From Adineta vaga (lineage: Eukaryota > Animalia > Rotifera): a DNA stretch of 64,000 bases. The stretch covers positions 15,314,001 through 15,378,000 of the forward strand of contig CP075493.1 of assembly GCA_021613535.1 (NCBI GenBank), given 5' to 3'. The position numbers and the translations under genes are program-made. This document shows positions 1 to 64,000 of this stretch, in pieces. Numbering within the stretch: the stretch's first letter is position 1; every line of letters begins with the position of its first letter. A model generated the notes under the pieces. That model had not been told where the DNA came from, searched no databases, and saw nothing but the letters and a program-made list of their open reading frames with translations.

Positions 1-617
<617 letters not shown>

Positions 618-1576
618 GATGAACAACTCGTATACGGAGGCGAGTAAATAACCAATAAAATATGATATCTAAAACTATAGTAGGTAGATCAAAGACAGAT
701 CGTTGGTCTTTATTAAACTTTTGCAGGACATATGATGCATAATAGAACTATAATGTTCTTTTATATTACCGTTCTCTAGTTTGAGTTGGTATAATATTTC
801 GCGATAAAAAAAAGCAAAAAAGAATTCTCGTTTGTTGAGTACTGATTACAAGCAAGTAAAGCAAGTTAAAATGAAACAACTTATAACACGGTCATGTTCT
901 TTTTATTCTTTTCTTTGACGAGATACTGTGATCCTCTTATATAACCATTGCAAATGATAACAAATGATTCATGAAACAGATATCGTCAGTGCATAGATAC
1001 TTTAACTTTCTGTCGATCGAATTACTTTAATCCAAAAAGAAAACACATTTCAACCTTTCTCTTTTATTTTAATTCAAAATGGCTACATCAAAACGTTATC
1101 ACAATCAAAAAGACAATTTTTTTTCTCTTTTAAGGCCCTCCCCTTAGAAAACCTCAAGATTCAGACTTTTAAACAATTTTATTCGATTTCTGATCAAAAA
1201 TCAAAAAGTGATGTCATTTCTTGAGGATGTGAAGTTTTATTCTAAATTGATTCAACGGTTTTCCTCAATGATAGAATAAAAGCTTTTTCATTGAAAAAAA
1301 TTCAAATCAATTTATGTTTTTCATGTTTTTTTCATTGATTTTCAAGAAGGAGAGTACGACTTAGGTGTTACTGACAATTCGGCATCTTTTCAAAACTTAT
1401 ATACCAACTTGTTTTCGTGTTCAAGTGTCCGCATTTTTTGCTTGATGATTTGATTAGCGAAGAAAGAGAAGAAATCATTTCATTCTATTTAAAAAAAAGA
1501 AGCGAATTCTTATTGATTTTTTTACAAAACACATATTCTTCAGTCACTTTCCTAATCAATTTTATTTAAAAAAAAC

Positions 1577-3267
1577 TTATTCCTCTTTTTCGAAATCAAA
1601 CCGAATGATTCGATGATTTCCCCGATCTGAAACATAAAGATTTCCTTCAAAATCAAATGATAAACCTTGAAGATCATTCAATTGGTTTGATTCACTTCTT
1701 TCACCATTTCCACCAACAACAATCAAACCTTCTTCATCTCCTTCACACCATCGCATTATTCGATGATTCCCATAATCTGCCACATAGATTTGATTCCATT
1801 CATCAACAAACAATCCTTGAGGATAATTCAATTGATTGAGATTGTTTCCTTCACCATTTCCTCCAGCCACAACAATTCCTTCATTCGCATCTTTTCTCCA
1901 TTTCATTACACGATGATTATTCCAATCTGAAACATAAAGAGATTGATCTTTATCAACAAAGATGAAAGAAGGACGGTTCAGTTGATTTCCATTTCCATTT
2001 CCACCAGCAACTAATATTCCTTCTTGGTTTTCATTAATATTTTCTAACTTCCATTTTCTCACTTCATTCTTCTCTTCATCAGAAACATAAAGAAATCCAT
2101 GTTGATCCATTGTTAAACCATAGCAACCAATATTTTCGATGAGAATTTGTTGTTTTTGATCTCGTGACAATCGAATCACTCGGCTGTTCCCTTGATCAGC
2201 AATGATGAGCGAATGATTATGTTGATCAACAATCACATCTGTTGGTCTGTCTAACTGATCTATTCTTGTTCCTTGTCCATTTCCACCTGCAATGATTTGT
2301 CCTTGGTTTTCATCACATTTCCATTCAACAATACGATGATTCCAACGATCAGCAATGAAAATGGTTTTGTTTTCATTGACAAAGATTCCATGAGGACTAG
2401 AGAGTTGATTTAATTGTCTTCCTTGTCGATTTCCTCCCGCAACAATTTTTCCATTTTGTTGAAATGTTGATTCTAGAAAATGGAGAGAAAAATGCAAAGA
2501 TTTCTCTAGGATAAAGACGAATCTTCTTTTCTTTTTCGAATATTTGATTTAAGAATGCGTTTTCTTTTCCAAGAAAAATAAAGAAACTTTACTTTTATGT
2601 TGAATTGATGAACTTTTCGTTATTAAATCGTTAAAATGATTTGTTGGTGATAGTTGTGAATTATCTGATGAAAAAAGAAATTCAAAGAAAAGTTTTTATT
2701 AATAAATTTTCAAAACATAAAGATTCGATGATTTTATTTTCACTTACTCTCTGATAAAACAATTGAAATTTCCTTAATAAATCCTTGACGATGTTTTCGG
2801 ATTGAAACATTTGATGGTTTGTTCAATTCTTCACTCATTTTCCTTAGCTTTTCTCTTAAATCATTTAAATCAATTTCATTGAATTCATATTCTTGTTGAA
2901 TTTCTTTGATTTGTTCACTTAACTCATTTAATTTTTGCTGGATGTCTTTAAAAGACGTTTTGGAGTATTCTAAAACACTTTGTCGACATTTTCCGGCTGT
3001 TTGTTGAATTGTTCGAATTGATTTTCTTTCCCATTGATCGATTTGTTTGATCAATGAATGATTTAGTGGATTTTGTTTTTCATCGTTCATCTTATGTCTA
3101 AATCGATCATAATCATTGATAAAAACATTTAATTCTTCATTCAATAATTGTTGATGTTCATTTAAATCGGCTAGACAAAATTCCTTTGAACAACCTTGGC
3201 ATTGAGTTATAAATTTTTTATATTTTTTACATTTAAAACATTGTTTTGTATTATTTGCCATAGTCAT
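1577..3267 (-). CDS. NHL-repeat beta-propeller protein with N-terminal B-box-like Cys/His and coiled-coil region (3 exons)
   Basis: ORF 2740-3267 (CFKC..CQGCSKEFCLADLNEH plus coiled coil) and ORF 1577-2497 (repeated VAGGNG..QLNxPxGI..YVSDxxNHRV), joined through GT-AG introns. Confidence 0.9.
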
Positions 3268-6203
3268 TTGTGAGAAAAAGACGTTGTAAAACCGAAAATG
3301 TAAAGATTAAATGCTTCAAAGTCAACAATGATAAGATATGAAATACGTTGGAATATAAAGATGGTCGAGTCATATTTTAATATTATTTGATTCTATTTGT
3401 TTTGGTTGAGAATACGTATACATTAACTGTTGAAAAATCATCTGAAAGAAAAGAATGTATATTCGATCATTTTTGTCATATAGATATAGCGATAATTCTA
3501 CAATCTTGGCCATTTTTACAGAAATAAAAGAAACGTTTTGTAATTATAGTTTCGAATAACTCGAGTCACACAGTCGAATCGACATTCTCAAGTTTTTTAG
3601 TCTAGGTTCAGGTTGAGAGGGTATCTTTTATACCCTAATCCTTACACTAATTGACCAATTTCAACACTCTTCCATATATTAGAATGATTTTATCTCAAGA
3701 TAACATTAGAATATCGATAAATAAATCTCTTAAATTGATTGAAGACAATTCAATATACTAAAAAACCAAGAAAATGTCTGATAGATGATTATACTATTTC
3801 CCCTATTCGACAACTTACCGTTCAATCATAATTGTATGTAACGATATGTGAATCATCTAACCCTTTACCAGTCATTCTTTTTTCGTAGAATTGAAAAGCA
3901 TGTTTATTTACTTTGCTTGTTGAAACTTTGTATTTCATTTTCTCATCATATATTGATATGATATTTTTCAAAAGTGAATCGTTATAATATTGTCGTTTAT
4001 AAAATGAATGAATAATAAAATACGAGCGATAGACAACATCTTCTCAAACCAAATGTTTTATTAAATCATGGAATGAGTGTAGCATCTCGAAGTAAATGAA
4101 GAGTAGATTCTAACTAACGAACGGTTGTTGAAGTTTAGTAATAACCGGATCATCATTAAATATCATTTGACATGATAATTATGAAGAAAAGTTTAGTATC
4201 ATTTTTATAAAATAATATACTATCTATATTTATGTAAACAAATCTTTCTCTCGATAAAATAATCGATATTTCAATTTTTATCAATGAAAAATTTAATTAT
4301 ATAAATTACTGTCTGTTTTAATACAACTCTTCGCATTACTTCATCATACGTAATGCGAGAATAAACGATGTGCTTTTGATTTTAATGATTTCTTCTATTG
4401 ACGAGATTCTTGAAAAATGAATTGTTTATTCGAAAGATCGCATAACAATAATATATTCTACTAATCTACAAACAATCGAAATCATTAAATAAACAATAAT
4501 TTCTACTTTAAATTTATTAATATATTATAATTAATGTAATTGAAATATCACTTAACATTTGAATTTTATTCGTCATTGTTACATTTCATTTCTTGCTTTC
4601 ATATTAAATCTTAATAATAATTACACGATCATTCTTTCATTCAAATTGTATAAATCATAAAGAATAAAAACAAAACTTCTTGCATCAATGACGATATCTT
4701 CAAAACTTTGGAATTTATAGTTAAATAGTTTTTAATTCCTTTTTAAATATAAAGTAAATGATGTTTTTGTTTTGTTTTTATTGATCGATATTTATTTATA
4801 ATTCATTGAATGTTCATTTATGATAATTACAGACTAGATTTCCTCCTATCATTAAGAAATATTCGTCGAATCCATCCAATAGGCACTAAACGTCATCAAT
4901 AGAATATTTTTGACTGAAATTATATGTAAATACAACACACTTTTTACATTCATACAGTTCATCTTAAAAGTATGTAGAATGAACAGAAAGCGTATTTTAA
5001 TATTCATATTCATACCTAATGTCGTGAAATAACTTCAATTTGAAGTAATAAAAAGAATTTGTTTTCAAATAAGAATAAAAACATGAAATATTCATATCCT
5101 GTTGACGTTTTTTCTTTCACAAATTGTTGTTTTGAGTGTGGATAATTTGTTCTCTTATTTAAAATTATTTCTCTTCCAAGTTTCATGCCGTTTACGTGCA
5201 TAAAATGTGATACAAATACAAACAGATCTTTCTAGACAAATATAAATGAATAATGAACTTTTTTTAAAATTGATATGATTGATGTTGCAAAATTCGCAAG
5301 AGGAAGTAGAAGATTATTTATCTGTTGAAACAATTCTATGGGATCGATACAAATGTATTTACAAAGATAAAAAGTCATTAAAGAGTTAAATGATCTATTT
5401 AAAAACAATCAAATATTATCATTGGAATTGACTGGAAATATTTATGATGTTAAAAGCAGAGACGGGCGGTATGCGGTATGAAAGGGCTATACCGCACTCC
5501 CGCGTCTCCACTAGAAGAAGCCTTCTAACTATTATTTTCATTCGCGTTATATGTTGAAAGAGATTTAGCAAAGCTAATCATGTCCCAGTCTCTTATCCGC
5601 ATCTGTTTGAATTTCTTATCATTTTGTTGATAATGAACTATACACTTAATTAGACCCCAGAAAATCATATAAAGATGTTTAAGAGCCATCGTCATTGTCA
5701 TATATTAACGACCAATTGAGGTCAACAATTGCTGCAAGAGAACGGGTTTTATCATTTGCTTTTTGTTTTTTCTCGTGAATATTATTGTTAAATGAAAAGT
5801 GCAATCGTCAAACGATTCAACATTTTATAGAACCTAATGAGACTTAAGATGTTATTCTCGAGAATCAAAATTACGAAACGCATGCAATTATTTGCTAATA
5901 ATCATTTGGTTTTTTGTGAGGCTCGATATACATAGTATTTCTGCGAAAAATATTGACTTTTACTTCACATAAGAACTGCTTTACAACGAGTTCGTATATT
6001 TCATGTAGCACTATGTTTCTTAAAAAACATAACTGCGAATCATCTGATCGAAAAACTATCTAATTTTACTTTCATCTGAGACCTCATCATCTTCGAAAAA
6101 TTTGATTGCTGTACATAATCATCCGAGCACTGTTTAACACCTTAATTCTCATTCCTAAGAAAGAAAAGATCGATTAGTTCAAAAAATATATAAAGATGTA
6201 CAA

Positions 6204-7262
6204 CACTAATCGACGATCTTGCCCTGTTCTTTCCAGGTTCTTGTTTTTCTTGACCTTCAGACATGATTCTTTTTCTATTCCTTCCATACAAGATTCTTGC
6301 CTGAAAAATATGATCTTGCTTTTCTGGTAAGGTTCTTGTAGACCGAATCTTGTCTGATGAGGCAAGAATATTTTTTCAGACAAGATTCTTGTTCTCTTGC
6401 TTTCTTGCCTGATTCTTGGCTTTCTTGAACTCTTGCCTGCATCTTGCTTTTCTTGTTATTCTTATCTTTCTTGTCTGATTCTGATCAAACTAAAAAGCCT
6501 TTATAGATTGTTATTACTATCTTTTTATATTATTTTATTAGAAATTTGCACGTCATTCACAAAAAATGGTAAGAATACAAAAAAATATGTCATCTTATTC
6601 GTAAAAAGAACACCTGTTCTTTTTAAAAGAATATAATCTTTCCAGGATACATCTGAAACTTTCATCGTTCATTAAACAAGATTTTTTGTAGATAATTACA
6701 GAAAAATCTAAAAATAAAATAAAATAGAAAGATTAAGCACAAAAATATTGAAATACATTTGATAAATTCAATTTATTTAAGAAAAATAATATGAAATAGC
6801 ATTACTTACCATATTCTTTCGTCGATCAAATAAATATTTTACTTACATTTAATTGAGATATAGTGTTGTCTCGAAAGATTATATCTGAGAAAAGTACATA
6901 TTTGGAGTGAATTGTAATAGTCATTAAATAGAAAATGAATGAATAACGTTCAGATATCACTTTATATATGTTATATACAAAGAATACATCACGTGCCGTT
7001 TATCTTGGGAAGGTAGCAAGGATTTTTTTTCGTTCATACTATAAGAGTCTTGTCTGAATTCTAAGAAATTTAAAATATCTTGTGTTTCTTTCCAGATTCT
7101 TGTTGTTCAGGATATTCAGACAAGATTCTTGTTATCTTGAAATTCTTGTATGATTCCTTTTACTTTTCTGTTGAAAAGAATCTTGTCTGAACACAAGAAT
7201 CTTGCCTGAAAAATAAGAAAAATAAGAATCTGGAAAGAATAGGGCAAGATCGTCGATTAGTG
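6204..7262. mobile_element. Non-autonomous CACTA/CMC-type DNA transposon (~1.06 kb)
   Basis: Terminal inverted repeats CACTAATCGACGATCTTGCCCT(G/A)TTCTTTCCAG at 6204 and its reverse complement ending at 7262; AA on both flanks (candidate 2-bp TSD); many subterminal CAAGATTCTTG/TCTTG repeats; no transposase ORF. Confidence 0.8.
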
Positions 7263-7505
7263 AACCATTTACTATGATAATGATTTCGCGATCAGATATT
7301 GGCAAGTCAACGGCTTTTTGACCCAAACAAGTAAAAATCGATAACTGAAAATTTCGAACAGATCAAGTCAAGTTACATCTCGAAAATCTTCGAGTTTAAG
7401 TTAAGTCACAAGTCATTTGACTCGGCTTAATTTAAATTAATTCGAGTCGAAAAACGACTTGGCTTACCATCTTTAGAGTAAATTCACCCTACAAGTTTAT
7501 CCTAT

Positions 7506-7565
7506 TGGGTGTGGGTGTGGGTGTCTCTTCGTCTTCAACACCCACCCACCCACCCACACCCTCAA
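7506..7565. repeat. Telomere-like palindromic element
   Basis: TGGGTGTGGGTGTGGGTGT-ctcttcgtcttca-ACACCCACCCACCCACCCACACCCTCAA. Confidence 0.85.
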
Positions 7566-7757
7566 TGTGTGAGAGACGGTACAGATTATATGCGTTTTTG
7601 TAAATGCGTCGAAAAGAATTCTGTTCTTGTTAATAGAATTCGAAGAATTATTTAGTGCTCTGTGTTTCTTCTGAGGGTACAAAATTCTGAATTCTGGTCG
7701 GTAGGCATTCTGCAGCCCCTAAAAAATGTGTCAGTGTGAGTGTGCATTTCGAAATGA

Positions 7758-9174
7758 TCAATATAGTTCTGCACTGTCCAAAGGCCAACCATTATCGTTC
7801 TCCCCACCAGTAAGTAATACCTCTCCACTCGCTAATACGGATGCTGTGTGTGAAGCTCGTGCATCACACATGTTACCAATCATTGTCCAGTTTCCTCTTG
7901 ATGGATCATACAGCTCGGTGCTGTATCGAACATCATTACCATAATAGCCTCCGCCAGTAACTAACACTTGTCCATTCGTCAATACAGATAGTGTATGGTC
8001 ATATCGAGCATCATTCATACTGCCAGTATTGGTCCAGATCCCTGTTAATGGATCGTACAACTCAGTACTTCTTTGAGGATTAGCAGTATTGTCTCCACCT
8101 GTAATTAATACTTTTCCAGTAGGTAATACAGATGATTGGTGCCCATATCGTGCACTATTGATGCTACCAGTAACTGTCCAAGTTCCTGTTAATGGATCAT
8201 ACAATTCAGTACTATTTACGGGCTCAATATAATAATCAATTATAGCGCCACCGGTAACTAATACTTGTCCATTTTTTAAGACGGATGCTGTGTGGCCAGA
8301 TCGTGCATAATTCATCCTACCAGTCATTGTCCAAGTACCCGTTGCTGGATCATATAATTCAGCACTATTTACGGATTTCATAGTTTGAAGGTATCCACCA
8401 GTGACCAACACTTTTCCATCTACTAATACGGATGCCGTGAAAGAAGATCGTCCACAACTCATACTGCCAGTAACTCCCCAACTTTCTGTCAATAGATCAA
8501 ACAACTCAGCGCTCGTTTCACCGGCTCCACCGACAACCAAAACTTTTCCATTCTTTAATACGGATGCTGTGTGAGCTACCCGGGCAACATTCATACTACG
8601 AGTAATTGCCCACGTTTTTGTAAGTGGATCATACAACTCCGCACTGTTGTGAATATCAGTATGATTTTCTCCACCAGTAATCAGTACTTTTCCATTTGCT
8701 AATATGGATGCCGTGTGCGAGATTCGTGTATGATGCATAGCACTGGTACGAGACCAGCCTAGACAGAAATATTATAATGTAACTATCCTGCGAAGAACGT
8801 TTTTCGGTTAAAGCATCAGACAGTAAGGTCAATCATAGTTTCATGCTCACTCGTAAAAAATGGCAGTCTTCAAGCAGTCACTCATACTACCGTCGGGTCG
8901 CTTTGAAGGAATTGCCGATGCAGCAACTCCATAACGTATTGACAAGCAGCATTTTAGAACGCTCGAGAAGATAAGTCGAAATCATACCTGGCTGTTTCGT
9001 GGTGATTATAGTTCCAAACGGTGATTTTTTCGCTGATAACAGTATCGAAGATAACGCGCCGTCGACGGCGGTTTTCTGCTTTGTCGTTGTAACACTGATG
9101 GACACCAATACCAGACAGAGAACAACTGCAAAAATCGTTAAAACAATCAAAGACACACATGTGATTTTGACCAA
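7758..9174 (-). CDS. Kelch-repeat protein (bacterial-type repeats) with probable N-terminal membrane-anchor exon; 5' end uncertain
   Basis: ORF 7758-8738 with ~7 repeats HTASVLxNGKVLVTGG..SAELYDPxTGTW; upstream exon ~9174-8988 encodes a hydrophobic helix (CVSLIVLTIFAVVLCLVLVSI); donor near 8987, acceptor near 8760. Confidence 0.8.
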
Positions 9175-9189
9175 ATGGCGCCATTACTA

Positions 9190-9481
9190 CACTCTAAGGA
9201 GAAATTTCAGTCTACCGAACCTTTTTAAGATCGGCGGGACTAAAAAACGTTCGGTAACGAAAATACAAGACCAGCTAGGTTTCGTATCAAACCATTAAGG
9301 ATTCGCCTTAAACCTAGATGGTTTTGTATTTTCCTTACCGAACGTTTTTTAGTCCCACCGATCTTAAAAAGGTTTCGTAGCTAAGGTTCCGCGATTGTAT
9401 CCAGGGGAAGAACTATTTTAGGTTCCGTAGCTGCTGCAGAACTTAAAAAGGTTCGGTAGACTGAAATTTCTTTTTAAAGTG
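9190..9481. mobile_element. MITE-like element with ~40-bp TIRs and an internal long palindrome
   Basis: CACTCTAAGGAGAAATTTCAGTCTACCGAACCTTTTTAAG ... CTTAAAAAGGTTCGGTAGACTGAAATTTCTTTTTAAAGTG, flanked by TA on both sides; 9203-9281 is also the inverted copy of 9310-9380. Confidence 0.8.
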
Positions 9482-9990
9482 TAGAGTAAGCCGTCGATAT
9501 GGGGAGACAGCAAACGAAGAGATCAGGCTTTCAGCGTTTCGATAGCTCACTTAAGATACGGAATCTTCAAACTTCACACTAGATTCTTGTTTTCGAAAAA
9601 TACTTTTCTCGCAATCCAGCAACTCAGAGATAAATAAATCTCAAATCATTGTCATCTACGCGCTTATATCTCAGCTGGTGCGTCGCCATCTTTAAATCCC
9701 TACTGTAACCTACGATTTCGATTAAAGTACTTACTGCATGTATGCTTGCCGAACATATTATATTAGAAAAAAGATTTCGATTCGAAAGAGAACGAGCAAC
9801 TGATGAAAGCTACGTTACATTTATATCTATATATAACGCAGAAGAATTGCAATAGATAATATTATCGTCAAAGAAAAAGGTATCAGTATGTTCTTATCGT
9901 TATACTGGACGGGCTGAAAGTCGCTTTACCGAGAAAAAGCTGCATATATATTCGGCACGACCAGATCAAACGACCTCCTCTTTTCACCAG

Positions 9991-10075
9991 GAGGCTGTGG
10001 GTGTGCGGAAGTTGATCTCTTCCTCCCACGCATACCCTTCGCCCTCATCCTCGCCCACACCCCCACCCCATCCTC
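9991..10075. repeat. Telomere-like palindromic element (degenerate)
   Basis: GAGGCTGTGGGTGTG ... CCCACACCCCCACCCCATCCTC. Confidence 0.65.
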
Positions 10076-10187
10076 TTTAATTATGAATATTCTCAATGTA
10101 TGTGCAGAACTTAGTTATCGGTAACAATCGGTTGATACTCGATCAAGAACGAAGCAGTACTCACTTCTCCGAAGAGAACGTCACCTT

Positions 10188-10247
10188 TGAGGGTGTGGGT
10201 GTTTCTTCTCTGCACACACCCACACCCACACCCACACCCTCACACCC
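10188..10247. repeat. Telomere-like palindromic element
   Basis: TGAGGGTGTGGGTGT-ttcttctctgc-ACACACCCACACCCACACCCACACCCTCA. Confidence 0.9.
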
Positions 10248-10394
10248 TTTTCTGTGAATTGATTTGTAAGATCATTGATTTTTCAAGACAAAGTTTCGAA
10301 TATTTATAAATAAATTAGCAATCGATTTTAAAATGAAAATTTGTTTTGAAGAAGAAAAAAGAAATTAAAAATGATTTTTTCTTCGATTTGAAAT

Positions 10395-10800
10395 TCAAAA
10401 AGAAATTTGAATTTCTTTTCTCAATTTGATCATTTTTACCAACAAATCATTGAATCCGTTTAACAAGAGCAAAAGAAATGTTCTCATATTCAGAGAATCT
10501 TTGTTGAATAAAAGAAAAAGAATTTGAATTTCTGAACTATAAACACGTAATGAAAGCGCAATAAACGGTGAATGTTTCGGAACTAAAGGATATATCAATT
10601 GATGACGAAGACATCGATTTCAATTGAGAATTCTCTGACATTCTAAATGGAAATTACAGAAAATAATCGAATTCCAAGATGAGATATTGAATGAAGTGTT
10701 GTACTTTGATTAAGTTCGGAATGATTTAAATCTTCATCAGGAATTATTTTGATCAATTCTCGAACACGTTAAATATTTCCACTTCGACAAACACATTTTT
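10395..10800 (-). pseudogene. Degenerate ankyrin-repeat gene fragment
   Basis: Manual translation CRSGNI*RVRELIKIIPDEDLNHSELNQSTTLHSISHLG is ankyrin-like and carries an in-frame stop. Confidence 0.5.
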
Positions 10801-11066
10801 CAATTAAAGTGTTTAATGTATTATTCATGATTTATTTTGTAATTTAAGAAACAATCGAGTGTGATATTCACACAATTATTTATGCTTTTCTTTGTTTTCA
10901 GTTTTTCATAGAAAAAGAAATGTTTGAAATTACTACTAATGAAAATAATCGTGATTAAAGAAAAGAACAAGAACATATTTAAATAAAAGTATTGTATGTT
11001 CTTTACTAATTGGTTTATTTTATCTATCACCGAAAATCAACCAAACCTGATTTACGTCCAACTATT

Positions 11067-11119
11067 TGAGGGTGTGGATGTGGATGAAGACAAGATTATT
11101 ACTCACACCCACACCATCA
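11067..11119. repeat. Telomere-like palindromic element
   Basis: TGAGGGTGTGGATGTGGATG-aagacaagattatt-ACTCACACCCACACCATCA. Confidence 0.85.
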
Positions 11120-11833
11120 GGTACTAATTATTCATTCATACTCTCTCTTACACGTTTTATGAATTTGTTCATGTATAGATGCTAACCAAACTAAATGTTG
11201 TGGATAATGAAATCGAAGGATAACTCTTCCATTGATTTTTTCATGAAATAAATTTTGTGGAATGAATGAAGGATAGTATACATTTGATTACATTTCCACT
11301 CACCCTTCAATATAATCAAATAAATCATTAAGAAATAAAGTTACACGGTTGTGCATTCAAATGATTTGGTTAACTAATATATTTTTATTCTTACAAGCAT
11401 ATTGAAAGATTCTAAACATCAAAAATTCATGAAATATGTATGTAAATATTTTTGGCTTATTCTCTGATTTTTCCCTGTTCTATTAAAACACACGTTGATT
11501 TACAGGTAGAAATGTCAAAGAACTGAAAATTGATCAATGTACTCGTTATTTTTTCTTTTTCTTTCGTCTGTCAACTCCTTTCAGTTTTTTTCCCAGTTGG
11601 AAAAGAAATCTACATTATGACTCATGAGAATTGACTCATTGGGCTTTTACTGAGAAAAAACACAGCTACTTACAAATAAAGATTGTTAGAATTTCCCTAT
11701 ATGTTGCATATTAGTTTTTCGTCTGGACGAAGTAAGTAGTATTTATCTCATCTTTACCATTTGCAGATTTAATCCAAGAAGAAGTATTTTATAGATATCT
11801 TAATAATAATCTTTTCAAAAATTGAAAATCAAA

Positions 11834-13929
11834 ATGAAAGACAAAATACAAGATACTGAAATACCAAAAATTATTGGAAAACCTGATTTAACAAAACCGT
11901 TAGCAATATCATATGTATCTCTTCGATGCATTAACGAAAACGATCGTGTCATAGCTGCCGATCATAATGAATTACTGATGGAAAACTCCACCAAACCAAT
12001 CAAGGAAAATGCTCGGTGGATAATCGCATATTACGATCCATTATGGGTTCTGATCAATCATGCTACTTCGATGTGTCTTATTTTCGATACAAAGAATAAG
12101 CATATTAGCAAGCCATTGAAAGTGAATGATGGTCATCGCCACTTGTTACTTCAATTGTCTTCCAAAACTTCTAAAGATAATCAAATCGCATTTGAATTAC
12201 TTGACGAAAACAATCCTGAGAGAAATGCTTCCATTATCTTTTTCGTTTTCGAAGGTTTGCAACAAACATTTCCTGCTATCGATCCTGATTCAATCAGTAA
12301 TTTAACAGCTAATCCTAAGGTTAAATCTGTTGCTAACATAGTTAACAATTTCTTTGATTATATTGTCATTGGTTCTTCGTTTTGTTCTTTGGCGTTTATT
12401 CAACAAACGAAGAAAAACAACCCGAAAGCAAAAATACTTGTCTTGGAAAAAGGTTTGAAATACTTATCGAAACATCATCAACATTGTCCTCCATGTTCAT
12501 CTTCTCCACGAGATGTCGAATCTCGACCCTGGACTATTTGTAGTGAAACTACACAGAATGAATTTATCAAGAATCTACATGGTCAAATACCATTTCAAGG
12601 AGGAAGATCGACCTATTGGAGTGGCTGGTGTCCAACACCGTCAACAAAAGAACTCACCGGATGGCCAGAAAAACTAAAGACTCAATTGCAAGAGACATAT
12701 TTTGATCTGGCACGTCGATTTCTTGGTGTTATTATGGCAAATGAAATACAAGCGCTGGACAATGAGAATAATTCGATATATCATACATTTCAAGCTTCTC
12801 TCAAGCAGCGTTTAGATAGTGCTACAAACATCGAATCAATTAATGAAGTTATGCATGCTCCTCTCGCTATGGGCAACAATCAGTAAGTTTAGATTTGAAA
12901 TTTTCTGTAACTATTTACAGTATCCATATTTATTTTCTTAGATTGATCAAATTTTCCACTGTGGAAACATTAGAATCTATGGAAAATGTCACTATCATTC
13001 ATGATTGCACAGTGGAACAAATCTTGCATAATGGACAAAGAGCAACAGCACTACAAACAAATCAAGGAATTATCTCACTTCATAATGACAGTAAGCTGAT
13101 CTTAGCAATGAGTACATTGCCTGCAACGACACTCGTACTTAATTCTTTTAAAATGGCTGAATTTCCTCGACTTTCAAATGTTGGAAAGCGATTTACAGCT
13201 CATTTTGTCAGCTCAGTAATAGTACGCGTACCTCGGCCTCGTCCATCATTAGCAGTCAATGCGTCAGAAGTCGAATTGGCAGCAGTCTACATTACAGGTA
13301 TGAAAGGCGATGCACAATATCATCTTCAATTATCTGGAGTAAATTATACACAACATACAAATGATATATATATTCATGAGATTTGCAAGAAATATTCAGC
13401 GAATTCAATTCCTAAAGAATGTATCGATACATCGAAGGGCTATGTTGTAGTATCATGTTCAACATTAGGAGAACTGGACTATAAGAATCCAAAGAATCAG
13501 TTTAATTTGATCAATACTACTAACGGAGAATTAAAGCTTCACTTGAATGAACAGGACAAAGAATTATGGGACTGTATGGATAATAAAACATTTGAAGTTA
13601 TGAACAAACTTTCATCCGATCCAAACAATAACGATCTTGAATATTGGCATGAAACTGATAAAACTTGGAAAAAAGATATTCCTCTATCAGACGAAATACG
13701 TAAACCCTGGATTGTTCATGATGCTTCAACAATGTGGATTGGTGATGATGAAGATATTGAAGCATCAGTAGGACTTGATTATCGTCTCCATGGTATAAAT
13801 AATGTTTATATCACTGGAGGCGCATTATGGCCTACTGGTGGATCATGGAATCCTGTTTTGACAATTGTAGCTATGGCAATACACTTAGCTAATACTATTT
13901 ACAACGAGTCTAAACGTATAGTATGCTAA
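11834..13929 (+). CDS. GMC-family (pyranose-oxidase-like) FAD oxidoreductase with N-terminal extension; intron 12883-12941
   Basis: FDYIVIGSSFCSLAF..ILVLEKG (Rossmann-like), GGRSTYWSGWCP, VHDASTMWIG, NVYITGGALWPTGGSWNPVLT; an in-frame GT-AG intron joins the two ORFs. Confidence 0.85.
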
Positions 13930-15122
13930 CAGTAAAACGTTTTAATCATAATGTATATCTAGTTTTATTCCGACAATGGAATTTTTATGAATCTTGTTTA
14001 TATCAGATCTGAAAATATTTTCATACTATGTATGTCTATTCTGTTTAATTATTAATAAAATTATTTGTAATTCATAAAATCTTTGTTTCACTATTCTATG
14101 CTGCAATAAGAATTCCTTCACTAAAGATAAAGAGAATATTTTAGAAGTAAGTAAATCAAAGGTATGTTTGATAAATTGGATTTCGTCTAAACGTTGTTCG
14201 ATATACTTCGAAACCTTGATTAACAATTGTTAGAAGAGAACGTTTTTTTTTCAGTTTACGTGCTCTTTTTCTCTTCATTTTATATGAATTGATATAGGAA
14301 AAGTTATTTGTTGGGTTTTTTTCCCAAGGTCATAAAAATCCATTTTGTACGAACTATATTGAACATTTTCAGATCAATTCTTATAGTTTCACGGTTAGAT
14401 TTTTATTTATAAATCAAATCAAATTTTACAATTTCATCTTTTCGCTTGCCCTCACTCACATCAACGCATCACTCGATCATTTCTACATGTACTATTTTTT
14501 GAACATTTTTCCTATGTGAAACAAAATTCTGACATATTTCAGATCTGACTTGAACTATATGAAGAAAAAGAATTTCAAAAAATCGAAGACATGAGTGTTT
14601 ACCTGAAAAGTACATGTAAAAATATAAGTAAGAATCAATATTAGTTGCTGAAAGATATTTTGCTGCGGATATTCCTGATCATATCGTATTTATTGTTTTC
14701 ACAATCATCTTGTTGGAATAGTTAAAAAGTTTTATTAAAAAAAAGAAGAGCCTTAATGACATATTAGTAACAATCTTAAATATTTGTGATATGAATACAT
14801 GCTCACACTTGGAAAAAGCTGTCATATATTCTTTGTTTATAGTACATTAATAATGTTGCATGATCGTTAGCCCGACAAATCGATTTGTTCCTTGAAAATG
14901 AGTTGCATTTTTAATCTATAGTGTTTACCTAAGCATTAATAAATCAAAGGCGGAAAAGTGTTGTTAATCCATTAAAATAATATAATATCTGTTTTCTCTC
15001 ATCTTTTTCATCAATTATTTCCATATAAAAAACTTGGAAAATTGTAAAGCAATTATATTGTTTTATTCTCTTAACACAACGAGAGACACAGCTTCACAAA
15101 TCATAAAGCGAGAGTGATATCG

Positions 15123-16058
15123 ATGTTGCAAGATGATTCTTCTTCGCGATGGCGAATGACTGTATTTGGAATATTACTAACTGGTGAAGTATTATGTATT
15201 CCTTGTTACTTATTTCTCCTTTGTCATTTTATTCGTGAGAAAACTTTACGAACAAATCTTCAAAATCATTCGATTATTCTTTTATTAATCTATAATTTTA
15301 TTCAAGTGGCAATTGATCTATCAATGTATTTGGATTTTTGCCGACATGGATATTATACTTTATTCTATATTCCTCTTTGTTATCTACAAGCCTATGTGGA
15401 TTTTGCATTTTGGTATGGCGCTCTTCATATAATGTGTTGGATATCCATCGAACGACATCTCTTTATCTTTCATTCGAATCTTCTTCGAACAACACGTCAA
15501 CATATTTTATTTCATTACATTCCACTTGGATTCGCTTCAATTTATGCACCAGTTCTTTATTTCTATTTGATTATTTTATATCCCTGTAAACCTATCTATG
15601 ATCCATATTCATTTCTTTGTGCTGTTTTCTGTTATAATAATTTAACTCCCGAATGGTTTCCACAGTTTGAATTAATCGCGAATTATATTTTGCCTATTGT
15701 AATAATTGCGGTATTTAGTTGTAGTTTATTTATTCGTGTTCTCATACAAAAACGTCGTTTAAAACAAGCAATTGATTGGGGTCGTCAACGAAAAATGATT
15801 ATTCAATTAGTATTAGTTTCAATGATCTACCTTGCTTTTTATCTGCCTTTTGCTATTGCTTATATTATACCGTGGTTTGGAATTAGTTTTTTTAATAGCA
15901 ATACTTTCACAGAGTACGCCCTGATATTTACGTACACTCCTGGAATTCTAATCTCTTATGCGAATCTACTTGTTTTACCTCAATTGAAACAGAAATTTCG
16001 TGCAATAATGTTTTGGAAAAAACAAGCACGGGGAACTGTCGTTCCGTTCAGAAGATAG
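15123..16058 (+). CDS. Rhodopsin-like orphan GPCR (single exon)
   Basis: Seven hydrophobic segments; WISIERH (DRY-equivalent); RQRKMIIQL before TM6. Confidence 0.88.
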   Translation: MLQDDSSSRWRMTVFGILLTGEVLCIPCYLFLLCHFIREKTLRTNLQNHSIILLLIYNFIQVAIDLSMYLDFCRHGYYTLFYIPLCYLQAYVDFAFWYGALHIMCWISIERHLFIFHSNLLRTTRQHILFHYIPLGFASIYAPVLYFYLIILYPCKPIYDPYSFLCAVFCYNNLTPEWFPQFELIANYILPIVIIAVFSCSLFIRVLIQKRRLKQAIDWGRQRKMIIQLVLVSMIYLAFYLPFAIAYIIPWFGISFFNSNTFTEYALIFTYTPGILISYANLLVLPQLKQKFRAIMFWKKQARGTVVPFRR

Positions 16059-16716
16059 ATTTCAAATTGAGTCATATTTACCCCCAGTAATTTCATTTAC
16101 TAGAATGAATGTGGCTTTTAATATCACTTACTCTTTAGTGCGCTCTCACCGTCACCTACCGGTATCTTCAAAAAAAGTGTTGTTAATTCATTAAACTAAT
16201 ATAATGTCGCTTTTCTCTCATCTTTTCTTTTAAATCTATTTTAATCAAAATATCGAAAATAGTCATGTTTAACTATCATTACAATTATATTGAGGACTTT
16301 GAAAATTTTACAAAGTTTATTATTTGATTTAGTATAACTTGTCGTATATTTCAATTTAGTTCTGTCAGAATTGTATTTTTTCAGGTATCTTTTTGTTAAA
16401 AATCTGTTTTGTATAATAATTAGAATCGTAGATTCTATTTATGGAATTTTTTCATATATTTGCAAAGACAATAATACCCTATATCAATGATGAATTCGAT
16501 AAACAATAGATTAAAGCTTCGTTAAAATATAATTAAAATTGAAAAGAATGGTTAAATTTATTATTGGACATTCAAAGAGTGCGGAATAGAAATAAAATTA
16601 ATAACTTATACGATAGAGGACACTACTGGCTGGTGATTCGTCAACATTCCAATTTATATATTAGAGTCATTACTAGATTAATAAGCCCATATTTACTAAA
16701 CATCTGATCAACGTCT

Positions 16717-16783
16717 AGCCAGCACCTCAGCACCCATCCAGCACCTCAGCACCCAGCCAGCACCTCAGCACCCAGCCGGCACC
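16717..16783. repeat. Tandem 19-bp GC-rich repeat (~3.5 copies), possibly a transposon subterminal remnant
   Basis: (CCAGCACCTCAGCACCCAG)n followed by a partial inverted copy GGGTGCTCAGGTGC. Confidence 0.75.
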
Positions 16784-17648
16784 TACCATCATTTTTGGGT
16801 GCTCAGGTGCCCGCACTTTCCCCCTTGAGTGAAAATTAAACAAACAAAACTTGTATGTATTCAGAGTATTGAGTCATGCTTGGAAAAAAACAGTAGAGGA
16901 AAGAGAACAGAAATAATGTACATGCATTCAAAGTATTTACAGATGCTTGGAAAAAGCCAATAAAAGAAACAGAATAAATACCCAGTAAATGCGACGATGT
17001 GGTGCATATATGGTACCATATCCATTGTGAGGGTTGGCGAACAACACAATCTTTTTTTACCCATTTATCATTTATTCGTGTTTTCCAGTCTAATAAAAAG
17101 AGCTGTGAACAAGTTAACCAGAAAACTATAAGTTTTACGACATTACCTTTCACAGTAAGTAAAGAAAACATTAACAATCACTAAATTCCGTATAATTTCA
17201 AACAACTTGGGTAAGTCAGAAGGAAATGATTCGATGATCTTTTCTATTTCAAATTGACTTTTGAAAAAGAACTGGATCTCTCATCTAATAAAAGATCTAA
17301 CAAAACAACATCTTTCACAATGGCAGCGACCAGACATATTACATTACATACGAAATCAGCATTAGATTCGAAAGTAATTGACGCGGTCTCACACTCACAT
17401 CCCTCCGGAAAAAAGTCAAATCAATTGCTAAGATATCAGAAAAAGACAGAAAACGCACTGCTTTAGTGTCTTTTGTTTGATGTTATCTGAAAAACAATTA
17501 GAAACCCTGTAGACAATAAAGTATAGTTCAATCAGTGCTAAAGTTCTTCTCTCAAAACTCAGCACACCTTTTGTAGTTCAATCTCTTATTTCTATACATC
17601 CTGGGAAATTATAACTATATTATCTTTTAGATCTTCAAATAGAATAAA

Positions 17649-20600
17649 ATGCAACGTATATCTAATGATTTGAACGAAATCAAAAGGAAGTTAGCACGCA
17701 ATCCACATCATAAAGGACTACAATATGCATATACATCCGGAAAAAACAAACGCAGTCCATGTGTAGCTAGTATACTGCTCGTTGGATTAACTGGTGCTGG
17801 CAAATCTTCTACGGTTTGTGATGAACAGATCATTTTCTTTTCTATTGTATAGTTTACTAAGTTACTTTAAAAACTAAATAGTCTTCGAAAAATATTTTAA
17901 ATTAAGACAAAAAATTGAGCATTTTTATTGAACTAAATATTTAGAATTATATATTAATTGATTTCATCATTTTGTATTCTACTCAAAGATATTTATTTTT
18001 TCCTCATCAATGTTTATAAAGAACGGATAGAGCTTTTAAAAATATTACGAATTTAAACAATTAATCAACTTGTGATGTAAATACAAGTATCTTTCTATAT
18101 TTATGGCAATGAAATTGAGCAAAATAAAATGTCATTCGTATTTCGCATCTTTCGAACAATACATTTTCATTCACTAAATTTTAGGGGTCTCATCAGATGT
18201 GCACAAATGTGCAGGTGAGCGTACGAAGTGAGGTCAACATGATTCGTTTTTGTTTCCAAACAGTGGTACATCTATGATTTTTGCTAAGAACGATCAAAAA
18301 TACTTTCTCGAAGGATGGGCTACATGAGTTTCATTAAGTTTTCCTATTTTGCACGAGAATATTTCTCTTAGGAAGCTATCTTTGAGATATACCTTCATCA
18401 GTTATATAGCTAGTTTAGTCTAATCCATTTTTATATTGTTTCGAAGCTAATTGCTGTAATTGCTTTTAGTTAAATATGTTGTTTAACAACAAGAATCTAG
18501 CTGACGTTGGAGACAGCTGTTCATGCTCATCAGATATTATTGAATATGAAGTACAGGTTCCTGTTCGGGAATTGGACGTCGAGAACACAGTTCTTCGAAT
18601 CATTGATACACCTGGATTTGGAGACACAAGAGATTCTGATTTCGATGCTCGGTTAATTGCAACACTTAAGCACTACTTTGAATCACATAAAGACTTCGCA
18701 TCTGAACAAGTTCCAACAGTGGTTCTTATCACAGCTGGGTTTACAGATAATAGATTCGAAGGAGAAACTTCGGCTTTTGTTAAAATGCTCAAAGGATTAA
18801 AAAGCATGGAAAAAAGCATATTTGACGTACAAAATTCCAATACTATGTTACTATTGACGCATTTTATGAGTGGAAAACCCAGCGAACGTAAGCATCCGGA
18901 AAATAAATGCTCATCCATTGGTGCAGTTCTTCATCAGTTTATTAATTTACCAAAACCCATTATTACAATTTTGGCAGAAAATGAAGCGGTTGATTTTGAG
19001 TTGCCAAAGCAAAATGGTTACTTTAAGCTACCAAATGGAGAATTTTATCCTTACAACTTATTTCAAGCAATTCAAACTCTTACTACTAAATCAGGAGATG
19101 TTATGGGAGAAACAATAATACGCACTGCTTTCAAAGACATAAAGGCATTTGAAATTCAAAAACGAAAAATAGAACTCTTAAAAGTTGGATCACAGCTTGT
19201 GAATAGTGCTACAGAAGTTATGAATCGAATAACGTTTAATATTACTAAAACAGAAATAGCGGATAAGTTATATTCATGCTGGAACAATATGAGCTCATCC
19301 GAACGTAATGATTGTCCAGGTACACTGGAATGTATACAAAGAGTCTTCGAAAGAAAAGGAATTTGTACAATGGCACAATTACCGAAAACCGAAAGTGAAA
19401 TTCTTAATTTAATGAAAGAAATTCCATCAAATTATGTTGTTCCAAAATTACTGGAACAAGCACTGGGAATCAAAGTTCCTAAACTAAACTTTTCACCTGT
19501 TGTCGGTTACTGTTACAGTATTATCAATGACTGCACGATTCCTGCATCTATTTTTAATTTAGGAACAACCTATATCTTGTCTCCAATTGGTTATATGATG
19601 CCATCAGAATTTGTGTGTGATGTATGTTCTGAAACAAAAGACGCTTGCCAATTTTTCAATTCTGACAATGAATATATCAATGCCAGATTAAGTGACCTAA
19701 ATGTAATTGGACAAGTCAATGCTAATGCATTCAAGTTTAATATCAACGTTCGAGCAGCCAAGGGTTACAATATTATTAATAAGAACGCTGAACGTCATGT
19801 TAACACCACATTTACTTCACTTCGTGAATATCGACAGTTTCGACTAACCTTAGCAAGTGATATTGAATTGAATTCCGATTTTGTGTCTGCAATACAACGT
19901 TTGCCAAAGTTTGAATTGAACAATTCGAACTCTGTAGCACAATTTACAGAGTTCTTTCAAAGATTTGGAACTCATGTTGTGACATCGTGTTTTGGTGGTG
20001 GAGCAATTGAAATAGAAGCCTCCGTAGAAAATGCAAACACTACTATAAATATGCAAGATTTAAGAAGCTTGGTAGGTCAATTAAAAGCTGGTTTTTCAGA
20101 CAAATTCAGACTAGAAGTGGATGCTACATACACTAATGGCTATCAGTACACATCAAGAAGAGATCTCACAAATATACATTACTCTACTTCCTTCAAAGGG
20201 GGAGATATCATGTTCCATCTTCAAAACCCCGATGGAAACTCACACGAAACAGTCATTGAATATAAAAGAAAATGGATTGAGTCTTTGACTACTCAACCCG
20301 TGATGTTGAATACAGATATGAAGATAGTTCCTGTAAGCTACTATGTGAGACAAAAGAACCAAAATACAGCAGAAAATATTGATCTGGCTTCCCAAAAGTT
20401 ATTTGAAGCAAATTTAAAGTATACAGCACCACCACCACCACCGCCGCCGCCTCCAAGACTGGAAGTTCAGGCTCCGTCGCAGCCGAGTAGTGGTTGTTTG
20501 AAAGCTGGTACTTTAATAATGTTATCCGATGGACGTAAATTACCAATTGAAATTATCCGTTCAGGAGACATGGTATTAGACATTAATTTGAAGCCTTGTA

Positions 20601-21445
20601 GAGTTATTGGAGTTAATCATATGTTTATGGATGGCAAAAATTTGTATGGATTTTCGAAAAATAATTGCTTCTTTACAGGTGGTCATATTTTTGTACAGAA
20701 TAAATCAAATGACTTTTTCGTTATTTCAAGACAAGAACTTTTAAAAGATAATCCTTTCATGGATAAATTAAATATTATTGAAGTCCAATCTGGTCAATCG
20801 ATCGAAGTAATGAAGTTAAAAGATGAATCTGGCATGCAAAATATTGTTTGTGAAACCGTAACAATTTTTAAAGATGAAACAGAATATGATGCTGCAGTTC
20901 CAGTATATTTTTTAATTGTTGAGAGTGCAACTGGTACTTATATTGCAAACGACTATGTTTGCCGTCATGAGTTACCAACATTTGAATGCTGGCCTAATAC
21001 ATTAGTTTGTCTTCAAAAAATTTTCACTTCGAACGTTGTAAAGCAAAACTCAATTGGAAAAAAATTGTCTCCATCAGAACTATGTCAAATAGAGAAAATA
21101 GCAGATTACGCTGCCAAACAATTGAAGAAAGAATTTTTACCAAAACATGGTACATTTTTTAATGATATTACAAACACAGAACATGATAGCACTGCAACAG
21201 AATTGATTGTAAGTGAAATGTCACTTTATTTGACAACATTATTGGAAATGACTCATGATAATTATTGGTCAGCTTTTGGAATGTTGATTTATGGTCGATG
21301 TGGATACCTCATACGTGATCTTCTAGATAATCAAAAAAAGAAACCAGTGTCAAGTTCGATACTTGCTGATTTTATCATCAAATCTATTGAAAATTTTTAT
21401 ACAAATACCTTATTGAGGGTGAGAGATGGCGACATTAATATGTGA
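17649..21445 (+). CDS. P-loop GTPase (AIG1/septin-like) - MACPF - polyPro - Hint - C-terminal tail fusion protein, ~1046 aa; exons 17649-17813 and 18470-21445
   Basis: G1 GLTGAGKSST spliced in frame to LNMLF; G3 IIDTPG; MACPF signature FGTHVVTSCFGGG (~19964-20002); Pro9 linker; Hint blocks SSG|CLKAGTLI (Cys at 20495), FFTGGHIF (TxxH), VPVYFLIV, TYIANDYVCRH (His at 20966). Confidence 0.88.
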
Positions 21446-21464
21446 ATATACTATCCTCACCCAC
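21414..21464. repeat. Telomere-like palindromic element (degenerate) overlapping the last codons and stop of the MACPF-Hint gene
   Basis: TGAGGGTGAGAG ... ATCCTCACCCAC. Confidence 0.55.
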
Positions 21465-21698
21465 TTTTGCTTATTCACTTGCTTACATATCTTTTTTTTT
21501 TGAGAATTATTATTAATCGTTGCTTTTTATCGAAATAAACTAGATTGTGTAGTGTAAGAAACGTTTGTATAGTTTATGTCGACTTTTTTGTTTTCAAATA
21601 TGAACCCATCACTCAATAGTATTAGATTAATCTATAAAAAATGAGTAAAAATATAATACAGTATCCATCTATGTACATACTAATGATCACGGATAAGA

Positions 21699-21752
21699 TG
21701 AGGGTGTGGGTACCACAGTTCATTCTCTACCGTCCCACACCCACACCCTCAA
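21699..21752. repeat. Telomere-like palindromic element
   Basis: TGAGGGTGTGGGT-accacagttcattctctaccgt-CCCACACCCACACCCTCAA. Confidence 0.9.
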
Positions 21753-22357
21753 GAGTATACTAGCACCATGACTTTTTGTTCCTGTAACGATGAAATCAAA
21801 ACAAATGAAATTTACTCGATTTCTTTGTAAAACATTAGCTAAATCTTTCGCACCTTTATCAGTAATACAATTCCATCCAATATCAAGATTTGTCAATGTC
21901 TATATATTCAATATTGCAAAGGTAAATCATCATGATACGCTTTTATTTTCTTACTGTATTTTGCTCTAAAATTTTTGTAAAATGCTTAGCTCCAGCATCG
22001 CCAATTCGATTATGTTGAAGATTAATCGTCAGAAGTGTCGATAACTGAAATCTTATTTCTTGTGATATGATTGAATCATTATAATTAATCATACCTTATT
22101 ATATCGTAATGCTCGAACAATCATTCGTCCACATCTATCCCTAATTCCATTATTTGATAAATTTAATGTAGTAATTATCTATACAAGACAAGAAAAAGCT
22201 AAATTTACGGTATTATTATACAATGTATGTGTTATGTGACGTGTAGCTTTCGTATCAATTCTTGTATTTTGAAGATTCCATGTAGTAAAAGTCTAAATTG
22301 ATTAATCAAAACTGACTTATTTTTTGAATGAAGAATTGATATTATACTATATCGTTT
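21749..22357 (-). pseudogene. Leucine-rich-repeat (RNI/NLRC3-like) gene fragment, one 28-aa repeat per exon, no 5' end
   Basis: Manual translation of exons between GT-AG introns: TFTTWNLQNTRIDTKATRHITHTLYNNT; IITTLNLSNNGIRDRCGRMIVRALRYNK; TLLTINLQHNRIGDAGAKHFTKILEQNT; TLTNLDIGWNCITDKGAKDLANVLQRNR. Confidence 0.8.
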
Positions 22358-22411
22358 TGAGGGTGTGAGTGTGGAAGTGGGTATGAAATAGTAAGACACC
22401 CTCACCCTTAA
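22358..22411. repeat. Telomere-like palindromic element
   Basis: TGAGGGTGTGAGTGTGGAAGTGGGT ... ACACCCTCACCCTTAA. Confidence 0.85.
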
Positions 22412-22522
22412 GATTTATTGATTAAAATAAAGAAGTAATGAGAATCAAAATGAGTTTAAGTAACTTAATATTTTAGAAAATGGCTTTTATTCATCAGTTA
22501 TTTGTATTGTGTCTTATTCCAC

Positions 22523-24649
22523 TTATTTTTTCACTTTGATTGGAGTTGTAGTTAGCTGTTGTTCATGCTCAACTGGTGGTCGAACGATGTTTTTCGGTTC
22601 AACAGAATCATTAGTAATATCACTTGGATTATTCTTATTTAGCTTTCCTGAAATTGCCTCTAAAACCACTAAAAGATCGGTTTCTATTGTACTAAAATCA
22701 CCGAAAGTATCACGATAATCATAAGCTATATTATCGTCTACCTGAAGTATAGTGTAAGCCTTCTCTAATCTTTCTTTTAAATCTTGCAATTTTCGTCGTC
22801 GATCTCGAATATAATCATCTTCAGCAAGATATTTATCAATCAAATCGCATCGTTGAATAGCAATTTGTCGTAGACGTTGTCGTACATTAGGACATACAGC
22901 AAAAACACATCCTGCGCGTAAAGATAGTGTTACATAGTCAATAAAGCGTTTGATCAATAAATGCCAATATGAATATATACTAATTAACATTTGTTTCACT
23001 GCTTGATCATCTGTAGAAATTGCTGCGAATAACAATTCATCATCCTCTTTATCATCAGTACCATCCGCAATGCAAAAACTTGTAGGTGCTGTAGTCGGTT
23101 CATTTCGCTCTAAAGGTCCTTTATATTTTTCTACGAAATCCATATAAGACGTATTAATTGTATATGGATCATTTTGATCCAATTCAATTAATTCTTTTAA
23201 TTGACTCAAGACGACTTCCTTTTTCTCATTCATATATGTACAGGTAACTTGATGAAATATACGTATAATTTTTGACAACAAAGCATTGTCCTTACACGCA
23301 TCTTCTTCCTCTTGCGATAGTTGATAAACTGTTGTAAGAAAACAGTCGTTAATAAGTTTGTTTGTAGCATCCCATAATTGATCAAGTTTATCACATATGA
23401 ATTGTTTCAACATAGAGCTACAATGAAAGTTTGGTAATTGCTCACCAGAACATTTAACCAATTCTTGTTGGACTTTTACACGATATTCATTTGAAAATAA
23501 TTCTCTCCGTTGTTTTCGTATATTTTTTCTGAACGTTACAAACTTTTGATGCAAAATATTTATTGTGCTAATACGTTCTCCACGATTTGAACCCATAAGT
23601 CGTACTTTTAGAATTTTTTCGACGTATGCATCAACTAGTTCATTGTAAGCTGTTAAACGTGCTGCAGTTGTTCGTAGATCTGGAGGCAATTTCGATATTT
23701 GTTCATCGACTTCGACTAACTGAATCTGTATGTTGTGTCTAATATTTGGAAATGTTTCCTTGACATGATCAGAATACAAAACTGTTAAACGATTAATCAA
23801 TGCATCAATACCAAGACAGTTTTGTGGAACAGAAAGTAACGCTGGATGTTGATTGAAAAATTCTTGTTCACGATTGCGTGCATCTTCTAAGGAAATATTT
23901 TCGTCTGTGCTACGATTACGAACGGCAACAAAACCTAATTTCAAACGAGTTACATCGTGTCTATTCATTAGCAGTTGTTTCACAAGCGTTTCCTGGTCAG
24001 TAGCTAGATCGGATTTTGTGATAACACCAATTGTTCGTTTTCCTGATGGATCTACTTCACGTGCTAATGACAATGATTCAACCGTTGCAATATCGACGTT
24101 AGCAGGAAATACACATAGAATAACACTACCTTCTTGACTAATATATTTCTTAATTAACTTGATTGTTTGCGTATAAATATCTCCTGGTTGATCACCCATA
24201 GGATAGCGTGCAATACCAGGTAAATCGACAAGTGTTAAATCACGAACATGAGGATCTTCAACTTGTAATTCAATCAAATCTTGAACAATATTCTTATTAT
24301 TACCAGCTAAATGCCTGGTTTCTTCTTCGATATATCGTGGCATAATCAAATTTGCTTCATTCAATATAACTTTTCGATTACCATCATACACACGATATAC
24401 AGTTCGTTTACTAGATTTACGTAATCTTAATACTAATGGACATCTTGTTACAATACCAGAACCTTTAGGAAGTTCAACTAACGATAAAGATTCTAATAAT
24501 GTTGTTTTACCACTTGACTGATCCCCCACTACAACAACATTTGGAAAAATAATACCAGCATTGTCCATTGATAATAGTGGTCGAACTTGATCAATTTTAT
24601 CCATTAAAGGACGAATACTTTCATCATATGCTTTTGTAAATGTATCCAT
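22523..24649 (-). CDS. Mx-like dynamin-family large GTPase (single exon, 708 aa)
   Basis: VVVGDQSSGKT (G1), LPKGSGIVTRCPL, LVDLPG (G3), ITKSD (G4), middle domain and GED-like C-terminal helix; Mx-like N-terminus YDESIRPLMDKIDQVR. Confidence 0.92.
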   Translation of the reverse strand: MDTFTKAYDESIRPLMDKIDQVRPLLSMDNAGIIFPNVVVVGDQSSGKTTLLESLSLVELPKGSGIVTRCPLVLRLRKSSKRTVYRVYDGNRKVILNEANLIMPRYIEEETRHLAGNNKNIVQDLIELQVEDPHVRDLTLVDLPGIARYPMGDQPGDIYTQTIKLIKKYISQEGSVILCVFPANVDIATVESLSLAREVDPSGKRTIGVITKSDLATDQETLVKQLLMNRHDVTRLKLGFVAVRNRSTDENISLEDARNREQEFFNQHPALLSVPQNCLGIDALINRLTVLYSDHVKETFPNIRHNIQIQLVEVDEQISKLPPDLRTTAARLTAYNELVDAYVEKILKVRLMGSNRGERISTINILHQKFVTFRKNIRKQRRELFSNEYRVKVQQELVKCSGEQLPNFHCSSMLKQFICDKLDQLWDATNKLINDCFLTTVYQLSQEEEDACKDNALLSKIIRIFHQVTCTYMNEKKEVVLSQLKELIELDQNDPYTINTSYMDFVEKYKGPLERNEPTTAPTSFCIADGTDDKEDDELLFAAISTDDQAVKQMLISIYSYWHLLIKRFIDYVTLSLRAGCVFAVCPNVRQRLRQIAIQRCDLIDKYLAEDDYIRDRRRKLQDLKERLEKAYTILQVDDNIAYDYRDTFGDFSTIETDLLVVLEAISGKLNKNNPSDITNDSVEPKNIVRPPVEHEQQLTTTPIKVKK

Positions 24650-25439
24650 TGTTTTGTGATTTGCACAAATGATTTTTCAAAGTTTGGTTTTGATTGAATT
24701 ATTTGAATACCGAAGTAATAAAAATTCTTTGACTGATTTTTTCATCTTCGTTTGCTCGTATATATACTATTTCGTCGTAGTCGACAGTGAGCAAATGTGG
24801 GTTTTTCTCCAAAACAATTTCGATTTGTTGTTGGAAGAACTCCAAAGCGTAATTGATTTTACCTTTCAGCCGCACTTTTTCCAACCATTTCACCGCATCA
24901 TAAAAATTTCCAATTGTCAGCACACAACACGGTAGCTATTCGTATGTCTTTTTCGATCAATAGAATAGACGAACATTTTTATGGTTCTCTTTAACGTAGA
25001 CGACAGTGTTTCTAATGGAAATCTAAAACAAAATGTATTTGTACATTTTATTTTCGTGAGCATAATGTATCAAAGTGTACATATGTAGTTTAGTGTAATG
25101 TAAAAAAACGAAAAATAGTAGATTGCTCATGTTTTTCTTTTGTAAATAAAGGAAACTATATCAGATGAACAAATAAACAATAAATGCAAGAAAAATTGTT
25201 TATCCAACATACACACAAAAATCAACACAATACGAAACACAGTGTAATTTGTGTATGCAAAGTGTATTTTGTACACTCTGTTTTTCGGACTAAGTGTACA
25301 GTAGAGTGTATTTCGAGAATAGCAGGTGTTCTGTACATTTTGTGTTTGCTTGGTACACTTGCCATTAGAAACACTGGTAGACGATTTGTAATTTTGTTTA
25401 CAATAACATTATGAATAAAGTGTACTATACAAAAAACTC

Positions 25440-25497
25440 GAGGGTAGGGTGGGTGTGGGTGTATTTATTCTGATTTCACACCCACCCACACCCTCAA
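25440..25497. repeat. Telomere-like palindromic element
   Basis: GAGGGTAGGGTGGGTGTGGGTGT-atttattctgatttc-ACACCCACCCACACCCTCAA. Confidence 0.9.
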
Positions 25498-25574
25498 ATA
25501 GTAAAAAATGTTTTATTGAAAGTAGACAGTGGATTTTTAACTTATATATTTAAGAAAGTATATTTGTTTTTGTA

Positions 25575-25680
25575 AGAATCCAATGGAATCAAAAAAGGAT
25601 CTATCGGAATCCATAGGAATCTATCGGAGTCCAAAAGAATCAGTTAGAATCATTGGAATCTAAATTGACCGGATTCCGCT
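25575..25680. repeat. Degenerate ~10-bp tandem repeat (GGAATC core)
   Basis: gaatccaatggaatc..ggatctatcggaatccataggaatctatcggagtcc..gaatc..gaatcattggaatc. Confidence 0.6.
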
Positions 25681-25786
25681 CTTTCCCCCTTGCTCCGCCA
25701 TCTATGGTGCAAGTTATATGCATAAAGAAATTTATTTATTTAAAGAAAAAATTCAAAAACGTTGTCGGATATACGTATGCTGAGTT

Positions 25787-27344
<1,558 letters not shown>

Positions 27345-27741
27345 AGAAAAATTATGTATTTTTCAATTACAATCGTAGTGAGTAGATTTTCTTCTACGAC
27401 TTTTCGAAAGAAACATCGTCTATTTATTTGAGATCTTTTTTTTTATCATAAGAAATTTCCAACTAATAAAATTTCATCATGACTTTTATTATTATTAGTC
27501 AAAGATAAAAATGTAATCCATTTAATTTTTGTTCTCACGTTTAAAGTTTCTTTCCAGCTCTCGTATTTTATTTCCAACAAAGAGCATTAAAATATCGGTA
27601 TGCAATCCACATCCATTCATACTCTCACCCTCATAATCATATTTGATTTTGATTTTTAACAAATAAAACAATTTCTAGAGAATATTATAAAAGATCATTA
27701 TTACCTGATTATGTTTGTTATGATATTCAACAATGTCTATC

Positions 27742-27860
27742 TTTAGTGTACTCGGAAAGTGAGTACACTATTAGAATCGGTCAGTATGTCCGTCCGGCCG
27801 TTTGTTCGATAACTTTTCAAAAATACAATCGATTGAGCTGAAATTTTGTGCATAGAGTTG
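27742..27860 (+). mobile_element. Helentron/DINE-1-like non-autonomous remnant
   Basis: T-run, then hairpin AGTGTACTC-ggaaagt-GAGTACACT, then GTCCGTCCG microsatellite, then GATAACTTTT..CGATTGAGCTGAAATTTTG; this layout is typical of HINE/DINE-1-type elements. Confidence 0.5.
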
Positions 27861-28049
27861 TCTCATTCTATTCTTCAATATTTTTCTTTAAAAAAGAATT
27901 ATTACTTACGCGTTGATTCATTCGCTTTGCTATTTTTGTTTCCCATTTTATATTTAAATATCTATAGGAAGTAAAATACGGTGTATTTTTACTGCGAAGA
28001 AGATGAATCATCATTGGCGAATGACGATTAAATATATTCGCCATGAGAA

Positions 28050-28094
28050 AGGGTGTGTGAGTATTGAACTCTCTCACACTCATCCACATCTTCA
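28050..28094. repeat. Telomere-like palindromic element
   Basis: AGGGTGTGTGAGT-attgaactctct-CACACTCATCCACATCTTCA. Confidence 0.7.
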
Positions 28095-28131
28095 GAACAA
28101 TCCTTTATTATTAAACTAAATCTATGATGTT

Positions 28132-29205
28132 CTATTTAAGTGTAGCAGTAATAGCTATATCAGTCTGTCCCGGATACACTTTTTTCCTTTGTAATATTCG
28201 TTTAATTTCACGACGAAATCCACTGCTCGAAATAATAGATATATGAAAACTAGAAGCAAAAAACGCATACAATAATGTATGCGTAAGTTGACCGATAATT
28301 TTGTCAATGGCAAGATGAAAAGATGATTTGTCATATGTTTCAGTTACATGATCATAAATAATTTCTATTCCATATGGAAGAAATGAAATGATTGCTACTA
28401 TTGATTGAAGCATCAACATTAATGTTATTTGTGAATCTATTTGTTGAATTCGTGACTGTTTTCCAACTATAGCAGCGATACTAGCTTGTCGTTGAATAAC
28501 TTTTCGAAGAGATTTTCTTAAAAGATATGTAAGTGTAAACACAATCAATAATGGACCGAATTCCATAATAATTGCTTCGATGTAGTGATCAATTTCATCA
28601 TAAATTACAAATTGAGGATTACATTTTCCATTAACTAATGTATAAATGAAAAATCGATGACCAATGAGTAAAAGCCAAATGACAACGCATGCAAATACCA
28701 TTTTATAAGCCAAAGAAACACGATTACTCCATTTTCGTAACCCTGAAATAAACACGAGGTTTTTCTTTGATATATAAAGAAATACGATATACTTACAATT
28801 CGAACGTTGTGTTGATAGAATTCGATCCAATGTTGCAAGTGTGAAGAATGTAAATGATGTTAGAACAAAATAATATGAACTCATTTGTCGAATTTTACAT
28901 ATATATTCATAACGAGTTGTATAAACTGGAATTCCGTAAGCTTTTTCGATAACTCGTGTTAGAAGTACGAGATTGATGACAAAACAATCAGAAATTGTTT
29001 CAGCAAATAGATATACTGTATAAGCTTGTTTACGAAATGTTGAAGATTGAAATACAATTATATTGCCAATACAACCGATATTTCTCATAATGACTAGAAA
29101 CGTACCAATCCAAATGTTGATCAAGTACGGCATTACCGTAAGAATACCACCAGTACTACTACTGGCACGAAGTATTGTCGTTGAATTATTCTGTAGGATT
29201 AACAT
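28132..29205 (-). CDS. Rhodopsin-like orphan GPCR (probable short intron ~28743-28796 that stays open in the ORF)
   Basis: GCIGNIIVF (TM1), LATLDR (DRY-equivalent), QITLMLMLQ..FLPY, FRREIKR; gtaagt..tttcag intron signals. Confidence 0.87.
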   Translation of the reverse strand: MLILQNNSTTILRASSSTGGILTVMPYLINIWIGTFLVIMRNIGCIGNIIVFQSSTFRKQAYTVYLFAETISDCFVINLVLLTRVIEKAYGIPVYTTRYEYICKIRQMSSYYFVLTSFTFFTLATLDRILSTQRSNCKYIVFLYISKKNLVFISGLRKWSNRVSLAYKMVFACVVIWLLLIGHRFFIYTLVNGKCNPQFVIYDEIDHYIEAIIMEFGPLLIVFTLTYLLRKSLRKVIQRQASIAAIVGKQSRIQQIDSQITLMLMLQSIVAIISFLPYGIEIIYDHVTETYDKSSFHLAIDKIIGQLTHTLLYAFFASSFHISIISSSGFRREIKRILQRKKVYPGQTDIAITATLK

Positions 29206-30199
29206 TATCTCAAATGTATATTATACTTACGTTAGTAATGAATAGATATGAGTATGACATAGAATGCTCAATAATTTAGAGAAAGAAGAGAAAGATATAT
29301 TTTGTAACATAGATATGAATACAAAAATGGTTTTACTTATGATTTTCTAATTGAATAAATAATAATATCTGTCACCAACTATTTGTATCTTTTTAACGCC
29401 TAATCTCATACATCAGATTACGATTCTTCGTAAAGTAGATGATTAACCCTTTGGCACCGACGAACATATATTCGCGTGTTGAAGTTTTATGCATATTAGT
29501 GTCATTATGATACTATTTAAAGTTCAGGAAAAAAAGTAACTTTCTTCTTTTCTTACTATATGATGTCGCAACAATGTTGTCAAAATAAGAAGAAGAAAAA
29601 AATTGAAAAGTTCCTTTGAAGCAGTCTAATGTATGGAAAATGTCAACATGGATATATGTGTTTTTCGGCGACAAAGAGTTTATTTATAGATATTTGTGGC
29701 ACTACTTACTAAATATCGAAATCAAATTGATTCACCCTCTGAAATTTGTTTTTCTTTACATGCTTTCTACTTTTGAGGATTTTCACTTTGTACGAATGAA
29801 TATTTTATAATAATCAGGAATGTTTTTTCCAGCACAATAATCTCTCTTCTGACCGTATGTTTTCAGCTGTCATAATATATTATGAACAGTGAGTGACCTC
29901 TGCGATATAAAAAGCATTCATGTTAAAATAACAAATTGAGTAAATGAATTCGATATTAAATATGCTTTACAATGTTTTTCTTTATTTTGTCCTATAGTTA
30001 AACAATGATGTGGATGTAAATATTCTTTACAACATCTAAATCCTCAAGATAAGTTTTGTTTGAAATCAATTCAGAGAACGGAAAGTAAAAAATGTGCTTA
30101 TTGAGAGTTTCTTTTTGTCAATTCAACGAAAAAAATATATAATTAAATGTTTGTGAATCTTTACAGCATTTTATTGTCCGAAGAAATTTTCGTGTTTTT

Positions 30200-31284
30200 A
30201 TTGGCAAAGCTCATGTTCGTATAATAGAATGTCTTCTGAACATGAAGAATATACGAAAATGTTGATGAATGTGTTGATTACATATCATCAAATAAAAATG
30301 AACAAATTCATCATCTGATTTCTGATTCATTAGCAAATCTTATTATTCCACTGATTTATGAAATATTTCAAATTAAGAAGATTTATATTTTTGATATGAT
30401 AGCAAACAATATTTAATAAAATCAAAGGTACTTTTACAGATTTGATAATACTGTGTGAGACAATACGACAGAATGCTTTGATTTATAAATAGAAATCTAT
30501 CATTAGAATCGAATTCATCATCAACGAATCTAATCGTACATATTCAAAATAAAATGCTATTTCTTGGTAGACACGTGATTAATTTTTATATCGAATATTA
30601 AACAATGTATTACGATTACAAGATATTGATATTTTATATAACATTGTTTTCTTTTATTGCTGATCTTCATTATCAATTGAAAGATTTACGTAGAAAACAA
30701 TCAAATTCTACGTTGTTACCTTCACTTGTATATCGTTTAGACAATTTATGAACAGAAATGAATTTGTCAACAAAATTCAAAATAATATTAGTGGATTTTT
30801 ATCAATTAATAGTTTTTTCTCTACAAGTACGAATAAAGTAGTTGCATTAACTTGATAAATGTCGGCAACCATTTGCTAATATCAAATTTTCAAGTCATCT
30901 GGAACAAGAAGATGAAGGACTTTTTTTCTATCACTATTGTTAAAGATTTGAATCGTCTGTCTAATAGTGAATGTAGAAGAAGATGAGGAATTAAATACAT
31001 TGACGGCCGATATTAGAAAAGAAATGGGAGATTTTCAAAAAGCTGAAGAATATATTCTAATGTTAATTAATAATTCATAAGATAAAGATTCATTGAGTAA
31101 AGTGCGATATTATTCAAATTTAGTAATGTATTATAATGAACAAATGAAATTTAATACCGTTTATAAAGCAATACCACCAAATCATTCTCGTATTCAACAA
31201 GTTGAAGAACAAAAATCTACGTATAGTATCCTGTACAAAGCAATGCATGAAAACAAATTCAAAAAATGTCAATATCAAAAATGA
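30200..31284 (+). pseudogene. Decayed ART/TPR-family gene
   Basis: Fragments NVDECVDYISSNKNEQI..ISDSLANLIIPLIYEI..IYIF; FIADLHYQLKDL; SINSFFSTST; EMGDFQKAEEY, interrupted by stops and frameshifts. Confidence 0.6.
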
Positions 31285-31627
31285 GTCTACTTAAGATTTT
31301 GCGATTTTACTTGCATCATTTATCTTTTTAAACCAATTCGAAGCATGGATTTTTTATAAAAATATAAAATATATTTATAATCGAGAAATCAACATTATAT
31401 TAAAATTACAAGAAAATAGTAGAAAATAAACTTAAATTGGATATTTTTGAATCTTAAAATTTTTTAATGACTTCACTTTAATTAGAATGAGTTTGTTCAT
31501 GTCATTGACTTCAATGTGAATATGAGTTACTAACATAGACTTTAATAGTTCGCTTCTTCTGGAATGTTTTTTTGAACTTTAGTTTCATAGCAGAGAGATA
31601 GAAGAATAGACATATTTTTTTAATCAG

Positions 31628-32200
31628 TTATAACTTTAGCGGAAAACAAAAGCATTTAAGAACATGGATTAAATACAAAGAAGCAGAGAATAAAGTTGAG
31701 TGTAAATGACAGTATCGTTGTGTCGTCGACATATTGAGAAAAATGCTTTTTATAAACTGTAGACGAACCAAAGCACAATTACGCGAAGAATTAGTGTCAT
31801 TCCTCCATACAGACCCAATATGATGATAATCGCCTTCATCATAGATTCTCGTTCGGATATCAAATGAGCACAGCTTGAAGGGGTACATGCTGAAGGAAAA
31901 TTTGAATACGATATACGTTTACAAACCAATCGTCGACTGTGCTGGTAGGATAGTAGTGACTTCGAAGTGAAATATCAAGTGGATCGAGGGATGATAAGTT
32001 CTTGAAATTGATTAATTGAACACATATTTGGTTATAAAACAAGATAATGTTGATCAAAAGAGTGATTCAATTGGATTACAACCAAGAGCAAAGCCAAGTA
32101 GAATACTGCTATTAACATACACAGATTCTGTGAGACAAGTTGATTTTCAGGAAGAACTTTTTCATTGAATTGTGTATCATCAAAAACCTCTTGAATAATA
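31628..32200 (-). pseudogene. Decayed coding fragment (possibly an F-box/LRR-type C-terminus)
   Basis: Overlapping frameshifted ORFs 31860-32057 and 31628-31888; family assignment weak. Confidence 0.3.
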
Positions 32201-32480
32201 ATATTAACTGCATGCTGTGCACTATAACAGACAGATTGTTGAGAAGTACTTTAGGAGAGATGAAGTCGTAAAAATATTGCTTCATTTTACTGCGAAACAG
32301 GGATCGGTGTAAACCTTCATTAGTCTAAGATTTTAAATGATTTACTTATCATCTGCAACATACATTAAAAAATGAATTATTTGAAAGTTTATTTTTAGAA
32401 CAAGAAAAAAACAGTTTCAGTTTTAGTTCAAGAATAAAAGATTTCTTTGATGATAAATTGAAAAATATTTAATAAGCCAA

Positions 32481-32657
32481 TTATGTCTTTATTTCATCAT
32501 AAAGATCGTCTACTGCTTTGCTCACCTCTGGTACTAACTCTTTCTTGTCGGTGACCACAGAAATCGCTGCAGCTTCAGCCATTGCAACTAATTTTACCAG
32601 AGGCTTAGTAGCATTTATTGCATCGTTAACGATATTGGTAAACGGTTGATCAGACAT
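32481..32657 (-). CDS. Small 58-aa helical protein of unknown function
   Basis: ATG..TAA ORF MSDQPFTNIVNDAINATKPLVKLVAMAEAAAISVVTDKKELVPEVSKAVDDLYDEIKT; more GC-rich than its flanks; TATATAAA ~90 bp upstream on the minus strand. Confidence 0.55.
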   Translation of the reverse strand: MSDQPFTNIVNDAINATKPLVKLVAMAEAAAISVVTDKKELVPEVSKAVDDLYDEIKT

Positions 32658-34382
32658 TGTTGTAATGTTTCAGTAACTGTTGGTTTTTCGAATATGTATT
32701 TCTGTTTCGATGATATTGAGTGTACACTACAAGAAATGAGCAGTTTATATAGTGTCTTCGATGACAGTGCAATTTAGTCATTCTCAGTATATACAATCAT
32801 CATTCTTTTATGAAATTTCCATCATAGAGAAGTAAAACCTATCGATCGTCTTCGTGCATGTCGTTGTTGTTATCTCCAACATATTTCATCCTTTGGTAAA
32901 AAACCCTCTATGAAACCTGACGTCACTTGATATGTACATACTCGCAGTCATATCAACAGAAATTTTTTTCTGTTCTTCTTGACTTTATTGAAGGCGTTAT
33001 GTAATAAAACACTCGATTTTTATTCCACTCAATAACAGACATTCGATTATTCTTCTTTTTTTTCTCTCGCCTCACATATAAATATAAGATACATACTTGA
33101 TATCATCTTCTCATACTTAGAAGCATTTATATTTATTTATAGTTGAGATATTGCTGAACATAATTATATAAATGTTCAATTGATTCTTTTCTTTTTCTAA
33201 TTATTTATCAAGATGAATAATGTGGAAAAACAAATTGAATTAATAGAGAGAAATTTTATAAAAATCAAACTTTCTCAATGAGTTTCATCAATTTTATCAA
33301 TGTGATAGATACTATGTATTGAAATTCGATTCAAAACACGAATATTTTATTCTTAATACTTAGAAAATGACAAATTAATAAATATTCTCAATTACAACAT
33401 TTTGTTATTTTAATGCATTGAATTAGATCAAGCTAAAATTGAAGAAGTTTTCTTTATTTTTATTTCCAATTCAATAATAATTTCACACGATATTTTCTTT
33501 TCTTAAGAGAAAAATGATGAGTCAGTTTAGATATCAGAATATTACATGCTTAATGGTACACCAACACCCTCTATTATCGAACCTTTTGATCCAACGATAA
33601 AATTCTAAGTTTGAATTATCTAAATATATCAAAACGATGATAAAGTGTCATTTTTTACAATACATGATCGAAAGTTCATTCTTTTCTTTTTAGATCCATC
33701 AGAATTCTTCAAGTTAATCACACTATCAACCAAGTAATAAGAATATATTGACTTTTAATAGACCAATGAGCTTCTAGAAGAATCATTTACAATATAGTAA
33801 ATTCCGTTTGATATTCACATTCATTATCAACTTGTACACATAATATTTTACAAATGTAAATAGAAACTAATATAAACAGACTTTTCATCTGATGCGAAGG
33901 TCGAATATAAATCAATTGATTCCATGATACTAACTACATTTTTCGTCATAAGAGAAATGACCATATAAGAACGTATGTTGATGCTTCATGTTTTACTAAA
34001 TTTGAAGGTTTTCAATTGATTGATGAAGATCTAATCCAATCTTGAATCACTGACGAAATAAACTATTCAACTGAAAAACAAAATGCTTCAGAGAATAATT
34101 AGAATAGCTTGTTTTAATCTAAATGTATTCTCTATATTCATTCGTAGTGAATATTATTTTATTGATTATTATAGAATAAAATATAATTTTTATAAGATTA
34201 ATTAAGCATGAAAAAAAATATTCAATTGAGAAAGTAAATGACTATAATGGAAGAAAAAGAAAAAGAAAAAACGAATTGATTAAATAATATATGATTAAAA
34301 TAAATATCAATGTTCAAAATAAAATGTTACTTAATATCATATCATTTAGCATTTTGGAAAATATGAAGTTCATTGGAGATTT

Positions 34383-37170
34383 TTAAAGTTTATTAAATCT
34401 TGTAACTTTATGTCCACCATATTCAGCGACATATAAATTGAGTTGAGAATCTAATTTAACATCGCTTGGCTTATTCAAAGCGGTTCCGCCATTATTAACT
34501 CCTGCAATTATTATACCTGTTGAATTACCTTGACAAAACAGTTCAATATTTCCATTATAAGGAATAGTTACATATAAGTTATTCCAAGGGTCGAGAGTTA
34601 TTCCCCATGGACTTCCAGTAATATTAGCTACTACTGTACCATTTCGATCACCAGATTTCCATTTCATTACTGTTTGAGATTTAGAATTAACAATGTATAA
34701 ATCTTGATTTGATTCATCATAAACGAGACCCCACGGTTCATTCAAATGGTCAGGTGCGGATCCTATCAATGAAAATAAAAAGAACATTAATATCTTGATT
34801 TGCTTGAGATCTTTTGACTTTTAAACAGAAAAACTATTATAAAAATCATGTTTTAAAAATCATTTTGGAAAAAAATATTTTACTTCAAAATAAATGATTA
34901 TCTTATACTATTTAGTTGTAATTCTTTTCAATAATATCAAATTAATATTTCTATCTTATAATGAATAAAATTTTCATAAAAGTCTACATAATATCAACAT
35001 GTGTTTCTGTACCTGGAGTGTAATCAGCAGCACCAGCAACAAGAACACCTTGAGTTGCACCTGGAGACCATTTTGTTACACGATGATTACCGGGATCTGA
35101 GACAAATACATTTGAATATGAATCTACCCATATACCATATGGATAACTGAGTTGCTCTAGTGTTGATCCAGAAGTTCCATTACCAGCAACTATCGTACCA
35201 TTTGAAGCGTTTCTTTCCCAACGTATAACACGATAATTGCCATTGTCAACAATGTAAAGTGTTTGATTTGAATCAACATATAGAAGTGCTAAGTAATCAG
35301 AAAATTGATTTAAATTTGATCCCGACACATTTGTTTGACCTGCTACAAGAGTGCCATTAGAAGCACCAGGTGAATACTTCACTACACGAGCGTTTCCTTC
35401 CTCAGTAATAAATAAATTGTTATTCGAATCAAAAGCTATGCCATATGGGTTATTTAATTGATTCAATTCAATACCTGATCCACCAGTACCAGCGTACGTA
35501 ATACCAGTTACATTCCAATAGATTCCATTAGAACCTGATGATGATATAAAATGAAAACAAACATTCTTTAGCATAAAATTCATATTATATTTGAATATAT
35601 ATTTACTTACAAGGATTAATGACTAAAGTTGAAATGAATATATAAAAAAGACAAAGATAAATAAATAAATAAAAATATTGAGGATATGAATGTGAATAAA
35701 AGTAAAGATATTCATATCTTTCTTTGGAATGCAATATATAATAAATTTCTGAGGAAAAGAACAGGATGATTTTCGCAGCTGCATTTTCTGTCCATATTTT
35801 TCAATCTTTTCTAATTCCGACGATGTACTTCGGACTTAGTCTTTGATAAAATCATCATCATCAAGCAATATCTCAAACAAGAAAAGAATGGACTCCGTCT
35901 TCACACAAGTCTTTGATATGTCTGTTTTTCATAACTAAGTAAAGAGAAAAAGATAAAAAAGAGAATGAATACTGACATTGACATATTTTCGTTGTTGAAG
36001 GACAATAACCATTGCTGCAATCTCGATTGACTTGGCAAATTTGATTGAGGTCACATTTTTTACATGTTGAACCACCACAATCAACAGCTGTTTCATCTTG
36101 ATTTCGAATACTATCATTACAAGTTGGTGCTATAAAATAGTAAAATGAATGTACATATATCAAAGCATTAGAGTGTTGATAACATAGATATTTTCATGTC
36201 TATCGGACATCTTATGAGTGTCGATATCTGTTCTTCATTCAAGTCTTATCCTTTCTATTTTTAATACACTATCTATATCTTTTCTCATGCAGATAGATAA
36301 AAAAAAAAGGAGACTAAAATATTAACCTGGTATTGTTTTAGGTAGGATTGAAATTAAAAGTGATGCCAAAATGATTGGTTTATTTGAAATATATTTCACA
36401 TATGATAACGTTCGATTTCCAATCAAAGTTTGATCAAATGTTAAATTAACCCGAGTATCTGATCTTGGACAGATAACATGACCATCGAATAACCACATAC
36501 AAGTACATTTGAATGGACATTTGATTGATACAATATAAGTTTGAACATTGAAATCGATCGAAAATATTGTCGGACCATTGATTGTACCTGTAACATAATC
36601 GATAAACTATTTCTACTTAATATTTCTCATTTCTTCTTACCTATTGTTGTTGTTGTTGATGAAGATGGAAAATGAAAAAAAAGATTTTGTAAATTAAAAT
36701 TTGAATTTGGTTGTAAATATAAAAGACATTTTACGTAAAAAAAGGGAAATTCTTGATCGAATAAATTCAACATATGTCCAAAATCATGAATATTTGATGT
36801 AGATTCAAGTGAATTTCCATCATCATCAACAATAACATCATCATTTTGATCATAATAGATCATTTTTATATAAAGAATTGTTTTGAATTCTGTTAATTCA
36901 CTAATTAACATTTGATTTTGACAATAATCAAAAATTTCACGTGTCAATTGAAATTCACATTGATCATTTTCTATTTTAACATTTGAAATCATTGATGATA
37001 ATTCAGAAAATGAAATCCGATTCTCTGTATAATCATCATCTTCATATTCATCACCATTTATAGTCATTGACTATAAAACACGAAAATTGTTTTTTTTAAT
37101 AAATAAATTTCCTAAATAAAATGCTTACTGAATTAATTAATAAAAAGATTATCACACCAACAAATATCAT
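34383..37170 (-). CDS. Secreted multi-exon protein: signal peptide, unknown N-terminal domain, Thr-rich linker, Cys-rich module, NHL-repeat propeller
   Basis: MIFVGVIIFLLINS; ORF 36627-37067; CNDSIRNQDETAVDCGGSTCKKC module; NHL ORFs 34984-35583 and 34383-34787; GT-AG introns. Exact exon structure not fully resolved. Confidence 0.72.
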
Positions 37171-38256
37171 TATGATCTGATTCGGAAATATATATTTTTC
37201 AACAATAGAAAGTTTAGTTTAGACGATTCAACTATACGAAAACAAAAGATTGTTTTATTCTAACGAATGATATCTTGAAAATAGATCAATTCTTATCGAT
37301 AAAGTTAACAAATTTGAATCTATCTATGAAAAGAATACAAAATCTGTAACTGTTTTTCGTTTTCAATAACAGATTGTTTGATTTTCATTTGTTTTTAAGA
37401 AATATATATTCGATAAAGAAAATGAAATACATTTCAATTTGATTGACAATGATTGTCCTTTTTCTCAAACAAATATCATATTGTTTTCATTTTCTCAGTA
37501 ACACGTCGATTGATGTCTTTTTTTAAGGTTATAATTGAATAACATATTACATTCTTATCTCTCCACACATTCATGATTTTTTTATTTAAGAAAAAAAAAT
37601 ACTAAATAAATCTTGATACTCTTTGGTTGATTCGTTTTCTTTTCAATTGAATTCAAATGAAAAAGTTGTTCAATATTTGTCTTTTTCTCAGAAATTAAAT
37701 CGAAAAAATCTTTCGTTTCTCTTGAATAAAATACATATAACAAACAACATGAGATTTGTTTCATTTTATGGTATCCAACTGATTATGAACCAAAGGGTAG
37801 AATTAACGAATAATAAAGATCGGAAAAGAAAAGAAAACAGTGGATAGTTGTTGTTGTGCATTTCGACGATTTATATCATATGTAAGAAACAGTTTAATTT
37901 AACAGTTAATCGCTTGTATATGTTTCTTGGCGAATAAAGGAGAAAAACAAAGACTGTTGTTGTTGTGTCAACTGATCACATATGATCAGTCTAGACTTCG
38001 AACTTGTTAAACTTATGCTTATTTATATTCTATGAACAACAAGAAAAGAGTGGATATTATATGACTTTTGGTCGTTTCATTAAGAAAGATGAAGATTGAG
38101 GATAAGGAGATGTATGCATCATTCACCATCATCATTGAAGTACAGCCGCTATTTAGTTGAGACTAAAGGGCGTTTCTCTTGTATAAAAATCAAAGAAAAA
38201 TGTTGTCTAATCTTCTTCTTCCACTTCTTTTTCTTGTATTGTTTCTGCATTGGAGA

Positions 38257-39075
38257 ATGGCTACTAATAGTAGTTTGAATAGTACTGATGATTGGTATAG
38301 CTCGTCGGAAATTTCTCTACCACGTCCAATTCGGTTTTGGATTATACTTCTCTTTGATATTTCTTCACTTGTCTGCAGTTTTTGTCTAATTCTTCATATT
38401 ATAATTGATCGAACTCAACGGCATGCGTTGTACAGTCATACTATTTTCATGATATTATTAGTGAGCTTACCGGTTCAATTGTTGGATATTAGTTTGTATC
38501 TTTTTATTCTTCGTCACGGCGTTGTGCAACCATCAGTACCTATTCTATGTCTTCTGTGGTTATCAGCAGATTATGGTTGTTATTGTGCAGGAATTCTTCT
38601 AATGGCATGGTTAGCTATTGAACGGCACATTTTGATTTTTCATGACCGATGGGTGGCTAATCAACGAGGAAGATTACTTTTCCATTATCTTCCTTTGATT
38701 ACTATTGTAGTGTATATTTTTCTCTTCTATACGATTGGTATTTTCTTTCTATCTTGTAAGAATGTCTATGATTATTCAGCCTTATACTGTGCTGTCCATC
38801 CATGTCTTGAAGCATACGATTTTTTGAACTTGTGGGAAACGAATGTTAACTATTGTGAGTACTGGTCTTCTTGTGCGCGTGCTATGACAAAAACGACGTC
38901 TTCGTCAGTCGATCGATTGCCGAAAAAAACGACGAATGATCATTCAGTTACTTCTGGTTTCAGGCATTAATATTATACTAAATTTACCACTATATATCGT
39001 CTTTATTGCTCGATCCTGTGGTTTATCCACAGAAGGCATAGCGTCGAAGCAAAGCTCTGGTTCTATTTTCTTTCC
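38257..39075 (+). pseudogene. GPCR pseudogene (paralog of 15123-16058), frameshifted and truncated in TM7
   Basis: WLAIERH; frameshift near 38850; shifted frame reads LLVRVL*QKRRLRQSIDCRKKRRMIIQLL; last residues EAKLWFYFLS abut the palindromic element. Confidence 0.8.
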
Positions 39076-39135
39076 AGGGTGTGGGTGTGAGTGAGAATTA
39101 AAATAAATAATCGGTAACCACATCCTCACCCTCAA
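39076..39135. repeat. Telomere-like palindromic element
   Basis: AGGGTGTGGGTGTGAGTGAG ... CCACATCCTCACCCTCAA. Confidence 0.85.
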
Positions 39136-39824
39136 TCAGTTGATAATAATGAGTTTTCTTTTTCATTAATATCTTTCAGAATATTTTCTAATGCATGTGT
39201 TTCTATGAAAACATCGTATACCAGTTTTGTTTAACTAATTAGTTATCTTATAGCTTTAACTTGATCGAATCTGACTTTTTTGAACTGATGAACCTGAGTA
39301 TTGAAAAGGTCTTGATAGTTTCTCATTGTAGCAAAGCTAAATTATTTTCAATCTCTGCCACCGATGCAAATATTTCGGTATGCATCTTCGTTTACTTTAA
39401 CTTATTTTAATACAACGAACAGTCATGTCTAATCATATACGTTTTTGTGCACATGGTCGTACATGATAAGGCTCTACTCAAAACACATAAAACATTATCC
39501 TATTGATTCATATTCATTTATGATAGATATCTATGAAAATAATCATTGATTGAAACGTTGTTCTCTTCGTCGATGTTGTTGTGAGTAATGAGTCTCCTAT
39601 CCTTTCCCATATCATAGAAAAAAAACAAGGGACATACCGAAGCAAATATCTTGCCGTATCTGTCACTTTATTTTTCGATTCAATCAATCAAAGCAAACAG
39701 AAAAGGATGAGCGTTTATACCAAGTTTATTTGTTACTAGCTTTCATTTCTATAGTCAGGTAAGTAATAACGGTTTCTTTGATAGTAACGCTGACCGAGAG
39801 AAAATCTCTGTTAATTTTTTTAGG

Positions 39825-41267
39825 ATGATGCGATTTTTGTGCAAATTGATAGTACTTACGTTGATATTTGAAGCAGCGTATGGTGCTCGTCATCAACTTC
39901 GACATTTTGATGATGATGATGATGATGAAACACGAAACCTAATGCGTTCCATCTTACAACAACGATTTCTTCGTAAATTTCAGTTAGGTGATGATGAGGA
40001 AAACGACTTCAACAATCGTTTTTATTCTGATAAAAGTAAGTGATTTTTAAACATCGTTTGAAGTAACTAATCATTAAAAGCTTTATATTCATTTCATCAA
40101 TATTTTGTTTTTATATAACAGGAGCCGACACTGCAAGCAAAAAATGTACTTCTGTTGACTCGGGCATGTATTACGACGGTGCTAGTACGCGATCGATACA
40201 TAACATTGAGAAATATGAAGATTGTATGGATCAATGTGAAAAAGATGATAACTGCTATGGATGGGCGTATCAAAGTAGTTCGAAGACTTGTACAGTACAA
40301 AACTCTATAAGTTGGAAAATTACTGATGCATCTTATGTAGCCGGATCTTGTCTTGGTAAGTTGACTATATGAAGTATTTTCTACATAGAGACTAGAACCT
40401 TTCTGTAGCCACAAAGTTCGTTTTATAGGTCCTGCTGCAAAACAAAAGGTTTGCGAAGAGAAATTATCAAACACTATCTATAATGGTAACTCTGGTGAAT
40501 ACTTTCGTGTTAACACAGCTGAAGATTGCATGAAGAAATGTGATAGCAGTCCAAAATGTTTAGGGTACATATTCAGTAGTGCGCAAAAAGCCTGTTGGAG
40601 TCAAACTGCGCAATATGGAAGCGGAGCTTATAGCGGTTGGACAAGCGGTTCTTGTGTTAGTAAGTGATTTAGTCAATGTGTTTGTTGAAGTCTTTACTGT
40701 TTGTTAATGTTATTTCAGTACCAAAATCAGCATATCCACCGATATCTATCGAAGAATATCGACAACAAGCATTAAAGCAACATAATATATATCGTAGTAA
40801 GCATTGCACACCTCCGCTCAAACTAAATGCCTCGCTTAATGATATTGCGCAAAAATATGCAGAGAAATTGGCAAAAGAACAAATATTTCAACATAGCAAC
40901 AATAAATTCAACGGTCAATGGATGGGAGAAAATCTCTACATGTCCGGAGGAGGTAAACTATTGTACACGGAAGGTACGTTGTAACATATTTTTGTTTTTC
41001 ACCTTTGTGAACTATGTCCATATTTTTACAGGTTCCTTACCAGTTACAGCTTGGTACAATGAAATTAAAGATTACAATTGGAACAATCCGGGATTTTCAA
41101 TGAGTACCGGACATTTTACACAAGTAATCTGGAAAGGTTCAACAGAGTTGGGTATTGGAAGAGCAGTATCTAATGATGGAAGTCGACTCTACGTTGTTGG
41201 AAATTATTTTCCTGGTGGAAATGTCGGTGGTTCTTTTCCTAACAATGTCAAACAAGCATTATGCTGA
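39825..41267 (+). CDS. Secreted CAP/SCP (PR-1/GAPR-1-like) protein with two PAN/Apple-like modules, 5 exons
   Basis: Signal peptide; acidic pro-region; two CxxxC..CxGW/YxY/F..C modules; CAP motifs HNIYRSKH, GENLY, GHFTQVIWK, YVVGNYFPGGN. Confidence 0.88.
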
Positions 41268-41489
41268 AGTTTTAATTTAGTTGAAAGAGACAAATACAAT
41301 TAACACAACTTTTTTTTGTAACCGAACATTTATTTCTTTTAAAATTCTATTTTATTCGTTTGCGCATCGATATAATCATAGACTAACATTCTTTTTACTG
41401 ACAATAAAACGTTGATCTCATCTTTCATTTCGTCACGAAAATTTACTCTATTGATGCAAATTATTGAGAATGATTAAAGTTGATAGAAA

Positions 41490-41536
41490 GAAGGTATGAG
41501 TGATGTTCGTTCTTACTCTATCTTCACCCACACCCT
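41490..41536. repeat. Telomere-like palindromic element (degenerate)
   Basis: GAAGGTATGAGTGA-tgttcgttcttactctatct-TCACCCACACCCT. Confidence 0.7.
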
Positions 41537-42559
41537 TTTCACTTTTTGAAGTACACATAACACTCGAATTTAAATCCGAGATTTTCACACTTATTTTGTA
41601 TGAAATAAAGCATTTTTTCATTTGCTGAACATTAAAACAAATCAACAGTTGTCTTTAGAACAAGATCTTTGATAATCTGTTCTTTCTGTCTATCCGCACT
41701 ACTTCTTCACATTGAGCTTAGATGAAAATGGTCTTTTCAGGTATAATTATGGTAAGTAAAACTTGTATACAGAGTATTTGATTCAGGTTTTAAAATCATA
41801 TATCATCATGTCGGTCTCTTTAAAAATGGTTCCTTTCAAGATGCGTTGTTTAATAAAACGAAATGTTCCTGCTATGAGCATATTATAATAATATTACTTT
41901 GCCGCTTGTAGACTAAATTATGTAAGAAGTTTTCGAATTTATTTGTAAGGAGTAGAAGATATAGATATCACTTGTGTGAAATGCATCTGATAAAAATTAG
42001 ACGAACGAAACGTCTTTTAACTCCTCTGAAAGCATACCATATGCCAAGATTTCGAAGCTTGTCGATACTGTCGATTGTCAAACTCGTTGACGAATCCCAC
42101 GTACAAAAAAGAAAACGGCTGCTTTCATGCTAAAAAATACTATTGAATAGATGATAGCTAAAATGTTATATTCATACGCAATGATCCTTTGAACTTTGTC
42201 CTTTCAAGATCAACAGCTGTTAAAAACAGAATAAATGTGTCGGTAGCGCATAGAGTACAAAAAAATGTTAAATGCGTCCGCGAGCATTGTCGTCGTTATC
42301 GCTTCATCCAAACATGAGTTAATACATTCATGGAGAAAAATCTTCTCTTACTTTTTTTCTTTCTCGTTCTTAGAATTGGTGTAGAAAGAAAGGAAAGAAT
42401 TGTCAATAATGACGACGATGCTCAACAGAGACGTCGTGAAGAATGAGAATGACGTCGTTTCTTTTTCTTCACTCCATTCTATATAATAAAGTACTTGTGT
42501 CTCCCACAGACTTCATTTATTGAAATACAGTTTCAAGATACATCACATTTACCAGTCAC

Positions 42560-42760
42560 ATGGGTCAAACACATTGCCGTGAAGGTCGGTATCATCATGA
42601 CTACCGTTTTGGACCACCGACTTGGGAACAGCCTCACTATCATCATGATGGCGGACCCCATTTTGCCAACGATTTTCATTTCCGACCAAGTTTTGGATTC
42701 GGTAATCATCACAATCATCATAATGGTGGCTTTGGAGGTGGTCAACATCATCATCATTAA
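42560..42760 (+). CDS. Small His/Gly-rich protein (66 aa)
   Basis: MGQTHCREGRYHHD..GNHHNHHNGGFGGGQHHHH; TATA-like TATATAA at ~42478; GC-rich against AT-rich flanks. Confidence 0.65.
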   Translation: MGQTHCREGRYHHDYRFGPPTWEQPHYHHDGGPHFANDFHFRPSFGFGNHHNHHNGGFGGGQHHHH

Positions 42761-42768
42761 TAATGAGA

Positions 42769-42826
42769 GAGGGTGTGGGTGTGGTTAATACTCTTCTCTT
42801 CACCCTATACCCACACCCGTCCCCTC
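42769..42826. repeat. Telomere-like palindromic element
   Basis: GAGGGTGTGGGTGTGG-ttaatactcttctctt-CACCCTATACCCACACCCGTCCCCTC. Confidence 0.85.
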
Positions 42827-43028
42827 CTTTTAATAGGAAAATCAATTGATTCATTGTTCGATCATGGAAATAAATGACTAGATTTCCGTATTGCCAATTC
42901 ATATCTATTAACTATCTTTTATTTTTTTCATAGAGATCTTTCTTTGAACAGAACTTTTTCGTAAACAACTAGTCGTGCTATTCCATAATGACAAAAATTG
43001 AATAATTAGTTTTGTTGCGATATCAATT

Positions 43029-43086
43029 TGAGGATGTGGGTGAGGTTCATTCTTACTGTATCACCCACATCCACAACCACCCTCAA
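43029..43086. repeat. Telomere-like palindromic element
   Basis: TGAGGATGTGGGTGAGG-ttcattcttactgta-TCACCCACATCCACAACCACCCTCAA. Confidence 0.85.
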
Positions 43087-43130
43087 TTATTATAATAAAA
43101 GATACAAAAATGTATATATCGTATTGAAGT

Positions 43131-43797
43131 TTATTTTCGACGATGATTTTTCTTTTGATACCATCGATTATCGGAATTAAGTTCAATCAATGATGATTGA
43201 TATTCCCTGATATTCCTAGTTTCATTCCCATTTATCCATAAGTTAATTGATTGTTTTTCGATTTTATCAATAGGAATTGAATTCTTTGTTGATTTCTTTT
43301 TGTTAGTGATAAATAAATACATTTTCTTGGATTTACAGTCATCTTGTATTTTAGCGAATTTTCTTTGAATTTTCTTTCCCGAAAAATTAGTTCTAATTTG
43401 TATATTAATATTATATTTATTTTGTAAATAACGCAAATATTGGCCATTTTTTTCAATAAAACGACCAATTCTTGCACGACGTTCTCGAAAATCTGCTTCT
43501 AGTTCAAATGAAAGCGTCAAATCATACGAAGATTTCAGTAGTTTTGATTGAATTTCTTCACATATATTAATCAATACATTGAGATCGATAATATTCAAAC
43601 CTAAAATAAGGATAAATACAATCATTTCCTTTCACAACAGAATATTTACCTGTTTTTCCATTACATGAACAACATCGGTTTGATAATTCTTGATAAATAT
43701 TATTAGTAAACTTATTTTCACAACGAAGTTGAGCAATAGTGGTATGAAAATTAGATAAATTCTTACGAGAATGTACGATACAATCGTTAGTTGCCAT
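43131..43797 (-). CDS. KH-domain protein (one KH, GxxG loop altered to EKNG), 2 exons
   Basis: MATNDCIVHSRKN..CSCNGKT|GLNIIDLNVLIN..IGRFIEKNGQYLRYLQNKYNINI; paralog of 58318-59287. Confidence 0.75.
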
Positions 43798-44619
43798 TTG
43801 AATTGTAATATCTTCTGAAAAATGAATCGCGAAATCTCTATTTAAATACAAAACATCATCATATAATAAAAGTAAAGAGAAAAATAGCCATTATAATGAT
43901 AATTATAAATGTCATAAACAAATCATATATATATATGAAGAAAAGGGGGAAAATGTCTGCATTACATAGACGTATTGAAATCCCTGTTATCTTTCTATAC
44001 GTTGTGTGATATTTGTTTTGATCATAAAAAACGAATAATTATAGTTATTCATAAAGAGATAAAGAAAAATAGAAACTTTTATTCATCATTGATTTAGTAT
44101 AATATTAAAAAGTCATCGTTGATTTCTGATATAAATAATTATATAAACATGAAAATTAACGTAATATAAGTCAAAACAATGAATGTAATTGATATACATA
44201 ATTTAAATGTTCTCATAAATCTTAAGTAGAAGTTTTCATAGTACGAACGTACATTTCAATCATACATAGAGTAAAAAAAAAGAAGGTCGTGAGGGGTGAT
44301 GGTAATATTAGGTTTCAATGGTTAGAACGAATTTAATAGCATGATAAACCATCACTTTCGGACCTCCGTATATTATTTCAAAAAGAACTGTATGTTAAGT
44401 TGAAACTGAATTCATATGTTGCAATAACTATTCGTCAGAGAACGAATGCAAAATTTCTACGTAATTACTTTGTGAAATAAAAAAGAAGAAAAGAAATATA
44501 CAGAAATTTGTTTTTCTTTAAGTCAGAAATACTGCAACCAAACAAACATATTAAGAGTAAAAGTGTTTGGATGCAAAAAGTTGAATTTATTTATTTTCTT
44601 ACATGACTATTTCTTGTTT

Positions 44620-45500
44620 TGATACTGTAATTTGTCTTCTAAAAATACTATCTTTTAAACGATCTTCCGAAAGCCATTTACCGTCGAGTAAAAGTCTAGC
44701 ACAGTAAGCATCTGGAATGCGACAATGAATGGTTAGATTTGAATCAGGTTAAAGTGCACGATCAAGAGGCTGAAATATTTGACATCTATGTTGAGTAAAT
44801 GTAAACTGAATTGGATCGCACAAGAAAATTGTTTGTCTCGGCAAGAAAAGATCATTAATGTATGTGAACCACTGAGCAGTGGTGCAAAAAGACATTGCCA
44901 CAGTTTTCTATCAGCATCATATTGAATGAGATTATTATTTTTATTCTGACTGGCTCTTCTTTCTTCAATACGACCTATTAAAATACTTCTGCAAGACCAA
45001 AATGCGAATTAAACGATGCTATACTTGAACAAAATGGAGCAATGATATTTAAGTTATGTTCGAAAAATGCTGGTTCAACATATGGTAATCGAATAAAATC
45101 ATCCATCGAAGTAGGATACGTTAACAATTGCCATTTTGGATCTTCTGTTCAGGACGAACTAAGAAATAGAATGGACTTTATTTCTTTTGAGCTCGATTAT
45201 TATTATTCAAATGTCCTTAACCCCATGTTGAATCAATCAGATACCAATGACCTTCGAGACAAACAGTGTTCCATGCATGATTCGTTCGAATGAATGATTC
45301 TTGTTCGATTTTGAAACCACGTCCTTTTCATAACTACTAATTTTCTGGCATTCGATTTGAAGAGCAGTACAAAGAGTTTCACAAATAGTCCCAAATGCAT
45401 CGCAAACTCCTTTTCGGCTGGCAAAAATATCAACTGCAGTCTGACATCGAATAGATCCACTTAAATACAATTCAACATTGTATTAGATATTTTCGTACGT
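44620..45500 (-). pseudogene. Transglutaminase-like (kyphoscoliosis peptidase/Hillarin family) pseudogene
   Basis: KGVCDAFGTICETLCTALQIECQKISSY; LIDSTWG; EDPKWQLLTYP..FIRLPYVEPAFF; multiple frameshifts. Confidence 0.7.
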
Positions 45501-46565
45501 TTGGTGTTATCGACTTAGAAAAGTTATGTTTTTATCGATGTTGTTGTTTTCGATTATTGCGATCGTTTCGTGCTTTTGCAGTATGAGGTCGTTGATATTT
45601 GAGTGAATATTCACTAGCCAAATTTGTAGAACCATAACCTAATTCAATGTATGCACATTCTACAGTCGATGATGGTACTACGGCACTAATAGACGACTCT
45701 GTGCAAACCTTCAAATTTGAAGTTCCTACCCTTTCTTATTCTTATTCATAATAGTCAGAATGAAACAAATCGACTAATTACATCATATTGCAAGAAATTC
45801 AGACAATGGCTCAATTCCACAAGAGTTCAATTGAAAAAAAAATTCGCAAATTATTTTTACCACATTACAATGCAGTTCATTCTGGATATTTTTTAGGAGG
45901 CAAAAGTAAAAAATCTCTACTTGTTTTTACTGATCTTTTTGTATTTTGTTGCTACATGATTCTATCTTTCATGTGTGTACCAACAAAGACCTAAACATTG
46001 ACGCTCACAAATCATTTTCATTCACAATAGACTCACTAGCTTCTTTACCCTCGTGGAGCGTCAGCAGCTGATTTTCTATTAAGATCCACTTTGTCTATTT
46101 CAATAAAAATTTATTCTTAATAGTTTAAAAATAATTTTCAAAGCAATTTAGATATAAAACTGAATTCTTAAGACATTCATTGAGGTGCATTGTATTGTCA
46201 ATGAATATTTTTTATTCTAGGTTCTTTTAAAATAAATGATTACTTTCTATCTTTTTCTCATAGAAGAAAAAAAATCTTATAAAATTGTTGTTTTCATCTC
46301 CTATAATGACTCGCCATAAACCAGATCAATATTTTGAAATTTGATACAAATATATGTATATTTATCTTAGCTTTTCATATACTTATTTTGAATATTTAAG
46401 TAAATAATATAAATCGTTCGCATACGTCATCCATGTACTTATTCTGATATTATTTGTGATGAATAATCATGTAAAATAAGATTAATGTATATTTAACTAT
46501 TACTTATTTTTCAAAATCTTGATATAAATACTTTCGTTTAACAGATCTATTTATGAAAGACTTCA

Positions 46566-49364
<2,799 letters not shown>

Positions 49365-50380
49365 TATAATTTTGAAAGATGCTTCTTACAATAAAACAAC
49401 GATATCATAAACTATTATTCTCAATTCTGTATAAATGTGAATTGCGAGAACACAGAACTTCGTCTTGTTGACCATTTTTTGGACGATTCAGAATTCATCA
49501 GTATGAAATAAAGTATTGAATAAGTTGTGAAAGGTATAACTATAGTCTGGATGGACTATTGGTAGGGACAAAGACCTGTCTGTTAGATGAAATGGTGTGC
49601 GCGTACAGTATTTATAGTTATCCATTGCTAAAGTCAAGATTTTGTGAAAATGTGCGTTGCCGAACTTAGGATAATGCATTTTTGCCTCTCTCAAGATTGA
49701 ATCGAACGAAATCAAAGAGAAGAAAAAAAATATAAAAAAAACATTGATCGTTTTTGCTCTAACAGTTGTCCACTCTTCTTCAAAAATAAAAATTACTGCA
49801 CAGGAAATCAGATTTTCTGTTTATTGATCTTGATTTAATAATTTCAATTAAAGAAATCTTTCGATATATACAGAATTATGTAAACAGTGTTTTTTTTGTA
49901 AAAAAAATAGTGGAGAATATATATGATAATGAAGCAAGAAAATCAAGAATAGAAAAAACGAACACGATGAGAAAATGGAAAAAGAATGCTATGTACATGA
50001 TAATATGTTCATCAAATAAAATATTAGTAGATTTACGCTGTACATTCCGTTGTTATAAACAGCGACCAGAAACGTAGGAGGGAGATTATTTTAGTTGTTT
50101 CTTCGTAAGACACAGTAACGTTAACAAACCATAAAATCAAATACTAATTTTGTTTCTCTTTAATTGTATGTGGATGTCCTCAAAGTTAGAAACGATACTC
50201 ACATCTACAAATTTATTAACATAAAAGATAATTTATTGTAGTTAGAAGAAGAATTTAAAATACATTGAAATTTTGTTCATTTATTTTTCAATGTTAAATT
50301 AAGTTATTAATTTTGGATGTTCATTCTCATAATGCTTTGTGAATGCAACGATCTTTGTATTAACTTCAGTTATTCTATTT

Positions 50381-50449
50381 TGAGGGTGTGGGTTCTATCT
50401 TTTATCAATACATCCGCATCAGCAACCACATACACACCTACATCATCAA
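50381..50449. repeat. Telomere-like palindromic element
   Basis: TGAGGGTGTGGGT-tctatcttttatcaatacatccgcatcagcaa-CCACATACACACCTACATCATCAA. Confidence 0.75.
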
Positions 50450-50597
50450 GCACAACATTTTCCTCATATATTTCATATGATTTAATTGAATAAAACTGTT
50501 CTGTTCAGTCAAAAGTTAGTTCGTGTTTAATGGTAAGTAAATCAATATCAAAGGTAAAAATCAAGTATCACAAAAAGGTTTCATAGGAGTAACTCTA

Positions 50598-52746
50598 TTA
50601 CCACGATGGATCTACTTCTTTTAAGCCAATAATATGCATTTTATCCGCAGATCTCATTACAGTCGTGACTTCATAACAAAATCCGGGCATTAGTAGTACC
50701 TGCTCCTCATCATGAAAGCAATCATACTTTCTTATGTCTTTTCCATTTTTACATTCGATTGTGAATATGACACGTTCCTGTGATTGAGACATAAAATGCT
50801 CCACGCACCTGCCATTTGTCGTCGCACTTGTCACACCCCACCAAACGCCTCTTACCCCTCTCTGATAAGCATGTGCAATGTTCCCCGGTACCGCACGCCA
50901 GACAACTCCTTGATGGGATGGTAATTTAATTAATGCTGTCATGAATAACTTTAAATATAAAAACCATGGTTTGATATCATCTCTTTTCTCTGAGCGTAGT
51001 GTTTGATTCAAAACTTGATAGAGAGAAATTTCTTGCATGTCCATTGTATAAATATATATAGAGGCTGATTCGTCAGGCGTCAGCTCATGATTGAAAATGT
51101 CCCTGGTATTTCTTTTGGCCACATATATATGGCCATCCAGATCCGGAATAAGTTCTGTAATTGGTTTTAAAGCCTCTTCCAAACATAGTAAGGGAGCCTT
51201 CTCGAAACCACTTATCGGTATACGTGTCGTTGTTGGTAATTTATCTTGATTGGTGATAAACGCTCTATAATAATCATATTTCAGAAAAGTATACATTCTG
51301 TCTTACAAAAAATGACTAGACAAAATAAACTTACTCTTCTTGTTCTTTTAATTGTTTGACTTCACTTATTAGTTCTTTTAGCTTAATAAGAACTGCTTTG
51401 ATCTAAAATATCAAATTCAATCCATATATTATTATATTAAGTAATACACGATAATAAGTTATACAGAATGAGTTGACTTCTTTATCACAAGCATGCAAGT
51501 ATCGAAATAAATTATACTCAACAGCTTTAAGATTGACGTCATCCTCTGTATGAATTTACTTTGAGCATAACCGTTGTCGAAATATTCTACTCGCATAATC
51601 TGATATACAATAAGATTATCATTTTGAAATTCAACGCAAAATCTCAGAAATTTTGTAAGTATTCTAGATAACAACATTACTAACCTTTGTAAAATGTTTA
51701 GCCCATTTTTCATTTCCTTCTTTGTCCATACAATATACTATAATAATGACTAATTGAGTTAGATCATGTACATTGGGTACAAACTGTTGTCCAATTTGTC
51801 CACCAACAATGAATATTATTCGATCATTTGATTTTTGTTTGATAAACCACTCACATTCTTCGGATGATTTGAATGTTTGAAAATTATCTGGAAATAATTG
51901 ACGGAGTTTTTCTTGAGTTTTGATATTATCTGTCGTTTTGTCCATACTCGGATGAAGCCATACTAGAAACACTTTGGGTGCTAATCCTGGTACACTGCCT
52001 GGCAAAGCGACAGAAGCTACTCTTGCTGAAAAGACCTTCATTTCTTCAGGTGTCGGAGTTGTTTCTTCACAGGTCACAATAAATAAATTTTCGGCTGGAT
52101 TTGATCGTCCTTTAACTCGTATGAATGTACCTGGTGGAAGAATTGTTTCACTTTCTTTCGGAAAACGTGAATGATTTTTTATCGCTTTTCCGTAAAAGCA
52201 TTGGATACTGAATAATGTACGCTGTTTTGTTTTGTCAAGAAATGTATCAGTTACATGGATTTGATCCGTACATGAACTAGCTGCGTGCCAGACATGAATA
52301 CTACCTGGAGAATACTCAACACTAACATCAGCAGTTACACCTCGCCATACTATACCTTGAATAGATGGAAGTTTCTTTAGTGCAGACATAAATAGTTTAT
52401 AATAATCATGAAATGGTATTGATTTAGTGCAATCTTCACTTCGTAATACACCATTAAATGTTGTGTAGAATTCACCTGGGAGCGAATAGAGATATAAAGC
52501 AGCAGATTCATCTCGTGTCAGACCATCCTTGGGATACTGGCAACTGCACAATGATTGTGTCACTTGATCCAATAAATAGGGAACTAACTTTGCTTTTTCA
52601 ATAGGTTTTACACATTCCATTAATCCAAGTTGTTCTTGATTACTTTTACTAATTGGAATATGTAATGGGAGTAATGGTTTCTTTGGTTCTTCGCTCACGT
52701 CGAAAAAACGTCGACGATCGCTGGGATCTCGAGTTTCACTGGCCAT
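50598..52746 (-). CDS. Tandem mono-ADP-ribosyltransferase protein (ART - linker domain - ART), exons 52746-51685, 51402-51335, 51264-50598
   Basis: ART1: VWRGV, WHAASSCT, PKESETILPPG. ART2: VWRAV, WWGVTSAT, DEEQVLLMPG. The 68-nt middle exon IKAVLIKLKELISEVKQLKEQE links both ORFs with compatible splice phases. Confidence 0.85.
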
Positions 52747-54152
52747 TTATAGATAAATAAAGCAATCTAAAGAGCAAAAACGGGTATGAGTGTGATTACA
52801 GAACGAAATTGTTCGAGGTGTAAGATATCCGACAGCTGGGCGCGACCTTTTTCAGGACGGATTCGCTTAGGTTTAGTCACAATGGTTCCAAATAGAACTT
52901 CACAAGTTCCGTCGATATTATAAAAAAGATTCCTACAAAAATGTAAAGAAACTGAAAAAAATCAGCAGAAATACGAAAAATCGAGGCAATCTGTGAGGAT
53001 TCACTACTTTTCAATAGGTTTCCAACACTAATTGCAGCTCCACGAGCTCCATCTATTTCAATAATAATATTTTCTTCACTCTCATCCTTCTCTGCTACGC
53101 TCTTGCCTGCATTTATGTATGCATCCTGTCTACTAGTGTACGCACTTTTCTTATCAACAAAATCTTCCGATGAAAAGTAAGAATGTTTTTCTGCATCAGC
53201 ATGTGACAACGATAAATATTAAAAAGAAACTCTTTACAGAGGCAAGCAACAGAATAGGGGAATAGTCAGTGATTCTGCAGAGCAAAGAAAAGCGCATAAA
53301 ATGACTGTACATAAGTGTAAGAAAAACAAAGAAAATGACGCAGTGCATTACTTTATGGCGATTTAGTAAATATTCTCTCATTGTCAATGGTGATAGTTTT
53401 TTGTATGCATAAGGGCGACTACTTTTATTTTATTTAATACGACAGATTCTGGTATACATCTACACTACATTAGTGTAATAGAGATATCAATTTTAATAAA
53501 ATAAATATGTTCAGAAATGTATTTTCTCATTCATTTTGAATGAATGAAAGTGCTTTAGTATTCCTAACTGAAACAAACGTTTTACATAAGAACAAGAGAA
53601 TCGAAAATGAAACACTTTTCAAAATTTTGCTTTGCTATTTCGTCCTTACATGTCATTGAGTCAAATTCGACAAAAGGAAAAACAGTAATAAGACAATCAC
53701 CGGCGTTTATAAATGATTCTCTTCTTAAAGAAAAAATACAATGTAAACAAAACAGAATGTGTTTTTAATTCACTTTTTACAATCACAGAAAAATAAGGAG
53801 TCTCTGGAAAATAAAAGTACGAGATTGTGACGACTAAATTTAAGAAGTGCGACGACAAAATAAAATTTCGAACGATAAATTTGTTTAAAACATTGATCTT
53901 ACTAATGATTTAGCTTATCACTAGTCACTAATATAGAAATGTATAGATTTTTATTTACTCTTGATAATTTCGATTGCTTATTGACTCGTTAAGAAAGTTG
54001 CAATAATTGAATTTAAAATATATATGTGTTATCTCGTTCTATTTCATAGAATTTATTCTTTCCCCAAACTTTGCCATCGATAAACTTACTGATATAATAT
54101 ATCCAACAAGAGATATGGTCATCATTTGGAATTTCAATGGAACACATTTATA

Positions 54153-54204
54153 AAGGTGTGGGTGGGTAACATTTTATTTTACATGAGCTTTCATTCACAT
54201 TCTC
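54153..54204. repeat. Telomere-like palindromic element (degenerate right arm)
   Basis: AAGGTGTGGGTGGGT ... TCATTCACATTCTC. Confidence 0.55.
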
Positions 54205-55226
54205 TTTTGTTTAAGTTATATTTAGATACGATTAGTATACAACACTTTCTCACTCTAACAGACTCTATATTGATACGACACAAACCAGTTTAACCTTATT
54301 CTTCTTTTTATCTGTTCTATAATACTATAAACAAATAAAAGCGCGCAAAGAACCGATACCAGCAATACGCATAGGAAAAGTGTGAGTGTGAGTGTGTGTT
54401 CTGATTTTGGGAGGATACTATCATCTTTTTTCAATAACGGTAGTTTCAGTGGAATTATTATTGGCTCATGAGGTTCTGTGAAGTTATTTTATCGCAAGAA
54501 AGCGCAGGCTGAGGCTCCCACAATCTTGAAAGCCGAACAACCGGATCGTGACGTGTCCTAATGAAAGAGAAGACTCACGTAATAAAAATCTCTAACCGTA
54601 ATGATGCAGACGATGTTGTTGATGGTGCAAATTTCTTTATTGATGAAAATCAATAAATAGACAAAAACGATCACACGATAGAGAAAACGAAAAGCAACGA
54701 AACAAACCAACAAAGGAGAAAAACAACGATACAATATAAATGACGTAATAATATACGGACATAATATTGCGTAATAAAAGATCATCGAAAACATCTCATG
54801 GAGATCACAGAATAGAAGCATAACAGAAAGAAAAGAATATGTGAATATATACTAACCATAGTTAGTGTCATAAAGCGTCATATGTTGACACTAACAGGTT
54901 CATTCATACAACAAAATATAAAGTATTATACCATGTCGAAAGAATTATATCATGTTATGAACTAAATCGAACTGAGAACCTTGCTGTGAACTATTAGAAA
55001 AACTACTTTTTTCTAACTTTCTCTAAGTATTTTCACATACTCCGAGTGATGCTCAAAAATCCTGTTGCAAAAGTCTTCGGACAAATTTGTTCTACATATA
55101 TCACATGTTAGCGCCACCATTTTTTCTTTCTTTATGTATCACTTGATAAAGGGTTAAAAGAACACTAATTTGATGTAAAATAAGTCATTTGATTTTTGTT
55201 CTAAATCAAAATGACACGTCCAGAAA

Positions 55227-55318
55227 GAGTGTGTGAGGGTGAGAGTATGAATGAGTGTGAGTTCTTTATCTTTCATCAATACATCCGCATCAGCAATCAC
55301 TCGCACGCCCACACGCTC
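55227..55318. repeat. Telomere-like palindromic element sharing its spacer with 50381-50449
   Basis: GTGTGAGGGTGAGAGT..GAGTGTGAGT-tctttatctttcatcaatacatccgcatcagcaa-TCACTCGCACGCCCACACGCTC. Confidence 0.75.
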
Positions 55319-56762
55319 TTTTTACTACAGATGTCGTTCCTGTCATATGATAACTAAACGAAAATACTAGTGACTAGCAGAAAAAAAATAAAAAGAAGAA
55401 CATAAAAAATAATATCTTAATAGAGGCAAAAAATTAAATAAAAGATATTGTCTGGTTTATTGTCGATTTATAGTAGTATAAGACCGATGATATAATGTAT
55501 AGTTGGGTGGTTCCATGTACTATTTATGATATAAATATGAGATAGAAATTCTAACTTTTAAATAACTAATCGTCGAAAACTAGGTGTCCGGTCTATCTCC
55601 GCCCGGAGGATAAAGTTTAAAAATGCATTGTAGGCAGAATTAATAAAATATCTAGATCATTTATCGATAACGAATGTTAAATTATTATTACCAGAGCTTA
55701 TACCGAATAATTTATTTTTCGAGTACCACATTTCTTTTGCTAACGCTTCGATAATCGTTTTTATGCATTTTCATTGGTCAATAACTGTTGATAAATTAAC
55801 GAGGAATGTATTTAAAATCATTGGAATAATCCAGGTCGAACGAAACGGTCCATATTTTTGTGCTGATGAAAACCGATAAATTCACATAATTTATCTTATT
55901 TATTTTCATTCATCTTCTATAAAACTCCATGTATTGTTCCATTTCTTCAATCGAAAATAATTGACCATAATTGTTTTATTTTATCATGGAGGAATGAGTT
56001 TAATTTGGTAGTTAGTAAGATTCGATCAAAATCATCGTTGAGCGATGCATTAAATTCACCATTTCGATTTATACCAATGCATCATTGTTAACTTCTGCAA
56101 GCTGTTCACTTTCGATGCTCTTTCGAAAATTATGATGTAAACAAATGAACATCAGTGATATAAAAGGCGGGCCAGACGTCCTGACCGAAGTTATATAATA
56201 GATCTTTTTTAAAACGTATTTGTAGGTTTATTTACATCAGAAAAAAAGAAGAATAGTGATTACAGAGGTTGGAAGAGACAATAGAACAGATAAAAATAGA
56301 GAATACATAGAGTGAATATATACAGTTCGAAAAATATATCAAATACTTAAAGACAACACGTACAAAGATCTGGAAGTGTTGACGAATATTGTGAAAGTTT
56401 GATCTGACAGAAAATGAAGATAATTAGACACTGAAAACTAATTATACAATGGTTTAAAAAGGACTATAAAATATTGAGAATTAATGGTTAGTTTATATTT
56501 TATGAAGCCTGTAACTTTTCTTACCAGTGACAAATTTATAAATACGTGTTTTGTAAAAGAAAAATATTACGCAAATCCGATTAGGACTTCCGGTCCACCC
56601 TCTATTCTAGAGAGAAGGAGACGAAGACGATAGAATATTGAAAATATCCTATAAGATTCCCTTTCTCCTATGGGAAAGCTTGTATATCCATACACTTTTG
56701 TAATAGCAGATAACAATACGAAAAGAAAACGAAGAGGTAATTAACAATGACACAATGATACA

Positions 56763-56813
56763 AAGGTGTGGGTGTCAGCATGAATCTCTCTTACACTCGC
56801 ACGTACCATCTTC
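56763..56813. repeat. Telomere-like palindromic element (degenerate)
   Basis: AAGGTGTGGGTGT ... ACACTCGCACGTACCATCTTC. Confidence 0.55.
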
Positions 56814-58317
56814 AAAATGTCAGATGACATGTAAACAAGACGCCATTTTTATGAAAAAATGTTAAGAGATTGAATAAAGTTGACCGATAATTATTTTAGG
56901 AGACAGGGAAACGAAGAAATTAAAATTGCAAAAGTTAATCACGTGACATTTGAAAAGCTTCTAAGCAAAACAAGTTAATCGTTGTTTTCTTACGCATATA
57001 TAAGACAAAAATCCAAAAGTACATGTAACGAAATTTTTTTTATTTCCCTATCGCCTTCTTCTCCCTCTCATGATAATCGAATGATTTTGTTTATGATTGG
57101 AATCATTTATGTTACTCTTAAAAGATCTTGATTGAATTTCGGTTTACGATTAATTGCAATAAACTAAACAAGAAATATGAAAAGTGGATAAAAACTCATG
57201 AAACATCCTGCATAATCAAAATAAAAATTTGATAAAAGAAACATCTTTCATTTGGAATAATACCTTGGAAAAAAGGCATGCACGAAAGTTGAAATGCTTC
57301 GCTTGATAATGGTAGTTATTCAAGAAGTTTGTAAGCTATCGTTTGTGATGAAGCCTTGAGCTTGTGTGGTAAGACTGGTACATTTACATTACTTTGGTGT
57401 TACGTAACTAGTGAATACTAAATTCCCTCGACTGAAAGGAGATTAGTGCGAAAACAAATAAAAATTCATCTATATGCATGTATGTTCGGAGAAATATCGA
57501 TTTTTGGATTTTTTTCAAATACTGCACAACTCTGCAACAAGGGATGTGTAATAAAAAAATGACGTATCGTGTGGATGTCACAGTATACATGAATATTTAA
57601 CGTTTATGTAGATTGTTACTCACATTCTCCCATACATATATACCGATGAAATACTTCTCTTTATGACATATTTTTCTTTTGCATTTTGTCTCTGACGAAT
57701 AGTTATTACACCATATCAATTTAGTTTCAATTTAACATACTGTTCTATTCAAATCATAAACGGAGGTCCGAAATTGATGGGTTATCTATTAAATTACATG
57801 TTCTAACTATTGAAATCTAAAATTACCATCACCCCTCATGACCTTCTTTTTTTTATTCAGTATCATAGAAGAATCTACATACATATCGAAAAATCGCTAT
57901 ATTTATTGGACCATAGTTTCAGATTAAAACTTTATTAATTATATTTTCGAAAATAACCAATAGATGATCCTTTGTGTATAATTTCAATCCTATATACACC
58001 AACTATATTAATCGCTTTGTCTTATTTCTATTTTAGTGATTTAATTAGTAAAATAAAAAATAAATGAAACTTTAAACTATGAGTAATGTTGAAAGAGGTA
58101 TTGCACAACAATGTATAGAAAGTCAAAATGGATTTCGACATGTGTATGTAATTAACTGTTATGTCATAAAAGGACTATTTTTTTTCTTTTCTTCACATAT
58201 ATATATATATTTGTATTCATCTACAACGAATCTATAGTGATTGTAGTGAATATTTTCGTAAGACACAAGTCAGACTGTTTTTTTCCTTTATTTTTAATCG
58301 ATTGAATTTCAATTCTA

Positions 58318-64000: not shown

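Follow-up and report, generated by a model that had tools for sequence, protein, structure and literature searches.

A candidate self-processing GTPase-MACPF-Hint protein in the bdelloid rotifer Adineta vaga

Introduction

MACPF pore formers are known as secreted or luminal weapons that carry their own membrane-binding domain and receive their activation from outside the molecule. How, then, could a pore-forming fold operate within a polypeptide that has no signal peptide and bears a GTPase at one end and a putative autoprocessing domain towards the other? The question is raised by a locus in a 64,000-nucleotide stretch of Adineta vaga DNA (assembly GCA_021613535.1, contig CP075493.1, positions 15,314,001 to 15,378,000 of the forward strand), referred to here as the window, in whose coordinates all positions are given. 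The initial annotation, made from the letters of the window, had described one spliced reading frame with GTPase motifs, a MACPF signature, a polyproline linker, a Hint domain and a C-terminal tail, and had proposed an intracellular protein whose self-cleavage releases the GTPase-MACPF part from an inhibitory tail or lipidates its C-terminus. The product analyzed here comprises, in order, a Toc/AIG1-like GTPase, a helical region, a MACPF domain, a proline-rich disordered linker, a Hint domain and a 156-residue helical tail. Self-processing of this assembly is, on balance, the explanation that we regard as probable, with its individual steps warranting different degrees of confidence.

Results

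Gene structure and transcripts

The gene lies on the forward strand, as do all features described below, and its product is database entry P0001, 'hypothetical protein I4U23_005057 [Adineta vaga]', of 1046 residues. It begins with a non-coding 5' exon, of which the last 30 nt (17125..17154) are placed by the loose 5' letters of the contigs from runs X1 and X10; the transcript contig contains at least 135 nt of this exon, which probably starts near 17020 and is followed by the donor GTAAGT at 17155. A 5' UTR intron with GT..AG ends (17155..17630) leads to the start-codon exon (17631..17813), and the contigs break at 17631. The ATG at 17649 is fixed as the start by an in-frame TAG (17640-17642) upstream of it in the same exon, so that the coding part (17649-17813) specifies 55 residues. 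A phase 0 coding intron of 656 bp (17814..18469, GT..AG) separates this exon from the last one (18470..21550), which contains the coding sequence 18470-21445 (991 residues and the TGA stop at 21443-21445) and the 3' UTR, with transcript contigs ending at 21509, 21519, and 21550.

The joint 17813|18470 is present in intron-less contigs of two independent studies (run X1 of study P1 and run X10 of study P5), in which precisely 656 bases, bounded by GT..AG, are missing; the coding intron is kept in the DNA run X8. The spliced frame of 1046 codons at 17649-21445 was thus annotated correctly, in its coordinates as well as in its gene model. Translations of exon 1 and exon 2, each compared separately, are identical to residues 1-55 and 56-1046 of I4U23_005057, and the joined product was analyzed as that database protein. 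In addition, a 3.4-kb transcript contig argues against the MACPF and Hint parts never sharing one transcript. I4U23_005057 is a genuine, transcribed A. vaga gene. Contamination was considered and rejected, given the chromosome-scale contig, the two spliceosomal introns, and the flanking GPCR and dynamin genes.

No signal peptide or transmembrane segment was found in I4U23_005057 by Kyte-Doolittle hydropathy (N-terminal 10-residue maximum of -0.67; maximum for any 19 residues of 1.33); the lack of a signal peptide agrees with the initial annotation.

An amino-terminal GTPase related to Toc34/AIG1

The GTPase domain (residues ~36-290, 17754..19174) is interrupted by the coding intron. It carries the G1 and G3 motifs that had been read from the sequence, namely the P-loop GLTGAGKS (17784-17807) and DTPG (18605-18616), and both Pfam and Foldseek agree with the assignment. 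Two Pfam families passed their cut-offs, MMR_HSR1 (32.3 bits against 21.9) and Septin (27.6 bits against 26.2), while AIG1 (PF04548) fell below its curated cut-off (24.3 bits against 27) with a match confined to the first 66 profile positions; NCBIfam returned only generic GTPase models, all sub-threshold. The nearest solved structures are Toc34 and Toc33, with Toc34 (1h65) matched at an E value of 1.8e-8 and a target TM score of 0.58-0.63 in Foldseek. The domain belongs to the TRAFAC class, closest to Toc34/AIG1, and is a relative of the AIG1/GIMAP/Toc ('paraseptin') clade rather than a demonstrated AIG1 member. The G4 motif for guanine specificity has an unusual sequence (LLTHF) that we take to resemble the Toc34 motif; it lacks the usual Asp, and the nucleotide specificity is therefore uncertain. 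The helical region that comes next (residues ~297-390, 19193..19474, delimited by the secondary structure of the full-length model) matched no Pfam family.

A MACPF domain with the perforin fold

Residues ~400-703 (19502..20413) form the MACPF domain, which Pfam recognizes at 56.6 bits (PF01823, cut-off 21.5, E 5e-15). A family profile found perforin-1 at 3.5e-13, together with C6, C8, C9, and MPEG1, and Foldseek matched perforin 3nsj at 3e-13, along with MPEG1, Plu-MACPF, and TgPLP1. The signature noted at the outset, FGTHVVTSCFGGG (19964-20002), is present and its core is invariant in the family; compared with the pattern [YW]-G-[TS]-H-[FY]-x6-G-G, it keeps the Gly-Thr-His core and the Gly-Gly spacing, with Phe in place of Tyr/Trp and Val in place of Phe/Tyr. 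The domain has the perforin fold and is a member of the MACPF/CDC superfamily.

Two helical clusters, residues 470-484 and 595-616, contain the strongest alternating hydrophobic/polar stretches of the whole protein, a pattern to be expected where helices convert into membrane beta-hairpins. Some MACPF proteins form no pores. From the fold and the clusters we infer that the GTPase-MACPF part probably does form them.

A Hint domain with conserved catalytic residues

Between the MACPF and Hint domains lies a disordered linker (20414..20494) with the annotated run of nine prolines (20429-20455), which ends at Gly730, immediately before the predicted scissile bond. Residues 710-730 have a pLDDT of ~31 in the full-length model.

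The Hint domain (residues 731-890, 20495..20974) is delimited by profile, Foldseek, VIA, and catalytic residues. On I4U23_005057 itself Pfam is marginal, with Hom_end_hint at an E value of 0.17 and no match to the Hedgehog Hint profile PF01079. A profile of the family, run against solved structures, retrieved 6y75 at 6e-10, followed by PI-SceI, Prp8 inteins, a BIL domain, and Shh. The AF2 model (pLDDT 86) gave a Foldseek match at an E value of 5e-8 and a probability of 1.00, and VIA Z scores ranged from 16.6 down to 9.4 across 28 Hint structures, headed by the ciliate BIL2 (16.6) and including a Clostridium BIL domain (15.0) and Hedgehog 1at0 (14.2). I4U23_005057 contains a Hint fold, and in this respect profile and structure searches bear out the initial annotation. 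Its description of the domain as starting Gly|Cys with a TxxH block holds for the residues themselves, i.e., Gly730|Cys731 (Cys731 at 20495-20497) and T791-G-G-H794 (TGGH, 20675-20686). The Gly is no family feature, however, the commonest residue at position -1 being Ser.

The weak Pfam scores would suit a Hint domain that is a non-processing structural relic, held within an uncleaved multidomain GTPase-MACPF scaffold. Against this stands the conservation among related domains that cover the positions in question, with the first Cys in 134 of 134, the His of TxxH in all 140, and its Thr in 133 of 140, at an overall identity of 20-35% across bdelloids, springtails, a choanoflagellate, and metagenome members. 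Such a pattern suggests retained catalysis and makes a relic quite improbable.

The Hint domain ends in ..YVCRHELP, with a His where inteins have Asn; in one and the same alignment, the bacterial relatives end in His-Asn and the A. vaga Hint family in Arg-His-Glu-Leu-Pro. Owing to this replacement of the C-terminal Asn, cleavage is expected only on the N-terminal side, as in Hedgehog. Judged by its conserved residues, the domain is likely to cleave before Cys731.

A fixed-length Hint-tail cassette behind many cargos

The tail (residues 891-1046, 20975..21442) comprises six helices in the AF2 model and is conserved. Its 156 residues, close to the ~160 first estimated, open with the invariant motif P-x-F-x-x-W-P, and the junction with the Hint domain, RHELP-x-F-x-x-WP, is likewise invariant. 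Modelled together, Hint and tail reach a pTM of 0.82 and fold as one unit.

Searches with the tail matched no known fold or family. In a wide VIA search nothing exceeded a Z score of 5.8, obtained for spider-silk repeat domains and well below the chance level for helical bundles; the best score in a search of the protein atlas (0.81) was within noise; and in Pfam the tail belongs to no family, with only Hint families matched across all 28 aligned Hint-tail sequences. None of the VIA, atlas, and Pfam searches linked the tail to the sterol-recognition region of Hedgehog or to a known lipid-binding fold.

An exhaustive HMMER search found 118 relatives of the Hint-tail cassette. The distance from the first Cys to the C-terminus is 305-324 residues in bdelloids, springtails, the choanoflagellate, and most metagenome members, and the cargos ahead of it include MACPF, GTPase-MACPF, a matrixin protease, TSP1 repeats, and small secreted Cys-rich domains. 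An A. vaga paralogue without MACPF carries a GTPase and a coiled coil in the same place. Because a cassette of fixed length follows unrelated cargos, the tail more likely serves the Hint domain than the MACPF domain, as far as comparison of these sequences can tell. We propose, by analogy, that Hint and tail constitute one conserved processing cassette that corresponds in function to the 'Hog' unit of Hedgehog, a Hint domain plus an adduct-recognition region. A cassette of this kind, a BIL-like Hint domain with a helical tail of ~150 residues, is undescribed and occurs with many cargos in several eukaryotic lineages.

The same observations weaken the idea of an inhibitory tail, put forward in the initial annotation. 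Gasdermins are cytosolic proteins in which proteolysis separates the pore-forming part from a helical C-terminal part. In a comparable arrangement, tail and Hint would hold the MACPF/GTPase part inactive until a regulated hydrolytic self-cleavage freed the pore former, with no adduct added. The conserved catalytic residues, the disordered linker ahead of the cleavage site, and the lack of a signal peptide in the A. vaga protein fit this arrangement, and the helical C-terminal domain recalls, by analogy, the gasdermin repressor domain. But a cassette that also stands behind matrixin, TSP1, small secreted domains, and a coiled coil does not look like an inhibitor fitted to MACPF, nor does the full-length model (pTM 0.45, domain arrangement not confident) place MACPF and Hint-tail in confident contact; a complex prediction of MACPF (395-705) with Hint-tail (731-1046) scored 0.00 and carries no weight either way. 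We regard such a repressor arrangement as unlikely.

A further reading takes the tail as the effector, freed by the Hint domain and delivered through the MACPF pore. Bacterial polymorphic toxins place Hint directly ahead of a C-terminal toxin (PMC3417536), and distant relatives of the A. vaga Hint domain are bacterial multi-BIL proteins. However, the Asn required for cleavage after Hint is His and the Hint-tail junction is invariant, so the tail would remain joined to Hint; moreover, it is conserved rather than polymorphic and is modelled as folding with its neighbour. This reading is very improbable, and we retain the interpretation of Hint and tail as a single processing unit.

Distribution and relatives

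Bdelloids and springtails have the complete GTPase-MACPF-Hint layout, and a choanoflagellate has a MACPF-Hint-tail form. The springtail gene models of the full layout start with signal-peptide-like segments which, if the models are correct, are at odds with a purely cytosolic mode throughout the family. Crystallin exons also figure in springtail gene models (Folsomia or Orchesella). The term intracellular, as first applied, is accordingly apt for the A. vaga protein, which has no signal peptide, but may not extend to springtail models of the same layout.

A word-index homologue search with the exon-2 product and with Hint-tail recovered bdelloid relatives only, the index being too coarse for relatives at 25-35% identity. 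A peptide pattern searched against 185,579 prokaryotic species genomes gave 41 matches, none of them confirmed, and with this one pattern those genomes revealed no prokaryotic donor of the fused gene. A tree of 17 MACPF-Hint proteins separates springtails, bdelloids, and the choanoflagellate with unknowns; as it lacks a usable root and its careful search is unfinished, it is silent on transfer and its direction. The patchy spread over bdelloid rotifers, springtails, a choanoflagellate, and unknown microbial eukaryotes bears on gene transfer among the microfauna of soil and moss.

Discussion

In the mechanism that we propose, Cys731 would attack the Gly730-Cys731 bond in an N-to-S acyl shift aided by Thr791 and His794, giving a thioester. 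With the C-terminal Asn of inteins absent, splicing would not follow, and the thioester would be resolved by water or by a small nucleophile that the tail would position. The predicted products are a GTPase-MACPF part of 730 residues (~82 kDa) and a Hint-tail part of 316 residues (~36 kDa). The freed part would end right after MACPF, where perforin, MPEG1, and further MACPF proteins bear a membrane-binding domain that is missing from the A. vaga protein, and a C-terminal adduct would substitute for that domain. An adduct as the outcome, rather than hydrolysis, is nevertheless a prediction that we hold to be rather doubtful.

Members of the Toc/AIG1 GTPase clade dimerise or oligomerise on membranes, and the GTPase would set the place and time of MACPF ring assembly. 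It may tentatively be suggested that the protein acts in cell-autonomous defence or in cell death. The most far-reaching form of the proposal, and a speculative one that we think has little probability, is a self-anchoring cytosolic perforin, in which the cassette would attach the GTPase-MACPF C-terminus to a lipid, to a sterol or to some other nucleophile resident in the membrane, so creating the anchor for which other MACPF proteins have a dedicated domain, and GTP-dependent assembly would nucleate pores in a pathogen-containing compartment or in membranes of the cell itself. If true, bdelloids and springtails would possess a one-gene, self-activating executioner, analogous but unrelated to gasdermins and to GBP/perforin-2 systems. 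Cleavage by the cassette would by itself constitute a second, independent proteolytic arming of a cytosolic pore former, and an added adduct would extend Hedgehog-style C-terminal modification to an immunity or cell-death effector.

Comparison with known systems

The MACPF part shares its fold, signature, and two helical clusters with perforin, MPEG1/perforin-2, complement C6-C9, TgPLP1, and bacterial MACPF toxins. Known pore formers of this group are secreted or luminal and have a C-terminal membrane-binding domain (C2, P2 or beta-prism), whereas the A. vaga protein lacks a signal peptide, has a GTPase ahead, and shows a predicted cleavage site in place of the membrane-binding domain. The likeness to gasdermins is a functional analogy only: their fold is unrelated, and caspases or other proteases, not the gasdermins themselves, carry out the cutting.

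The pairing of GTPase and Hint has published precedents, i.e., the AIG1-Hint/Hog fusion GmGIN1 of Glomus mosseae, a GTPase without signal peptide joined to a Hog domain (PMC2362128), the AIG1-Hint fusions among the AIG genes of the snail Biomphalaria (PMC7053062), and the CARD-AIG1-HINT fusion of amphioxus (PMC12373286). Like the A. vaga protein, all three combine an N-terminal AIG1/Toc-like GTPase, lacking a signal peptide, with a C-terminal Hint domain; unlike it, they have no MACPF between the two. In addition, the Hog domain of GmGIN1 is of the Hedgehog type, whereas the A. vaga Hint domain is closer to BIL and has its own helical tail of ~150 residues. The first impression that no protein of this architecture had been characterised is thus sustained for the MACPF-Hint fusion, for which we found no describing paper in the literature, but not for GTPase-Hint.

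BIL domains, among them BIL2 of the Tetrahymena BUBL locus (6y75/6tmm), are the best matches to the A. vaga Hint domain in both sequence and structure. BIL2 and the bacterial relatives have a His-Asn terminus, are frequently arranged in tandem, and lack any helical tail, whereas the A. vaga Hint family always has one. Hedgehog and other Hog proteins have in common with the A. vaga domain the Hint fold, the N-terminal Cys, the TxxH block, and the lack of a C-terminal Asn and, as in the A. vaga cassette, their C-terminal extension goes with Hint, with interchangeable cargo ahead. They differ in that the A. vaga tail is twice the length of the sterol-recognition region and unrelated to it in sequence, and in that the Hedgehog cargo is a secreted signal, whereas the A. 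vaga cargo is a GTPase and a pore former without a signal peptide.

Gene model, expression and genomic setting

The gene (17649-21445, + strand) lies on the chromosome-scale contig C1 of a 100.8-Mb genome assembled in six contigs. Its two coding exons were compared separately with P0001, the 1046-residue database protein I4U23_005057 of Adineta vaga, on which all analyses of the joined protein were run. Residues 1-55 are the translation of exon 1 (17649-17813) and residues 56-1046 are 100% identical to the product of exon 2 (18470-21442), the intervening intron (17814-18469, + strand) having GT..AG ends. In Logan contigs of two transcript runs, X1 (study P1) and X10 (study P5), 656 bases with GT..AG ends are skipped exactly (17812/13 to 18469/70), and the X10 contig (3368 nt) spans the entire coding region and ends at 21519; in the DNA run X8 the intron is retained across the stretch. 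The joining of exon 1 to position 18470, on which the initial annotation had staked its reading, is thus seen in intron-less contigs of both transcript runs. Because an in-frame TAG at 17640 stands in the same exon, ATG 17649 is the start codon. The extra 5' letters of the X1 and X10 contigs map to 17125-17154 (+ strand), immediately 5' of a GTAAGT donor, and therefore place part of a non-coding 5' exon, followed by an intron at 17155-17630 (+ strand).

The surrounding gene content is that of an ordinary animal: a Kelch-repeat protein (7758-8738, - strand), a pair of ORFs (11822-13929, + strand), the second with a GMC-oxidoreductase C-terminal domain, and a rhodopsin-type GPCR (15114-16058, + strand; 7tm_1, E 2e-7). 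A complete dynamin-family GTPase (22523-24649, - strand; Dynamin_N, E 1.7e-42, Dynamin_M and GED), encoded by an uninterrupted ORF of 708 aa, is convergent with the gene under study and begins ~1 kb past its 3' end; two genes for large membrane-remodelling GTPases thus adjoin.

GTPase and MACPF domains

As initially annotated, P0001 lacks a signal peptide, and no transmembrane stretch was found in the whole protein. The Pfam scores of the GTPase exceed the cut-offs for MMR_HSR1 (32.3 bits) and Septin (27.6 bits), and the AIG1 score (24.3 bits) falls just under its cut-off, so that Pfam does not assign the domain to AIG1. In the full-length AF2 model (mean pLDDT 78.7, pTM 0.45), the structures closest to the GTPase part are Toc34 and Toc33 (1h65, E 1.8e-8), a proximity by which the modelled domain groups with the AIG1/Toc 'paraseptin' relatives.

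The proposed MACPF domain is supported by Pfam (E 5e-15), by a family profile that matches perforin-1 (3.5e-13) and complement C6-C9, and by the model, in which its structural matches are perforin (3nsj, E 3e-13), MPEG1, TgPLP1, Plu-MACPF and MACPF proteins with insecticidal activity; P0001 has the features tested for the MACPF superfamily. The most regular hydrophobic/polar alternation in P0001 falls at residues 470-484 and 595-616, in both MACPF helical clusters, a pattern to be expected where segments refold to form membrane hairpins.

The Hint domain and its catalytic residues

Pfam on P0001 alone gives a marginal Hint match (Hom_end_hint over the first 41 positions, E 0.17). The C-terminal 329 residues served as query for an exhaustive HMMER search, which returned 118 relatives; PDB sequences were then searched with a profile from an alignment of 28 of these (A2). 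The best match is Tetrahymena BIL2 (6y75, E 6.4e-10), and the profile also matches PI-SceI, Prp8 inteins, Sonic hedgehog and a BIL domain from Clostridium. The AF2 model of the same 329 residues is confident (pLDDT 86.4, pTM 0.82); Foldseek against Hint structures likewise finds 6y75 (E 4.9e-8), and VIA-align places 28 Hint structures at Z 8 or above, among them 6tmm (16.6), 2lwy (15.0) and Hedgehog 1at0 (14.2). The Hint fold initially proposed is therefore borne out by profile and structure alike.

Across 167 related domains aligned with an HMM, and counting only those that cover the position, the first Cys is kept in 134/134, the Thr of the TxxH block in 133/140 and its His in 140/140. Since these residues are conserved, the first-step chemistry, a thioester at the bond before Cys731, appears from the sequence to be preserved, and we regard the reading of the domain as an inactive relic as improbable. 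The C-terminal end of the domain is His-Asn in bacterial members versus Arg-His followed by Glu-Leu-Pro in the P0001 family, which accordingly lacks the Asn required for splicing or for cleavage behind Hint. P0001 has the tested features of the Hint superfamily but not those of inteins, for which the C-terminal Asn is absent, or of Hedgehog-type Hog domains, for which a PF01079 match is absent and the tail is unrelated.

A Hint-tail cassette behind exchangeable cargos

The tail (residues 891-1046) is modelled as six helices packing with Hint (AF2, pTM 0.82 for the pair). A fold search gave nothing convincing (best Z 5.8), no Pfam family was found, and a protein atlas search gave no lead. From rotifers to springtails, neither the motif at the Hint-tail junction (P-x-F-x-x-W-P) nor several positions within the tail vary, and nearly all members measure 305-324 aa from the first Cys of Hint to the C-terminus. 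Release of the tail, as in polymorphic toxins, is contradicted by this invariant junction and by the missing Asn, and is very improbable.

The cassette follows GTPase-MACPF in bdelloids, Rotaria included; metagenome proteins and the choanoflagellate Salpingoeca punica have MACPF as the sole cargo. In the models of two springtails, Orchesella dallaii and Folsomia candida, a signal peptide and beta/gamma-crystallin precede the GTPase and MACPF; a partial record of Orchesella cincta holds MACPF and Hint only. Further cargos are TSP1 repeats, a matrixin protease (in Orchesella) and Cys-rich domains that are small and secreted. The Hint-tail cassette is thus a wider, undescribed family of which P0001 is one member.

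We note that P0010, P0013 (Orchesella dallaii), P0024, P0030, P0044 and P0062 (the last four metagenome or taxon-less proteins) carry Hint (+ tail) after a matrixin metalloprotease, TSP1 repeats or small Cys-rich domains that have a signal peptide, and that a single 2.98-Mb contig holds three of the Orchesella cassette genes. The models P0126 (Folsomia candida) and P0011 (Orchesella dallaii), of 1387 aa, begin with a signal-peptide-like segment and beta/gamma-crystallin, followed by the GTPase-MACPF-Hint-tail; on one contig the crystallin ORF is separate and upstream (L011:1441-1926). The family may be secreted in springtails; otherwise annotation merged two genes. The bdelloid orthologue models P0002-P0005 (Rotaria and other bdelloids; 728-977 aa) are missing the P-loop exon, or a larger part of the GTPase, probably because a short first coding exon behind an intron was missed.

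L002, an A. vaga paralogue 0.64 Mb upstream of the window (G000:C1:14668627-14670350, - strand), encodes a P-loop GTPase (LIILGNSGVGKS) followed by ~200 aa of coiled coil and then a Hint domain, with no MACPF. Its Hint begins CFTAGT after an intron and has TSEH as its TxxH block; the stretch behind it is short, and the family profile match reaches only its first residues.

A quick, effectively unrooted tree gives three groups: bdelloids as one clade, springtails as another, and the choanoflagellate with taxon-less sequences. A search of 185,579 prokaryotic species genomes with one peptide pattern confirmed no relative, and the family may have arisen by transfer, or anciently with subsequent loss.

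Proposed processing

We propose a logic like that of Hog proteins, in which the cargo can be exchanged ahead of a self-cleaving cassette that stays constant. A thioester would form at Gly730-Cys731, and water, or a nucleophile brought into place by the tail, would resolve it, setting free the 730-residue GTPase-MACPF part. Cleavage before Cys731 is likely, and formation of a pore by the released part is favoured with somewhat less confidence; the GTPase, if it acts like its GIMAP, Toc and septin relatives, would govern membrane targeting or assembly. Plain hydrolysis that frees the protein from an inhibitory tail, as in gasdermins, is unlikely: the tail accompanies Hint whatever the cargo, as a part in the reaction would predict and MACPF inhibition would not. 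The released C-terminus lies ~30 disordered residues past the MACPF domain, the site of the membrane-binding domain in other MACPF pore formers, which P0001 lacks. An adduct there, though less likely than not, is worth testing both because the tail accompanies Hint across cargos and because the terminus sits where the absent domain would be.

Relation to known systems

The initial annotation proposed a self-processing sensor/effector of an architecture that it could not match to a characterized protein. This reading is partly supported: every computable prerequisite holds (splice, MACPF fold, Hint fold and catalytic residues). The GTPase-Hint pairing is not new. No paper describing a MACPF-Hint fusion was found in the literature searched, which does not include most subscription journals. 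An AIG1-type GTPase with Hint/Hog has been published for Glomus (GmGIN1, without a signal peptide; PMC2362128), Biomphalaria (PMC7053062) and amphioxus, where it is said to be shared by a few fungi (PMC12373286). Set beside these proteins, the architecture of P0001 is a new combination of known kinds.
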